Part shown: positions 1-64,000 of the stretch, piece after piece
Numbering within the stretch: the stretch's first letter is position 1
How the letters are laid out: each line of letters opens with the position of its first letter
Assembly (NCBI GenBank): GCA_028697555.1
Contig: JAQVEX010000003.1
Location: 12,450-76,449, forward strand
Direction: 5' to 3'
Source of the DNA: Lentimicrobiaceae bacterium
Lineage (GTDB): Bacteria; Bacteroidota; Bacteroidia; Bacteroidales; UBA4417
DNA: 64,000 nucleotides
Program-made: the position numbers and the translations under genes
The notes under the pieces: generated by a model
Database searches by the model: none
Told to the model about the DNA's origin: nothing
Seen by the model: only the letters and a program-made list of their open reading frames with translations

Positions 1-185
1 CAGTTTACAATTTCAAACTTAGCCATATCTGCATTGTGCGAATGCAAATACTCAGATATTAATGTTTCGTCGCCAAACAAAACAATAACATCTTCGTCGT
101 GCAGATAAGGAATAGAAAGAATGGCTCCGTCAAGCGTTGCATTAGGAGCCTTATCCCCTCCCATAACATCTAGTCCTATTCTCAT
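1..185 (-). CDS. plsX: phosphate acyltransferase PlsX, N-terminal fragment (gene runs off the left window edge)
   Basis: Not in the ORF track because it is open at the edge. My translation of the minus strand from the ATG at 185-183 gives MRIGLDVMGGDKAPNATLDGAILSIPYLHDEDVIVLFGDE..., a typical PlsX N-terminus (D-x-MGGD-x-AP). It lies directly downstream of rpmF, as in the conserved yceD-rpmF-plsX cluster. Confidence 0.8.
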   Translation of the reverse strand, partial: MRIGLDVMGGDKAPNATLDGAILSIPYLHDEDVIVLFGDETLISEYLHSHNADMAKFEIVN

Positions 186-200
186 ATCAGACTAAAATAA

Positions 201-383
201 TTATGCCTCTTTTGCCTCTATAACTTGCTTTCCACGATAATATCCGCACTCTTTGCACACACGGTGATACAATACAGGGCTTTGACAATTTGAGCATAGT
301 GTTATTGTAGGTTCTTTCAAAAAGTCGTGTGCTCTGCGTTTTGCCGTTCTAGCTTTTGAATTTCTTCTCTTAGGATGTGCCAT
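201..383 (-). CDS. rpmF: 50S ribosomal protein L32 (bL32)
   Basis: 60-aa ORF MAHPKRRNSKARTAKRRAHD... with a basic N-terminus and a CxxC...CxxC zinc ribbon (CSNC / CKEC). Located between a yceD-like gene and plsX. Confidence 0.95.
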   Translation of the reverse strand: MAHPKRRNSKARTAKRRAHDFLKEPTITLCSNCQSPVLYHRVCKECGYYRGKQVIEAKEA

Positions 384-391
384 AATAATTA

Positions 392-967
392 TTATTTTTC
401 TATTAATTCTTTAAGTTTATCCCAATGCGAAGACACGTTTTTTTCCGAATAAGTCCGCAATAGCTCCAAAGTATCGGCATTGCACGTGGACTCACCTGTT
501 TCGGTGTCCGGATGAACCACATACATAGGCACTGCAAGATAAATAATATCGTATATTTCTTTCGAAAAATTTATTTCGGTGCTTGAGTAATGTATGAACT
601 TCTCTTCAACTGTATCTTCAGTAGGGATATCAGTATATTTAACTATTAATTTTTCTTCAATATTTACCGGATAAATGAAATCTTCGGCGCAACGATTACA
701 CATAACTTCAATCCATCCTTTTCCGCAAATATCAACATCTATTATCGAGTGTCTTTTTTGTAAAACGATAGTAATATCGATGTCGGTTTTTTTTGAGTAA
801 TCGGGATTGAAAATTTGCATAAATTCTTGCGTTACAGAATAATTGAACTCATTTCTGTCGTCGCTCAAGTTTGCCAACGAAATATTAAATTCATCCAATT
901 TATCTGTAGGTTTCATTCCAATAACTATTAAAGTTTGCAAATGTACATTATTTTTAAAATTTTGCAA
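392..967 (-). CDS. YceD/DUF177 family protein (23S rRNA accumulation protein-like)
   Basis: Acidic 191-aa ORF with a central CxxC (MCNRCAEDF) typical of DUF177. Conserved position immediately upstream of rpmF. The start could instead be the internal Met (MKPTDK...). Confidence 0.7.
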   Translation of the reverse strand: MQNFKNNVHLQTLIVIGMKPTDKLDEFNISLANLSDDRNEFNYSVTQEFMQIFNPDYSKKTDIDITIVLQKRHSIIDVDICGKGWIEVMCNRCAEDFIYPVNIEEKLIVKYTDIPTEDTVEEKFIHYSSTEINFSKEIYDIIYLAVPMYVVHPDTETGESTCNADTLELLRTYSEKNVSSHWDKLKELIEK

Positions 968-1016
968 ACATAATAAGTTATTTAATTATAAAATAATGAA
1001 TCACTAATGCAGACAA

Positions 1017-1640
1017 TCAGGCAAATAGCCCGTGCATGTGAGTTTCTATTTTTTGAATTACCTTAGCCAAATCCTGCGGATTATCTTCAAAGTTAAGATT
1101 ATCAACGTCTAAAATAATCAGATTGCTGTACTTGTAGTTGTCTATCCATGCTTCGTATCTTTCGCCCAAACTTTTCAGGTAATCTAATCTTATACCTGCC
1201 TCATATTCCCTGCCGCGCCTTTGTATGTTTCTGACAAGAGTACCTATTTCGGCACGCAAATATATAAGTAGTTCGGGCGGCTTTATAAACGATTCCATCA
1301 GCTCGAACAGTGAAGAATAGTTTTCAAAATCACGTGATTCCATCAATCCCATTGAATGTAGGTTGGGTGCAAAGATGTACGCATCTTCGTATATGGTACG
1401 GTCTTGAATAACATCAAATTCGCTGTTTCTGATATTTATTACCTGACGAAAACGACTATTTAAGTAGTAAACTTGCAAATTGAAAGACCAACGTTGCATA
1501 TCTTCATAAAAACTATGCAGATACGGGTTTGTATCAACATCCTCGTACAAAGGATGCCAATTTAATTGTTTTGATAACAAACGTGTTAGGGTTGTTTTTC
1601 CTGCACCGATATTTCCGGCTATTGCTATATGTTTTCCCAT
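1017..1640 (-). CDS. deoxynucleoside kinase
   Basis: N-terminal P-loop GNIGAGKTT, DRTIYED and RRGREYE motifs, and about 200 aa length match the dCK/dGK/dNK family. Confidence 0.85.
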   Translation of the reverse strand: MGKHIAIAGNIGAGKTTLTRLLSKQLNWHPLYEDVDTNPYLHSFYEDMQRWSFNLQVYYLNSRFRQVINIRNSEFDVIQDRTIYEDAYIFAPNLHSMGLMESRDFENYSSLFELMESFIKPPELLIYLRAEIGTLVRNIQRRGREYEAGIRLDYLKSLGERYEAWIDNYKYSNLIILDVDNLNFEDNPQDLAKVIQKIETHMHGLFA

Positions 1641-1683
1641 TATATTTTTTATTGTGATTATTTATATTTTGCTAACAAAGATA

Positions 1684-3198
1684 TTATTTTTCAGCTAACA
1701 TTTGTAATATTTCGTCAACATAATTTCTTTCATTGTTCAAACGGGGCACCTTATTCTGACCACCTAATCTTTCACGATTTCTCATCCATTCGTAAAAAGT
1801 TCCTCTGGGTACTGCATGTACTTTTGGCGGTTTTAGCATAATATCTTTATGCCTTTTGGCTTCGTAGTCGGAGTTTAAACTTTTAAGAGCCACATCAAGC
1901 TCGTGAGTAAAAGCGTCCACAGAATCGGGCACTTGCACAAACTCAATAATCCACTCGTGCATTGCAGTATTGTTATCTTCGTTGATATAAGGTGCAACGG
2001 TATAGTTTGTAAAATCGGAATTTGTGTTTCTGCAAGCAACTTCTAAAGCCTTGTTGGCATTGTCTTCAATAACTTCTTCTCCGAAAGTGTTGACAAAACT
2101 TGTGGTTCGTCCGGTAACCCTAATTCTGTACGGGTCTAAAGATGTAAATTCAATTGTATCGCCAATCATATACCGCCATAGTCCTGCATTGGTTGAAATA
2201 ACAACTGCATAATTTTTGCCCATTTCTACTTCCCAAATGGGATGACTTTTAGGATTATCGGATTGCAAGTTGCTTAACGGTATAAATTCGTAAAAGATGC
2301 CGTAATCAAGCATTAGCAACATATCGGTAGCTACTAACCTATCTTGTATTCCGAAAAATCCTTCGCTGGCATTGTATGTTTGCAGGTAATACAACGGTTT
2401 ACTCAATATTTTGTCGTAGTGATTTCTGTACGAAGAAAAATTAACACCACCATGAATAAAAAGCTCCAAGTCATTCCAAACTTCGTTGATGTACTTCTTT
2501 CCCGTCATTTCCAAAATTCTGTTAAGCATCACTAACATCCACGATGGGACACCCATAAGAGCAGTAACATTTTCCTTAATGGTTGCGTTTGACATCTGAT
2601 CTAGTTTTTCTTCCCAATCTTCAATCAAAGCTATATCAATACTTGGAGTGCGTGCCAATTGAGCCCAAAACGGAAGATTGTCCATAAGTATAGCCGACAC
2701 ATCACCGCAAGCAATTTGTCCACCAACTCCGTCTTGCTTAAGACTCCCTCCCATAGCCAATGTTTTTCCTTCTAATATTATTGAGTCGGGGTTGTTGTGC
2801 AAATAAATAGCTATTAGGTCTTTGCCGCCTTTGTAATGACAATCGTTGAGAGCTTCGTTAGTTACCGGAATAAATTTACTTTTGCTATTTGTTGTTCCTG
2901 AGCTTTTGGCAAACCATTTTACATCTGTATTCCACAAGATATTATTTTCGCCTGCTCGTAGCCTTTCAATGTATGGTTGCAAATCTTCGTACTTGCTAAT
3001 GGGAACGCGATTTACGTAATCGTAAAAATTGTTTATTGAATCGTAGTCGTATTTTTTGCCCCATTCGGTACTGCTACCGCTTTGCAAAAGCTTTTGTAAC
3101 CATTCCCTTTGTACTTCGTCGGGATACTTCAAAAAGTATTCTATTTGATGCATGCGCCGACGCATAAACCACGATACTATTGAGTTGAATATTGCCAT
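1684..3198 (-). CDS. GH3 auxin-responsive promoter family protein (acyl-adenylate-forming enzyme-like)
   Basis: 504 aa with FAKSSGTT and YNASEGFFG motifs, characteristic of the GH3 family that is widespread in Bacteroidota. Confidence 0.8.
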   Translation of the reverse strand: MAIFNSIVSWFMRRRMHQIEYFLKYPDEVQREWLQKLLQSGSSTEWGKKYDYDSINNFYDYVNRVPISKYEDLQPYIERLRAGENNILWNTDVKWFAKSSGTTNSKSKFIPVTNEALNDCHYKGGKDLIAIYLHNNPDSIILEGKTLAMGGSLKQDGVGGQIACGDVSAILMDNLPFWAQLARTPSIDIALIEDWEEKLDQMSNATIKENVTALMGVPSWMLVMLNRILEMTGKKYINEVWNDLELFIHGGVNFSSYRNHYDKILSKPLYYLQTYNASEGFFGIQDRLVATDMLLMLDYGIFYEFIPLSNLQSDNPKSHPIWEVEMGKNYAVVISTNAGLWRYMIGDTIEFTSLDPYRIRVTGRTTSFVNTFGEEVIEDNANKALEVACRNTNSDFTNYTVAPYINEDNNTAMHEWIIEFVQVPDSVDAFTHELDVALKSLNSDYEAKRHKDIMLKPPKVHAVPRGTFYEWMRNRERLGGQNKVPRLNNERNYVDEILQMLAEK

Positions 3199-3268
3199 CT
3201 CTGTTTTTAATTCTTATTTCCTAAAAATATTAAAAGTGGTAAAGGTAGTATTAAATCGCCAATAAAGG

Positions 3269-4294
3269 TCAAATTTTATATTTTTTAATTACATCAATTG
3301 TTCTATCAATCATATTATCATCGATACCTAAATGTGTTACCATTCTGATATTATTGTAACCCATGTGCATGGTCAGTATGCCGTCGTTCTTTAATTGACT
3401 GACATAATTATCGGCGTCTACTTTTGGGTCTAATTTAAAAAGAACAATATTGGTTTCAACTTTTGCTACGCTTTGCACATAGTTGAGTTTTTCTAATTCG
3501 GTGCTTAAAAGTTTAGCTCTTCTATGGTCGTCTTTCAGACGTAAAATATTATTGTCGAGTGCATAAATACAGGCTGCAGCCAAATAGCCTGACTGCCTCA
3601 TTCCTCCACCAAACATCTTTCGGTAGCGTCTTGCAGTATTTATAAATTTGCTATCTCCCATTAGCACCGAACCCACAGGAGCTCCCAATCCTTTCGACAT
3701 GCACACCGAAATACTGTCGAACAAATTTCCATAGTCTTCGGTTGTTTGCTCGGTTTCAACCAAAGCGTTGAACAGTCTGGCTCCGTCTAAGTGATATTTT
3801 AAATTATGCTTTTTGCATATTTTACCTATTTCCACCAATTTATTAAAATCGTAGATACTGCCACCGCCTTTATTCATGGTATTTTCGACAGACACTAAAG
3901 CTGTTGGCGGACGATGAACATCGTCGGATGGATTTATGTGATTTTCTACATCATCGGGGTCGAGATGACCTCTATCGCCGGATAACAAGCAAGTTGACAA
4001 GCCAGAATGAAAAGCCGGTCCTCCAGACTCATAGTAATATATATGCGACAACTTATGGCAAATAATCTCTTGTCCGGGTTGCGTATGAGTTTTTATAGCA
4101 ACCTGATTAGCCATAGTTCCCGAAGGAAAATACAGAGCACTTTCCTTATTAAACATTTTAGCGATTTTTTCTTCCAATCGCTTGGTTGTCGGGTCGCCTC
4201 CATATACATCGTCGCCAACCTGTGCCTGCATCATGTATTGGAGCATTTCGGGTGTTGGTTTTGTAACTGTATCGCTGAGTAAATCTACTATCAT
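3269..4294 (-). CDS. ltaE: low-specificity L-threonine aldolase (PLP-dependent)
   Basis: 341 aa. Motifs DLLSDTVTKPT, GDDVYGGDPT, FPSGTMANQ and the PLP-lysine region CMSKGLGAPVGS match the beta-eliminating lyase/threonine aldolase family. Confidence 0.85.
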   Translation of the reverse strand: MIVDLLSDTVTKPTPEMLQYMMQAQVGDDVYGGDPTTKRLEEKIAKMFNKESALYFPSGTMANQVAIKTHTQPGQEIICHKLSHIYYYESGGPAFHSGLSTCLLSGDRGHLDPDDVENHINPSDDVHRPPTALVSVENTMNKGGGSIYDFNKLVEIGKICKKHNLKYHLDGARLFNALVETEQTTEDYGNLFDSISVCMSKGLGAPVGSVLMGDSKFINTARRYRKMFGGGMRQSGYLAAACIYALDNNILRLKDDHRRAKLLSTELEKLNYVQSVAKVETNIVLFKLDPKVDADNYVSQLKNDGILTMHMGYNNIRMVTHLGIDDNMIDRTIDVIKKYKI

Positions 4295-4299
4295 ATATA

Positions 4300-5490
4300 T
4301 TATTTTTTAAAATCTTTATCGTATGCTTTTTTAAGACTATTAAGAGCTTTTTTCAGATGCGATTTCGGACAACCAATATTCAAACGCATAAAGCCTTCGC
4401 CTCCACTGCCGAACATAATTCCAGTATTGAGTCCCATATCGGCTTTTTTCAAAAAGAAATGATTTAATCTTTTGTCGCTTAAATTAAGCTCTCGACAGTC
4501 TAACCACATTAAAAAAGTAGATTCGGGGATTACAGGTTTTATTTTTGGCGTATATTCCGACATAAATTCTACAACATAATCGACGTTTTTTTGCAGGTAA
4601 CTCATCAAATCATCAACATATTGGTAGCCATTCTTGTACGCCTCTTTAAGAGCTACATTGCCAAAAATATTTCCGTTGGAAATATGATATTTTTGAATTT
4701 GATTTTCAAATTTACTTCTTAGCTCAGGATTAGGAATAACATAAACCGAAGAAGCCAATCCCGACACATTAAAAGTTTTGCTCGGTGCGGTAAACATAAC
4801 TGTTTGTTGCGCAACCTCTTCCGATAAAGTGAGAATAGGTGTATACTTATATTTTTTGTAAACCAAATCGCAGTGAATATCGTCCGACACAATGATTACA
4901 TTGTATTTGAGAGCTATATCAGTCATTTTGGTCAGTTCTTCAACAGTCCATACGTTCCCTCCAGGGTTGTGCGGATTTGACAGAATAAAAAGTTTAACAC
5001 CTTGTTTAATCTGCTCTTCAAAGTCATCGAAATCTATTTGAAGTCTGCTGCCGTCAAAATTGAGTTTACTTTGCACCAAGACTCTGTTATGGTCGGTTAC
5101 TGCGTTAAAAAACGGGAAATAAACCGGCGGCTGAACCAAAATTTTGTCTCCTTCGTTTGTATAAGCAAGTACAGCAATATTAACAGCCGGAACGACTCCA
5201 GGCGTGAATCCGACAGTGGTTGAGCAAATTTCTAACTGATGCCTATTTTTAAACCACGAAATAAAAGAATCGAAATGATTGGGATTTCTGTAATCGTAAC
5301 CAAAAACCGAGTGTTTAACTCTGTCTTTCAATGCTTTGGTTATAAAATTAGGGGTTTTAAAATCCATATCGGCGACCCACATAGCGTATTTGGCATCGTG
5401 TCCCAAAACTTGCTTCATAGCATCGTATTTCAAGCTACCGCTACCACGACGATTAATTACTTTATCGAAATTATTTTTTACATTTTTCAT
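4300..5490 (-). CDS. MalY/PatB family C-S lyase (class I/II aminotransferase fold)
   Basis: 396 aa. RRGSGSLKYD near the N-terminus, SNPHNPGG, and the PLP-lysine motif PSKTFNVSGL. Confidence 0.8.
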   Translation of the reverse strand: MKNVKNNFDKVINRRGSGSLKYDAMKQVLGHDAKYAMWVADMDFKTPNFITKALKDRVKHSVFGYDYRNPNHFDSFISWFKNRHQLEICSTTVGFTPGVVPAVNIAVLAYTNEGDKILVQPPVYFPFFNAVTDHNRVLVQSKLNFDGSRLQIDFDDFEEQIKQGVKLFILSNPHNPGGNVWTVEELTKMTDIALKYNVIIVSDDIHCDLVYKKYKYTPILTLSEEVAQQTVMFTAPSKTFNVSGLASSVYVIPNPELRSKFENQIQKYHISNGNIFGNVALKEAYKNGYQYVDDLMSYLQKNVDYVVEFMSEYTPKIKPVIPESTFLMWLDCRELNLSDKRLNHFFLKKADMGLNTGIMFGSGGEGFMRLNIGCPKSHLKKALNSLKKAYDKDFKK

Positions 5491-5574
5491 GTAACAAAAT
5501 TAATCTAATTCAAATAAACTTACGAAATTTGCAGACGAATTTATTATTAAAAATTAAAAAAACACTAAAACACA

Positions 5575-6492
5575 ATGGCACACTTCAAAGAAAAGGTGTT
5601 CTCAAAAAGCTGGTTTATCAGTTATTCGCTCATAGTCATCGGTGCTTTTATTTTGGCATCAGGTTTTGTCTTTTTTATTACACCTTATAAAATAGTACCC
5701 GGCGGTTCTTACGGTATATCAATTGTTATACATCACGTAACAAAAGGTGTATTTTCGTGGGCTCCCAACGGTTTGCCTGTCGGTATGATGGCTCTTATGA
5801 TTGACATTCCGCTAACCATCATTGGGGTAAGGGTTTTAGGTCCAAGATTTGGAATTAAAACTGTAGTAGGATTTGTTTGTACGGCAATATTTGTCGATAC
5901 TCTCACATTTTTCTACGGAGAAAGTCCATTGGTGGAAGGTGACGCTTTGCTTTCGTCTATTTTTGGCGGATTGCTGATAGGGATTGGCTTAGGAATTATT
6001 TTTAAAAGTAAAGCTACTTCGGGCGGAACGGATATTGTGGCTATGATTTTGGCAAAATATTCAAAACTGACTGTAGGTCAATTGCTTATTTATGTCGATT
6101 CGGTTATTGTTCTATTAGGATTGGTTGTTTTTGCCGATTGGAAAATTCCGCTTTACTCGTTGGTTGTTATTTTTATTACAGGTAAAACTATTGATATTGT
6201 GAGCGAAGGAACAAACTTCGACCGTACTATGTTTATTATATCGAAAGAGTCGGAACTTATTCGCAACTTTATTATTGAAAAGTTGGAACGCGGTGGGACT
6301 TATATTCCCGGAACAGGTATGTACCAAGGCGATGAAAGAACGATAATATTTGTTGTTGTTAACCGCAGAGAAATGGCTTTGTTGGAAGAATACATACACA
6401 GCGTTGACCCCGAAGCGTTTATTACCATAATTGAAGCAAGCGAAATATACGGCGACGGCTTTAGGTCGCTTACAAAAAAACTATCAGATTAA
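5575..6492 (+). CDS. YitT family membrane protein (DUF2179 C-terminal domain)
   Basis: 305 aa. Multi-pass hydrophobic N-terminal part (PYKIVPGGSYGIS, ATSGGTDIV) plus a soluble C-terminal GGTYIPGTGMY...VVNRRE domain. Confidence 0.85.
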   Translation: MAHFKEKVFSKSWFISYSLIVIGAFILASGFVFFITPYKIVPGGSYGISIVIHHVTKGVFSWAPNGLPVGMMALMIDIPLTIIGVRVLGPRFGIKTVVGFVCTAIFVDTLTFFYGESPLVEGDALLSSIFGGLLIGIGLGIIFKSKATSGGTDIVAMILAKYSKLTVGQLLIYVDSVIVLLGLVVFADWKIPLYSLVVIFITGKTIDIVSEGTNFDRTMFIISKESELIRNFIIEKLERGGTYIPGTGMYQGDERTIIFVVVNRREMALLEEYIHSVDPEAFITIIEASEIYGDGFRSLTKKLSD

Positions 6493-6517
6493 CATTACAC
6501 ACGAATAATTTTAAAAA

Positions 6518-7420
6518 ATGGAAATAAAAAACTTACGCAAAGAAATACCTTTTTCGAAGAGATGGTTTAAATCGTACTCCTACATAACTATTGGCACTTT
6601 GTTGGTTTCGATGGGATACGTGCTGTTTTTAAGTCCGCACAAGATAATACCAGGCGGAATTTATGGTATATCCATTATGCTGCACCACCTGTTTAACACT
6701 CCTATTGGTATGGTTTCATTGGCTTTCAATATTCCTTTAACACTAATAGGAACAAAAATATTAGGGCCCAGGTTTGGAGCCAAAACCGTAGTTGCTTTCG
6801 TACTTACAGGTATTTTTACCGATATTATATCAATGATAAGTGGTAATGTTGCTTTGGTTCCCGATGATACATTAGTTTCGGGTTTATTCGGTGGACTTTT
6901 CGTGGGCGTTGGAGTGGCTTTTACATTTAAAGCCAAAGCCACAAGTGGCGGAACCGACGTTGTTGCTATGATTTTGCAAAAGTACACACGTCTGCCAATA
7001 GGACAATTAATGATGTCGGTTGATGCCGTTATTGTTTTTATAAGCACTATTGTTTTCAAAGATTGGACTTTACCCTTGTACAGTTTTATTTCCATTTTTG
7101 TTATAGGTAGAGTTATAGATGCTGTTATGCACGGATTTTCGTACGATAAAACTTTGTTTATCATTTCCGATAAGCATCAGGAAATACGCGACAGCATTAT
7201 AGGTGATTTGGGACGTGGTGGTACTTTCTTGATTGGTGAAGGTATGTATAAATACAAATCGAAAAAAATAATTTTTACCGTTGTTAACCCTAAGGAGTTG
7301 TACATGCTTCAAGAGTTTATTCACCGAATAGACCCTAATGCTTTTATAGCAGTACTTGATGCTAGCGAAATTTTAGGAAAAGGCTTTAAGAATTTAGAAG
7401 ATAAGTTGGACGAGAAGTAG
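6518..7420 (+). CDS. YitT family membrane protein (tandem paralog)
   Basis: 300 aa. Colinear with the preceding ORF (PHKIIPGGIYGIS, ATSGGTDVV, GGTFLIGEGMY...VVNPKE). Confidence 0.85.
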   Translation: MEIKNLRKEIPFSKRWFKSYSYITIGTLLVSMGYVLFLSPHKIIPGGIYGISIMLHHLFNTPIGMVSLAFNIPLTLIGTKILGPRFGAKTVVAFVLTGIFTDIISMISGNVALVPDDTLVSGLFGGLFVGVGVAFTFKAKATSGGTDVVAMILQKYTRLPIGQLMMSVDAVIVFISTIVFKDWTLPLYSFISIFVIGRVIDAVMHGFSYDKTLFIISDKHQEIRDSIIGDLGRGGTFLIGEGMYKYKSKKIIFTVVNPKELYMLQEFIHRIDPNAFIAVLDASEILGKGFKNLEDKLDEK

Positions 7421-7565
7421 TGGGTGCGGGTTAGTTTTGAGTTTTGAGTTTTGAGTTCCGAGTTCTGAGTTCCGAGTTCCGAGTTCCGAGTCTCCAAACT
7501 CAATACTCTCGACTCAAAACTGACAACTCACCGACCACCGACCACCAACCACCAATCACCCAAAA
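7421..7565. repeat. mosaic heptamer-array intergenic element, copy A (type II, long imperfect hairpin)
   Basis: Fills the whole spacer between the convergent yitT-like and obg genes. Order: TGGGTGCGGGTTAG, then 8 tandem TTYYGAG heptamers (7435-7490), an A/C-rich complement (ACTCAATACTCTCGACTCAAAACTGAC), then 5 tandem CACCRAC heptamers (7529-7563). The outermost TGGGTG pairs with CACCCA. Confidence 0.9.
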
Positions 7566-8558
7566 TTATTCCTCCAACAGCTTCCACAAGTGGTTTTTAA
7601 GCTCGGTTAAGCCTTTTTTGTGATGTGATGAAATAAAAACTGTAGTAATATCCTTTGGTAATTCTTTTTTCAGCATCTCTATCAGTTCGTCGTCTAACAA
7701 ATCTGATTTGCTTACGGCAAGCATCCTTTTCTTATGTACAAGTTCAGGATTGTACATTTGCAATTCGTTTAAAAGAATTTTGTATTCCTTTTTTATACTT
7801 TTCGAATCGGCGGCTATGATGAATAATAATACCGAATTACGTTCAACGTGCCTTAAAAACCTGTGTCCCAAACCTTTGCCTTCGTGAGCTCCTTCAATAA
7901 TACCGGGAATATCTGCCATAATAAACGATTTATAATCGTAGTAAGAAACTATACCCAAATTTGGTCGCAGTGTAGTAAAAGGATAATCGCCTATTTCGGG
8001 TTTTGCTGCCGAAATGGTACTCAACAAAGTTGATTTACCGGCATTTGGGAAACCAACCAAACCCACGTCGGCTAATAGTTTTAGCTCGAAAATAACCCAT
8101 GCCTCGCTACCCGACTCTCCCGGCTGTGCGTATCGTGGAGCTTGATTTGTTGACGATTTAAAATTTATATTTCCAAGTCCGCCTTTGCCGCCTTTAACAA
8201 CTATGTGCTCTTCGTTGTCTTCAACAACTTCGCAAATAGCTTCGCCTGTTTCGGAATCTCTAATTACCGTTCCTAATGGAACTTTAATAACAACATCGTC
8301 GCCATCGGCTCCGGTTTTATTGTTTCCCGAGCCGCCAACTCCGTTTCCGGCATGCAAATGTTTGGTATATTTTAAATGTAGCAATGTCCACAGTTGAGCA
8401 TCTCCTCTGACAATAATATGACCTCCGCGACCGCCGTCGCCGCCGTCGGGACCTCCCTTAGGAATTCCTCTTGCTCTGTAAAAATGAGTCGAACCGCTAC
8501 CGCCATTACCGGAACGGACGTATATTTTTACGTAATCAACAAAGTTCGATAAAGCCAT
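7566..8558 (-). CDS. obg: GTPase Obg/CgtA
   Basis: Glycine-rich Obg fold ([11 protein letters not shown]...[12 protein letters not shown]), G1 motif [10 protein letters not shown]3 motif DIPG. Confidence 0.95.
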
Positions 8559-8574
8559 ACTATTCTATTTTCTC

Positions 8575-9744
8575 CTATCTGATTTTTAAAATTGCCTTGC
8601 CTACCTTAGCCGAAATACGATTAAAAATTTCCGCTTTTTCTCCCGTTGCATCAACAAGAACATGCTTACCTCTTTTTTTGTACAAATCCATAACAGGAGC
8701 CGTTTTGGTTTGGTACTCTTCGAGACGACCAATTATAAGTCCTGTAGATTTGTCGTAAGGACGTCCTTTTTCGGAACGACCTCTCTTGTCTAATCGCTTA
8801 ATGAGCTCGATTGTAGGTGCTGTCATTTCGATAACAAACGAAACATTCATGTTCATCTTTCGCAACAACCCGTCTAAAATGTAAGACTGCAATATTGTAC
8901 GCGGAAATCCTTTAAAAACAAATCCGTTGACATCGCTATGAAGTTTTATCTCACGTTCTATAATTCTTATAACTATCTCATCAGGAACAAGCTCACCTTG
9001 TTCTAATTTTGGTTTAATTACTTCACTCAATTTGGTGTTCATTTCAACCTCTTTGCGTAGCAATGAACCTGTAGAAATATAGTATAAGTTATATTTCTGA
9101 GCAATAAGCCTACCCTGCGTTCCTTTACCAACACCCGGAGGTCCCGAAAGCACCAAATTGAACCATACTTTTTGAAGTGCTTCATCAATAGCTTTTTGAA
9201 GCTTTTTAAAAATATCGGGTATATGCCCAACTCCATTTATTGCCTGATATAAATTTCTTTCCTTGTAATATTCTTTAACAGGAGCTGTTTTTTGATGATA
9301 CTCTTGAAGTCGGAACTGAATTACCTCTTCGTTATCGTCGCTCCTTCCGGACACTTTTCCTCTTTCAATAAGACGGCGGGTAAGCTCTTCGTCGGGAACT
9401 TCCAGACTTAACATACAAGTTAGAGTTGTGTTAAGTTTTAACAACAATCCGTCGAGTATGTACGCTTGTACTAAAGTTCTTGGAAAGCCATCGAAAAGAA
9501 ATCCGTTTTTGTCGGGATTGGTTATTATTCGTTTTTCAATAAGTTCAACCATAATATCGTCGGAAACGAGATTTCCTTTGGCTATCAGGTCATCAACCTG
9601 CTTTCCCAACTCAGTTCCTTCTTTAATTTCTTGACGTAACAAGTCGCCGGTTGAAATATATGCAAGGTTATACTTCTCAATAAGCAACTTTGACTGTGTT
9701 CCTTTTCCTGCTCCCGGAGGTCCGAATATAGCTATATTTAACAT
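8575..9744 (-). CDS. adk: tandem-fused double adenylate kinase (two complete short-LID Adk domains in one 389-aa ORF)
   Basis: Two P-loops (FGPPGAGKGTQ at the N-terminus; SGPPGVGKGTQ near residue 200). Each is followed by YISTG, GFPRT and a short LID region. There is no stop codon between the halves. Confidence 0.85.
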   Translation of the reverse strand: MLNIAIFGPPGAGKGTQSKLLIEKYNLAYISTGDLLRQEIKEGTELGKQVDDLIAKGNLVSDDIMVELIEKRIITNPDKNGFLFDGFPRTLVQAYILDGLLLKLNTTLTCMLSLEVPDEELTRRLIERGKVSGRSDDNEEVIQFRLQEYHQKTAPVKEYYKERNLYQAINGVGHIPDIFKKLQKAIDEALQKVWFNLVLSGPPGVGKGTQGRLIAQKYNLYYISTGSLLRKEVEMNTKLSEVIKPKLEQGELVPDEIVIRIIEREIKLHSDVNGFVFKGFPRTILQSYILDGLLRKMNMNVSFVIEMTAPTIELIKRLDKRGRSEKGRPYDKSTGLIIGRLEEYQTKTAPVMDLYKKRGKHVLVDATGEKAEIFNRISAKVGKAILKIR

Positions 9745-9769
9745 TTACCTTAAGGTTTATTAATATTTA

Positions 9770-10312
9770 TTACTTGTTTTCTTTTTTATAAATATGTGGG
9801 TAATTTCTGCCGTAGCCGTCTAAATCTAACCCATAGCCAACAATAAAATCGTTGGGTATCTCAAAGCCCACATAATCGACAGGGAAACGATTGTTAAATG
9901 AATCGGGCTTTAGTAAAAGTGTTGCTATTCTGACACTTTTAGGATTATGTTCATGCAATCTTGAAATAAAAAATTCAAGCGTTAAGCCTGTGTCAACAAT
10001 GTCTTCTACAATAATAACATCTTTGCCGTTTATATCAATATCTAGACCAAAAACTTCCCTAACTTTTCCCGAACTTTCTAATTTATCATATGAAGACAGT
10101 TTTACAAATGCCAATTGACAATGACCCGAAAATCTTTTTACCAAATCGGATGCAAACATAAAAGAACCGTTAAGTATTACTATAAAAATCGGATCCTTGT
10201 CTTTGTACTCGGAATTTATTGTATAGCTTATCTGATTAATTTTTTCAACTATATCAGTTTCTTCTATATACTTCTTAAAGTCAATCCCGTCAATACTTAT
10301 TTGATTAGGCAT
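9770..10312 (-). CDS. hpt: hypoxanthine phosphoribosyltransferase
   Basis: 180 aa. PRPP-binding motif VIIVEDIVDTGLT and C-terminal DFIVGYGLD typical of Hpt. Confidence 0.9.
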   Translation of the reverse strand: MPNQISIDGIDFKKYIEETDIVEKINQISYTINSEYKDKDPIFIVILNGSFMFASDLVKRFSGHCQLAFVKLSSYDKLESSGKVREVFGLDIDINGKDVIIVEDIVDTGLTLEFFISRLHEHNPKSVRIATLLLKPDSFNNRFPVDYVGFEIPNDFIVGYGLDLDGYGRNYPHIYKKENK

Positions 10313-10486
10313 AAAATTCTATCATTTAATTGCAAAAATGCAAAGTTAGAATTTTATTTAAATTTATTCCTGTCATTTCTAAATAAGTATGACAAATTTC
10401 ATGTTTTTTGCTGATTACTTACTTGTTTTCAAGCATTTTCATCTTTATCATTTACTTTTTTGTTGTGTTTAAAGGATAAAGCTTTT

Positions 10487-10642
10487 GCGTGTTGCGGGGT
10501 ACGAGTTGCGGGTTAGTTTTGTCCCGAAATTTCGGGACAAAACTGACAACTCACCGACCACCAACCACCAACGACCGATCACTCATCACTAATCACCAAA
10601 AGCTAACGGCTAACGGCTAACGGCTAACAGCCAAAAGCTAAT
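10487..10642. repeat. mosaic heptamer-array intergenic element, copy B (type II)
   Basis: Order: GCGTGTTGCGGGGTACGAGTTGCGGGTTAG, a perfect 30-nt palindrome AGTTTTGTCCCGAAATTTCGGGACAAAACT (10515-10544), a CACCGAC/CACCAAC/CATCACT array, then a GCTAACG x3-4 array. Lies in the divergent hpt/purE spacer. Confidence 0.9.
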
Positions 10643-10665
10643 AATTCAAAATAACTTTCAATAAC

Positions 10666-10696
10666 TTTGATAAAACACGCAAATATTATACTTTTG
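10666..10696 (+). promoter_or_regulatory. putative Bacteroidota-type sigma-A promoter for purE (TTTG-N19-TACTTTTG)
   Basis: TTTG at 10666-10669 and TACTTTTG at 10689-10696, matching the published Bacteroides -33 TTTG / -7 TAnnTTTG consensus with 19-nt spacing. The box lies 16 nt upstream of the ATG at 10712. Confidence 0.45.
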
Positions 10697-10711
10697 AAAA
10701 AAATTAAAAAG

Positions 10712-11215
10712 ATGAAAGCAATTGTAAGTATAATTATGGGTAGCACCAGCGACCTAAAAGTAATGGAACAAGCAGCAAAGCTATTTGATGAATTTGAAAT
10801 TCCTTTTGAAATAAATGCTTTATCGGCTCACCGCACACCACAAGAAGTTGAAAAGTTTGCAAGCACAGCAGAAGAAAGGGGTATAAAAGTAATAATAGCT
10901 GCTGCAGGAATGGCGGCTCACTTGCCCGGAGTTATTGCTGCATATACTACGCTGCCTGTTATTGGTGTGCCTATAAATGCCTCTCTCTACGGTATTGACG
11001 CTTTGTTGGCTATTGTCCAAATGCCTCCAGGAATACCTGTTGCAACCGTAGGTATTAACGCTGCTACAAATGCAGGACTATTAGCTATACAAATTTTAGC
11101 TTTGAGTGACGAAAAAATTAACGAAAAGCTAAAACTGTACAAAAGCAATTTGAAACAAAAAATTGTGAATGCTAATAATGAATTATCAAAGTTAGATTAT
11201 AAATATAAAGTGTAG
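10712..11215 (+). CDS. purE: 5-(carboxyamino)imidazole ribonucleotide mutase PurE
   Basis: MKAIVSIIMGSTSDL... and AAGMAAHLPGV motifs. I prefer the internal ATG at 10712 over the track start 10667, because PurE proteins begin right before the GSxSD motif and the putative promoter lies inside the 5' extension. Confidence 0.9.
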   Translation: MKAIVSIIMGSTSDLKVMEQAAKLFDEFEIPFEINALSAHRTPQEVEKFASTAEERGIKVIIAAAGMAAHLPGVIAAYTTLPVIGVPINASLYGIDALLAIVQMPPGIPVATVGINAATNAGLLAIQILALSDEKINEKLKLYKSNLKQKIVNANNELSKLDYKYKV

Positions 11216-11232
11216 CTAAGCCCTGATAACTT

Positions 11233-11886
11233 TCAATTCTTGGTAATTATCATAAAGCCGTCACCAATAGGTAGCATGATATTGTTAATATCGCTGCGAT
11301 TTTGCACGTAATTATTGAATTTGGTAACAGCCATTGTGTCTTTATCGGCTATGTTATCAACTGTTCGCAAATACCACAACACATTATCGACTATTATTAT
11401 TCCGTTGTCGCTTAATTTTGGCAATATCAAATCTACTATCGAGCAATAACTTTCTTTGTTAATATCGACGTAAACAATATCGAAACTGTAATTCAAGGTT
11501 TTGATAACATCTTCCGCATTACCTTTTATATATTCGATTTTATCGTCCAAACCTGCTTTCTTAAAGTATTTCAATGCTATTTGCGAAGTCTCGTCGTTGT
11601 AATCAACAGTGAAGAGTTTGCCGTTTTCTTGAAGACCTTGAGCCAAACACAGAGCCGAATATCCGGTAAACGTACCCAAATCTAAAACAAACTTAGGTCT
11701 GATTACTTTGCTCAAAAACTGCAATACTCTACCTTGATGTGGCAATGTAATCATTTGCGGATAAGCCGTTTTTAAGTTTGTTTCTCTGTACAGCTCTTGA
11801 AGCAAAGGCAAATCCTTGCCCGAGTACTTTTCGGCATACTCATCAACTTGCCAATACAACTTTTGCGGATTCGGAATTTTAACCAT
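11233..11886 (-). CDS. class I SAM-dependent O-methyltransferase (caffeoyl-CoA/catechol OMT-like)
   Basis: 217 aa. SAM-binding motif VLDLGTFTGYSAL and FDIVYVD, as in the Methyltransf_3 family. Confidence 0.75.
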   Translation of the reverse strand: MVKIPNPQKLYWQVDEYAEKYSGKDLPLLQELYRETNLKTAYPQMITLPHQGRVLQFLSKVIRPKFVLDLGTFTGYSALCLAQGLQENGKLFTVDYNDETSQIALKYFKKAGLDDKIEYIKGNAEDVIKTLNYSFDIVYVDINKESYCSIVDLILPKLSDNGIIIVDNVLWYLRTVDNIADKDTMAVTKFNNYVQNRSDINNIMLPIGDGFMIITKN

Positions 11887-11897
11887 AACTATTTCAA

Positions 11898-13118
11898 CTA
11901 CTTATAAATAAGAACACTTAATTTATCATCGTCCAAAACCTGATTGGCAACATCGATAATATCGTTTGATGTTACATTATCAATTTTTTCGCAAATTTCA
12001 TCAAAAGTATCAACCTTATCGAATACTGCATACGACTTTACCATACTCAAAATTTCAGCTTGCGACGATTCTATAGCTAACGCCAATTGACCTTTCATCT
12101 GCTTTTTCGCCATACTAATTTTTTGAGCCGATAGCCTATTGTCTCTCAATTTTTTAAATTCTTTTCTAACTATTGATATAGCCTTGTCGGTATTAATACT
12201 ATCGGTTCCCAAATAAAAAGAAAAACTTCCGGTATCGCAATATGCATTGTAATTAGCCTCCAAGTTGTAGGCTATGCCGTTTCTTTCTCTTAAAGCTAAA
12301 GCTAATATTGAGTTCATGGCTGGACCACCCAACATATTGGTTAGTAAACTCAAAGTTACTCTATTTTCGTCGTGCAAGCTGTACGTAACATTGCCAATAA
12401 CAATATGGTTTTGATGACGCGATTTATTCTTTATAACCGTTTGCGGAACATAATTTAAAACAGATTCGGCTTTGATAATTTCCGACCTCCTATTATTATT
12501 GCCGAAACACTTGTGTACCGTGTTTTGCAACTGTTTCATACTTTTTCCGCTAATAGTAGCTATTACCAAATTATTAACCGCGTAATAAGTGTTATAATAA
12601 TCGACAATATCAGCCTGACTTATTTTTTTCACTGTTGATACTTTGCCCAAAATATTAGAGCCCAACGGGTGGTTTTTGAAAAGAACTTCATCAAATGCAT
12701 CGATAATATTGTCGGCAGGACTATCTTTATACGAATTTATTTCGTCGATAACTACATTTTTTTCTTTTTCAATTTCTTTTGCCGGAAAAACCGAATTGAA
12801 AAGCACATCGCTGATTAGTTCGGCAGCTCTCAAAAAATATTCAGTCAGAAAGGAAGCATAAATAGTTGTATCTTCTTTTGTTGTATACGCATTCAAGTCA
12901 GCTCCAACACTTTCTAACCTGTTTAGCACCTGTACATTGTTGCGTTTACTCGTTCCCTTAAATAATACATGCTCAATAAGGTGCGATATTCCCGAAAGAG
13001 AACTGCTTTCATACCTTGAACCGACCTTAACCAAAACAGCAATATGACTAAGTTTTGAGTCCTTCTGCAAATGAATCCATTTTAAACCGTTAGGCAAAAC
13101 CTGATACTGATAGCTCAT
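11898..13118 (-). CDS. M16 family (pitrilysin/insulinase-like) zinc peptidase
   Basis: 406 aa with the inverted zinc motif HLIEH (HxxEH) near the N-terminus and a downstream E in a typical M16 context. Confidence 0.85.
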   Translation of the reverse strand: MSYQYQVLPNGLKWIHLQKDSKLSHIAVLVKVGSRYESSSLSGISHLIEHVLFKGTSKRNNVQVLNRLESVGADLNAYTTKEDTTIYASFLTEYFLRAAELISDVLFNSVFPAKEIEKEKNVVIDEINSYKDSPADNIIDAFDEVLFKNHPLGSNILGKVSTVKKISQADIVDYYNTYYAVNNLVIATISGKSMKQLQNTVHKCFGNNNRRSEIIKAESVLNYVPQTVIKNKSRHQNHIVIGNVTYSLHDENRVTLSLLTNMLGGPAMNSILALALRERNGIAYNLEANYNAYCDTGSFSFYLGTDSINTDKAISIVRKEFKKLRDNRLSAQKISMAKKQMKGQLALAIESSQAEILSMVKSYAVFDKVDTFDEICEKIDNVTSNDIIDVANQVLDDDKLSVLIYK

Positions 13119-13120
13119 AA

Positions 13121-13708
13121 TTATTCTTCCACAAGGTTAAACGCTTTCGGATAGGTATCGTCGGTAAAAATCCAAAACAAAGGTTTGTTGCCTCTAAAAG
13201 TGCCATCTTCGTTGTATATTTCAACAACAGGACAAATACCTTTAACTTTTTTATCTATCTGCAATGTTTTTTTGTCGAAATACCACTCCTCCAAAAATCT
13301 AATTTTAGTTATGTCCTGAACCGAAATTTCCTTAATCAAAACGGTGTCAACCAACTCGTATGGCGGTTGAGCCGACATTACGCTAATAGTATCAACACGG
13401 CGAATTATGGTTTTTACGTCTTCGGCAGATAACTGTCTGTACGAAAAAATGTCGTGAGCAACAACATTCCCGTCGGTAACTTGCTTGAAAATATGTTTAA
13501 CAAATTCCTCTCTTTTTATTCCTTCTATATTGTTTATCCACCAATAGGAGTCGGCACTTACATCACATATAGGAACATCGTACTGAATACGCTTTGTTAG
13601 CTCATCGCCCACCTTATTCTTATCCGATTTGCAAGAAACAATCAGCGTTAAGCATAATGCAAACAGCGAAAATACAACAAGACCTACTTTAATATTAATT
13701 CTATTCAT
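13121..13708 (-). CDS. GldN-like lipoprotein (short paralog of GldN/PorN)
   Basis: 195 aa. Signal peptide plus lipobox (LIVSC). PPYELVDTVLIKE...EEWYFDKKTLQIDKKVKGICPVVEIYNEDGTFRGNKPLFWIF aligns with GldN at 19343-20194 (PPYDYYDTVLVEK...EDWYFDKQRSMLEVRIIGLCPVVDRFNEDGSYRGPSPMFWINF). It lacks the C-terminal ~75 aa of GldN. Confidence 0.7.
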   Translation of the reverse strand: MNRINIKVGLVVFSLFALCLTLIVSCKSDKNKVGDELTKRIQYDVPICDVSADSYWWINNIEGIKREEFVKHIFKQVTDGNVVAHDIFSYRQLSAEDVKTIIRRVDTISVMSAQPPYELVDTVLIKEISVQDITKIRFLEEWYFDKKTLQIDKKVKGICPVVEIYNEDGTFRGNKPLFWIFTDDTYPKAFNLVEE

Positions 13709-13820
13709 ATGTCTTTATTTATGATATTTCTGATTTAATATTTTGTAAAAATAATAATTGTGCAAAACTACTCTAAAAATGCTTGTCAATATTTTTCAAC
13801 TTTTCGATAAAACCTTGAAG

Positions 13821-13917
13821 TGGTGGCAGATGCAATGAGAAATGAGCAATGTACAGTTAACCCCGAAGTTTCGGGGCTAATTACTAATTGTTAATTATTG
13901 ATTCCCACGTACCCCAT
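13821..13917. repeat. mosaic heptamer-array intergenic element, copy C (type I, short)
   Basis: Order: TGGTGG, CAATGAG-like units, hairpin CCCCGAAGTTTCGGGG (13861-13876), CTAATTACTAATTGTTAATTATTG, then CCCACGTACCCC. Colinear with the cores of copies E and F. Lies in the divergent spacer upstream of porP. Confidence 0.85.
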
Positions 13918-14103
13918 TCAATATTAGGGCTTTAAAGTCTAATCTTATAAAACATCTATCATTTTTTTACAATTATGCATTCAAGTTCTGAGTTTTTAGT
14001 TAAATTTGCAAAATAAATACAAGAAAATCTAACGAGTATTCGTTTAATATTGAAAAAGTATTAATTTAGCACGCTTTAAAACAGGAGGTCTATTACTGTA
14101 AAA

Positions 14104-15066
14104 ATGACAAACAAATCATATCTAATAATACTGTTGGTAACGACTGTAATGTTTATAGCGGGTAAGGATTCGTACTCACAGCAAGACCCCCACTTTACGC
14201 ATTACATGTTCAATAGGTCGATATATAATCCTGCAAATTTTGGTCTCTCCGATGGCATTTCGGTTGTTGGAGTTTTTCGCAATCAATGGTTAGGATTTAA
14301 AGACCCTGAGGGAAATATTGTTTCTCCTGTTACCGTAGAAGCAACTGCCGATGCTCCGATAAGGATTTTGCACGGTGGCATAGGCTTTGGAGTTATGCAA
14401 GATAAATTAGGTTTTACCTCCAATTTAGATGTGAAGCTAGGATATGCCTTTCACGCGTACATAGGCAATAATTTGTTGAGCATAGGAGCAAACGTCGACC
14501 TTAACAATGTAAGCCACGATAATTCTAAATACATTACCACCGATAACGAACCTGTTAACTTAGGTGGTAACGATAAAGGCGCTGTTGTTACCGATATGGC
14601 TGTCGGATTAATATTTAAAAATCCTAAGTACTACATTTCGCTATCATCAAACAAGGTTTTGGAAACAAAAAAAGAGTTGGAAGGACAAAGTTCCATTGCC
14701 CTGCAGAACAGAAGGCATTATTATGCTAACGTTGGTTACAACTTTACATTACCAGCCTACCCCAACTTTGTATTTATGCCAACAGCCTTAATATACAGCG
14801 ATGGAAAAGTTTTTCAAACAAATTTTATGGCAATGGCAAAATATAATAATAAAATTTGGGGCGGAGTTGGGTATCGTTTTCAAGATGCAATAAACCTTAT
14901 TATAGGAACAGAATTTAACGACATAGAAATAGGTTACGCTTTTGACATACCTATTAGTGGGCTTGGGATAAGGACATTTGGGTCGCACGAAATAATGATG
15001 AGATATTTATTTAAAATAGAAAGGCAAAAAACTAATACAGGATACAGAAATACAAGATTTTTATAA
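14104..15066 (+). CDS. porP: type IX secretion system membrane protein PorP/SprF family
   Basis: 320 aa. Signal peptide followed by the family-defining QQDPHFTHYMFNRSIYNPA motif, and a beta-barrel-like C-terminus ending in F-L. Immediately upstream of gldK, as in the porP-porKLMN arrangement. Confidence 0.85.
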   Translation: MTNKSYLIILLVTTVMFIAGKDSYSQQDPHFTHYMFNRSIYNPANFGLSDGISVVGVFRNQWLGFKDPEGNIVSPVTVEATADAPIRILHGGIGFGVMQDKLGFTSNLDVKLGYAFHAYIGNNLLSIGANVDLNNVSHDNSKYITTDNEPVNLGGNDKGAVVTDMAVGLIFKNPKYYISLSSNKVLETKKELEGQSSIALQNRRHYYANVGYNFTLPAYPNFVFMPTALIYSDGKVFQTNFMAMAKYNNKIWGGVGYRFQDAINLIIGTEFNDIEIGYAFDIPISGLGIRTFGSHEIMMRYLFKIERQKTNTGYRNTRFL

Positions 15067-15200
15067 TATTTTTTGTATCTTATAAAATAAAAAAAATATA
15101 AACTCGTTATAAGAAAGACTAAACTAAATCAGACCAACGCAAACACAATAAATTTAAGTTTTTTGCGTTGTAAAAAAACTAACTAAGAATTAAATTTTTC

Positions 15201-16562
15201 ATGATGAAGAAGCTAATATTCGTTTTATTAATAGGTATAGCTGCTTATAGCTGTAAAAACAATGGCAACGGCGAATTAATAGGAGTACAAAACAGAGGTA
15301 AATTTTTCCAACCCGATCCCTACGGAATGGCATACGTGCCAATGGGTAGCTATGCACAAGGTGCAGGCGAAGAAGATGCTTTTTATTCTTTTCAAAATAT
15401 GCCTCGTACCATAACCGTATCGGCTTTTTATATGGACGAAACGGAAATTACAAACAATGAGTATAGGCAATTTGTGTACTACGTTCGCGATTCTATTGCA
15501 AGAACATTGCTTGGCGAAATCAATCCCGAAGAATTCCTAATCTCAGAAAACAAAAAAACAGGCGAAATCTACGACCCGCCATACCTTAATTGGGAAACAA
15601 AAATTGATTTAAGAAATCAGGAGGTAGTTGAAGCTCTCGAACCATTGTACGTTCCCGAAAATGAAAGGTATTTCAGAAAAAAAGAAATTGACGCCAGAAA
15701 ATTATTCTACGAATACTATTTTGTAGATCTATTAGCAGCTTCAAAGAAAAACTTTAAGGAAACAAGCGACCCCAAAAATGCCAACTTTGCTAATAGGCAT
15801 CAAGGTATGAGAGACCGTTCGGTTTACGTTCGTAAAGAAGTTATAAACGTTTATCCCGATACTTTATCTTGGCTACACGACTACTCGTATAGCTACAACG
15901 ACCCTATTGCAAAGATGTACTTTTCGCATCCGGGCTACGATCATTATCCGGTTGTGGGAGTTAGTTGGAAACAAGCCAACGCATTTTGCGTATGGAGAAC
16001 ACGCCTGCTAGAAACGGGTATGAAAAACAGAAAAAAAGGTGCTATGCCTGCAGAGTTCCGTTTACCAACCGAGGCAGAATGGGAATGGGCAGCCAGAGGT
16101 GGAAACACATTCAGCCCTTACCCTTGGGGAGGACCTTATACACGTAACGATAAAGGCTGTTTCTTGGCTAACTTTAAACCACTTAGAGGTAATTACGTCG
16201 ACGATGGAGGAGCCAGAACAATTATAGTTGCACACTATCCGGCTAACGATTTCGGACTTTACGATATGGCAGGCAACGTTGCTGAATGGTGCGTTGATGC
16301 ATACGACGAATCGGCTACACAATTTACTTGGGATATGAACCCAACGTACCAGTACAATGCCAAAGAAGACGACCCTGCAATACTTAAAAGAAAAGTAATC
16401 AGAGGCGGCTCATGGAAAGATATTGCTTATTATCTGCAAGTTAACACCAGATCGTACGAATACCAAGATTCTGCCAAATGCTACATAGGTTTCCGTTGCG
16501 TACAAGACTTCATTGGACGTCAGAAAAACGATAACCCCGCAAAGGCATCAAGAATATACTAA
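15201..16562 (+). CDS. gldK: gliding motility/T9SS lipoprotein GldK (PorK)
   Basis: 453 aa. Lipoprotein signal (AAYSCKNN) and an FGE-sulfatase/SUMF1-like domain (VVGVSWKQANAFCVWR, LPTEAEWEWAARGG, RGGSW). Followed by gldL, gldM and gldN. Confidence 0.92.
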   Translation: MMKKLIFVLLIGIAAYSCKNNGNGELIGVQNRGKFFQPDPYGMAYVPMGSYAQGAGEEDAFYSFQNMPRTITVSAFYMDETEITNNEYRQFVYYVRDSIARTLLGEINPEEFLISENKKTGEIYDPPYLNWETKIDLRNQEVVEALEPLYVPENERYFRKKEIDARKLFYEYYFVDLLAASKKNFKETSDPKNANFANRHQGMRDRSVYVRKEVINVYPDTLSWLHDYSYSYNDPIAKMYFSHPGYDHYPVVGVSWKQANAFCVWRTRLLETGMKNRKKGAMPAEFRLPTEAEWEWAARGGNTFSPYPWGGPYTRNDKGCFLANFKPLRGNYVDDGGARTIIVAHYPANDFGLYDMAGNVAEWCVDAYDESATQFTWDMNPTYQYNAKEDDPAILKRKVIRGGSWKDIAYYLQVNTRSYEYQDSAKCYIGFRCVQDFIGRQKNDNPAKASRIY

Positions 16563-16619
16563 TAGAAAATAATCACAAATTAATAATTAATAAATAATCA
16601 ACAATTAAACATAACTAAA

Positions 16620-17693
16620 ATGGGACTACAAAGTATTGTAACAAGTAAAGGATATAAACTTTTCATGGCTAAGCTCTACGGGATAGGAGCTGCAGTAGCT
16701 ATTACAGGAGCACTTTTTAAAATTGTACACTTACCGGGAGCAAATATTATGCTTATAGCCGGTCTTTCGGCGGAGGCTATAATATTCTTTTTCTCTGCGT
16801 TCGAACCACCTTACGTTGAACCAGACTGGTCTCTGGTGTACCCGGAATTAGCAGGTATGTACGAACACATGCGTCCCACCAAAAAAGAAAAAAAAGTCAA
16901 GGATAAAGATAAAAAACAAGTAACTGCTCCAGGTGTAGCAAAAACGCCAACACAGGAACTTGACGATATGCTTACACAAGCCAAGATAGGACCGGAACTT
17001 ATCGAAAGTTTAGGAGAAGGCATGAGAAGAATGAGCGAAAATGTTAGCAAAATGTCAAATGTTACCGATTCGGCAATTACATCCGACACCTTTGTCAGAA
17101 ATGTAACCGAAGCAAGTAAATCGGCTAGCGAGCTTTCAAAATCGTACCAAAATATGGGTAGAGTGTTAGATGAAGATGCAAAAGTTACAGGAGAATTTTC
17201 TAATAGCATTAAATCGGCTGCAAGTACTGCAAGCAACTTAGCTCAAACATACGAAGAAGTTTCGGGTGCTATTAAAAAGGAAATTAATGTAGCACAAACA
17301 TTTTCAAACACAATGTCGGAAGCAGCAAATTCGGCAAATAATTTAGTACAAAAATATAATGAGTCCGCTGAATTGTTATCGAAATCAGCTGATATACTTA
17401 ATTTTAGTGCTTCCGATAGTAAAAACTACAACGAACAGCTACAAAAAATTTCAAACAACCTTGCAACGTTGAACAATATATATGAAATGCAAGTTAAGTC
17501 TGTTACATCTCAAGTTGATTCCAGCAAAGAACTTACTAACTCAGTAAGTAACTTCCTTTCAACTCTTGAAACTTCAGCCAAAAACATGGATAACTATCAA
17601 AAAGAACTTAGTGCACTTACTCAAAGAGTTGCGGCTCTTAACCAAGTGTACGGTAATATGTTATCGGCAATGAACTTCAATCCAAAAAACTAA
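16620..17693 (+). CDS. gldL: gliding motility/T9SS protein GldL (PorL), long form
   Basis: Two N-terminal TM helices with the GldL signature (KLYGIGAAVAITGALFKIVHLPGAN...AEAIIFFFSAFEP) and a conserved C-terminus (LNQVYGNMLSAMN). The cytoplasmic part is extended and repetitive. Confidence 0.9.
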   Translation: MGLQSIVTSKGYKLFMAKLYGIGAAVAITGALFKIVHLPGANIMLIAGLSAEAIIFFFSAFEPPYVEPDWSLVYPELAGMYEHMRPTKKEKKVKDKDKKQVTAPGVAKTPTQELDDMLTQAKIGPELIESLGEGMRRMSENVSKMSNVTDSAITSDTFVRNVTEASKSASELSKSYQNMGRVLDEDAKVTGEFSNSIKSAASTASNLAQTYEEVSGAIKKEINVAQTFSNTMSEAANSANNLVQKYNESAELLSKSADILNFSASDSKNYNEQLQKISNNLATLNNIYEMQVKSVTSQVDSSKELTNSVSNFLSTLETSAKNMDNYQKELSALTQRVAALNQVYGNMLSAMNFNPKN

Positions 17694-17718
17694 CAACTAA
17701 TACTTGAAAATTTAACAA

Positions 17719-19278
17719 ATGGCTGCATATAAGGAAACACCCAGACAAAAGATGATAGCAATGTTGTATCTTATACTCACTGCTATGTTGGCTCTTAATG
17801 TCTCCGTTGAACTATTGAACGCGTTTTTGATTGTCAACGAAACTATTGCCAAAACAAATGAGACTTTCGATGCAAAAACGGGAGAACTTTATACAAGATT
17901 TGAAAAATATAACTCCGATAATCCTGAAAAAGTAACCCCTTTCTGGAATAAGGCTTTAGAAGCAAAAGCTTTATCCAAAGAACTTAAAGATTATGTTAAT
18001 GAAACAAAATACGAACTTATCTCCATTGCTGAAGGAATTACAAAAGAAGAAGCTAAAACTATTGCTCTTCGCGATATTAAGAAGAAAGATAAGTACGACA
18101 CACCTACCAGATTTTTTATTGGCAACTCTAATGACGGTTCTGCCGGTAAAGCCGGAGAAATGAGAAAGAAAATTGAAAAGTACAAAGAAGATATTATGAA
18201 CTTGGTAGAGCCCGAAAAGAGAGGTATGATAAAAATTGGTTTGGATACAGAAGGTCCATTCTACGACGCAGGCAGAACACAACAAAATTGGGAAATGTAT
18301 AATTTTTATCATACCATATTGGCTGCCGACGTTGCTATATTAAACAACATTGTAGGCGAAATTCAAAATATCGAATATGACGTTGTAAACCACCTTATGG
18401 CTGAAATTGGAGCATCGGACTTTAAAATTGACCAAATAGGTGCTACGGTTGTTCCTAAGAGTCAGTACGTTTTCCAAGGCGAAAACTACGAAGCTGAAGT
18501 GTTTGTTACCGCTATGGATACCAAACAAAGCTTTTCGGCTAACATAGGTGGTGTAAGTCGTTCGAGTGAAAATGGAGTTATTAAAATCTCCCTTCCTTCA
18601 ACTTCGCCCGGACCTAAAAAAGTAACCGGAACCGTGTTTTTCAAAAAACCCGACGGAACCGACGTTACTGCTCCCGTTGAATTTGATTATATCGTCGCTC
18701 CTCCTTCATTAGCCGTTTCGGCAACCAAAATGAATGTATTTTACGTAGGTGTTGACAATCCTGTAACAATTTCGGCAGGCGGTGTTTCTCCCGATCAAAT
18801 TACCGCTACTACTAACAACGGTCAGATTGTTAGAAGCGGAAGCGACTGGATAGTCAGACCAGCAACAGCAGGAGCTTCAAAAATAACTGTAAATGCCCAA
18901 CTTGACGGTAGAGTGAAGAGTATGGGTAGCGTTGATTATAGGGTAAAATATGTGCCAAGTCCAACTGCAATGATAGCTAACATTAATGAAGGTGCTATAA
19001 CTAAGGACAGACTTATTGCCGCACGAGCTATTATCCCTAAAATGCCCGACGATTTTGAATTCGATTTATATTTCGTTATTACTTCTTTCAATTTTTCAGG
19101 AAATAGAAGGGGAGACATTATTGACTTGCCAAGTAAAGGCAATACTCTAACTCCTGAGATGATTGACTTTATTAGAAATGCCAGAACTAGAGAACAAATT
19201 ACGATCAACGATATTCAAGCCAAAGGTCCCGATGGCAGAACCAGAAGACTTACTCCAATTGTTCTAACTATACAATAA
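17719..19278 (+). CDS. gldM: gliding motility/T9SS protein GldM (PorM)
   Basis: 519 aa. N-terminal ETPRQKMIAMLYLILTAMLALNVS single TM signature of GldM, then a long periplasmic region. Confidence 0.92.
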   Translation: MAAYKETPRQKMIAMLYLILTAMLALNVSVELLNAFLIVNETIAKTNETFDAKTGELYTRFEKYNSDNPEKVTPFWNKALEAKALSKELKDYVNETKYELISIAEGITKEEAKTIALRDIKKKDKYDTPTRFFIGNSNDGSAGKAGEMRKKIEKYKEDIMNLVEPEKRGMIKIGLDTEGPFYDAGRTQQNWEMYNFYHTILAADVAILNNIVGEIQNIEYDVVNHLMAEIGASDFKIDQIGATVVPKSQYVFQGENYEAEVFVTAMDTKQSFSANIGGVSRSSENGVIKISLPSTSPGPKKVTGTVFFKKPDGTDVTAPVEFDYIVAPPSLAVSATKMNVFYVGVDNPVTISAGGVSPDQITATTNNGQIVRSGSDWIVRPATAGASKITVNAQLDGRVKSMGSVDYRVKYVPSPTAMIANINEGAITKDRLIAARAIIPKMPDDFEFDLYFVITSFNFSGNRRGDIIDLPSKGNTLTPEMIDFIRNARTREQITINDIQAKGPDGRTRRLTPIVLTIQ

Positions 19279-19342
19279 AATTAAAAAATAAAGATTTGTA
19301 ATAATATTACTAATTTTAAAATTAATAATAAAACAACAAACA

Positions 19343-20194
19343 ATGAAACAAATAATCATAATATTGGCAGCTGTACTATGCATAACTATAAGTAGTTATT
19401 CGCAGGCTATATTAAATACTCCTCCATTAGATGGAGTAATAGATAAAACGGAACGTTTCGAAAAAGAACCTGTGCCTTATGCTTATGTTCGCACATCTGA
19501 CTATGTATGGGAACGCCGTATATGGAGAACCATTGACTTCAAAGAAAAAATGAATCAAGTAATGTACTATCCCGAAGTGCCACACAACAATTGGCGTAAC
19601 TTTATAACCGTCATTATGGACGCTCTTCGTGAAGGAACACTTACCGCATACGATGCTACATCTGCAACAGACGAGTTTACAACTCCTTTAAGCTACAAAG
19701 AACTTATGGAGAGAACCGACCGTACGCAAACTGTACAGCTTCAAAGAAACTATCCTCCATACGACTACTACGATACGGTTTTGGTTGAAAAATTCAATCC
19801 TTCGCATGTTAAATCACTACGTATTAAAGAAGATTGGTATTTCGACAAACAACGTTCCATGCTTGAAGTCAGAATTATAGGTCTTTGTCCGGTAGTCGAC
19901 CGCTTTAATGAAGACGGCTCATATAGAGGTCCTTCGCCAATGTTTTGGATAAACTTTGCCGAAGCCAGACCAGTTCTTGCCAAAGCCGAAGTGTTTAACA
20001 GATTTAACGGTGCCGCTCGTATGTCGTACGATGAGTTTTTCTGGAAAAGAATGTTTTCAAGCTACATTACTAAAGTTGATAACCAGTACGACAGAAGTAT
20101 TGCCGAATACGCTACAGGTATGGATGCTGTGCTTGAATCGCAAAGAATTAAAGATGAATTGCTCAACTTTGAGCAAAACTTGTGGGAATACTAA
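19343..20194 (+). CDS. gldN: gliding motility/T9SS protein GldN (PorN)
   Basis: 283 aa. Signal peptide, conserved EDWYFDKQRS...GLCPV...FW block, last gene of the gldKLMN operon. Confidence 0.9.
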   Translation: MKQIIIILAAVLCITISSYSQAILNTPPLDGVIDKTERFEKEPVPYAYVRTSDYVWERRIWRTIDFKEKMNQVMYYPEVPHNNWRNFITVIMDALREGTLTAYDATSATDEFTTPLSYKELMERTDRTQTVQLQRNYPPYDYYDTVLVEKFNPSHVKSLRIKEDWYFDKQRSMLEVRIIGLCPVVDRFNEDGSYRGPSPMFWINFAEARPVLAKAEVFNRFNGAARMSYDEFFWKRMFSSYITKVDNQYDRSIAEYATGMDAVLESQRIKDELLNFEQNLWEY

Positions 20195-20216
20195 TCAATT
20201 TCCTGCAATCTAACTT

Positions 20217-20245
20217 AAAAAACCGTTTTTATAACGGTTTTTTTT
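20217..20245 (+). terminator. rho-independent terminator after gldN
   Basis: AAAAAACCGTT-TTTAT-AACGGTTTTTTTT: a perfect stem followed by a T-run, 23 nt after the gldN stop. Confidence 0.8.
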
Positions 20246-20290
20246 ATTCTAATTTTATAACTTTGCCATTAGTTTTAGATGTAAATAATA

Positions 20291-22399
20291 ATGCAAGTAG
20301 ATTTATTAGATACTCCTATTGAATACCTTAAAGGAATTGGTCCTAAAAGGGGTAAAATACTGAGAGATGAATTGAATATCAGTACATACTACGATTTGTT
20401 GCATTATTTTCCATTCAGGCATGTTGACAAAAGCAAATTTTATAAAATAAACGAAATCCAATCCGACAACGTTTATATTCAACTGAAAGCTAAGGTAATA
20501 AAAACTGAAACCATAGGTGTTGGCAGAAAAATGCGACTTGTAGTTACGGTTGAAGACGACACCGGAAGCATTGAACTGATTTGGTTTGCAGGTATAAGAT
20601 GGGTTAAAGATAAGTTTAAAATAAACTCCGAATGGGTAATTTTTGGAAAACCCACTTATTTTAAAGGAGTGTACAACATCGCTCACCCCGAAATGGAACC
20701 TGTGAGTGAGTTCTCATTAATAAATATAGACCCTCTACAGCCAATATACTACACTTCCGAAAAAATGAAGCAACACGGCTTGGGTACAAAGCAACTAGCT
20801 AAACTAACTAAAACCCTAATCGACCAAGTTTATGCAGTAATAGGCGAAAATCTTAACAAAGACATAATAAATCGTTATAAATTTTTATCACGAAGAGATA
20901 GTCTGAAAGAAATTCACTATCCTAAAAACGAAAGAAATCTTGACAAAGCAAAAGAAAGTCTGATTTTTGAAGAACTTTTCTTTCTTCAACTCAATATCTT
21001 AAGCTACAAACATCAACGAAGCGTAAGCATAAAAGGCTTTACTTTTTCTGTTGTCGGCGATAATTTCAATTATTTTTACAGCAACCTCCTACCCTTTAAG
21101 CTAACTAATGCTCAAAAAAGAGTGATAAAAGAAATTAGAGCCGATATGCGCTCGGGTAAACAAATGAACCGACTTTTGCAAGGCGATGTCGGTAGCGGCA
21201 AAACCTTAGTCGCTCTTATGTGTATGCTTATAGCCGTCGATAATAACTTTCAGTCTTGCCTTATGGCTCCTACCGAAATTCTTGCAAACCAACACTACAA
21301 CACTATCAGCAAAATGCTAGGCGATATGAATATAAATGTTGGATTACTAACGGGAAGTAGTACGGCTTCGGAAAGAAAGAAACTACATGAAGAGTTGCAA
21401 GACGGTAGCCTACATATTATTATAGGAACACACGCACTTATTGAAGATATTGTTCAATTCAAAAACTTGGGATTTGTGGTAATAGACGAACAGCACAGGT
21501 TTGGCGTAGAACAAAGGGCAAAACTATGGAAAAAGTCGATTACTCCGCCTCACGTGCTTGTTATGACTGCCACTCCTATTCCACGTACTTTGGCAATGAC
21601 ACTTTACGGCGATTTAGATGTTTCGGTTATTGACGAATTGCCACCTGGCAGATTGCCAATAAAAACAATTGCAGCTTTTGAAAAAGACAGACAAAAGGTT
21701 TTCAGGTTTGTGAAAAAGAATATTGACGAAAAAAGGCAAGCATATATTGTTTATCCTATAATTGAAGAATCTGAAACCCTCGATTTGCGCAGTTTGTACG
21801 AAGAATTTGAAAACATAAAACAAATTTTTCCTTCGCCTAAATATTCAATAGATATGCTTCACGGCAAAATGAAACCAGCCGAAAAAGATGAAGCAATGCT
21901 AAAGTTTAAAAATGGCGAAACCGATATCATGGTCGCTACTACTGTTGTTGAAGTTGGAGTTGACGTACCTAATGCAAACATAATGGTAATTGAAAATGCC
22001 GAGCGTTTCGGACTTTCGCAATTGCATCAGCTCAGAGGCAGAGTTGGAAGAGGCAAGTACCAATCGTATTGTATACTGATATCCGATTATAGTAAACTTA
22101 GTAGCGAAGGACGCACTCGTATTCAAACCATGGTCAACTCAAACGACGGCTTTGAAATAGCAGATGTGGACTTACGTTTGAGAGGTCCGGGCGACCTTGA
22201 AGGAACAGCTCAGAGTGGAATTTTGGAACTGAAAATCGCTAATTTAGTTAGAGATGAAAGAATGTTAGTTGTTGCTAAAAATGAAGCCGACAGAGTTCTG
22301 CTATACGAAAACGGACTCAATAATCCCGAAAATATCAATATTTTAAAGCATTTTCTACTTCTAAAGAAAAAACAAAAATCTTTCTCGCAAATCAGTTAA
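20291..22399 (+). CDS. recG: ATP-dependent DNA helicase RecG
   Basis: 702 aa. Wedge/OB N-terminal region, Walker A GDVGSGKT, DEQHRFG, QLHQLRGRVGRG. Confidence 0.95.
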   Translation: MQVDLLDTPIEYLKGIGPKRGKILRDELNISTYYDLLHYFPFRHVDKSKFYKINEIQSDNVYIQLKAKVIKTETIGVGRKMRLVVTVEDDTGSIELIWFAGIRWVKDKFKINSEWVIFGKPTYFKGVYNIAHPEMEPVSEFSLINIDPLQPIYYTSEKMKQHGLGTKQLAKLTKTLIDQVYAVIGENLNKDIINRYKFLSRRDSLKEIHYPKNERNLDKAKESLIFEELFFLQLNILSYKHQRSVSIKGFTFSVVGDNFNYFYSNLLPFKLTNAQKRVIKEIRADMRSGKQMNRLLQGDVGSGKTLVALMCMLIAVDNNFQSCLMAPTEILANQHYNTISKMLGDMNINVGLLTGSSTASERKKLHEELQDGSLHIIIGTHALIEDIVQFKNLGFVVIDEQHRFGVEQRAKLWKKSITPPHVLVMTATPIPRTLAMTLYGDLDVSVIDELPPGRLPIKTIAAFEKDRQKVFRFVKKNIDEKRQAYIVYPIIEESETLDLRSLYEEFENIKQIFPSPKYSIDMLHGKMKPAEKDEAMLKFKNGETDIMVATTVVEVGVDVPNANIMVIENAERFGLSQLHQLRGRVGRGKYQSYCILISDYSKLSSEGRTRIQTMVNSNDGFEIADVDLRLRGPGDLEGTAQSGILELKIANLVRDERMLVVAKNEADRVLLYENGLNNPENINILKHFLLLKKKQKSFSQIS

Positions 22400-22419
22400 A
22401 ACAAATAAAACAATAATTT

Positions 22420-24048
22420 ATGAAACCACTTAAAACCATTTCAGGACACATAGTCGATATTGAAAACCGTAATATTTACGATGGTATTCTTCATATTTCC
22501 GGCGATAGAATAGAAAAAATCACCAAATCCGATGACGTAAGCGATCAATATATTTTGCCCGGCTTCATCGATTCGCACATACATATTGAAAGCTCAATGC
22601 TTGTCCCTTCCGAATTTGCTAAAATTGCAGTTACTCATGGTACAATCGGAGCCGTCTGCGACCCACACGAAATTGCAAATGTTAACGGCGTAAAAGGAGT
22701 TGAATTTATGATTGAAAACGGAAAAACCGTACCGTTTCATTTTTTCAACGGTGCTCCATCTTCCGTTCCTACCACAAGTTTTGAAACAAACGGAGCTAAA
22801 TTAGGTGTTGCCGAAATAGACGAACTTTTAAGCAATAAGGACATCTACCATTTGTCGGAAATGATGAACGTGCCAGGCGTTGTTTTCAACGACGAAACCG
22901 TATCGGCAATAATCGACTTAGCAAAAAAATACAATAAACCTATTGATGGTCATGCTCCGGGCATATCTTCCGAAAACTTAAAATTGTACGCCAAAGCAGG
23001 TATTAGCACCGACCACGAGTGCTCAACAATAGATGAAGCTATAGAAAAAATTAATAGTGGCATGAACATTTTAATTCGTGAAGGTAGCGCTGCCAGAAAT
23101 TTTGATGCTCTTGTTCCCTTATTTGATAAATATCCCGAAAAATTAATGTTTTGTAGCGACGATAAGCACCCCGACGACCTTGTGAAAGGACACATAAATT
23201 TATTGGTTAAAAGGGCTGTAAAATTGAATTACAACCTATTTGATGTGCTCGCAGCCGCCTGTATTAACCCCGTAAAACATTATAACCTTAATACCGGATT
23301 TGTAAAAACTAATGATAAGGCTAACTTCATTGTAGTTAACAATTTGTCCGATTTTGATATTATAAAAACTGTCATAAATGGAAATATCGTTGCCGAAAGC
23401 AATGTTTCTTTAATTGAAACAAAACCGCCTACAATTATTAATAAATTCAACATATCTGAGATTACAGTTGATGAAATTGCTGTAGAATATTCGGGTAACG
23501 AAAGCATAAATGTAATTGAAGCCATTGATGGTGAGTTATTTACAAACAAAATACTTGTAAAACCAACTGTTAAGGACAATAAAATCGTTCAAAATATTGA
23601 TGACGACATACTAAAACTTGTTGTTGTCAATAGATACAACAAAGCCAAGCCTGCCGTAGCCTTTATCAAAGGTTTTAACTTGCAATCGGGAGCTATTGCA
23701 TCTACGGTTGCTCACGACAGCCATAATATTATTGCTGTTGGCACAAACGACAATGACATTACGACAGCAATAAACGCAATAATAGAAACCAAAGGCGGAA
23801 TTTGTTGCAGCAAAGACGGAAAAACCGATATACTAAAACTACCCATAGCCGGACTAATGTCAGACCTTGAAGCATCGGAAGTAGCTACTCAATATCAAAA
23901 CATTGATGCTAAAGCAAAACAATTGGGTAGCACGCTAAAAGCGCCGTTTATGACGCTTTCATTTATGGCGTTGTTGGTTATACCCGAAATCAAACTAAGC
24001 GATAAGGGTTTATTCGACGGTTGCAAGTTTGAGTTTATAAGCCTATAA
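22420..24048 (+). CDS. ade: adenine deaminase
   Basis: 542 aa. Amidohydrolase metal motif GFIDSHIHIESSM and the overall length and organisation of Ade. Confidence 0.85.
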   Translation: MKPLKTISGHIVDIENRNIYDGILHISGDRIEKITKSDDVSDQYILPGFIDSHIHIESSMLVPSEFAKIAVTHGTIGAVCDPHEIANVNGVKGVEFMIENGKTVPFHFFNGAPSSVPTTSFETNGAKLGVAEIDELLSNKDIYHLSEMMNVPGVVFNDETVSAIIDLAKKYNKPIDGHAPGISSENLKLYAKAGISTDHECSTIDEAIEKINSGMNILIREGSAARNFDALVPLFDKYPEKLMFCSDDKHPDDLVKGHINLLVKRAVKLNYNLFDVLAAACINPVKHYNLNTGFVKTNDKANFIVVNNLSDFDIIKTVINGNIVAESNVSLIETKPPTIINKFNISEITVDEIAVEYSGNESINVIEAIDGELFTNKILVKPTVKDNKIVQNIDDDILKLVVVNRYNKAKPAVAFIKGFNLQSGAIASTVAHDSHNIIAVGTNDNDITTAINAIIETKGGICCSKDGKTDILKLPIAGLMSDLEASEVATQYQNIDAKAKQLGSTLKAPFMTLSFMALLVIPEIKLSDKGLFDGCKFEFISL

Positions 24049-24453
24049 TTCTGTTGCCAATCTATACTTTTCAGCAATAGACTCAGCGGTTTTTCTCATC
24101 TCTTCATCCGTTAATTTTACTTTTTCTTTACTAAAGTTCATATCTTCAACCTTAGAAATAGGGATAAGATGTATATGAGAATGGGGAACGTCTAGACCAA
24201 CAACAGCCACGCCTACTCTTTCGCATGGTATTGTTAATTTAATTGCTTTTGCAACTTTTTTAGCAAAATCCCAATAAGCGCGATAAAGATCTTCGGGTAA
24301 ATCGAATATATAATCGACTTCTAGTTTGGGTACCACTAAAACATGACCTCTTGCTTGCGGATTTATATCCAAAAAAGCATAAAAGTCGTCGTTTTCAGCC
24401 ACCTTATACGATGGAATTTCGCCTTTTATTATTCTGGAAAATATACTAGCCAT
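24043..24453 (-). CDS. HIT family protein (histidine triad nucleotide-binding)
   Basis: 136 aa. N-terminal IFSRIIKGEIPS and the histidine triad HSHIHLIP. Confidence 0.9.
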   Translation of the reverse strand: MASIFSRIIKGEIPSYKVAENDDFYAFLDINPQARGHVLVVPKLEVDYIFDLPEDLYRAYWDFAKKVAKAIKLTIPCERVGVAVVGLDVPHSHIHLIPISKVEDMNFSKEKVKLTDEEMRKTAESIAEKYRLATEL

Positions 24454-24457
24454 TTTA

Positions 24458-24937
24458 TTAATGATTATATTTTATTTCAAGTACTTCTAATTTCAGTATT
24501 CCGGCAGGAACGGTAGCTTCAACCTTATCGCCAACGCTTTTGCCTAACAAACTTTTAGCTATGGGCGAGTTTACCGATATTTTTTTCTCCCTAATATTAG
24601 CTTCACTCTCCGGAACAATAGTATAAGTTACCTTACTCTTACTTGTAAGATTGTTTATTGTAACAGTTGCGAGAAGTTGCACTTTATTTGGGTCGAGCCT
24701 CGACTTATCAATTAAGCGAGCATTGCTAATTAAATCTTGCAACTGAGATATTTTATTTTCCAACATAGCCTGAGCATCCTTAGCAGCATCATATTCGGCA
24801 TTTTCCGATAAATCGCCTTTATCTCTAGCCTCAGCTATCAGCTCCGAAATTGCAGGACGCTCAACAGTTATTAGGTGCTTTAATTCAGCACGCAACTTTT
24901 CTAAACCTTCTTCAGTATAAAATACTACTTTTGACAT
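24458..24937 (-). CDS. greA: transcription elongation factor GreA
   Basis: 159 aa. Coiled-coil N-terminal domain with DLSENAEYDAAK and a C-terminal FKBP-like domain. Confidence 0.92.
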   Translation of the reverse strand: MSKVVFYTEEGLEKLRAELKHLITVERPAISELIAEARDKGDLSENAEYDAAKDAQAMLENKISQLQDLISNARLIDKSRLDPNKVQLLATVTINNLTSKSKVTYTIVPESEANIREKKISVNSPIAKSLLGKSVGDKVEATVPAGILKLEVLEIKYNH

Positions 24938-24950
24938 AATAAATGTAGAT

Positions 24951-24988
24951 TAAAAAAACATAAAGACCCTGAACTAACAGGGTCTTTA
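24951..24988 (-). terminator. rho-independent terminator after the PorV/PorQ-like gene
   Basis: The minus strand reads AAAGACCCTG-TTAGTT-CAGGGTCTTT followed by ATGTTTTTTTA. 10-bp perfect stem plus a T-run, between the barrel gene stop and the greA start. Confidence 0.8.
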
Positions 24989-25031
24989 TATTTGGTGAAC
25001 AAAAAGAGTACCAAAATGTATTTCTTCTATA

Positions 25032-26087
25032 TTAGAAATTTAGTCTGGCAGCAATATTGTGAACTCCACCAAATGGATTAGTTGCTCTATACGAATAATC
25101 TACCGCAAATACGGAAGATTTGTCAGAATTTAAAGGAGCTTGAACAGTAATACCTGCACTAGGTCCTGTAAATACTGTCGTTCTTTTTGCATTATCTAAA
25201 ATGCCATCTTCGTAGGTATATGCTCCACGTACTTGCAAGTAGTCGCTTAAGCTATACTCTAGACCTAAAACAAATTGGTCTTTACCGAAGGCATTTGAAA
25301 CAAATGCTCCTGCAAATGTAATTTGGTGAATTTCAGCAAAGTCCAAAGCATAAGAACCTCCAATAAATAGCTGTGTTGGCAATTCAAACGCCGATGAACG
25401 TATGTCCATGGTAAATTGGTTAGAGTTGCCCGGTAAGAATGTTTGAATTGACAAACCGTCTCCCGTATATCTCATGGTAGGTCCAATGTTTTTAAGAGCA
25501 ATACCGAACTTGATGTTTTCTTTAATACCGGTTACGTACTGAATACCGGCATCAATAGCTACACCGCTTGCGCTAAGGTTACTCATTGACTCGTTAATAA
25601 TTTTAAAGTTGAAACCTCCGTATATTGAGTTAGAGAACGCTTTTGCATATGCAAGGTTAATAACCAAATATCTGGGCGAAAAGTTTCCAACTCCTCCTTC
25701 GGGAAGGTCAACTCTAGTAATAGGTATATCTCCAAAATTCATTGTCATAATAGAGGCACCCAAAACGCTTCCAGGTCCAACGCGTTGTGCTATACCAATA
25801 TTATATATACCTATTTCAGCTCCTTTCAACCATTGTGTATGGTTGAAAGAAACTTCAGTACCCGGAGTAAAAGCCAAACCTGCAACGTTTGAAAACAAAC
25901 TTTCCAAACCAAAGGCACAAGCCACGTTGGCTCCATTCCAGCCCGAACTTTTTGCCCACGGGTTTATCAATAACTGGGAAGCTCCAGCTTCTCCAGACCT
26001 GTCTTTATTTCCAGCCTGCATATAACCCGGTAACAACAAGGCTGCAACGACTGTAATTATAACTATTTTATTTAAAATCTTTTTCAT
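25032..26087 (-). CDS. PorV/PorQ family outer-membrane beta-barrel protein (T9SS-associated, FadL-like)
   Basis: 351 aa. Signal peptide, N-terminal EAGASQLLINPWAKSSGWNGANVA block resembling the PorV/PorQ signature, alternating beta-strand pattern, C-terminal ...ARLNF. Family assignment is from recall, not a search. Confidence 0.55.
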   Translation of the reverse strand: MKKILNKIVIITVVAALLLPGYMQAGNKDRSGEAGASQLLINPWAKSSGWNGANVACAFGLESLFSNVAGLAFTPGTEVSFNHTQWLKGAEIGIYNIGIAQRVGPGSVLGASIMTMNFGDIPITRVDLPEGGVGNFSPRYLVINLAYAKAFSNSIYGGFNFKIINESMSNLSASGVAIDAGIQYVTGIKENIKFGIALKNIGPTMRYTGDGLSIQTFLPGNSNQFTMDIRSSAFELPTQLFIGGSYALDFAEIHQITFAGAFVSNAFGKDQFVLGLEYSLSDYLQVRGAYTYEDGILDNAKRTTVFTGPSAGITVQAPLNSDKSSVFAVDYSYRATNPFGGVHNIAARLNF

Positions 26088-26113
26088 CTGTCTTTAATTT
26101 TGTTTGTTACGAA

Positions 26114-29100
26114 TTAAAATGCATTTAAGTCAATTTGACGTGGCGAACCGAAGAATTTAACAACTTTTTCGCCTTGTGGTGATTTAACATATATAATGTA
26201 AATACCTCCTGCAACAGGAATACCGGCATAGTTTGTCAAATCCCAATCGACTGAACTGATAGTTGGGTCGTCTTTAGAAAACTTACGTATTAAGTTACCA
26301 CCTGTATTGTATATCGAAATATCGCAAGTTGGAGGTAGGTTAACAATTTTTACGCGTTTATCTAATTGGTCGGTTTCGTATTGGTTATAACCGTAATACG
26401 GATTAGGTACAACTGCTATTTTATCCAAGTCATTTTCGGCTTTTGCTACATCGTTATATTCTGTTGCAACATTCTCGGTTGTAAACTTATACATGGGCCA
26501 ATAATCGTTATCAGCATGCGCTCCAGCCATTGGAACTGAGAAGTAGCGTTCGTACGGTTTTTGTACTCTTATCTGGATTTTTAAGTCGCAGTTTAGCCAC
26601 TCTCCGGTTTGAGGAGTACTGTAAGGTACAGCTACCCACATAGCATTTGAAAGCTGTTGTGCTCTGAATTGACGAGCAAGTACAGGTATAGCAGGTCTTG
26701 TAATTTGTTTAACAAAGTGTGCACAACCATCATAAGCCGGATGGTCGAATACACTTGCAGGATGTATTGGAGATGTTATACCTAATTTTGCTTTTTTGCC
26801 TGTATATGTGGACATGACGTAAATATAGTGTCTTCCACCTATTGGGAAATCAACCGGAGCATATTCGTAGTCTAATCTCAACGGAGCCGGATTAAAGAGC
26901 AAGTCAGCTCCATTTTCTTCCGGATAACGAGAGTCTTCTCCGAAAACAATGTTCAAACGTTCACCTGTTTCAACATTGATAGCGTATCCCGGGAACCAGC
27001 TCATACCATATGGGTGGATAAAGTCGGAGTTAAGTGCTGGATCAGAACTTACAACAGCTGTATCACCATTTTGATTTAATGAGCGATGTGCACGAAGTTC
27101 AAATTGCTCAACTTTTCCTTGCGATTGATTTTTGGCTCTCGACAACTCAACAACGGCACAACGTGTCCATTTTGATTTATCAGGAGTAAATACTATATCA
27201 ACACTTGACAACTGAGTATTTATGAATTGATTACGCATTGCATCACTTTGAACACTGTATGAAGGAGCTATATATCCATCACTTTGTGCAAAAATCATAG
27301 GTGACCACCTGCCTTCCAAAACTTGCTCGTAAATTCCTTGAGGATCGAAAAAGTTGCCTATAGCTTTCCAGTCCCAATTCTTAATCATACCTGCTCTAAT
27401 CCAGTCGAAAAGCTCATGACCGTCAATATCCGGAACAAAATCAATATATGGTTTTGTCGGGTCTTCAAATTCCATAGTTGCACCAAGGAATCCGTTGTTT
27501 TCCAATTGAGGTTCTCTGGTATAAACATAATCATAACCTGTTAAGTTACCTGCGGTATCATAGTCCGGTCTTATCTCAACATTTGTAACGTACAAGCCAA
27601 AGTATAGACTTTGTTGAATGTTGATAGAAAGACCTAAGTCTAAGAATAATTGTTCGTTTTTAACAACTGTACTTGTATCCGAATGGTACACTTTTCCAGT
27701 TGATAAGTCGGTCAATGTCCATGTGCCAACAGGCATTAACGTATCTTTATTTTGGAATTTATATACAACGTCATGCATAGGATCGAACTTAACAACATAT
27801 TCAGCATTTTTAACATTAAGCGGGTCGATAACTTTAACATCTATAGGTCCTCTACCTTCTTTATACTTTAAATTGTAAGCAATTGGATATGTGTCCATAC
27901 CTAAGGTGTTATTGGTTGAATCCATCATTGGTTTCGACAAAATTTCTTCAATCGAAGATTCGTCTAATTCAAGATAATTTCCACCATTTCCTTGACCTGC
28001 AATACGAGTAATAACTACACCATCACCATATTCTGCTTTAGGCGAAAGCAATCCCACAGTTTGATGAGGAATACCTGTATAAACTCTGATGTTTTTTCTA
28101 CCAGCCAAATAAGGTAGCATCTGACCATCCAACATGTCAGGATCTAGTGGATTATAGGGTTTGTAGTTATTATATGCATAAGCTAATGCCAAATAGTAGT
28201 ATTGTTTGTGATTAACAAGAGCTTCGTTAGTAAACGCGTCTTTTGTAATCTTAACTGAGTGAACAATACCTTTATTTTCGCCTCTAACTTCTTGGTAAGC
28301 TTCATTACTGTTAAGGTCGGCATTGTAATAATAGTTTATGATAGAAGAAACGTCGTTTTTAAGGTCGCATTGGAATACCGGACGAGCTTTATCAACGTCT
28401 TTAATATCGGCAACTGTAACAGTAGCATCTCTAAGTTGGAAAATTTGATAACCTTCGAAACGATATAGCGAGTCCCAAGAAACTGATGGGTCAGGTGCCT
28501 GGATACGAGGATCGTATTCTACGTATTTTTCATTAAAGTTATTTCCATCGTCAGGAGTTCTGCGGTTAGAAATGTAAATAATGATAGCTTTGTCTAATTC
28601 TCTTAAAGTTAAGTCGGGAGCATTTGGTCCGGTGATAACTTTAAAACAGTTGTCGAACAATTGCTGACATTTATCGTCAACAACTTGCAGTTTTCTTACC
28701 GAAGCCATTGGTCCTCCACTTGTTGCTCTTGCCCAAGGAATACCAACGGTAATGTAGTTAACTGCACCTGGTCTTAGAGTAAATGGTCCTGCCGACTGCA
28801 TGAAACGACGGTCGCCTGGAGGGTTACCGCTACTTTCTTCAGTCCAATCTTTAGGTCCGTTGGGTTGCAAACCACCTGTTCCCCAGTCGCAAATATCGGT
28901 ATTTCCAGGGAACATAAAGTCGCAAACAGGTCCGTATGTACCACCCTGACCCGGATAAGCTGTTCCACCATACTCCATTCTTTTACCATCTTTCCAGCGT
29001 CCTGTCAAGTAGTTATAGTAGTCTTTTGCATAATGAGGGTCACCTTGGTTTCCTGACTCGTTGTTGTGATAAACAAATCTTCTCATACCAAAACGTTCGT

Positions 29101-30394
29101 CATCAATAATTCCGTTTCCAAAGTTAACACCGTTAATTGCACATGCATTAACTAAGGTTAAAACAGAGTCGCCGGGCGACTGGTTAAGAGCAACCATTTG
29201 GAGTGTAGAGTCGTACTCAACTATAGCACAACTTCCAAAAAAGGTTGGACCTTCGTCGTAGCTGTACGGATTGAATGAAGGGTTGTCGTAACCGTCGGGG
29301 TCAAGATAAGGACCTTGGAAGAAGTCAACACCGACTGCCGGTGGATTTTCTCCGTATGTCCATACTTGATTATTACCGTCAACAGGACGACCGTTGTAGC
29401 AATATCCCAAACCTCTGATAACATCGCAACCAACATAGTCGTCGTAAGCGAAACCTAACTCAGAGTCAACCCATTGCGAGAAGTAGGTATTATTTAAGGT
29501 ATATGTAGAACGGTTAATAATTTCGTATGAGTAGAAAGTCATATCGTTAATTTCGTCGTTGGTGCTGAAAGCAAAAGCCTGAGCTCTGATTTCCAAGCCT
29601 ATAGGCTGTCCACCGGTTTCTGAGTGAACGTCGCCTTTATCATTGAACACCCACCACAAAGTTCCGTCACCTTTCAACACTTGGTCAACCAAAATACCAT
29701 TACCCTCCATTGTAGGAATATTGGTGTGGCACAACTCGTTTGTCAAGTCGTAGTACGGATAATCTCCATCTTCCCATTTGTATTCTCCGTCTCCGTTTAC
29801 GTCTTTAAAAGGAGCTAAATATCTGGGTTGGTGTAGATTTTCTTTTCCGTGTGCCGGATAGTCTCTAATTGATTCAGGCACTTGATAAGTTGGGTATGCT
29901 GACGGATTTTGGTTATAAGCCAAAAATTCATCTACTTCAGCACGAGATATCGAGAATATTTTATCGTACTCTTCGCAAACTTCTCTGGTAATAGAAGCAG
30001 GGTTATCGCCACTAACCGTGAGCGGTCCGGGGAAGTAGTCGATACCAACTTGGCGGAAACGTTGTGCAGCAAGTTTTAGCTGTCCTTGGTTGTCAAGACC
30101 TCCAATCCACAATGCTGCAGCAAACATACTGGTTTTTTTCGAACCCTTTGGAATTTCGTATTGTCCAATTTCGAAGTCCCACCACATGTCGCCGCTGGTG
30201 TTGATACGTGTTCTTACGTTGTTAATTTCGAGCCACTTAAAGTTAGCACCCGCCTTACATCCTGCGGCTGTGGCTTTTATTTGAGCAGGCGAACTTTTTT
30301 CGTATCTGTATCTTTCGGCTTGTACTTCAGACGAAAACAAGAATAAAAACCCGACTGCTAATAAGCTTAAAAGTATTTTTTTCATTTGTATCAT
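26114..30394 (-). CDS. very large secreted protein of unknown function with a T9SS-type C-terminal sorting domain
   Basis: 1426 aa. Signal peptide (LFLFSSEVQA). I recognise no catalytic domain. The last ~95 aa (VVPNPYYGYN...VKIVNLPPTCDISIYNTGGNLIRKF...VDWDLTNYAGIPVAGGIYIIYVKSPQGEKVVKFF) fit the type A CTD pattern (PNP ... IYxxxGxxV ... GxYxxxV ... K). The start could be the Met 3 codons downstream. Confidence 0.6.
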   Translation of the reverse strand: MIQMKKILLSLLAVGFLFLFSSEVQAERYRYEKSSPAQIKATAAGCKAGANFKWLEINNVRTRINTSGDMWWDFEIGQYEIPKGSKKTSMFAAALWIGGLDNQGQLKLAAQRFRQVGIDYFPGPLTVSGDNPASITREVCEEYDKIFSISRAEVDEFLAYNQNPSAYPTYQVPESIRDYPAHGKENLHQPRYLAPFKDVNGDGEYKWEDGDYPYYDLTNELCHTNIPTMEGNGILVDQVLKGDGTLWWVFNDKGDVHSETGGQPIGLEIRAQAFAFSTNDEINDMTFYSYEIINRSTYTLNNTYFSQWVDSELGFAYDDYVGCDVIRGLGYCYNGRPVDGNNQVWTYGENPPAVGVDFFQGPYLDPDGYDNPSFNPYSYDEGPTFFGSCAIVEYDSTLQMVALNQSPGDSVLTLVNACAINGVNFGNGIIDDERFGMRRFVYHNNESGNQGDPHYAKDYYNYLTGRWKDGKRMEYGGTAYPGQGGTYGPVCDFMFPGNTDICDWGTGGLQPNGPKDWTEESSGNPPGDRRFMQSAGPFTLRPGAVNYITVGIPWARATSGGPMASVRKLQVVDDKCQQLFDNCFKVITGPNAPDLTLRELDKAIIIYISNRRTPDDGNNFNEKYVEYDPRIQAPDPSVSWDSLYRFEGYQIFQLRDATVTVADIKDVDKARPVFQCDLKNDVSSIINYYYNADLNSNEAYQEVRGENKGIVHSVKITKDAFTNEALVNHKQYYYLALAYAYNNYKPYNPLDPDMLDGQMLPYLAGRKNIRVYTGIPHQTVGLLSPKAEYGDGVVITRIAGQGNGGNYLELDESSIEEILSKPMMDSTNNTLGMDTYPIAYNLKYKEGRGPIDVKVIDPLNVKNAEYVVKFDPMHDVVYKFQNKDTLMPVGTWTLTDLSTGKVYHSDTSTVVKNEQLFLDLGLSINIQQSLYFGLYVTNVEIRPDYDTAGNLTGYDYVYTREPQLENNGFLGATMEFEDPTKPYIDFVPDIDGHELFDWIRAGMIKNWDWKAIGNFFDPQGIYEQVLEGRWSPMIFAQSDGYIAPSYSVQSDAMRNQFINTQLSSVDIVFTPDKSKWTRCAVVELSRAKNQSQGKVEQFELRAHRSLNQNGDTAVVSSDPALNSDFIHPYGMSWFPGYAINVETGERLNIVFGEDSRYPEENGADLLFNPAPLRLDYEYAPVDFPIGGRHYIYVMSTYTGKKAKLGITSPIHPASVFDHPAYDGCAHFVKQITRPAIPVLARQFRAQQLSNAMWVAVPYSTPQTGEWLNCDLKIQIRVQKPYERYFSVPMAGAHADNDYWPMYKFTTENVATEYNDVAKAENDLDKIAVVPNPYYGYNQYETDQLDKRVKIVNLPPTCDISIYNTGGNLIRKFSKDDPTISSVDWDLTNYAGIPVAGGIYIIYVKSPQGEKVVKFFGSPRQIDLNAF

Positions 30395-30451
30395 ATTTTT
30401 TTCAGTTATACTCTTTTTAAGAGATTATTTTTTAATTATCTATAGTTTGAA

Positions 30452-33400
30452 TTAAAAGTTTAAACCTATACCCAAGCGAATCATTCTTGGTGAGCTGTAG
30501 TGATAAGGATTATTAACTCTTATTGAATACAAGTCGATAAATGTTTGAGTACTTATTTGGTTGTTTATCTCTGTTTGATACTCAGCTGCACTCAAGAATC
30601 CGTCATCATCGGGGTTACCTGTTGCAGAATAAACACCCATTATGTTTTTAGAGTTAAGAATATTTAGCACCTGTAGATAAACGTTTAGGTAATAATTCTT
30701 TTTATTTCCGTTTTTATCTTTTTGCGTAGCAAAAGTAAAGTCTTTGTCTAAACGTCCGTCGAAACGGAAAGACCATGGCATACGAGAACCGTTATACGAA
30801 CCTTCGATAATTTTTTGGACACGGTATACCGGATATATTTTGCTTGAACGTGTATAAGGAGTACCCGAACCACCGTTCATAGAAATATTTATACCTGTAT
30901 TAGCCAATATATCTTTTCCTCCAACCTTTGGACCGTTGTAGTCTTGTCCTTCGCCATAGCGGAAGTCAAAGTTAAGAACTAAAGCGTGACGTCTGTCGTG
31001 TGTTAGTGGGAATAAGTTACGCAAGTTAGGTTGTCCCGAGCTGATAAGAGCTTTTGAAGTTTCAGGATCGGAACCTGTACCGTTAGCAAACTGTAATGTG
31101 TAGCTTGCTCTTAAACGAACATTACCTGTACGGCGTAAATCGTATGTTAAAGTAAGACCTTTAACTGTACCAAAGTCTATATTATGGTATGAATAATATG
31201 TTTTAGGATATGCTCCTGTATAACGGAACGACTGGATTTGGTCTCTTGATTCGATATAGAACGCCGAAATATTAATTGACGATGTATTGGTTAGTTTTTG
31301 TTTATAACCTAACTCGTAGTTAACGTTTTGTTCGGGTTTCAAATCAGGGTTAGAGAAAGTAGGATTGCTTTCATTAGCCCAGTATAAATAGTTAACAGGG
31401 TCGAAAGTGTTAGCAGATTTAGGACGTTGTGTAATAACGTCGTAGTGAGCATAGAATAAAGCCTCATCGGTAACCGGGAATGAGAATGATATACGAGGCA
31501 TTACAGACCATTGCGGTTTGTAATCGGAGAACGAGCTATTAAAGTTTTCGCGTTCTACCTTATCTAATGTTTTAAAGTAAGGTATAAGACCTATATCTGT
31601 TTTAATAGAACTCTTTTCAGGGTCAACAACTTCGTTTCCACCTGCGTCGTACCAAACATTTTCATGTCTGTAACCTTTAACAGTAGTAGGATTTTCCATA
31701 TTATCGACGTAAATTTTATAATCATCGCCCATGCTTGCAGGGTGAGTAAAATTATTGTCTTCTCCAACTGTTCTGATAGGATATAGAGAATATGGGTCGG
31801 CAAGTACCGGCTGGTTAGCATCGAAACGGTCGACTCTAACACCTACGTTAAATACCAAATCTTCGAAAGCAAATTTATCTTGTAGATAAAATGCCATGTA
31901 AATTGGTTCTTCGGCTGCAATCGGGCGTGTATAAACTCCGTTTTCATCTCTCTTGGTAAAGAAGTCCATATGACTTGGTTTATTAGCTCCGGTAAACTTG
32001 TTGCCGTGGAAATCGTAGCCTCTGGCGTAAGCAAACTGTCTGGAACTGTTAGGACCTAACAACTCATCAGCACTAAAGAAAGTAATATCTATAGGCTTCG
32101 ACAAGGTAACGGTTCTTCTAACCATATCGTTATCGTAGTACGAAATTGTGTACGTTTCGGGATTGTACGAATCTATATCTATGTATTCGCTACCATTTGT
32201 TGGTAAGCCCATTGCTTCTCTTAATCTTCTGTCAAATACGTATTGTGTTTCGGTACCAACTAAGAATTTATAATCACGTTGGTACACATCGCACACTACT
32301 CCGTCTATTTCAATTTGTCTTTGAAGATCAGTGTCTATTGGGTTTTCTAAGTCTAACTGTTTAATATGCGAGTTTGTACTCAAATACATATGACTCCAAA
32401 AAGCTGTAGGTGCATATCCTACATAAGAATATGTTCCACGTTCGAAAGTCATACCGAATTTAACTTCGTGATTTTTAATATCGCCCGATATATTGAAGTT
32501 AGCTGTAAACTGAGTTGACGAACTCATTGAATAACCTGATTGACGTGCACCTGGCATACCAAACAAACTGTAAATTCCGCCAAAACGAGTGTTAGGGGTT
32601 TGTCCGTTTAGCAAACCACCATATCCATATAGTTCCTCTCTGTATTTAAAGCTACCAAATTGTTCGTAAACGTCTGTGGTATGGTTGGCAATAAGCGGGT
32701 TATAAGTTGAAGGTGTGAAAATGATTGCAGTATCTGCATATCCGTCAAATTCATAATAAAATCTTCTATTGGCTGTATCTGCCACCTCATTGTACGCCCT
32801 CTTCTTATGTGTATCAAACTGTCCAACATGTCCGTAAGCCATTAAGTTATCTTTTAGCTCAGCATCTTCTCTTTTGCCAAACGACTGCGAGTAGTCTGCC
32901 TGAAGCTCAAGATATACGTTCTTAAATACCGAATTGCTTTCCGGATTGTTAGGGAAGCGATGAGTATATCTACCGTAAACTCTCCAGGTATTACCACTTA
33001 CCATGCTATTGTTGTCGTAGTTGAACATTGAGTTATAATAACTGAAATCTCTTCTGGAGAATAGATTATACGAACCTCCGAAGGTAAGGTTGGCATTTTG
33101 CGAAAGAGTAACGTCGAACTTACCTGTTGCATTTATACTAAAGTTATTGCTATTACGGGTTGATTTTGAAAATTCAAGATCGTCCTTAGTAATAAATAAG
33201 GCTTTGTAATGGTTTGGGGTATTTGGTTGGAATGGATGCTCTAACATGTCTTCCAAAACATCATCTTTAATATAGTAAGATCCAATTGCAAGAGGACTTC
33301 CGTCTTTTCTATAGGTAGCATCGGCTGCTATAAAGTATCCAACAAGTGCTCTATTTGTTGTTTTGTTAACAAAAATAGGTCCTGTGATGTTAAGCCCTGC

Positions 33401-34147
33401 TCTATTATATCCGTACGGGTCTAGCAATTCTGAGGTTTGAAGTTCAAGACCTCCTCCAAACATTCTTGAAGGTCCTCTTGTTGTAACGTTGGTAATACCA
33501 CCGATAGCATCACCGTATTGTGCCGGCAAACCACCCAACATAACCGATACCTGCTCAATAGCAGATTCGGGGAGGCTGCTCGAACCTATAACTTTAATAC
33601 CGTCGATGTACATAACGTTACCTTCAGTTCTTTGTCCTCTCACACTACCAACTTCACCGTCGCGTGAAAAAACTCCACCAACGCTGGTAGCAACGGATGC
33701 AGCACTTCTGATAGGCATCTTTGCGATTTCCTCAGATGTAACTGTACCGCCTTGTACTGTGTTGTCTTTACTAATAAGAGGTACTTTGTAGTCAACCACG
33801 ACGACTTCTTCCAACTGAGTAGATGTTGACTCTAACTCAATGTCTAAGAATTCGGTTTTGTTGGCTGCAATAACAAATCCTCTGATAAGCACGGGTGAAT
33901 ATCCAACGTAAGAAACTCTTACATCGTATGTTCCCGGCTGTACCGGTTTAATTGTGTAATTTCCATCAAAATCGGTTGTACCACCGCCTGCTTGTGTGCC
34001 ACCGTGCTCAACAACAATATTTGCAAATGGAATCGGTTCTTTGGTTTTTTTATCGTAAATCTTTCCCCTCAACGCACCCGATTGAGCGTATCCAAAGGTA
34101 CTTGCGACTAAAAACCAAACGAAGAATAGGAGTATTTTTCTTTTCAT
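30452..34147 (-). CDS. TonB-dependent receptor-like outer-membrane protein with N-terminal carboxypeptidase-regulatory-like domain
   Basis: 1231 aa. Signal peptide, CarboxypepD_reg-like fold (GKIYDKKTKEPIPFANIVV...TDFDGNYTIKPVQPGTYDVRVSYVGY), plug region (RGQRTEGNVMYIDGIKV...GGLPAQYGDAIGGITNVTT), a long beta-barrel, terminal ...GIGLNF. Confidence 0.8.
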   Translation of the reverse strand: MKRKILLFFVWFLVASTFGYAQSGALRGKIYDKKTKEPIPFANIVVEHGGTQAGGGTTDFDGNYTIKPVQPGTYDVRVSYVGYSPVLIRGFVIAANKTEFLDIELESTSTQLEEVVVVDYKVPLISKDNTVQGGTVTSEEIAKMPIRSAASVATSVGGVFSRDGEVGSVRGQRTEGNVMYIDGIKVIGSSSLPESAIEQVSVMLGGLPAQYGDAIGGITNVTTRGPSRMFGGGLELQTSELLDPYGYNRAGLNITGPIFVNKTTNRALVGYFIAADATYRKDGSPLAIGSYYIKDDVLEDMLEHPFQPNTPNHYKALFITKDDLEFSKSTRNSNNFSINATGKFDVTLSQNANLTFGGSYNLFSRRDFSYYNSMFNYDNNSMVSGNTWRVYGRYTHRFPNNPESNSVFKNVYLELQADYSQSFGKREDAELKDNLMAYGHVGQFDTHKKRAYNEVADTANRRFYYEFDGYADTAIIFTPSTYNPLIANHTTDVYEQFGSFKYREELYGYGGLLNGQTPNTRFGGIYSLFGMPGARQSGYSMSSSTQFTANFNISGDIKNHEVKFGMTFERGTYSYVGYAPTAFWSHMYLSTNSHIKQLDLENPIDTDLQRQIEIDGVVCDVYQRDYKFLVGTETQYVFDRRLREAMGLPTNGSEYIDIDSYNPETYTISYYDNDMVRRTVTLSKPIDITFFSADELLGPNSSRQFAYARGYDFHGNKFTGANKPSHMDFFTKRDENGVYTRPIAAEEPIYMAFYLQDKFAFEDLVFNVGVRVDRFDANQPVLADPYSLYPIRTVGEDNNFTHPASMGDDYKIYVDNMENPTTVKGYRHENVWYDAGGNEVVDPEKSSIKTDIGLIPYFKTLDKVERENFNSSFSDYKPQWSVMPRISFSFPVTDEALFYAHYDVITQRPKSANTFDPVNYLYWANESNPTFSNPDLKPEQNVNYELGYKQKLTNTSSINISAFYIESRDQIQSFRYTGAYPKTYYSYHNIDFGTVKGLTLTYDLRRTGNVRLRASYTLQFANGTGSDPETSKALISSGQPNLRNLFPLTHDRRHALVLNFDFRYGEGQDYNGPKVGGKDILANTGINISMNGGSGTPYTRSSKIYPVYRVQKIIEGSYNGSRMPWSFRFDGRLDKDFTFATQKDKNGNKKNYYLNVYLQVLNILNSKNIMGVYSATGNPDDDGFLSAAEYQTEINNQISTQTFIDLYSIRVNNPYHYSSPRMIRLGIGLNF

Positions 34148-34297
34148 ACTGAATTGGTTTATTTGTAAATAATAGTTTAATTTTATTTATTTTAATTTAA
34201 TTCTTATTTATTCAATACTTATCAAAATAAGGTGTCAAAGATAATATATTTTTAACCAAATTTAACAAGAACAAGAAATTTGATGAAAAATTTTTTG

Positions 34298-34687
34298 TTA
34301 AAAATATTTTTTATTTAGCAACTCGCTGTATATCACAGCCTTTTGCAAATCAAAATTTATTGCTAATTTTTCGTCTTTTATATCTTCTACCTGTATTTTG
34401 TCGATATTTTCTAGTTTATTAGAATAATCGTATTCAATTTCATCAATTATTGTTTCGAGAGAGTCTTCCGAAAGAGGCTTATACCTAGTGCCCGAACTTC
34501 TCGTATTTTCTTCGTAATCGGAAAGAGTATCTGCTTTACTATCAACAATATCCCTCAAAGCGGATTGCTTGTTTAGCTTTTCCTGCTTCTTTTTTTTCGC
34601 TTCGTAAACCGAAAATATAACCCAAAAAGCAGTAAACAGAATGAATAATATCGTGTTCATAGTAAGGCTTAAAAAAATATTTTTCAA
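34298..34687 (-). CDS. hypothetical membrane-anchored protein
   Basis: 129-aa ORF with one N-terminal hydrophobic helix, then a K-rich stretch and an acidic tail. No recognisable family; start uncertain. Confidence 0.4.
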   Translation of the reverse strand: MKNIFLSLTMNTILFILFTAFWVIFSVYEAKKKKQEKLNKQSALRDIVDSKADTLSDYEENTRSSGTRYKPLSEDSLETIIDEIEYDYSNKLENIDKIQVEDIKDEKLAINFDLQKAVIYSELLNKKYF

Positions 34688-34821
34688 AGATAAAAGATTT
34701 TTAATATTTTAACCTGAAAATCGTATTTTTTTTGTTAAAACTGTAATATATTATAATAAGGTATAGCAATTATTTTTTTATCTGAGAAAAATAAATTTGT
34801 AAAAAGCTGATAGGGTTTAAA

Positions 34822-35058
34822 TTACTTTCTGTTAAACCTTTTAGCTTTTTTACGTGTTCTTTTCATCATCTTTTGAGTTTCTTTGTCTTGTTTTTTGAAG
34901 TGAGCCTTTTTCAACTTTTTGTATTCTTTTTGCTGAGCTTTAACTATGGCTCTTTCTCTACGTTCTACTTTTTTTTGCTGGCTACGGCTAAAAATACCAC
35001 ACGATGAAGTTGTAACTATCAAGAATACTAAAAGCAGAATTTTAAAAAATTTGTTCAT
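34822..35058 (-). CDS. small, extremely basic putative lipoprotein
   Basis: 78 aa. Signal peptide plus lipobox (VTTSSC), followed by a K/R-rich helical tail (KKVERRERAIVKAQQKEYKKLKK...). Confidence 0.45.
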   Translation of the reverse strand: MNKFFKILLLVFLIVTTSSCGIFSRSQQKKVERRERAIVKAQQKEYKKLKKAHFKKQDKETQKMMKRTRKKAKRFNRK

Positions 35059-35149
35059 TTCAATAAAATAAAAAGTGTTTAATGTAAGTTGTCTAATTAT
35101 AAAAAAACTTTATCTTTATAGTTCCTTTATATTGAAACGCAAAATTGTT

Positions 35150-35572
35150 ATGAAACGTACATATAAAAATATTTTTTTTACTTTGTTATGCTCCTTTTTC
35201 ATGTTTTTATCGTGTGGCGATAAAAACTATCCTGATATACCCTACGTTAATGTCGACAGGTACTTGTATATTAACTCAATGGATTATATTCCCGTAGGTG
35301 GATACAAGTACATAGACGATGGCTACAGAGGTTTGATTGTTTACAGAATTATGACCAACGAGTTTTCGGTATTTGAAAGGTGCTGCCCACACGATCCCGA
35401 AAAGATAACAGCAAAAGTATTTGTTGAAGAATCGGGCGTTATATGTATTGACACAACTTGTGGAAGTCGTTTTAATTTGGTTGACGGAGGCAAAATTGAA
35501 GGTCCATCGATTTACCCTTTAAAAATGTATCGCCATAGCTTTGATGGGGAGGTCTTACATATATATAATTAG
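35150..35572 (+). CDS. Rieske-fold-like small lipoprotein (incomplete cluster ligands)
   Basis: Start taken at the ATG at 35150 (MKRTYKN...), not the GTG at 35075. Lipobox FLSCGD. CPH box (ERCCPHD) followed by CGSR instead of CxxH, with a GP...L..Y tail typical of Rieske-like domains. Confidence 0.5.
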   Translation: MKRTYKNIFFTLLCSFFMFLSCGDKNYPDIPYVNVDRYLYINSMDYIPVGGYKYIDDGYRGLIVYRIMTNEFSVFERCCPHDPEKITAKVFVEESGVICIDTTCGSRFNLVDGGKIEGPSIYPLKMYRHSFDGEVLHIYN

Positions 35573-35775
35573 TGGTACGGGTTACGGGTTGCGGGGTGCG
35601 GGGTGCGGGTTAGTCCCGAAGTTTCGGAAGAGTTACGAGTTATGAGTCGGGAGTTTTGAGTTAGGAGTTAGGAGTTACGAATATTTTTCCTGACTCAGAA
35701 CTCAAAACTCAGAACTAATTCACTAACCACTCATCACCCATCACCCATCACCCATCACCAACCACCGACCACCAC
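35573..35775. repeat. mosaic heptamer-array intergenic element, copy D (type II, long imperfect hairpin)
   Basis: Order: GGTTACG/GGTTGCG/GGGTGCG heptamers, GGGTTAG, hairpin TCCCGAAGTTTCGGA, GAGTTAYG-type units, a loop, complementary CTCAGAACTCAAAACTCAGAAC, then CATCACC x3 and ACCACCGACCACC. Begins right after the stop of the upstream gene. Confidence 0.9.
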
Positions 35776-35790
35776 TTGCACATTTACACA

Positions 35791-35820
35791 AAAAAAGCTG
35801 CCTTTACAGACAGCTTTTTG
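35791..35820. terminator. bidirectional rho-independent terminator (groEL on the minus strand; Rieske-like gene on the plus strand)
   Basis: AAAAAGCTG-N10-CAGCTTTTT with A-run and T-run on both sides. 26 nt beyond the groEL stop. Confidence 0.7.
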
Positions 35821-35845
35821 TTTTATAAGAATATTTACTTATCTA

Positions 35846-37480
<1,635 letters not shown>

Positions 37481-37518
37481 CGTTGTAAATTTTAAATGTT
37501 GTTATTGTTTTCGGTTAT

Positions 37519-37797
37519 TTAGATAATTGCTAAAATATCACTTTCTCTCATCATAAGATAATCTTCACCGTTATAATTCAATTCGGTTCCCGAATATTTT
37601 CCATACAATACGGTATCGCCTACCTTTACAGTAAGTGGTTCATCTTTTTTGCCGTTACCTACTGCGACAACTTCTCCTTTTTGTGGTTTTTCTTTAGCTG
37701 TGTCGGGAATAATAATACCGCCTGCTGTTTTTTGTTCTGCTTCTGCCGGTTTAACTAAAACACGGTCTGCTAATGGTTTAATGTTAATTTTAGACAT
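37519..37797 (-). CDS. groS: co-chaperonin GroES
   Basis: 92 aa. [12 protein letters not shown]...[13 protein letters not shown] mobile loop. Confidence 0.97.
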
Positions 37798-37997
37798 ATT
37801 ATTAAATTTATTTTTAAGTTAATTTATTATTCAAATACGCCTTAGTATTTCATAATTTATGCCATTTTATTTTTTAAAGGCTTAAAAAATGGTAATTTAA
37901 GAAAGTAAAAGCTGATAATAATTTAAAATGCTGCAATAAAGACGCTGTGTGTCAGCATATTACGCTAAATAAAGGAATTGTTAATGTCCGTCTTAAA

Positions 37998-38032
37998 AAT
38001 AAAAAAAGTGTCAGTTTTTAGACTGACACTTT
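37998..38032 (-). terminator. rho-independent terminator after secG
   Basis: The minus strand reads AGTGTCAG-TCTAAAAA-CTGACACT followed by TTTTTTTATTTTT. 24 nt after the secG stop. Confidence 0.75.
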
Positions 38033-38055
38033 GTCGGAATAATATCTTATCAATT

Positions 38056-38385
38056 TTATTCTTCTGTCGGAATTGGCTGATAATCTTGAATAGGCACTGC
38101 ATTTTCGTCAATAACTTGTCTCAACTCTGTATCAGCTTCGATGTTGTGTCTTACACCACGTGGTATAGCTACAACAGAAATCAATGATAATGCCAAAATG
38201 ACTATTGCAGTTCCCCAAGTAAATTTTTCTAAGAAGTCGGTGGTTTTTCTAACTCCCATGTACTGATTTGACGAAGAAAAATTAGAAGCCAAACCTCCAC
38301 CTTTTGAGTTTTGCACCAACACTACCAATATAGTTAGCACTGCTGCTATAAGAATTAAAATTGCTATAAAAACGTATGCGTTCAT
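38056..38385 (-). CDS. secG: preprotein translocase subunit SecG
   Basis: 109 aa. Two TM helices flanking the LVQNSKGGGLAS motif typical of SecG. Confidence 0.85.
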   Translation of the reverse strand: MNAYVFIAILILIAAVLTILVVLVQNSKGGGLASNFSSSNQYMGVRKTTDFLEKFTWGTAIVILALSLISVVAIPRGVRHNIEADTELRQVIDENAVPIQDYQPIPTEE

Positions 38386-39185
38386 GTTATAAAATTTTGA
38401 CTTTTTTGTATTTCTTTAATTTGGTTTGCAAAGTAAACACTTTTTTCCGGATTAAGCAAAATTAATTTTTCGTAAATTTCAATTGCCTTATCAAAATGCC
38501 CTTGATTTTTATATATTTCAGCCAAAGCTTCCGACACCAAATCGTCGGGTTTAGTATCGCTTTGTTTGGCAACATTGTATGGTCTAAAGAAGTCCCCTTT
38601 TTTGGGTTTTATGCTGGGCTGATTGCTAATAAAGGCATCTATTAAGTCTTGCTGACTATATATTTCATCTTGCTCATCTTGAGTATCGGTGTATTGTTCA
38701 TCTAGTTCAGTCGATGAATTTATATTTTCTGGTGAATTTTCCGACAGTTTTATTCTAATTCTATTTACTAGTTTATTTAACTGCTCATTGGTTGTTTCTT
38801 TTTGAGAAATTGTTTCGGGTTTCTCATCAATGACATCAATATCTGTTTGCTCGGTTTTGGTTACTTCAACATTTTGGGTATCTACTTCCTTATTATTATA
38901 GTAAGCATCTCGACTATGGCTCACACTTTGATTCACCAAAGGTTTTTCTTCTAAAAATTTTTTTAGCATCGCTCTATCCGAAGCATATGCCGAAGCTAAT
39001 TTTAGCGAAAGCGGATAAGCCTTATGTTTGGTATTGAGCAGATTTTTTGCAAGTAAAACTCTAGCCAACTGAAACGACGGATATTTGCGAATAACCTTCC
39101 ATAACTCATTAACAACCAACCTGTCCATGCTTTCGGGTTGCCGGATATACCTTGTTAAATGTGCTATTGTTATATTGTTTTCCAT
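38382..39185 (-). CDS. TPR-containing hypothetical protein
   Basis: 267 aa. Acidic low-complexity centre and a C-terminal TPR-like unit (EALAEIYKNQGHFDKAIEIYEKLILLNPE). 4-nt overlap with the secG start suggests translational coupling. Confidence 0.6.
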   Translation of the reverse strand: MENNITIAHLTRYIRQPESMDRLVVNELWKVIRKYPSFQLARVLLAKNLLNTKHKAYPLSLKLASAYASDRAMLKKFLEEKPLVNQSVSHSRDAYYNNKEVDTQNVEVTKTEQTDIDVIDEKPETISQKETTNEQLNKLVNRIRIKLSENSPENINSSTELDEQYTDTQDEQDEIYSQQDLIDAFISNQPSIKPKKGDFFRPYNVAKQSDTKPDDLVSEALAEIYKNQGHFDKAIEIYEKLILLNPEKSVYFANQIKEIQKSQNFIT

Positions 39186-39189
39186 AGTT

Positions 39190-39720
39190 TTACCAATTTA
39201 CTACGGCTCTGTTAAATATATCGTCGGTAAGTTCTTCATTAATAGTTTCAATCAATGCGTTTTCTACCTGCGATAGTTGTAATCTTGAATCGAAGTCTGC
39301 ATAGCGGCTAAAAGATTGCTCAAAATTTTGTTTTTCGTCTTTTGTATTAACAAACCTGACTCTAACGTTTATTCTGAGTCTTTGCATAGAAGCTCTTTGA
39401 TCGCTTGTAACAGCAACAGGTTCGAGGTTATAGTCGGTTATTTCGCCCTCGAGAGTAAGGTCGCCGTTGTTGTTTACCAAAGATAAAGTCGATTGATTTA
39501 CAAATTTATCTCTAAGTGCTTCGGTAAATACCCTACTCAAGGTCGGATTTACCATTCGAGATTTATTTTGAAAATAATCTATACTTATAGTTTTAACATC
39601 AGGACTAATACTTGCTCCGGTAAATGAATATACACCACACGAGACGTACAAAAACGAAGTAATTACGGTTATCAATCCGAAACACGATATTTTGCAGTAT
39701 TGTCTGAATGTACGACTCAT
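39190..39720 (-). CDS. lptE: LptE-like LPS-assembly lipoprotein
   Basis: 176 aa. Lipobox (YVSCG), then SFTGASISPDVKTISIDYFQN..., resembling Bacteroidota LptE family proteins. Assignment from recall of the family and its conserved position upstream of secG. Confidence 0.5.
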   Translation of the reverse strand: MSRTFRQYCKISCFGLITVITSFLYVSCGVYSFTGASISPDVKTISIDYFQNKSRMVNPTLSRVFTEALRDKFVNQSTLSLVNNNGDLTLEGEITDYNLEPVAVTSDQRASMQRLRINVRVRFVNTKDEKQNFEQSFSRYADFDSRLQLSQVENALIETINEELTDDIFNRAVVNW

Positions 39721-39725
39721 TATTT

Positions 39726-40934
39726 TTACAAATTATATTCTTTAATTTTGCGATAAAGTGTTCGTTCCGAAATTCCTAATTCTTTAGCTGCTACTCTTCT
39801 TTTACCGTTATTTTTAGCCAAAGCTCTTTTTATCAGTTCTTTTTCGTTGTGTTGTAGCTGAAGACTTTCTTCCAAAACTTCGGTAGGTTGAAATTCTTCT
39901 ACGTATTGATTGTCAACAGGAACAACTATATTTATATTATTGGTTTCGGGAATATTTTGCGTAAAATGGTCTTTAGTTACAAGGTCTGAAATTTCGTCAA
40001 TACTTTTGGGATAATTATCTTGCGATAGATACGAAACTACTTTTTTCAGATCCGAAATATCTTTACGCATATCGAAAAGTATTTTGTACAAAATTTCTCT
40101 TTCTCCCAACTCTGATGCGCTTTTTTTATCGACTAAAGTAGGCAGAAACTGATTATCCTGAGGTAAGTATTTTTGAAGTGTTTCGGCGTTAATATTTCTG
40201 TTTTTCTCTATAATTGAAATTTGTTCCGTAATATTTTTCAACTGTCTGACATTGCCGGGCCATCTGTAATTGGTAAGCATTTCAACAGCTTGCTCATCGA
40301 GCTCAATAGTTGGCATACGGTATTTTTCGGCAAAATCGGAAGCAAATTTCCTAAATATCAGATGAATATCTTCCTTTCTTTTTCTGAGTGGAGGAATATG
40401 AATAGGCACAGAACTCAAACGGTAGTACAAATCTTGTCTGAATTTCCCGGTTTCTACTGCTTCGTTAACGTTAATATTTGTAGCTGCAACAACTCTAACA
40501 TCGGTTTTTTGCGGTTTTGAAGAACCAACTCTTAAAAACTCACCCGATTCTAACACACGTAACAAACGAACTTGCGTTGACAATGGCAGCTCGGCGACTT
40601 CATCTAAAAAAATAGTACCGCCATCAGCAACTTCAAAATAACCTTTTCTAGCATCGGTAGCACCTGTAAACGATCCTTTTTCGTGTCCGAAAAGCTCCGA
40701 ATCTATTGTACCTTCAGGAATTGCTCCACAGTTGACAGCAATGTATCTGCCATGCTTACGGGTACTTAGGTGATGTATTATTTGAGGAAACACTTCTTTA
40801 CCCACACCGCTTTCGCCTGTTACCAAAACGCTTAAATCGGTTGCAGCTACTTGCGCAGCTACATCTATAGCATTGTTTAACAGAGGCGAGTTGCCTATTA
40901 TCCCAAACCTTAATTTAATAGCTTGTACGTCCAT
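39726..40934 (-). CDS. sigma-54-dependent transcriptional activator (AAA+ and Fis-type HTH only, no N-terminal sensor/receiver domain)
   Basis: 402 aa. Walker A GESGVGKE starts near residue 40, GSFTGA (a GAFTGA variant) is the sigma-54 contact loop, Walker B is GTIFLDEV, and the C-terminal HTH is AAKELGISERTLYRKIKEY. Confidence 0.88.
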   Translation of the reverse strand: MDVQAIKLRFGIIGNSPLLNNAIDVAAQVAATDLSVLVTGESGVGKEVFPQIIHHLSTRKHGRYIAVNCGAIPEGTIDSELFGHEKGSFTGATDARKGYFEVADGGTIFLDEVAELPLSTQVRLLRVLESGEFLRVGSSKPQKTDVRVVAATNINVNEAVETGKFRQDLYYRLSSVPIHIPPLRKRKEDIHLIFRKFASDFAEKYRMPTIELDEQAVEMLTNYRWPGNVRQLKNITEQISIIEKNRNINAETLQKYLPQDNQFLPTLVDKKSASELGEREILYKILFDMRKDISDLKKVVSYLSQDNYPKSIDEISDLVTKDHFTQNIPETNNINIVVPVDNQYVEEFQPTEVLEESLQLQHNEKELIKRALAKNNGKRRVAAKELGISERTLYRKIKEYNL

Positions 40935-41027
40935 TCTTTTATATTTTCGGCAAAATTAAACATTTCTGTCGTTTAAATAACAAATTTAACGACATTTTGT
41001 CATATAACAACCTTTGTTTGCAAATTT

Positions 41028-43490
41028 TTATTTTCGGATAACGGCTCCGTACTGCTTCTGATACATATTCATTAGCGAATCCATGTATCCGTCAATTTCC
41101 GAATCGGTAAAGGTTTTCTCTTCGTTAATAAATTGAAACCTAAGCGCATACGATTTTTTATCGTCAGCTATTTGTTTACCTTCGTATACGTCAAACAAAA
41201 TCACCTTTAACAAAGGTTTTTTAATGAGTTTAAACGCCGCATTCTCCAAATCGGAATATTTAATATTCTTATCGATAATAAATGCTAAGTCTCTTTCAAC
41301 TATAGGATATTTAGATAAGGTAATTTTAGATTGCTTGGCGTATATAGCTTTGCTTAATACCATTTGCCAATTTATTTCGGCATAAAACACTTTTTGCTTA
41401 ATTCCGAAGTTTTTCAAAACCTTTTCGTCTAATTCTCCGTAGTGTGCCAGAAAATCATTTCTTTGCGACAAAGTTTGTCCGTAGGCAAATATACCACTTT
41501 CTGTGTCGGTTTGTGTTAAACTTTCTAAAGGTATGCCCGATTTTTTTATTATAGCTTCTACAAATGATTTTAAGTGATAAAAATCTGCCTGCTTGTGAGG
41601 ATTATTCCAAATGGTTGGAAGCACGTTGCCTGTAGTTAAGACCGCAAGATTTGAGTTTTGCCAATATTTTTTTTCAACATCTTGTTCGCTCTCATCGGCA
41701 TTAAATCTATAGACGTTTCCAAACTCGAAAAACATTAGGTCTGAATTTTGCCTATTTATATTGAAAGCAACATTTTCTAAAACCGAATAAAGCAATGTTT
41801 GACGCATTACGTTAAACTCTGAGCTTTGAGCATTTAAAACTTTTGCGCATTTGCTCAAAGGATAGCTGTCGTTATTTTCGTAATACTTTGAAGCTGTGAG
41901 AGAGTTGTTCAAAACTTCTACAAAACCATTGGCACTCAAATATTTCGATATATTGGTGCGTAATTTATCGCCATCGGGTTTTTTGCCATAAGATAAAGAG
42001 CTTGAAACTTTATCGTAGAACGGAACATTGTTGTAGCCGTATATTCGCAATATTTCTTCAACAACATCGGCAGGCTGTAAAACTTCGACCTTTGCAGTTG
42101 GTACTAAAACTTTCAGTTCATCTTGACCGAGAAGTTCCACTTCAAAATCCAAGGATTTCAAAATTGAAACAATATCATTCATATCTATTTCAACACCAAT
42201 TAGATTGTCGATATACTGCTTTGTAACGGTTATAGAATGTTTTTGAACCGGATTTGGATAAACGTCAATTATTTCAGATGCAATATTTCCGCCTGCGACC
42301 TCTTTCATCATCATAGCCGCTTTTTTAAGAGCATAAATTGTGATGTTTGGGTCGGTTCCTCTTTCGTATCTGAAAGAGGCATCGGTTGACAAACCGTGAT
42401 GTCTGGCTGTTTTTCTGATATGAACTGGATCGAAACATGCACTCTCGATAAATACCGTGGTTGTTTTATCAGTAATCGATGAATCTATCCCGCCGAACAC
42501 TCCTGCAATACACATAGGTTCGCTACTGCTGCATATCATAAGGTCTTGCGAAGTTAGTTTGCGTTCAACTTCATCTAAGGTTACAAAAGGTGTATCATGT
42601 TCTAACTTTTTAACCACAACGGCGTTGCCGGAAATTTTGTCATAGTCGAATGCGTGCAAGGGTTGTCCCAAATCCATCAGAATGTAGTTGGTAATATCTA
42701 CAATGTTGTTGTGTGGACGAATACCCACAGCCGAAAGGCAATCGCGAAGCCACTGCGGCGACTCTTCAACAGTAACATTATCGACTAAAATACCAGAATA
42801 TCTGATGCAAGCTTCGGGGTTTTGTACCTCAACAGAAATTGGCTTTGACTTACTTTCGATAGCAAAGTTTTTGACTTCGGGAACCGAAAAAGTTATGTTT
42901 TCTTGACTTTTGTTTTGTTTAAGAACAGCGTACAAGTCGCGAGCAGTGCCAAGATGCGAAGTAGCGTCTCCCCTATTAGGCGTAATTGCTATGTCAAAAA
43001 CAGTATCGGAAGTGATATTGTACAAGTCTGCTACCAAAGTGCCGACTTGAGTTTCAGCAGGCAAAACCATAATACCGTCGTGAGATGAACCTATTCCAAC
43101 TTCATCTTCGGCACAAATCATTCCGTAACTTTCTTCACCCCTGATTTTACTTTTTTTAATTTCAAAGGGTTCACCATCGGTGGGATAAAGCTTTGTGCCT
43201 ACAGTTGCTACAACAACTTTTTGTCCGTTAGCAACATTTGGAGCTCCACAAACTATATCTAAAACTTCGGTTCCTACGTTTACCTTACAACAGCTCAGCT
43301 TATCGGCGTTGGGATGTTTTTCTACCGACAACACCTCGCCAACTACTAAGCCTTTTAAACCGCCTTTTATGGTTTCGTAGCTTTCAACTTTTTCGACTTC
43401 CAAACCGCAATTGGTAAGAAATTCCGAAATATTTTCAGCACTTTTATCAATATTAATGTAATTTTTAAGCCAAGATAATGATACTTTCAT
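41028..43490 (-). CDS. pheT: phenylalanine--tRNA ligase beta subunit
   Basis: 820 aa. N-terminal MKVSLSWLKNYI and tRNA-binding OB domain (HPNADKL), followed by B3/4, B5 and a C-terminal FDX-ACB region. Confidence 0.95.
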   Translation of the reverse strand: MKVSLSWLKNYINIDKSAENISEFLTNCGLEVEKVESYETIKGGLKGLVVGEVLSVEKHPNADKLSCCKVNVGTEVLDIVCGAPNVANGQKVVVATVGTKLYPTDGEPFEIKKSKIRGEESYGMICAEDEVGIGSSHDGIMVLPAETQVGTLVADLYNITSDTVFDIAITPNRGDATSHLGTARDLYAVLKQNKSQENITFSVPEVKNFAIESKSKPISVEVQNPEACIRYSGILVDNVTVEESPQWLRDCLSAVGIRPHNNIVDITNYILMDLGQPLHAFDYDKISGNAVVVKKLEHDTPFVTLDEVERKLTSQDLMICSSSEPMCIAGVFGGIDSSITDKTTTVFIESACFDPVHIRKTARHHGLSTDASFRYERGTDPNITIYALKKAAMMMKEVAGGNIASEIIDVYPNPVQKHSITVTKQYIDNLIGVEIDMNDIVSILKSLDFEVELLGQDELKVLVPTAKVEVLQPADVVEEILRIYGYNNVPFYDKVSSSLSYGKKPDGDKLRTNISKYLSANGFVEVLNNSLTASKYYENNDSYPLSKCAKVLNAQSSEFNVMRQTLLYSVLENVAFNINRQNSDLMFFEFGNVYRFNADESEQDVEKKYWQNSNLAVLTTGNVLPTIWNNPHKQADFYHLKSFVEAIIKKSGIPLESLTQTDTESGIFAYGQTLSQRNDFLAHYGELDEKVLKNFGIKQKVFYAEINWQMVLSKAIYAKQSKITLSKYPIVERDLAFIIDKNIKYSDLENAAFKLIKKPLLKVILFDVYEGKQIADDKKSYALRFQFINEEKTFTDSEIDGYMDSLMNMYQKQYGAVIRK

Positions 43491-43540
43491 TTTATTATTA
43501 TTTATCGTTGAACAAAGATAAGGTAATTACAGCAATTGCA

Positions 43541-43957
43541 CTATTTTATCGATTTATTTTCAATAAACTGCTTTAAATTGAGCAATATTTCTTTTAAAAA
43601 ATTATCGAACATTGAAGAATAGGCAATCATCACAATTGGTGGTATGTCGGCTTTTGAAGCAATATTAACATCAACATTATCGCCGTTGTCGGTTATATTA
43701 AAAACGATGTCGGCATTTTTCACTATGTTGCTTGTCATTTTCCAAACCACTTGCTCGTAAGCTACAGCGTGTTCATTTGTGAAAGTAATATCAACAATAT
43801 TGCGATACGAAAAAGAACAAGTGCCTTTTGTAGCTTGCCAATTATCGATGTATTGTGGAATAACTTCCGAAAAATTTGTAAAATCGTTCAGAATATCGAA
43901 GGTTCCTGATGCTGTACTCTTTATGTTAACAGGATCGGAAATATTTTCTTTTATCAT
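43541..43957 (-). CDS. hypothetical protein (possibly SRPBCC-like fold)
   Basis: 138-aa ORF tightly coupled (1-nt overlap) to pyrE. No motif I can name. Confidence 0.4.
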   Translation of the reverse strand: MIKENISDPVNIKSTASGTFDILNDFTNFSEVIPQYIDNWQATKGTCSFSYRNIVDITFTNEHAVAYEQVVWKMTSNIVKNADIVFNITDNGDNVDVNIASKADIPPIVMIAYSSMFDNFLKEILLNLKQFIENKSIK

Positions 43958-44604
43958 TATTCAATTCCCCAAGTTGATGGATTGCTTCTCCATTGTATAA
44001 GCGACTGCATATCACTTTCTTTGATATAATCGTGTTGTAAGGCTGTTTTGATAAGGTCGTTATAATTTGTTAGCGAAAAAAGCTGACAATTTGCAGCTTT
44101 AAAATTTTCGATGGCTTCTTCCAATTGATACGAAAAAATCGACACCATACCTTTAACGTTGGCTTCAGCTTCGCGAAGTGCAGCAACAGCATTCAGACTA
44201 CTTTTGCCTGTGCTTACAAGGTCTTCTATTACAACCACCGATTGTCCGCTTTCAACAACGCCTTCAATCTGGTTTTTCATTCCGTGATCTTTTTTCTCGC
44301 TTCTAACGTAAGCAAAAGGCACACCCAAATCTTGTGCAACCAATGCTCCTATAGCTATTCCGCCTGTAGCAACACCTGCAATTACAGCAACAGGTCCGAA
44401 CTCAATATTTATTATTCTAGCCATTTCCTGACGAACATAAGTTCTTATTTTTGGAAAAGACAAAATCCTGCGATTGTCGCAGTATATAGGCGATTTTATG
44501 CCCGATGCCCATGTAAATGGAGTTGTATTATTTAATTTTATTGCTTTAATTTGCAAAAGAGATTCTGCTGTTACTGCCGAAATTTCATTTAAATATTCCT
44601 TCAT
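43957..44604 (-). CDS. pyrE: orotate phosphoribosyltransferase
   Basis: 215 aa. PRPP motif VVVIEDLVSTGKS and FTWASGIKSPIYCDNR. Confidence 0.93.
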   Translation of the reverse strand: MKEYLNEISAVTAESLLQIKAIKLNNTTPFTWASGIKSPIYCDNRRILSFPKIRTYVRQEMARIINIEFGPVAVIAGVATGGIAIGALVAQDLGVPFAYVRSEKKDHGMKNQIEGVVESGQSVVVIEDLVSTGKSSLNAVAALREAEANVKGMVSIFSYQLEEAIENFKAANCQLFSLTNYNDLIKTALQHDYIKESDMQSLIQWRSNPSTWGIE

Positions 44605-44605
44605 A

Positions 44606-45247
44606 ATGCAAAGATATACTGTTTATTTTCATCAACGTTGTATCAACTTTTACAGCAACAATAAAGCTTTACGCAAAAAAAACGTTGAAGACAATATTGT
44701 TTACTACAACGCCGAATCAAATTTATTTGATCATGTTTTAAATTTTTTATCTGACGACAAAGGTATAAATTTAACTATAATTGCAAAGAAAAGTGAAATA
44801 AAAAATGCTATAAAAAAGTTCAAATCTTTGTTTATCAAAATTGACGCAGCAGGAGGAATTGTAGTCAATAGCAAACAAGAAATACTGTGGATTTACCGAC
44901 TTGGGAAATGGGATTTACCCAAGGGAAAAATAGAAGAGGGTGAAAGCCGAAAAAATGCCGCTTTAAGAGAGGTTGAAGAAGAAACAGGACTTAGCAACCT
45001 AACTATTTTAAGAAAATTGGGAGTTACAAGGCATATTTTTTCAAAAAAAGAAAAATACCATTTAAAACATACGCATTGGTTTTTGATGTATTGTGCAGAT
45101 AATAGCGAGCCAATACCACAAACAGAAGAAGATATACAAATTGTAAAGTGGTTGGATAGGGATAAAAGTTTAGTATGTATAAACAACACATATGACTCTA
45201 TTAAAGATTTGCTGTTGGAAATTGATATTGATAATTTGTTTTTATGA
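44606..45247 (+). CDS. NUDIX hydrolase
   Basis: Nudix box GKIEEGESRKNAALREVEEETGL. Start placed at the ATG at 44606 (MQRYTVYF...) because the track's longer ORF (44474) overlaps pyrE on the opposite strand. Confidence 0.8.
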   Translation: MQRYTVYFHQRCINFYSNNKALRKKNVEDNIVYYNAESNLFDHVLNFLSDDKGINLTIIAKKSEIKNAIKKFKSLFIKIDAAGGIVVNSKQEILWIYRLGKWDLPKGKIEEGESRKNAALREVEEETGLSNLTILRKLGVTRHIFSKKEKYHLKHTHWFLMYCADNSEPIPQTEEDIQIVKWLDRDKSLVCINNTYDSIKDLLLEIDIDNLFL

Positions 45248-45258
45248 TTAATTAGCTA

Positions 45259-45600
45259 TTGGTGAATGGTGGTGGGTGAATGGTGGTGGGTGAATGGTGG
45301 TGAGTGATGGGTGGTGAGTGATGGGTGGTGAGTGATGGGTGGTGAGTGATGGGTGGTGAGTGATGGGTGGTGAGTGATGGGTGGTGAGTGGTGGCTTATA
45401 TCAATTATCAATTATCAATTATCAATTATCAATTATCAATGAACAATGAACCCCGAAACTTCGGGACTAATTACTAATTGTTAATTGCTAATTAAAAATT
45501 ACCACGTAACACGCAACACGTAACCCGCAACACGCAACACGCAACACGCAACCCGCAACCCGAACCCGCCAACAGCTAACAGCTAAAGGCTAAAAGCTGC
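45259..45600. repeat. mosaic heptamer-array intergenic element, copy E (type I, largest, ~340 bp)
   Basis: 3 x GGTGAATGGTGGTG plus 6 x AGTGATGGGTGGTG (nine contiguous 14-mers, 45261-45386). 5 x ATCAATT plus ATCAATG plus AACAATG (45400-45448). Hairpin CCCGAAACTTCGGG (45452-45465). CTAATTA/CTAATTG/TTAATTG units. ACACGCA/ACCCGCA heptamers (45502-45570). AACAGCT/AAAGGCT units (45571-45598). Confidence 0.95.
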
Positions 45601-45692
45601 TATCACGGTTAATTTCTGTTAAAAACAAATTTTATTTTAAATAATAAGTCATATTAATTACTTTTGCAGAGCATATATTTATATGATAAGAG

Positions 45693-46589
45693 ATGAAACA
45701 AAACACAGGAGGACAAAAAATACGTTCATATTTAAAACAACGCCTAAAAGACAGGTTTCGTTTTATCATCTTAAATGAAGACACTTTACAACAAAAGCTA
45801 TCGTTTAAGTTGTCGCGTTCAAATGTGTTTATTATAATAAGCATTTTATCGATATTGCTTGTATTGCTTACGGCGTACATTATAGCTTTTACTCCTTTAA
45901 AAATGTACATACCCGGATACACCAATCCTACACTTCAACATCGTGTTTATGAAGCCGAAATTAAAGCCGACTCTATTGAAAAGAAACTATACTCGTATGA
46001 GTTGTACTTACAAAACATAAAAAACGTTTTGAGCGACAATATTCCGGTAGAAGTTCCCGAACCTGCCACCGACAGCAGCGAAAATAAGGGTGTTACGGTG
46101 GTTGCCGACAATACTTCGGCAAAGGATTCATTGCTACGAAAAGAATACGAAGCCTACATCAACTTGAACTACTTTAGCTCGGAAGAGCAGAAAGAACAAA
46201 ACCTTATTACGGAAGCAAAAATCTACAACTTTTATCCACCGATAAACGGTATAATTTCGTCGAAATTTAACCCCGCAATAGGTCATTACGGAATTGATTT
46301 GGTTGCCGAAACAGATGAAGCAGTGAGAAGCGTGCAAGACGGCACTGTCATGTTTTCCGATTGGACTATAGAAACAGGCTACGTTATAATAATTCAACAT
46401 AGCGGAAGTATTACATCAGTATATAAACACAATTCCGTTTTGCTTAAAAAAACAGGTGAAAAGGTTATTGCCGGAGAAGCAATCGCCATTATTGGAAATA
46501 GCGGAGATTTTTCCAGCGGTCCGCATTTACATTTTGAATTGTGGATAGACAGAATTCCGGTAAATCCCCAAGATTATATTTTATTTTAA
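45693..46589 (+). CDS. M23 family metallopeptidase (membrane-anchored)
   Basis: 298 aa. One TM helix, and a LytM/M23 domain with HYGIDL and GNSGDFSSGPHLHFEL motifs. Confidence 0.88.
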   Translation: MKQNTGGQKIRSYLKQRLKDRFRFIILNEDTLQQKLSFKLSRSNVFIIISILSILLVLLTAYIIAFTPLKMYIPGYTNPTLQHRVYEAEIKADSIEKKLYSYELYLQNIKNVLSDNIPVEVPEPATDSSENKGVTVVADNTSAKDSLLRKEYEAYINLNYFSSEEQKEQNLITEAKIYNFYPPINGIISSKFNPAIGHYGIDLVAETDEAVRSVQDGTVMFSDWTIETGYVIIIQHSGSITSVYKHNSVLLKKTGEKVIAGEAIAIIGNSGDFSSGPHLHFELWIDRIPVNPQDYILF

Positions 46590-46606
46590 TCAATACAAAC
46601 AACGAA

Positions 46607-47773
46607 GTGGCAAAAAAACACATAGCAATTTTAGGGTCAACAGGTTCGATAGGCACACAAGCTCTTGAGGTTATTGAGTTTCACAAAGATTTATTTGAAG
46701 TTGAAGTGCTTACTGCCAATACCAATGCCGAATTGCTAATAAAACAAGCTATCAAATTCAAGCCCAATGTTGTTGTAATTGCCGATAAAAGCAAGTACAA
46801 AGAAGTTTCGGATGCTTTGTTTGACCACGGCATAAAAGTATATTGCGGAAATGAAGCAATATGTCAAGTTGTTGAAATGGAAACGATTGATATTGTTTTG
46901 GTAGCATTGGTTGGTTGGTCAGGTGTTGAACCTACTTTAAAGTCAGTTGAAAATAATAAAACCATTGCCTTAGCTAATAAAGAATCGTTGGTAGTTGCCG
47001 GTAGCCTGATTTACAAAGCCATTGCTAACTCCAAAAGCAATATTATTCCTGTTGACTCCGAACACTCAGCGATATTCCAATGTCTATCCGGAGAATACAA
47101 TAATCCAATAGAAAAAATTATACTTACAGCTTCGGGAGGACCGTTCAGAGGTAAAGACCTTAATTATTTGGGAAATGTGAGTGTGCAAGAGGCTTTGGCT
47201 CACCCCAATTGGGTTATGGGCAAAAAGGTTACTATCGACTCTGCAACGCTTATGAATAAAGGCTTAGAAGTGATTGAAGCCAAGTGGCTTTTTGGTGTTG
47301 AGATAAGCAAAATAGAAGTTGTCGTTCACCCCGAAAGTATAATTCACTCTATGGTGCAATTTGAAGACGGCTCTATAAAAGCACAGTTGGGGGCTCCAGA
47401 TATGCGTTTGCCTATTCAATACGCATTTTCGTACCCCGACAGAATAAAAGCTTTTTACAAAACCTACGATTTTGCAAATCACACAACATTTCATTTTGAA
47501 AAGCCTGATTTAAACACATTCCCTTGCTTATCTTTAGCATATTCTGCAATAGAAAAAGGAGGAAATACAACATGTGCACTCAACGCCGCCGACGAAGTCG
47601 CTGTTGAAGCATTTTTAAATTCGCAAATAAAATTTACCGATATACCCAAAGTAATAGAAAAAACCATGCAAAAGTGCTATTTCATTGAAAGTCCTGATTT
47701 GGACGACTTAAAAACAACTCATGCCGAAGCCACAGAAATAGCCAAAGCGATTATTAACAACAAAAACAGATAA
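46607..47773 (+). CDS. dxr: 1-deoxy-D-xylulose-5-phosphate reductoisomerase
   Basis: Canonical Dxr (AILGSTGSIG, DSEHSAIFQC, HPNWVMG). A GTG start at 46607 (VAKKHIAILGSTGSIG) gives a normal N-terminus. The track's ATG at 46541 overlaps the M23 gene by 49 nt. Confidence 0.92.
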   Translation: MAKKHIAILGSTGSIGTQALEVIEFHKDLFEVEVLTANTNAELLIKQAIKFKPNVVVIADKSKYKEVSDALFDHGIKVYCGNEAICQVVEMETIDIVLVALVGWSGVEPTLKSVENNKTIALANKESLVVAGSLIYKAIANSKSNIIPVDSEHSAIFQCLSGEYNNPIEKIILTASGGPFRGKDLNYLGNVSVQEALAHPNWVMGKKVTIDSATLMNKGLEVIEAKWLFGVEISKIEVVVHPESIIHSMVQFEDGSIKAQLGAPDMRLPIQYAFSYPDRIKAFYKTYDFANHTTFHFEKPDLNTFPCLSLAYSAIEKGGNTTCALNAADEVAVEAFLNSQIKFTDIPKVIEKTMQKCYFIESPDLDDLKTTHAEATEIAKAIINNKNR

Positions 47774-47779
47774 CTATAT

Positions 47780-49105
47780 ATGGTAGTTTTAATAAAAATA
47801 GCTCAATTATTACTCAGTTTATCAATTTTAGTACTAGTTCACGAATTTGGTCACTTTATAGCTGCAAAAATTTTTAAAGTTAGAGTTGAAAAGTTTTACA
47901 TCTTTTTTAACCCTTGGTTTACACCTTTCAAGAGACTAGTTGGGGAAACCGAATACGGTATTGGCTGGTTGCCTTTGGGCGGATATGTAAAACTGTCGGG
48001 AATGATTGACGAATCGTTAGACACAGACCAAATGAAGAGCGAACCCAAAAGCTATGAGTTTAGAACAAAACCTGCTTGGCAACGGTTTATAATTATGGTT
48101 GCAGGAGTTATTATGAACATAATCTTAGCAATAGTAATTTACATTGTAGCTATGTGGGTTTGGGGCGAACAATACCTTCATAACAGCGAAGTTAAATACG
48201 GCATTTCCGTCGATTCAATAGGATACGAAATGGGCTTACGCAACGGCGATAAAATTATTTCTGTTGACAATATCATTTACGAAGATTTTTACGAAATACC
48301 TGCCGCAATAATTCTCGAAAATGCCGAAACTATACAGGTAGAACGCGATGGTAAAAATGAAAATATAGTTATCCCCGACGGATATATTTCGAAAATAATA
48401 AAATCAAAATCGGGGAGTTTTATAACTCCGAGAATACCTTTTATAATTGGCGGTTTTACCGAAGTTTCGGCTGCAAGAGATGCCGGAATGCAGGTTGGCG
48501 ATAAAATCATATCAATTGACGGCAAGCCTGTTTATTTTGATGAATTTAGAGAAGAAGTTAAAAATTACAAGTCGGCTACAACGCCTATAACCCTTGTAAG
48601 AGACAGCGACACGCTAACCCTTATGGTTAATATTAGCGATGAAGGTATGATTGGTGCTGCTGTACAATCGCCGTTGTCTATTTTTAATATTACAAATAAA
48701 GATTACAGCTTGATAGAAGCAATACCGGCAGGAACTAAAAAGACCTTCACTGTTGTTAATGATTACTTCAAACAGCTTAAACTGATTTTCTCGCCCGAAG
48801 TTAAGGCTTACGAATCGGTTGGTGGCTTTATTACCATTGGAAAAATCTTTCCCGACACTTGGAATTGGCGTGCATTTTGGAGTCTTACAGCATTTTTATC
48901 GGTTGTTCTTGCAATTTTAAATATACTACCAATCCCCGGATTAGACGGAGGGCACGCCTTGTTTGCTTTGTTTGAAATCGTTACCGGAAGAAGACCCGGC
49001 GACAGATTTTTAATTAACGCTCAAGTTGTGGGTATGATAATTCTGTTTGCATTAATCATTTTTGCCAACGGCAACGATATAGTGCAACTTTTGTCGGGAA
49101 AATAA
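47780..49105 (+). CDS. rseP: RIP (site-2) metalloprotease RseP
   Basis: 441 aa. HEFGH zinc motif in TM1, PDZ regions, and NILPIPGLDGGH near the C-terminus. Conserved dxr-rseP pairing. Confidence 0.93.
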   Translation: MVVLIKIAQLLLSLSILVLVHEFGHFIAAKIFKVRVEKFYIFFNPWFTPFKRLVGETEYGIGWLPLGGYVKLSGMIDESLDTDQMKSEPKSYEFRTKPAWQRFIIMVAGVIMNIILAIVIYIVAMWVWGEQYLHNSEVKYGISVDSIGYEMGLRNGDKIISVDNIIYEDFYEIPAAIILENAETIQVERDGKNENIVIPDGYISKIIKSKSGSFITPRIPFIIGGFTEVSAARDAGMQVGDKIISIDGKPVYFDEFREEVKNYKSATTPITLVRDSDTLTLMVNISDEGMIGAAVQSPLSIFNITNKDYSLIEAIPAGTKKTFTVVNDYFKQLKLIFSPEVKAYESVGGFITIGKIFPDTWNWRAFWSLTAFLSVVLAILNILPIPGLDGGHALFALFEIVTGRRPGDRFLINAQVVGMIILFALIIFANGNDIVQLLSGK

Positions 49106-49136
49106 TAATTTGAAATCTCTGAAATAATAATCATAT

Positions 49137-49604
49137 ATGGAAAACAAACTTGATGTCCCAAAAAAAGAAAAAAATAAAAGCAAGTTAGGAAGAAAAGTAA
49201 AGCGTTTTTTTGTTTTCGTACTTATTTTTCTTGTCCTGATAGGCGCCGGCTATACATATTGGAAATATTTTTTCGTTTACAGCAAAGGAAATCGCACAGG
49301 AATATTGCAAAAGTTTTCAAACAAAGGAACTTTATTTAAAACCTACGAAGGCGAAATGAACCTGATTAGTATTAGGGAATTGAACAGCCTGAACCCTAAC
49401 TACGAAAAGTTTATGTTTTCGGTTGTAAACGACAGCGTAGCAAGTGAAGTTAACAAGCTACAAGGCGAACACGTTGTTGTAAGATACAAAGAATACAAAG
49501 GCGTATTACCCTGGAGAGGTAATTCCAAATTCATAGTTGATAGCATTGGTATTGCACAACCTTATAGCAGTGCCCCGAACAGTAAAAATATTATGAAGTA
49601 TTGA
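49137..49604 (+). CDS. hypothetical membrane-anchored protein
   Basis: 155 aa. Basic N-terminus, one TM helix, and a small soluble domain. No family recognised. Confidence 0.5.
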   Translation: MENKLDVPKKEKNKSKLGRKVKRFFVFVLIFLVLIGAGYTYWKYFFVYSKGNRTGILQKFSNKGTLFKTYEGEMNLISIRELNSLNPNYEKFMFSVVNDSVASEVNKLQGEHVVVRYKEYKGVLPWRGNSKFIVDSIGIAQPYSSAPNSKNIMKY

Positions 49605-49607
49605 TTG

Positions 49608-49780
49608 CTTGGCTGTTAGCTGTTAGCTCTTAGCCTTTAGCTGTTGGCAATGAGCAATGAGCAATGAGCAATGAGCAATGAACACCGAAACTTCGGGGTT
49701 AATTATTAATTGATAATTGTTAATTGAAAATTGCCACGCACCTCGAAACCCGCAACCCGCAACCCGTACCAACCACCACC
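49608..49780. repeat. mosaic heptamer-array intergenic element, copy F (type I)
   Basis: Order: GCTGTTA/GCTCTTA units, 5 x GCAATGA (49647-49681), hairpin CCGAAACTTCGG (49685-49696), TTAATTA/TTAATTG/ATAATTG units, CCACGCACC, CCGCAAC x2-3, then ACCAACCACCACC. Fills the whole spacer between the convergent hypothetical gene and udk. Confidence 0.95.
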
Positions 49781-50388
49781 TACTGTAGCTTCATCAAAAT
49801 GCCTGAAACAATCAAATCTATTGCGTTGTCGTTTTCGCCGCCTTGCGGGACGATAATATCTGCCAGACGCTTGCATGGCTCTATAAACTGCAAATGCATA
49901 GGTTTTACCCATTTATAGTAGTGTTCTAAGACTTGCTCTACAGAGCGTCCTCTTTCAACAGTGTCACGTCCGATAATTCTGGCGAGTCTATCGTCGCTTT
50001 CGGCATCAACAAAGACTTTTAGGTCTAACAAATCTACCAATTTTCTATTTGTAAAAACCATTATGCCTTCTATAATAATTATATCGCTGGGCAAAACTGT
50101 TATTGTTTCGGTTAAACGCGAAGAGGTAATATATGAATATGTAGGCATTTCAATTGCCTTTCCGTTGCGCAACTGTTTTACGTGCTCTATCAACAATGAC
50201 CATTCAAAAGAATCGGGGTGGTCGAAATTTACGTTCAGTTTTTCCTGAGCCGTCAGATGCGAACTATCTTTATAGTAAGAATCTAACGATATTGTTGAAA
50301 TAGAATCGGTTGGTAGTTGTTTTACAATTTTTCTAACCACCGTAGTTTTACCACTACCTGAGCCACCGGCAACACCAATAATAAACAT
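49780..50388 (-). CDS. udk: uridine kinase
   Basis: 202 aa. P-loop GVAGGSGSGKTT and the NFDHPDSFE motif. Confidence 0.92.
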   Translation of the reverse strand: MFIIGVAGGSGSGKTTVVRKIVKQLPTDSISTISLDSYYKDSSHLTAQEKLNVNFDHPDSFEWSLLIEHVKQLRNGKAIEMPTYSYITSSRLTETITVLPSDIIIIEGIMVFTNRKLVDLLDLKVFVDAESDDRLARIIGRDTVERGRSVEQVLEHYYKWVKPMHLQFIEPCKRLADIIVPQGGENDNAIDLIVSGILMKLQ

Positions 50389-50428
50389 AATCGTATATTT
50401 ATAATAGTTATTAAGACAATTTACAATT

Positions 50429-51589
50429 TTATCCTAAAAAGCTCAAAAGTACACCGGCAGCAACTGCACTACCAATAACTCCTGCAACATTAGGTCCCAT
50501 AGCGTGCATTAGCAAGTGATTGCTTTTATCGTACTCCTGACCAATAACTTGCGATATTCTGGCACTATCGGGAACAGCAGAAACTCCAGAGTTACCAATA
50601 AGAGGATTAATTTTATTTCCTTCTTTCAGGAATAAGTTAAAGATTTTAACAAATAATACACCTGCAGAAGTAGCCAAAATGAATGAGATTGCGCCTATTA
50701 TAAAAATACCAAGTGATTTTGGACTTAAAAAAGTTGTAGCTTGAGTTGAAGCTCCAACTGTTAATCCTAATAATATAGTAACAATATCGACAATAGGTCC
50801 TTTTGCGGTATCGGCTAAACGTTTGGTAACCGTGCTTTCTTTTAATAGGTTACCAAAGAACAACATTCCTAACAGAGGTAACCCTGACGGAACTATAAAA
50901 GTAGTAAGCAAAAGCCCCATAATTGGGAACATGATTTTTTCAATTTTAGAAACACTCCTTGGTGGTTTCATACGTATAAGTCTTTCTTTTTTGGTAGTGA
51001 AAGCACGCATGATAGGAGGTTGAAAAACCGGTACAAGTGCCATGTACGAATACGCCGATATTGCAATAGCACCCATTAAGTCGGGAGCTAATTTAGATGA
51101 AAGAAATATAGCTGTAGGTCCGTCGGCTCCGCCTATAATACCTATAGCACCTGCTTCGGCAGGCGAAAAACCTAACATTAAAGCAGCTGTGTAAGCTCCA
51201 AAAATACCAAACTGAGCAGCTGCTCCGATTAGCATTAGTTTTGGGTTAGATATAAGTGCCGAAAAATCTGTCATGGCTCCTATACCCAAAAATATCAGAG
51301 GAGGATAAACCCCTTTAATAACACCAAAATATAAATAATTTAGCACGCTACCCGACTCGTAAATCCCAAGTTGTAAGCCCGGCACAAAAGCAATATTACC
51401 AATCAAAATACCGAAACCTATAGGTACTAGTAGAAGTGGCTCAAACTCTTTTATTATTCCTAAATATAAAAAAAACAGTCCGAAACAAATCATAATGATA
51501 TGCCCCGAAGTCATATTGGCAAAAGCCGTGAAATTTAAAAACTCTCGTAAATTATTTAGGATAAAACTTATAAAACTTACATCTTCCAT
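50429..51589 (-). CDS. sodium ion-translocating decarboxylase, beta subunit (MmdB/OadB family)
   Basis: 386 aa polytopic membrane protein with the conserved GIIGGADGPT and NPLIGNSGVSAVP blocks of OadB/MmdB. Confidence 0.9.
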   Translation of the reverse strand: MEDVSFISFILNNLREFLNFTAFANMTSGHIIMICFGLFFLYLGIIKEFEPLLLVPIGFGILIGNIAFVPGLQLGIYESGSVLNYLYFGVIKGVYPPLIFLGIGAMTDFSALISNPKLMLIGAAAQFGIFGAYTAALMLGFSPAEAGAIGIIGGADGPTAIFLSSKLAPDLMGAIAISAYSYMALVPVFQPPIMRAFTTKKERLIRMKPPRSVSKIEKIMFPIMGLLLTTFIVPSGLPLLGMLFFGNLLKESTVTKRLADTAKGPIVDIVTILLGLTVGASTQATTFLSPKSLGIFIIGAISFILATSAGVLFVKIFNLFLKEGNKINPLIGNSGVSAVPDSARISQVIGQEYDKSNHLLMHAMGPNVAGVIGSAVAAGVLLSFLG

Positions 51590-51594
51590 ATCTA

Positions 51595-52023
51595 CTAGCC
51601 TCCTATTTCAACTAATACATCACCTTCCATAACCGAATCTCCTTTTTTGAAGAAGACCTTTTTAATTGTTCCGTCTGACGGTGAATCTATGTTATTTTCC
51701 ATTTTCATAGCTTCTAACAAAATAAGTCGGTCGCCCTTCTTAACAACGCTACCTTCGCTTACAAAAATATCAAGTATAACGCCTGGCAAGGGAGATTTAA
51801 GTTTGGTTTCGGCAGTCGTTGTAGATGTTTCTGCCACCGGAGTAATCCCACTTGTAGGTTTAGGACTTCTGACAAGTTTTGGGGTTTTGGTTGGTGTTAA
51901 CTGACGGTCAATTTCGACTTTATACTTAGTACCGTTTACTTCTATCTTAGCAATATTGTCTTCAATTTTTAAAATTTCAGCATCGTAAATATTGCCGTTT
52001 ATAGTAAATTTGAATTTTTTCAT
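51595..52023 (-). CDS. biotin carboxyl carrier subunit of the decarboxylase (MmdC-like)
   Basis: 142 aa. P/T-rich linker and a biotinyl domain with EAMKMEN. Confidence 0.88.
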   Translation of the reverse strand: MKKFKFTINGNIYDAEILKIEDNIAKIEVNGTKYKVEIDRQLTPTKTPKLVRSPKPTSGITPVAETSTTTAETKLKSPLPGVILDIFVSEGSVVKKGDRLILLEAMKMENNIDSPSDGTIKKVFFKKGDSVMEGDVLVEIGG

Positions 52024-52057
52024 TTATGTTATTATTTCTATTTATTTAAGCCTATAA

Positions 52058-52942
52058 TTATTCTCTCGGATTTTTAGTTAATCCATATATTTTTGAACTC
52101 CAAGGCGAATACGTTCTTGTTACTTTTTTAATTGTTAAAATAGTGTTCTCATTGTCGTGTATAGAACTTGAGTGCAAGTGTAACGCCATTGAAATAGCTG
52201 CCGTAACCTCACCTGATATGTCGGGAACAACAGTAGGTTGTACTTCCGGCTTATTTTTCTTCGATTTAAAAAGTCCTTTTATATCTATTGAGTACAATCT
52301 TTTAGTGTTTTTAAATAGAAGGTACAATAGGATAAGAGATATAAAAACAACGCTCATTGCAACAATAGCCATCCCTACTCCATAAGGATCCATTTTTAAG
52401 AACATTTCATTCTTGGTAATAACTTTTCCCACAAAGTTGCTGGCTTTAGGTGTTGTTTTTTCTAACATACCAAATTCTGCTCCACCGTCAAGTAATCTAC
52501 CATATGTAACATCTGGGATTTGTTCGCCAAAAATAATTTCATCTACTTTGGTTCTACCGTTGACATCGTACAAAGCAATGTAATTGGTTTCGGTGAGCGT
52601 AAAATTAAGGTGCAAAATTCCATGTGTTTCCTTAGCATCGGCATAGAAAACAACGAAATTTCGCGGTGGAATTAAGGTTCTGGGGTCGCCTGGAGGTATC
52701 CAGTACTTAGTAGGATTTGTAGAATCGTTAGTTAGATACATTCCGCCCATATCAACATAGTTATAATCAGCATTAAATATTTCTATCCAACCAACACGCT
52801 CGCCGTAATCATCAATATAATTAGTTTCGTTGTGAACTAATATCTCGTTTATAAATAACTCTTTGACAACCTGCGCATTAGCAACAAAGGCAAAAGTTAA
52901 CAAAATAGTTACAAATACAGATTTTAAAATACTTCTATTCAT
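52058..52942 (-). CDS. lamin-tail-domain / OadG-like (decarboxylase gamma/delta subunit) fusion protein
   Basis: 294 aa. Signal peptide, N-terminal LTD-like region (INEILVHNETNYIDDYGERVGWIEIFN), then an OadG-like TM segment (GVGMAIVAMSVVFISLILLYLLF) and the Bacteroidota-type tail EVTAAISMALHLH...YSPWSSKIYGL. Confidence 0.65.
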   Translation of the reverse strand: MNRSILKSVFVTILLTFAFVANAQVVKELFINEILVHNETNYIDDYGERVGWIEIFNADYNYVDMGGMYLTNDSTNPTKYWIPPGDPRTLIPPRNFVVFYADAKETHGILHLNFTLTETNYIALYDVNGRTKVDEIIFGEQIPDVTYGRLLDGGAEFGMLEKTTPKASNFVGKVITKNEMFLKMDPYGVGMAIVAMSVVFISLILLYLLFKNTKRLYSIDIKGLFKSKKNKPEVQPTVVPDISGEVTAAISMALHLHSSSIHDNENTILTIKKVTRTYSPWSSKIYGLTKNPRE

Positions 52943-54501
52943 TACAACGGTAGATTTGAATGTTTTTTAGGAGGATTTATAACTTTTTTTGTGGCTAATG
53001 CTTGGAAAGCTCTGATAACTCTAAAACGTGTGTTACGTGGCTCTATAACGTCTTCGATATAACCATAGCTGGCAGCGTCGTAAGGATTTGCAAATTTATC
53101 TTTGTATTCCTCTTCGTATTGTGCTGTCATTTTCTCTCTTTCTTCCTCAGTTTCTAATTCCCTAATATTTTTGTTATACAAAATTTCTATAGCGCCTTTA
53201 GGTCCCATAACGGCAATTTCAGCGGTGGGCCACGCGTAGTTGATATCGCCTCTTAAATGTTGCGAACTCATAACACAATATGCGCCTCCGTATGCCTTAC
53301 GCAAAATAACAGTAACCTTAGGAACTGTGGCTTCGCCGTACGCATACAAGAGTTTTGCTCCGTGAATAATAATTCCACCGTATTCTTGTGCTGTTCCGGG
53401 TAAGAATCCAGGCACATCTACCAAGGTAAGCAGTGGTATATTAAAGGCGTCGCAAAAGCGTACAAATCGGGCTGCCTTACGCGAAGCGTTAATATCTAAA
53501 ACACCAGCCAAATAGCTTGGTTGGTTTGCAACAATACCAACGGGCATACCGTTGAAACGTGCATAACCGGTAATAATATTAGGTGCATAATGACGAGCTA
53601 CTTCTAAAAATTCTTGCTCATCAACTATAGCATGAATTACATCTAATACATCGTAAGGCTTGTTAGGATTTTCGGGTATTATATAGTTTAAACTATCGTC
53701 TAATCTGTCTATTGGGTCGGTACATGGAATAATTGGCGGGTCTTCCAAGTTGTTTTGAGGCAAATAGCTAAGTATTTTTCTAATCAGCATTAAGCCTTCT
53801 TCTTCGTCGTCGGCAATAAAGTGGCTTACACCCGACTTACTACCGTGCACCATAGCACCGCCAAGTTCGTTCTCATCAACTACCTCGCCTGTAACGGTTT
53901 TAACAACTTTAGGTCCGGTAACAAACATGTAGCTGTTTGATTTTGACATGATGATGTAGTCGGTAAGAGCCGGACTATAAACCGCTCCACCTGCGCAAGG
54001 TCCAAAAATAGCCGATATTTGGGGAATAACTCCACTTGCCAAAATATTACGCTGGAATATCTCGGCGTAGCCTGCCAAACTCTGTACTCCTTCTTGGATA
54101 CGTGCACCACCCGAATCGTTGATGCCAATAACAGGAGCACCCGAACGCATGGCGTGATCCATTACTTTGCATATTTTTTTGGCGTACATCTCGCTAAGGG
54201 AACCTCCGAAAATGGTAAAGTCTTGAGAAAACACGTAAACCAAACGACCGTCGATAGTGCCGTAGCCTGTAATAACTCCGTCGGTTAGGTATTTTTCGTT
54301 TTCAATACCAAAATCTCTACAGCGGTGGGTTACAAACATATCAAATTCTTCGAAGCTACCTTCGTCTAAGAGAATATTAATACGTTCGCGTGCTGTAAAT
54401 TTTCCTTTGGCGTGTTGTTTTTCGATTCTTTTTTCGCCACCACCAAGCATTGCTTTTTCACGCTTGGCGATTAAATTTTTCATTTTATCTTCAATAGCCA
54501 T
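52942..54501 (-). CDS. methylmalonyl-CoA decarboxylase alpha subunit / acyl-CoA carboxyltransferase
   Basis: 519 aa. Two crotonase-like carboxyltransferase halves ([36 protein letters not shown]). Confidence 0.9.
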
Positions 54502-54506
54502 AACAA

Positions 54507-54917
54507 TTATTTATTCTTATCTTCGCAAAATTCTGTGAGTACTCCGTGGGTAAATTTAGGATGCAAGAATCCTATGCTTAAGCCTTCGGCTCCTTTTCGT
54601 GGGACTTCGTCAATTAGTCTGACGCCTTTTTCTTTGGCTTCCGACAAGGCTCCTTCAATATTATCGACTGCAAAAGCAATGTGATGAACGCCTTCGCCCT
54701 TATTGGCTAAAAATTTACCTACAGGCCCTTCGGGGTCGGTGCTTTCTAAAAGCTCAATTTTCGTTTGTCCGACTTTAAAAAAAGCCGTCTTAACTTTTTG
54801 ATCGGCTACTTCTTCGATGGCGTAGCATTTTAAGCCTAAAACGCCTTCCCAATATGGTAAGCTTTCTTCTATACTTTTTACTGCAATACCAATATGTTCA
54901 ATATGTTTGATGTTCAT
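54507..54917 (-). CDS. methylmalonyl-CoA epimerase (VOC/glyoxalase fold)
   Basis: [18 protein letters not shown]...[11 protein letters not shown]... Start placed at the internal ATG (54917), because the 28-aa upstream extension is hydrophobic junk that overlaps the neighbouring gene. Confidence 0.85.
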
Positions 54918-54997
54918 AATAAAATTTGTTAATTTTGTTTGTGGCAAAGTTATATCTTTTTTGTTTAAATAATAGCAAATTTGAAAAAAGATTATTA

Positions 54998-55732
54998 TCA
55001 AAGCATACGTTTCTCACAATCAACCTGCTTGGGTACTATCTGAATTCTTTCGGTATTTTCAATCCTCCATGAATATGCTGTCATTATTTCGGTTAATATG
55101 GTTTGCATTTGCGATGCAGCATATTCTTTAAGTCCACTCTGATTGACCGCATTTTCTAATTGCTTTTTGCCTTCGTACTGTATTTTGTTTATATCTTCGG
55201 GCTTTATTGGATTAAATATATTGTTTTCGATATTGTAATATTTGTAATCGGTTTCTAATGAAATTATTTCGGGTTCGGGAAAGGATATAATCGTAATCTT
55301 TCTTTGTGGCTCGCTAGCTTTCCAGACAAATTTTTCAAAATCGTAGCCTATCAATACCTTAGCCTTAACTACAACCAAAGCTCTTTTTACATTTGGAATA
55401 ATTTTGAAATACATTTTGTTTTCCTCGTAATTGAATATTTCTTGTAGTTGTCCCTCGGTAGTAACAATTTTAAACACCTTTTTCATGCCCTCAACCACTG
55501 TATTAGTATCAATTTTTACCGTAGCTATTTCTGCAGATTTTTTACCTCTCTTGTAAGCGAAGTAAAACAAAATTCCAACTAAAGCAAGGTTAACTGCAAG
55601 AATTTCAATCAATCTCCATAAACTAATTTTTGTAATACTTGGTAATATTATGGTTGCAAGTATGTTTAGAGCTAACAAAATAAGAACCATTGTTAATAAT
55701 GTTACCCTTGATTTTTCATTTTTTGCTTTCAT
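54998..55732 (-). CDS. DUF4230-like membrane-anchored protein
   Basis: 244 aa. N-terminal TM helices, then a pattern (KIVTTEGQLQEIFNYEE...ALVVVKAKVLIGYDFEK) resembling DUF4230. Assignment from recall. Confidence 0.5.
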   Translation of the reverse strand: MKAKNEKSRVTLLTMVLILLALNILATIILPSITKISLWRLIEILAVNLALVGILFYFAYKRGKKSAEIATVKIDTNTVVEGMKKVFKIVTTEGQLQEIFNYEENKMYFKIIPNVKRALVVVKAKVLIGYDFEKFVWKASEPQRKITIISFPEPEIISLETDYKYYNIENNIFNPIKPEDINKIQYEGKKQLENAVNQSGLKEYAASQMQTILTEIMTAYSWRIENTERIQIVPKQVDCEKRML

Positions 55733-55744
55733 AGCCGTAAAAAA

Positions 55745-56551
55745 TTATATGAAATTATTGCAGCACCTAAGTGCAAAATGTTTAATTGCTTTAAAAGTTA
55801 CTTCGGGAGCCTCGATGTATCCCATATGTCCGACATCTTCCAACAAAAGTATTTCGCTATGCGAAGGAAGTATTGCCTGAGCAAACAGTCTGTCGTACGA
55901 CATTCTGGCGTCTTGTTTACCAATAATAAATAAAATAGGCATTTCGGCAAGCAATAATAAATCCAAGCTGTCTTTTCTATCGCGTATTCCCGCTATAGAA
56001 GCTATAACAGCCTCTTTACTCATTTTTAAGGCTTCTTGCTTTGCCGAATTAATTTGCTCGGTGTATTTATCTACATGCTTTTTATCGAACAAGTTGGGAA
56101 TGAAGTCTAAGATGAATCCTTCTCGGTTTGCCTCAACAATATTTATCATCCTCCTTCTGTTTTCTGTTTGTCTTTCGGTATCTGACGTTGCCGACGAATG
56201 AAATAACACCAATCCGATAACAGCTTCGGGCATTTGTTTTGCTACTTGCAAAGCTGCGTATCCGCCCATTGAATGTCCGCAAATAACAAATTGTTTAACA
56301 TTTTCTGCTTCGACAATTTGCTTTACAATATCAGCAATAAGTTCCATGCTACTTATAGTGTCAACCAATTGGCTTTCGCCATGACCCGGCAAATCGGGAG
56401 CTATCACCAAAAAATCGGATTTCAGTTTTGATATAAAATCGTTCCATATTTTTTTTGTCCCCATAAAACCGTGAAGCAATATAATGCAATTGCCAGTACC
56501 TTCAACGTTGTAGGATATTGTTTTTTCTTTATATGTTATTGTTTTGGTCAT
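55745..56551 (-). CDS. alpha/beta hydrolase
   Basis: 268 aa. HGF oxyanion motif (ILLHGFMG) and nucleophile elbow GHSMGG. Confidence 0.85.
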   Translation of the reverse strand: MTKTITYKEKTISYNVEGTGNCIILLHGFMGTKKIWNDFISKLKSDFLVIAPDLPGHGESQLVDTISSMELIADIVKQIVEAENVKQFVICGHSMGGYAALQVAKQMPEAVIGLVLFHSSATSDTERQTENRRRMINIVEANREGFILDFIPNLFDKKHVDKYTEQINSAKQEALKMSKEAVIASIAGIRDRKDSLDLLLLAEMPILFIIGKQDARMSYDRLFAQAILPSHSEILLLEDVGHMGYIEAPEVTFKAIKHFALRCCNNFI

Positions 56552-56702
56552 ATAAAAGACGTTATATTTCCATTCGAAATATTTGTCGGCAAATGTAATA
56601 TTTTGTTTCTAATTTTTAGATATAATTTAATTAATAATTAGCAAATAAATTTATAAAAATAACTTACCTTTGTTACCTCAAACAATTTAAACCTCAAACA
56701 TT

Positions 56703-58112
56703 GTGAAAATATTTAGAAACATTTTATTAATCGGTTTTACGGCTTTAATAATGTTCCAAACAGGGAATATTAAGTGCCAAACGGTAAACAGTTACGATTA
56801 TCAAAAAATAGACATAAAACCCATTGAGTTGCCAGTACCCGACAGACCCGAAGGTGTAACAGACGTGTTGGGTCTGGCTTGTGAACCTATTCCGCTTGTA
56901 AGGGTTGGAATAATAGGTTTAGGTATGCGTGGATATATGGCAGTTGATAGATTTAGATATATTGAAGGTGCCGAAATTGTTGCTTTATGTGATTTGTATC
57001 CCGAGAGAGTTGAACAATCGGAAGAACTTTGGCATAAAGTGAGAGACAATAAAGTTTACGGGTACAGCGGACAATATGGCTGGCGTGAAGTATGCGAACG
57101 AAACGACGTTGATTTGGTGTACATTTGTACTCCTTGGGATAGCCACGTTGAAATGGCTTTGTATGCGATGGAAAAGGGAAAGCACGTTGCTTTGGAAGTC
57201 CCTGCTGCAATGACTGTTGAAGGATGTTGGCAATTGGTAGATATGGCGGAAAAAACTCGCAAACATTGTATTATGTTAGAAAACTGCTGCTACGACTTTT
57301 TTGAGCTTGCTACACTGAACATGGCTCAAAACGGTGTGTTTGGCGAAATTATGCACGTAGAAGGTGCTTACATTCACGACCTTAGAGATTTGCAGTTTTT
57401 GCCCGAAAAAGATGGCGGTTATCAAGGCAAATGGCGTATTAATCATAATGCGGTACATACGGGAAATCCCTACCCTACTCATGGATTAGGTCCTGTTTGT
57501 CAGATTCTTGACATTCACCGTGGCGACAAAATGGAATACTTGGTTTCAATGTCAACAAAACAAAAAGGCATAACCGAATATACTACCGAAAAATACGGCG
57601 AGAATTCGGCGGAAGCCAAACGCCACTATGAGCTTGGAGATATGAATAACACCATCATTTACACAAATAAAGGCAAAACCATTCTTATACAGCATGATAT
57701 AACTAGTCCGCGCCCATATAACCGACTGCATACCATAAGCGGCACTAAGGGTTTTGCTCAAAAATATCCTATAAAGCAAATTGCTCTTGAGCCAAATGCT
57801 CATAAAAGACTTAACGACTCTACAATGAATGCTTTGCTTGAAAAGTGGGAACATCCTTTTGTAAGCGAAATCGGCAACAAAGCCAAAGAAGTTGGTGGAC
57901 ACGGCGGTATGGATTTTATTATGGACTATCGTTTGATTTATTGCTTAAACAAAGGTCTTCCTTTAGACCAAGACGTTTACGACGCTGCTGAGTGGTCGTG
58001 CATAGTCGAGCTGTCGGAAATATCGGCAAGAAATTATAGTGTTCCCGTTGCAATCCCTGATTTTACAAGGGGTGCATGGAACAAGCTGAAAGGATACAAA
58101 CAACATCATTAA
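56703..58112 (+). CDS. glycoside hydrolase family 109 (NAD-dependent alpha-N-acetylgalactosaminidase-like; Gfo/Idh/MocA fold)
   Basis: 469 aa, GTG start, signal peptide. Colinear with my recollection of Elizabethkingia GH109 NagA (VGIIGLGMRG, CTPWDSH, LENCCYD, GNPYPTHGLGP, GGHGGMDF, IPDFTRGAWN). Confidence 0.8.
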   Translation: MKIFRNILLIGFTALIMFQTGNIKCQTVNSYDYQKIDIKPIELPVPDRPEGVTDVLGLACEPIPLVRVGIIGLGMRGYMAVDRFRYIEGAEIVALCDLYPERVEQSEELWHKVRDNKVYGYSGQYGWREVCERNDVDLVYICTPWDSHVEMALYAMEKGKHVALEVPAAMTVEGCWQLVDMAEKTRKHCIMLENCCYDFFELATLNMAQNGVFGEIMHVEGAYIHDLRDLQFLPEKDGGYQGKWRINHNAVHTGNPYPTHGLGPVCQILDIHRGDKMEYLVSMSTKQKGITEYTTEKYGENSAEAKRHYELGDMNNTIIYTNKGKTILIQHDITSPRPYNRLHTISGTKGFAQKYPIKQIALEPNAHKRLNDSTMNALLEKWEHPFVSEIGNKAKEVGGHGGMDFIMDYRLIYCLNKGLPLDQDVYDAAEWSCIVELSEISARNYSVPVAIPDFTRGAWNKLKGYKQHH

Positions 58113-58140
58113 TCAACAATTAATTTTCTTTTTAATAGAT

Positions 58141-59232
58141 ATGTACGACAAACAAACACTGAAATCTATTGCAGAAAAATTCTACATTCAAGATAGTATT
58201 ACCAATATTAAAGACAATGCTGCAGGTTTTATTAACGATACGTTTTTTCTGAACGGCGAAAAACGAAATTACATCTTGCAACGCAAAAACTCTTACGTTT
58301 TTAGCGATATAAAAGGCATGATGAACAATATTCTCGGTGTTACCGAACATATAAAAAGCAAACTTGTTAGTCAGAATAAAGACCCCGAAAAAGGCACTAT
58401 TACCTTGTTCAAAACAAAAGACGAACTGCCCTACTACATTGACGACAATGGCGAGTATTGGTCTTTGTTTTTGTTTATAGATGATACAATAACACACAAC
58501 GAAGTCAGCAATTTAAAAATAGCTTACAACGCAGGTGTAGCAACCGGCGAGTGGCAATATATGCTCAGTGATTACACAAAACCTTTGGCGGAAGTTTTAC
58601 CCGGATTTCACGACATGGCTTTCCGCTTTGAGCAATGGAACGAATGCATCAGTAACAACTTTGCTAATCGCATTGAATCGGTTAAGGACTTGGTGTTTGA
58701 AATTGAAAGTCGCAGAAATGATATTTTAAATATTAGAAAGCATTTCGACGACAATAGTATTCCCAAACGCGTTTCGCACAACGATACGAAAATTAGCAAT
58801 TTTTTATTCGATAGTCAGGACAATGTTGTTGCTCTTATTGATTTGGATACTGTTATGCGATTGTCGGTTCTGTTCGATTACGGAGATGCTATTCGTTCGT
58901 ACGTTAACACTGCTGCCGAAGATGAGCCCAACACCGACGCCGTAAACGTAGATTTCGATATTTTTAAATCGTACACCGAAGGCTACCTTAAATACGGAAA
59001 ACTATTTTTAAACAACACCGAAATAGAAAACCTGTTAAATTCGGCTATTTACATAGTATATGAACAAACTTTACGCTTTTTGGTCGATTACATAGACGGC
59101 GATAAATACTACAAAATATCATATCCCGAGCATAATTTGGTCAGAACTAAAGCCCAACTCAAATTGCTTAAAACGTTGGAGTTGAATAGAAATAGGTTGC
59201 TTGACATTGTTTACAAAGCAATCAGTGATTAG
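58141..59232 (+). CDS. N-acetylhexosamine 1-kinase-like phosphotransferase (APH fold, NahK-like)
   Basis: 363 aa. RVSHNDTKISNFLFD, LIDLDTVM and FDYGDAIR catalytic motifs, and a C-terminal YPEHNLVRTKAQLKLL block that matches Bifidobacterium NahK as I recall it. Confidence 0.7.
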   Translation: MYDKQTLKSIAEKFYIQDSITNIKDNAAGFINDTFFLNGEKRNYILQRKNSYVFSDIKGMMNNILGVTEHIKSKLVSQNKDPEKGTITLFKTKDELPYYIDDNGEYWSLFLFIDDTITHNEVSNLKIAYNAGVATGEWQYMLSDYTKPLAEVLPGFHDMAFRFEQWNECISNNFANRIESVKDLVFEIESRRNDILNIRKHFDDNSIPKRVSHNDTKISNFLFDSQDNVVALIDLDTVMRLSVLFDYGDAIRSYVNTAAEDEPNTDAVNVDFDIFKSYTEGYLKYGKLFLNNTEIENLLNSAIYIVYEQTLRFLVDYIDGDKYYKISYPEHNLVRTKAQLKLLKTLELNRNRLLDIVYKAISD

Positions 59233-59372
59233 TGGTTGGTGGTCGGGGTTGGGGTTAGTTCTGAGTTATGAGTTATGAGTTACGAGTTACGAGTTCTGAG
59301 TGTCAAAACTCCAGACTCAAAACTCGAAACTCGAAACTCACACGCAACACACAACTAATAACGCTTTATAAC
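59233..59372. repeat. mosaic heptamer-array intergenic element, copy G (type II, long imperfect hairpin)
   Basis: Order: TGGTTGGTGGTCGGGGTTGGGGTTAG, GAGTTAT/GAGTTAC/GAGTTCT heptamers, complementary CTCAAAACTCGAAACTCGAAACTC, then CACGCAACACACAAC. Fills the spacer between the convergent NahK-like and M20 genes. Confidence 0.9.
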
Positions 59373-59374
59373 CA

Positions 59375-60754
59375 CTACGCTACAATATCGTGAGCATCAG
59401 CATAATACTTGTAGAACCAAGCAATTGTTTCAATACCTTTATCGAAGCATGCAAGCTGGAAGTTTTCGTTAGGCGAGTGTAATGCATCGGTATCTAAGCC
59501 AAAGCCCATCAAAAGTGATTTAACTCCCAATACTTGTTCAAAAGTAGAAATAATTGGAATACTGCCACCGCTACGTGTTGGGTTTGGCGTTTTACCGAAT
59601 GTTGTTTCATATGCTTTTGCTGCAGCTTGGTATCCAACAGAATCGATTGGCGAAACGTATGGGAATCCTCCGTGATGCTCCGACACCTTAACCGTAACGT
59701 AATTAGGTGCAATCTTTTCTATATGGTCGATAAATAGTTTCGCTATTTTCTTAGGGTCTTGATTAGGAACTAATCGCATACTAACCTTAGCAAATGCTTT
59801 TGAAGGCAGAACCGTTTTAGAACCTTCGCCTATATACCCGCTCCAAATACCATTAACATCAAGTGCAGGACGTATTCCTGTGCATTCGTTTACCGAATAG
59901 CCTTTTTCGCACAATGTTTCTTTTATTTTGATGTTTTCTTTGTATTGGTTGATATCAAAAGGAGCACGAGCCATTAGTTCACGCTCTTCTTCAGAAACTA
60001 TAAGAACATCGTCGTAGAAACCCGGAATGTTAATTTTATGGTTTTCATCGTGCAAAGAAGCAATAATATCGGCAAGCACATTAGCCGGATTTGCAACAGC
60101 ACCGCCGTATAATCCTGAGTGTAAGTCGTGGCTTGGACCTGTAACTTCAATTTCCATATAAGCTAAACCTCTAAGTCCGGTTGTAATGCTTGGTTTGTCC
60201 AATCCTAACATCGACGTATCCGAAACAAGCATAATATCGGCTTTTAGTAGGTCTTTATTTTCGGGCAACCACTTTGCAAGAGACGGCGAGCCCATTTCTT
60301 CTTCACCTTCAAGCAAAAACTTGACGTTAACCCTCATTTGTCCGCTGCTAACCATATATTCAAATGCCTTGAGTTGCATAAACGACTGTCCTTTATCGTC
60401 GTTGGCTCCCCTAGCCCATATTCTTCCATCTCTGATTTCGGGTTCAAAAGGTGGCGAATCCCAAAGTTCAATCGGGTCGACAGGCATAACATCATAGTGT
60501 CCGTACACAAGGACTGTCGGCACATTGTCGGAAATTATACGTTCGGCATAAACAACAGGATGTCCTTCTGTTGGCATAACTTCGGCTTTGGTAGCTCCAA
60601 TTTTTAGCAAATGTTCTTTCAAATATTCGGCGGCTTTGTGCATATCCTCTTTATGAGCCGGAACAGAGCTTATCGAAGGTATTCTGATTAAACCGAATAA
60701 TTCTTCCAAAAATCGTGGTTGGTTTTCCTTAATAAATGATTTTAAATTTTCCAT
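59375..60754 (-). CDS. M20 family dipeptidase/metallopeptidase
   Basis: 459 aa. M20 metal-ligand context (YGHYDVMP, RGANDDKGQ, EGEEEMGS) and a dimerisation-domain insert. Confidence 0.85.
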   Translation of the reverse strand: MENLKSFIKENQPRFLEELFGLIRIPSISSVPAHKEDMHKAAEYLKEHLLKIGATKAEVMPTEGHPVVYAERIISDNVPTVLVYGHYDVMPVDPIELWDSPPFEPEIRDGRIWARGANDDKGQSFMQLKAFEYMVSSGQMRVNVKFLLEGEEEMGSPSLAKWLPENKDLLKADIMLVSDTSMLGLDKPSITTGLRGLAYMEIEVTGPSHDLHSGLYGGAVANPANVLADIIASLHDENHKINIPGFYDDVLIVSEEERELMARAPFDINQYKENIKIKETLCEKGYSVNECTGIRPALDVNGIWSGYIGEGSKTVLPSKAFAKVSMRLVPNQDPKKIAKLFIDHIEKIAPNYVTVKVSEHHGGFPYVSPIDSVGYQAAAKAYETTFGKTPNPTRSGGSIPIISTFEQVLGVKSLLMGFGLDTDALHSPNENFQLACFDKGIETIAWFYKYYADAHDIVA

Positions 60755-60771
60755 ATTGTTGTTTTTATTTG

Positions 60772-61542
60772 TTATAAATTATTTTTATTAAATGCTTTAA
60801 GTTCAAGATTTTCGCCGTCGAAAACCGCATAAGAATAATGTTCAAGCCAATCGCCGACAAAGGTTAATGTGGTTTTATCGTTAAGATTTATTTGACGTGG
60901 CTTATGCAGATGCCCGAACACAAAATAATCAATTTCGGGATTTTGCTCCAAAACTTTCTTTGCATACTTAAACTGTTGCAAATCCTCTGGTTTAAGATTA
61001 TGTGTTTTCAGATATTCGGGTTTATCCTGCTTTGAGATACGACTTTTTCTCGAAAAATAATTGGCAATGCCGAAAGCAAGGTCAGCGGGAAGAAGACTGT
61101 AAGCTTTTTGATTAAACTTCGACTCGAATATTCTTCTCAAAAGTTTGTAGCCATTGTCGCCGGGACCTAATCCATCGCCATGAGCCAAAAAGAACACCTT
61201 ATCGTATATAGTAACTATTTCTGGCTTTCTGTACAAAGCGATGTTAAATTCTTCTTTCAAGTAGCGAAACAGCCACAAATCGTGATTACCTTTGAATAGA
61301 TGCAACTTGATTCCAAGTTTGTCAAGCTCAATAAATTTATTGAAAATAGAGATATATCCCTTAGGTACAACATGTTTATACTCGAACCAAAAATCGAAAA
61401 GGTCGCCCATGATGTAAATTGCATCGGCATCATTTTTAACATACTCAAGCCAATCTACAAAAAGCTGCTCACGGACAAGACTTTCTTCCCTAGATGGAAT
61501 ACCAAAATGTAAATCGCTTATAAAGTACGTTTTTCTAGTCAT
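60772..61542 (-). CDS. lpxH: UDP-2,3-diacylglucosamine diphosphatase
   Basis: 256 aa calcineurin-like metallophosphoesterase with the LpxH-type motifs ISDLHFG, MGDLFDFWFEY, GNHD and GHLH. Confidence 0.85.
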   Translation of the reverse strand: MTRKTYFISDLHFGIPSREESLVREQLFVDWLEYVKNDADAIYIMGDLFDFWFEYKHVVPKGYISIFNKFIELDKLGIKLHLFKGNHDLWLFRYLKEEFNIALYRKPEIVTIYDKVFFLAHGDGLGPGDNGYKLLRRIFESKFNQKAYSLLPADLAFGIANYFSRKSRISKQDKPEYLKTHNLKPEDLQQFKYAKKVLEQNPEIDYFVFGHLHKPRQINLNDKTTLTFVGDWLEHYSYAVFDGENLELKAFNKNNL

Positions 61543-61547
61543 TACGG

Positions 61548-62768
61548 CTACTTTTGAATATATCTGTTTTCAATTTCAACTTTCATTCCTTTAGACCCTA
61601 TGGCAGTGCCAATGCGCTCTTTGAGTAATGCAGGAGATGGATTTATAGCCAATACCTTTTTCTCATAGTCAAGCAAAAACATTGTCGGTACAATACTTAC
61701 ACCATATTTTTGCAAATATTCCGACTGTACTCCTCTGCTGTCGATTGTCTGTATCCAATAAGCTTTATCTTGCTGTATTGCTTCTTTCCATTTTTGAATA
61801 TCATTATCTAAAGATACTGAAAATATTTGAACTTCTTTGTTTAGTTCGGCGTGCAAGGTTGTAAGTTGCTTATTTATCATCCGGCTGTTGTTATCGTATA
61901 TGCTCCAAAAATAAACTATTACCAACTTATCTTCAATGCTGTACAAACTCATTGTTTGGTCTGACATATCCGGCAGTTCTATGTTAGGAACCTTGTCGCC
62001 TAATTTCAAAACATTTTCAGCTCTAACATTTCTCGATTTTTCAAAATCTATAAGACGTTGAGAATAACCTTTTACCAACTCATTTTCAGGATAGCACAAC
62101 ATTAAACTGTCGGAAAGAGCTTTCAACAGTTCAAAATCGTTTGCTACGTTGAGCATAGGACGATTCGCAAAACGATTGTTGACAACCAATAAGGAAGACA
62201 ATGACTTGATATTGTTTTTAACATAATCTCTCGCTTCTTGATTTTGGCTTAAAATCACCTCGTTGAAAGATTTATCGATTAAAGGTTTTAGAGTTTCAAA
62301 ATCGTCAGTGCCCTTTATTTCGCGGTACGCGTGTGTAAGCGAATCTAAAGCGGCATAATTATTATAAGCAGTTTGGTTAAACAATAAATAATTCTCAGAA
62401 TCAGGCGAACCGCTTATTTTACAAGTATTGACTACATCCTCAGCATTAGCAGAAAAATCAACCTTTTGATTAGGTTTTAAAACCAACATCACAAACTGAT
62501 TGTTACCAAAGTTTAGCCTATAAATATTGTCGGCATCGTGCAAAATGTTGAAATAAAAGTTTCCCTCCGAATCAGTTTTTGTAGAATCGATTTTTACTAT
62601 ATTGTCCTCTATAATTTGCATAAGCACAACCATAGAGTTTGAAGCATTGGACAAATTGCCCCGAATTTCGGTAATATTGTCTTTTTTGTTGCAGCCTGAA
62701 ATTATTGTTACAAAGCATAACAACATGGAAATAAGTAGTAAGAAAAATTTATTGTATAGTCGATTCAT
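61548..62768 (-). CDS. TlpA/AhpC-like thioredoxin-fold lipoprotein with DUF4369-like N-domain; lacks the CXXC active site
   Basis: 406 aa. Lipobox (IISGC). The C-terminal thioredoxin-like domain aligns to the TlpA pattern, but FWSIYDNNS replaces FWASWCxPC. Confidence 0.7.
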   Translation of the reverse strand: MNRLYNKFFLLLISMLLCFVTIISGCNKKDNITEIRGNLSNASNSMVVLMQIIEDNIVKIDSTKTDSEGNFYFNILHDADNIYRLNFGNNQFVMLVLKPNQKVDFSANAEDVVNTCKISGSPDSENYLLFNQTAYNNYAALDSLTHAYREIKGTDDFETLKPLIDKSFNEVILSQNQEARDYVKNNIKSLSSLLVVNNRFANRPMLNVANDFELLKALSDSLMLCYPENELVKGYSQRLIDFEKSRNVRAENVLKLGDKVPNIELPDMSDQTMSLYSIEDKLVIVYFWSIYDNNSRMINKQLTTLHAELNKEVQIFSVSLDNDIQKWKEAIQQDKAYWIQTIDSRGVQSEYLQKYGVSIVPTMFLLDYEKKVLAINPSPALLKERIGTAIGSKGMKVEIENRYIQK

Positions 62769-63017
62769 ATTCTTAAAAATTGTGGGTACAAATATAATTA
62801 ATCTATTTAAATATAACTTTATTTAGCAACTGTAAAATAGTTTAATTATTCTTAAACGAAACAGAAAGAAGCTTATTGTTAAATAATTGTATTAACTGGA
62901 AAATTTGCTATTAGCCGATTGTTTATAAAATTTCGTTGTTCGGTAAATATTAATTACAAAAACATATATCTCTACAGCTTCCTATTATTAGTCTTTTGTA
63001 TTTTTATTTTCCAAGAT

Positions 63018-63204
63018 GGTTCGGTGCTACGCACCTTTAATATAACATGTACAATTTATGCTATAAATTGTTCGGTGCTAACGCACCTTTGTTACAAAAG
63101 CAACATCTCTGTTTTCAAAAGTATTTAACTAAAGCCGTGGAACGGCGACCCATTTGTAACTACGTAATAATAAATATAAACAAGGTGCGTAGCGCCGAAC
63201 AATT
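63018..63204. repeat. three copies (two direct, one inverted) of a ~21-24 nt hairpin-containing repeat, GTTCGGTGCTACGCACCTT
   Basis: 63018-63038 GGTTCGGTGCTACGCACCTTT. 63067-63090 ATTGTTCGGTGCTAACGCACCTTT. 63181-63204 CAAGGTGCGTAGCGCCGAACAATT, the reverse complement of copy 2 with 2 mismatches and 1 indel. Each unit contains GGTGC-N3/4-GCACC. Confidence 0.85.
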
Positions 63205-63341
63205 AAAGATTTTTGCGAAAATTTATCTGTCAAAAAAAATCAAAAAATGTATTTATATATAACCGACGGTTTCCTTATTTTAAGATTTTATCAGACTTTA
63301 ATGGTAAAATTTATAAATTTGCACTCAAAGATTGATTTTTA

Positions 63342-64000
63342 TGGATGATATTAAAATTGTTTCCGTTTCATATACAAATACGCTTCCCTTTATATACGGT
63401 ATAGAAAATTCAGGTTTCATAAAAAATTATGCCTTGCAGTTGTTGCCTCCTTCGGGATGTGCCAAAGCTCTTAAAAACAACGAAGCCGATATAGGTTTAG
63501 TTCCGGTGGGTGCATTAAGCGATTTTGAAAAATATTTTATTCACACCGACTACTGCATAGGAGCTGTAAACTACGTCAAAACAGTTCTGTTAGTCAGCAA
63601 TACTCCGATTGATAAAATCGAAACCATTTATTTGGATAGTCATAGCCGAACATCGGTTAAGCTGTGTCGGGTGCTAGCAAAAAATCACTGGAAAATAAAT
63701 CCCAAGTGGAAAGATTTTGTTTACGATAAAGATAATTTCGCTTTGCAACCCAACGAAGCCGCCGTCTTGATTGGCGACAAAACTTTTGAAGTTTTTGATA
63801 AATACAAGTACGTTTTAGATTTGGCAAATCAGTGGTACAATTTTACTTCACTTCCATTTGTTTTTGCTTTGTGGATTTCTGCCAAAGAAATAAAAAAAGA
63901 AATTATCGACAAATTAAACTCAGCTCTGTGTTACGGTATTAACAGCATTGACGATTGTATCGATAATGCCAAAAATTTAATTATTACCAGGGAAAGGGCT
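63342..64000 (+). CDS. mqnA: chorismate dehydratase MqnA (futalosine pathway), 5' part; gene runs off the right window edge
   Basis: Not in the ORF track because it is open at the edge. Translation from the ATG at 63342 gives MDDIKIVSVSYTNTLPFIYGIENSGFIKNYALQLLPPSGCAKALKNNEADIGLVPVGAL..., the typical MqnA/DUF178 N-terminus. Confidence 0.8.

Follow-up and report, generated by a model that had tools for sequence, protein, structure and literature searches.

A probable REP-like hairpin element in the tlpA–mqnA spacer of a Lentimicrobiaceae genome and its association with a Y1 transposase gene in Bacteroidota

Results

Genes and motif copies at the locus

The analysed window, a stretch of 64,000 nucleotides (64 kb), ends with two divergently oriented genes. 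The gene on the minus strand (61548–62768; an ORF whose start may lie 36 nt downstream, at 62732) encodes a TlpA-family thiol-disulfide oxidoreductase, and its product is 100% identical to the NCBI entry 'TlpA disulfide reductase family protein [Lentimicrobiaceae bacterium]' (P0121). On the plus strand, mqnA, which serves menaquinone synthesis via futalosine, begins with an ATG at 63341 and runs past the window end (63341–64000); its ortholog in locus L064 of the sister species matches PF02621 (VitK2_biosynth). The spacer between the two genes contains three copies of a motif that a preliminary description had reported, and both reading of the sequence and a mismatch search of the 64 kb confirm them. 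Copy 1 (63019–63037, plus strand) reads GTTCGGTGCTACGCACCTT, copy 2 (63070–63089, plus strand) reads GTTCGGTGCTAACGCACCTT with one additional A in the loop, and copy 3 lies inverted on the minus strand (63182–63200) and reads AAGGTGCGTAGCGCCGAAC, with a single T>C change. No other copy is present in the 64 kb at up to three mismatches. By chance 0.03–0.07 matches would be expected in a sequence of this length, and none of 100 shuffles had two or more.

As described previously, copies 2 and 3 form an inverted repeat (pairs I6 and I7). Another pair, I1, connects 63016–63044 with 63175–63203 over 29 nt that are 83% complementary. The nested pair GTTACAAA (63091–63098) and TTTGTAAC (63153–63160), and the GC hairpin GCCGT-GGA-ACGGC at 63134–63146, are also found where they had been placed.

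A composite element of four hairpin modules

A covariance model (CM R1) built from 51 distinct modules detects exactly four modules in the 64-kb window, all in the tlpA–mqnA spacer, and the next best match within the 64 kb has an E value of 0.27. The module is about 30 nt long and consists of an 8-nt box CTACAAAT (optionally preceded by T), about 5 nt (GGTTC), a stem-loop and TT. Its stem comprises 5 bp and is G+C-rich, and the loop has 3–4 nt, mostly TAC. Module A, at the outer left (63014–63038, plus strand; 27.3 bits, E 4e-5), is an exact match to the motif and reads agATG-GTTC-GGTGC-TAC-GCACC-TTT, with the hairpin at 63023–63035 and without a CTAC box. The inner module B (63059–63090, plus strand; 37.8 bits, E 9e-8) is boxed and reads tg-CTATAAAT-TGTTC-GGTGC-TAAC-GCACC-TTT, where the box occupies 63061–63068 and the hairpin 63074–63087. 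Module C, also inner but inverted (63131–63161, minus strand; 35.9 bits, E 3e-7), reads ag-TTACAAAT-GGGTC-GCCGT-TCC-ACGGC-TTT on the minus strand, with the hairpin at 63134–63146 and the box at 63152–63159. Its stem is compensated, GCCGT/ACGGC standing in place of GGTGC/GCACC, and the same variant stem occurs in the paralogs L016, L023 and L058. Module D, at the outer right and inverted (63181–63204, minus strand; 15.1 bits, E 0.06), reads AATT-GTTC-GGCGC-TAC-GCACC-TTG on the minus strand and matches the Y-degenerate motif exactly. The C·A mismatch in its stem on the minus strand is a G·T wobble on the plus strand, and the module pairs with module A in the inverted repeat I1 and in the predicted folds.

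The modules make up an element of about 195 bp (~63015–63210) with A and B on the plus strand, followed by C and D on the minus strand, and with the outer ends ATGGTTCGG and CCGAACaATTAAA. Similarity ends at these boundaries, ~63015 and ~63210, in an alignment of six copies, one from the window and five (an ortholog and four paralogs) from the sister genome. The window element is an intact four-module unit and not a remnant. The true fourth copy of the motif is the GCCG hairpin together with the TTTGTAAC box (module C), which the preliminary description missed; nor did it recognise copy 1 as part of the unit that holds copies 2 and 3, module A being the partner of module D. A partial fourth copy had been assigned to 62936–62944 (plus strand), outside the element. 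The 9-mer TTGTTCGGT is found there, but it is not kept in the sister-species ortholog L030, which has TTGTCCAAT, and CM R1 detects nothing at this position at E ≤ 10. Judged by this comparison, the 9-mer is probably a chance occurrence and not part of the element.

Folding and covariation of the stems

The segment of about 200 nt folds far better than shuffled sequences, with z scores for the two strands of −6.1 and −5.7 as RNA, and of −5.7 and −6.1 as DNA. In the predicted fold of single-stranded DNA or RNA, a stem of 19 bp between A and D closes the structure, and B and C form local hairpins inside it. Across the family described below, a variety of stems is found behind the same box (GGTGC, GCAAC, GCTGC, GCCGT, GCCGC and GGGAC), and loci that were retrieved independently through the Y1 gene add GCTCC, GGGGC and GCGGC. 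Pairing is retained in 98.5% of 593 stem cells, with 92 double-sided changes (119 distinct model-aligned modules), values that are to be read in light of the alignments used, of which the seed set (A3) was preselected for pairing and the second (A4) was fitted to the model. As for the controls, none of 500 shuffles reached the 98.5% level, and slid controls gave at most 59%. Such varied stems behind an invariant box are hard to explain otherwise and argue for the hairpin as a selected feature.

A dispersed extragenic family in Bacteroidota

An exact-pattern scan (19–20 nt) of one genome per species, covering 185,579 species and 596 Gb, returned 63 loci. Fifty-five of these lie in Bacteroidota assemblies, usually several per genome, so the motif is not confined to the present locus. 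The hosts are Paludibacter and other Bacteroidales, Lentimicrobiaceae, Saprospiraceae and Chitinophagales assemblies. The remaining eight loci are single matches in or beside coding sequence in unrelated phyla, and their number is consistent with chance for a 19-nt pattern. No match was obtained in 2.9 million viral contigs, and a phage link is unsupported. In the 463 kb of retrieved loci CM R1 identifies 181 modules; copy numbers given here refer to 8-kb loci fetched by the exact 19–20-nt pattern and are not a whole-genome census.

The modules recur in the layout '+ + − −', often '+ + −', as in the window element. An outer module without box is followed about 50 nt downstream by a boxed inner module to give a half-element, and two half-elements in inverted orientation constitute the full unit. 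Elsewhere, 37 '+…−' clusters were found, and in these units no target-site duplication (TSD) is seen, i.e., no direct repeat of at least 3 nt exceeds expectation at any offset. The copies are strongly extragenic; ORFs of at least 120 aa span 79% of the loci, yet 170 of 176 copies fall outside them. The genes flanking the clusters are convergent in 18 cases, co-directional in 26 and divergent in 9, and the divergent setting of the window element represents the rarest class.

Tandem arrays with a period of 50–52 bp occur at four loci (L029, L031, L014 and L069), and in three of them (L029, L014 and L069) the segments between the hairpins are repeated as well. Short-read contigs of close relatives end at module edges, as would be expected of a repeat. 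An all-against-all comparison of the retrieved loci revealed no polymorphism between filled and empty sites.

The window copy in related genomes

The element is conserved in relatives. The equivalent tlpA–mqnA spacer of the sister species (JAPXLB01; L030/L064) contains a four-module element that is about 94% conserved, from which it follows that the insertion is older than the split and was vertically inherited. The whole spacer is about 94–95% identical in the sister species, against about 89% over a region of 6.5 kb, and given this conservation the spacer region may have some host function. Besides the Y1 gene (L023), the sister genome harbours seven or more further module loci, and paralogs of the full A-B-C-D unit in this genome show 77–88% identity. 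In a third lineage (L066/L067), with genes that are 95% identical, part of the spacer before the contig end is taken up by a different sequence with heptamer arrays, which indicates that the spacer is plastic. A more distant relative (L068; 31% identity) keeps the downstream synteny, has a different upstream gene and a spacer of 150 bp without the element; it cannot be used as an empty site. A protein search for TlpA orthologues returned two close lineages and otherwise distant ones, and a metagenome scan with the TlpA-like protein for orthologous spacers yielded no confirmed relatives.

The −7 consensus of Bacteroidetes promoters is TAnnTTTG. Boxes that we take to be candidates for this promoter element are located at 62789–62796 (minus strand) for tlpA and at 63314–63321 for mqnA, both outside the element; a sigma-70 promoter scan is uninformative for Bacteroidota. 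The position of the likely core promoters outside the element fits a tolerated passenger, and the window copy is most simply regarded as such, having been vertically inherited. It occupies the middle of the divergent spacer. Any effect of the element on the expression of tlpA or mqnA would be conjectural; the hairpins may act as insulators or terminators.

A Y1 transposase gene between inverted modules

At four loci (L022, L023, L033 and L053) an ORF of 153 aa fills the gap of about 500 bp between inverted module doublets. This Y1 transposase gene was found by tblastn at ten motif loci, each in a different genome. It lies between inverted modules in these four and in L062, L063, L035 and L050, carries an in-frame stop in L039 and is truncated in L009. 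In L020 the modules are present at the syntenic site and the Y1 gene is gone. Some lineages are accordingly losing the gene or have lost it. By tblastn the 64-kb window has no copy; of the two related species, it is in the sister species (L023 and L074) that the gene was seen.

Bacteroidales and Lentimicrobiaceae consistently show the order '[B−][A−] gene [A+][B+]', where the outer module lies 25–50 nt ahead of the Y1 ATG and 6–25 nt past the stop codon. The orientation of the modules relative to the gene depends on lineage, and is '− − gene + +' in some and '+ + + gene − − −' in L070. Loci fetched through protein identity alone (L069–L074) also bear modules adjoining the gene: L069 has 32 modules in a phased 52-bp array beside it, modules are found on both sides in L070 and upstream in L071–L073, and they are present in L074 as well. 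Among the motif loci there is one Y1 locus per genome, a count that applies to the 8-kb loci and not to whole genomes. The flanks of the gene are syntenic on both sides in L022, L039, L053, L062 and L063 at 73–94% nucleotide identity, and at the examined loci no tnpB adjoins it. In these comparisons the Y1 gene appears to behave like a resident and not like a jumping gene.

The Y1 protein matches PF01797 (Y1_Tnp) with E values of 1e-24 to 1e-27. It passes the curated model NF033573 (IS200/IS605 family transposase) with 61–72 bits against a cut-off of 55. It fails NF047646 (REP-associated tyrosine transposase), where it reaches 27.6 bits and the cut-off is 80. The closest solved relatives are the TnpA proteins of IS608 and ISDra2, with which the HUH motif and the catalytic tyrosine are aligned. 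In an alignment of 11 sequences, Asp54, His55, His57, Gln96, Tyr115, Gln119, His122 and His123 are invariant, and Trp95 is nearly so. The corresponding motifs are DHxH (D54-H55-x-H57), W95-Q96 and Y115...Q119..H122-H123. The proteins comprise 153–160 aa and keep a C-terminal tail, FREEY..LRK...E.Y.F.F. By its motifs the Y1 protein matches subclass 1.2 of Quentin et al. 2018, an assignment made from the published motif signature. That signature combines DH[IV]H, WQ and Y---Q--HH with a conserved tail at the C terminus and a length of about 148 aa (PMC6006769). Members of subclass 1.2 occur in Bacteroidetes and Cyanobacteria at 1.7 copies per genome with a paralog identity of 36%, and the subclass is given as being without REPs and without the typical IS200 terminal structures (PMC6006769).

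Discussion

REP/RAYT is the textbook example of a domesticated bacterial transposase that lives with its own population of miniature elements, and it has so far been tied to the class-2 TnpA-REP clade, mostly in Proteobacteria. We consider it likely, with good confidence, that the segment 63015–63210 represents a single member of a family of REP/REPIN-like (BIME-like) elements that is associated with a Y1 transposase in a REPtron-like manner, and whose mobilisation we infer. The family is probably both non-autonomous and mobile. As such, the window feature is an ordinary family copy, and the interest lies in the link to the Y1 gene at the level of the family.

The REPtron concept and the activity of TnpA-REP were described by Ton-Hoang et al. 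(PMC3333891). As in the REP/BIME/REPIN and RAYT systems of Enterobacteria, Pseudomonas, Stenotrophomonas and other bacteria (PMC3333891, PMC3116915, PMC3733652), the modules are short, multi-copy extragenic hairpins, and as in REPINs and BIMEs, inverted module pairs fold into a larger hairpin and occur in clusters and arrays. Several stem variants coexist within one genome and TSDs are missing, both of which are features of REPtrons. Also shared with REPtrons is an HUH/Y1 gene with the same repeats inverted around it; the gene may likewise be confined to one vertically inherited locus, and the decay or loss of this gene in L039, L009 and L020 has a parallel in E. coli strains. There are also clear differences. 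The transposase of REPtrons is a class 2 TnpA-REP, whereas the enzyme found here belongs to class 1 and is IS200-like, of subclass 1.2 by its motifs. The hairpin has only 5 bp, unlike classical REPs, and the unit consists of four modules with a regular phasing of 50–52 nt. Classical REPs carry a GTAG directly against the 5' foot of the hairpin, whereas the box CTACAAAT is located 5 nt 5' of the stem. With the CTAC(AAAT) box 5' of the hairpin, GTAG is read on the opposite strand and there follows the hairpin on its 3' side. Finally, the host phylum is Bacteroidota, where GTAG-tagged REPs went unreported (PMC3733652). As it does not reach the cut-off of the curated model, the Y1 protein is not a canonical RAYT. 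The system is REPtron-like in function and architecture, yet that score and the lack of a GTAG at the foot of the hairpin place it outside the canonical RAYT family, and the inverted flanks and fixed locus of the gene place it outside ordinary IS200/IS605.

The main alternative is that the modules derive from an ordinary, currently mobile insertion sequence of IS200/IS605 type, as its ends or as what decay has left of it (PATE or MITE derivatives), and are not parts of a domesticated system. The Y1 protein would suit such an element well, as it is recognised by the curated IS200/IS605 model and rejected by that for RAYTs, and has the IS608 and ISDra2 enzymes as its best solved relatives. The absence of TSDs fits IS200/IS605 elements and their PATE derivatives equally well, and in IS200/IS605 short hairpins are the recognition elements on single-stranded DNA, to which the hairpin modules correspond. 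However, the hairpins of the left and right ends (LE and RE) of IS200/IS605 elements are on the same strand, without terminal inverted repeats, whereas the modules that flank the Y1 gene are inverted. IS200/IS605 elements are multi-copy and horizontally mobile, whereas the Y1 gene is fixed, syntenic in five diverged genomes and apparently present at a single locus among the motif loci of each genome. The lack of an adjoining tnpB, gene-less units that far outnumber the gene, and the low copy number and low paralog identity published for subclass 1.2 (PMC6006769) also speak against this alternative, which we regard as improbable.

Another view is that the segment is a structured RNA specific to this locus, either a small RNA or a structure that serves the divergent tlpA-like and mqnA genes in cis, as a regulatory leader or as an insulator. 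Both strands fold strongly (z about −6), the spacer is better conserved in the sister species than the surrounding 6.5 kb, and three short hairpins with T-runs were flagged as terminator-like. However, both strands fold equally, as would an inverted DNA repeat, and because of this the folding by itself is no argument for RNA. At dozens of loci, spread over several families and many genomes, the element has unrelated genes as its neighbours. Rfam 15 gave no match at gathering score, either across the full window or at seven loci of the family, and in the spacer there is no relevant family and no match at E ≤ 10 save miRNA noise. The syntenic spacer of the distant L068 has no element, and the likely −7 boxes of both genes, presuming the consensus given above, are outside it. 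A locus-specific RNA is therefore very unlikely, and neither the small RNA nor the cis-regulatory structure for tlpA and mqnA that the preliminary description had offered finds support as the primary identity of the segment.

We assign a still lower probability, close to negligible, to the modules being sites on duplex DNA, operators or iterons, at which a global regulator or a nucleoid protein binds, with a coincidental Y1 association. The core GGTGC-N3-GCACC is palindromic, and a phasing of about 50 bp is equivalent to roughly five helical turns. On the other hand, stems that vary with compensation behind an invariant box, in at least eight types with pairing kept, imply a folded single strand and not a duplex operator. 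The loop length of 3 or 4 nt, and the tight Y1 linkage at loci retrieved without the motif, also disagree with an operator.

Two further candidates were rejected. A CRISPR array does not apply, since the 'spacers' between the hairpins are themselves repeats, and the neighbour is a Y1 transposase gene, with no cas genes seen. A classical DDE-type MITE has inverted ends as found here, but no TSD accompanies any of the 37 elements. Of the MITE-like remnant proposed previously, the dispersed extragenic inverted-repeat family thus stands, whereas a classical MITE with terminal inverted repeats and TSDs does not, and nor does the status as a remnant.

Within Bacteroidota, the modules can also be compared with BrickBuilt, a MITE of Porphyromonas gingivalis that is likewise an intergenic composite repeat, with tandem sub-repeats and small inverted ends (PMC4596501). 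BrickBuilt consists of a 23-nt minisatellite without spacers between leader and tail subunits (PMC4596501). It does not have the architecture of hairpin modules or a Y1 link, and no sequence relation to the modules was seen. Searches of the literature for the motif strings, and for REP or Y1 in Bacteroidetes, returned nothing further; their coverage is incomplete, and an earlier description is possible.

Returning to the REP-like family, a mechanism can be proposed by analogy with the TnpA proteins of IS200/IS605 (IS608 and ISDra2) and with E. coli TnpA-REP. When the unit becomes single-stranded, it would fold into a long hairpin that A and D close and from which B and C project as side hairpins. 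On single-stranded DNA, e.g., on the lagging-strand template, these module hairpins would be recognised and bound by the Y1 protein, which would cleave beside them, whereby units may be excised, copied, reinserted or recombined. No target duplication would be produced, and the outcome would be dispersed inverted units and phased arrays of 50–52 bp. As a speculation, CTAC in the box, and often also in the loop (C-TAC), could take the role of the GTAG/TTAC tetranucleotides in cleavage and recognition.

The Y1 proteins resemble subclass 1.2 (PMC6006769) in motifs, in the length of about 150 aa, in the C-terminal tail, in low copy number and in their Bacteroidetes hosts. Unlike the published description of that subclass as lacking REPs, all Y1 loci examined are flanked by cognate modules that are also dispersed in the genome. 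It is conceivable, although we would put the chances slightly below even, that modules tagged with CTACAAAT are the unrecognised cognate repeats of class-1 subclass 1.2 Y1 proteins, and that they represent a second, independent REPtron-like domestication across Bacteroidota. The spread under such a reading covers Bacteroidales, Lentimicrobiaceae, Saprospirales and Chitinophagales. If it is true, a Y1 subclass that was described as an orphan gains a partner relevant to its function, and Bacteroidota joins the phyla that have GTAG/CTAC-tagged REP-like repeats.

The modules follow a grammar of their own, with box, 5-bp stem and phasing of 50–52 nt, and gene-side arrays of up to 32 modules. A 5-bp hairpin with an 8-nt box would offer a simple and compact substrate for the biochemistry of Y1 proteins that read single-stranded DNA. 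In practical terms, the elements account for assembly breaks in these metagenome-assembled genomes, and any search for structured RNAs between the genes of Bacteroidota should mask them.

Spacer conservation and the heptamer arrays

Across the entire spacer between the divergent tlpA-like gene and mqnA, the window (62769-63340) and the orthologous locus L030 of the sister Lentimicrobiaceae species (5300-5856) are about 94-95% identical. Over the 6.5 kb around it, identity between these two species is about 89%; the intergenic region is better conserved than the genes. A second repeat family, the heptamer tandem arrays, is dispersed over several sites of the 64-kb window (7433-7491, 10602-10641, 35574-35774, 45268-45574, 49647-49733, and 59257-59339). 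In the sister genome (L014, around 3560-3600 and its repeats), similar arrays (GGCTGTT, GGCTAAT, CCAACAG and others) directly abut the hairpin modules, the repeat units of about 30 nt that make up the window element, and in a relative with 95% identity (L066, 1-130) heptamer arrays take the place of part of the spacer upstream of tlpA. Because of this adjacency and replacement, the two repeat families may not be wholly independent.

Module arrays and the Y1 transposase gene in other genomes

The most extensive array is found in L069 (2298-3949), where 32 modules with the stem GCTCC/GGAGC form one 1.7-kb block with a strict 52-bp period, the first 8 modules in plus and the next 24 in minus orientation. 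The start codon of the Y1 gene, which encodes the IS200-like HUH/Y1 transposase, lies 50 nt past the end of this block. In Saprospirales contigs (L070, 1-8024; L071-L073, 506-7429), the Y1 gene and its module arrays separate hsdS from hsdR within a type I restriction-modification operon, and hsdS is broken into fragments in L070. The Y1 gene has decayed or been lost in some lineages: it carries an in-frame stop at codon 107 in L039 (2884-3342, minus strand), is reduced to its C-terminal 65 residues in L009 (3779-3973), and is absent from the syntenic site in L020 (2803-3133), where modules are present. In the sister genome, the Y1 gene is preceded by a tRNA gene (L023, 1612-1683) at a distance of about 480 nt.

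An identical 23-nt sequence, TTCCGTCAAGCCGGAATGTACCA, which is itself a small hairpin, occupies the loop of three different modules in two Paludibacter genomes (L032, 1682-1704; L063, 7496-7518; L062, 6585-6607). The insertion context is GGTGC^...^TACGCACC, and the insert may hint that the CTAC of the loop was the target of a site-specific event.

Effect on assemblies

Short-read (Logan) contigs from several samples end exactly at module edges, as seen at the starts of L065 and L066/L067 and at the end of L074; the elements thus cause assemblies from these taxa to break up.
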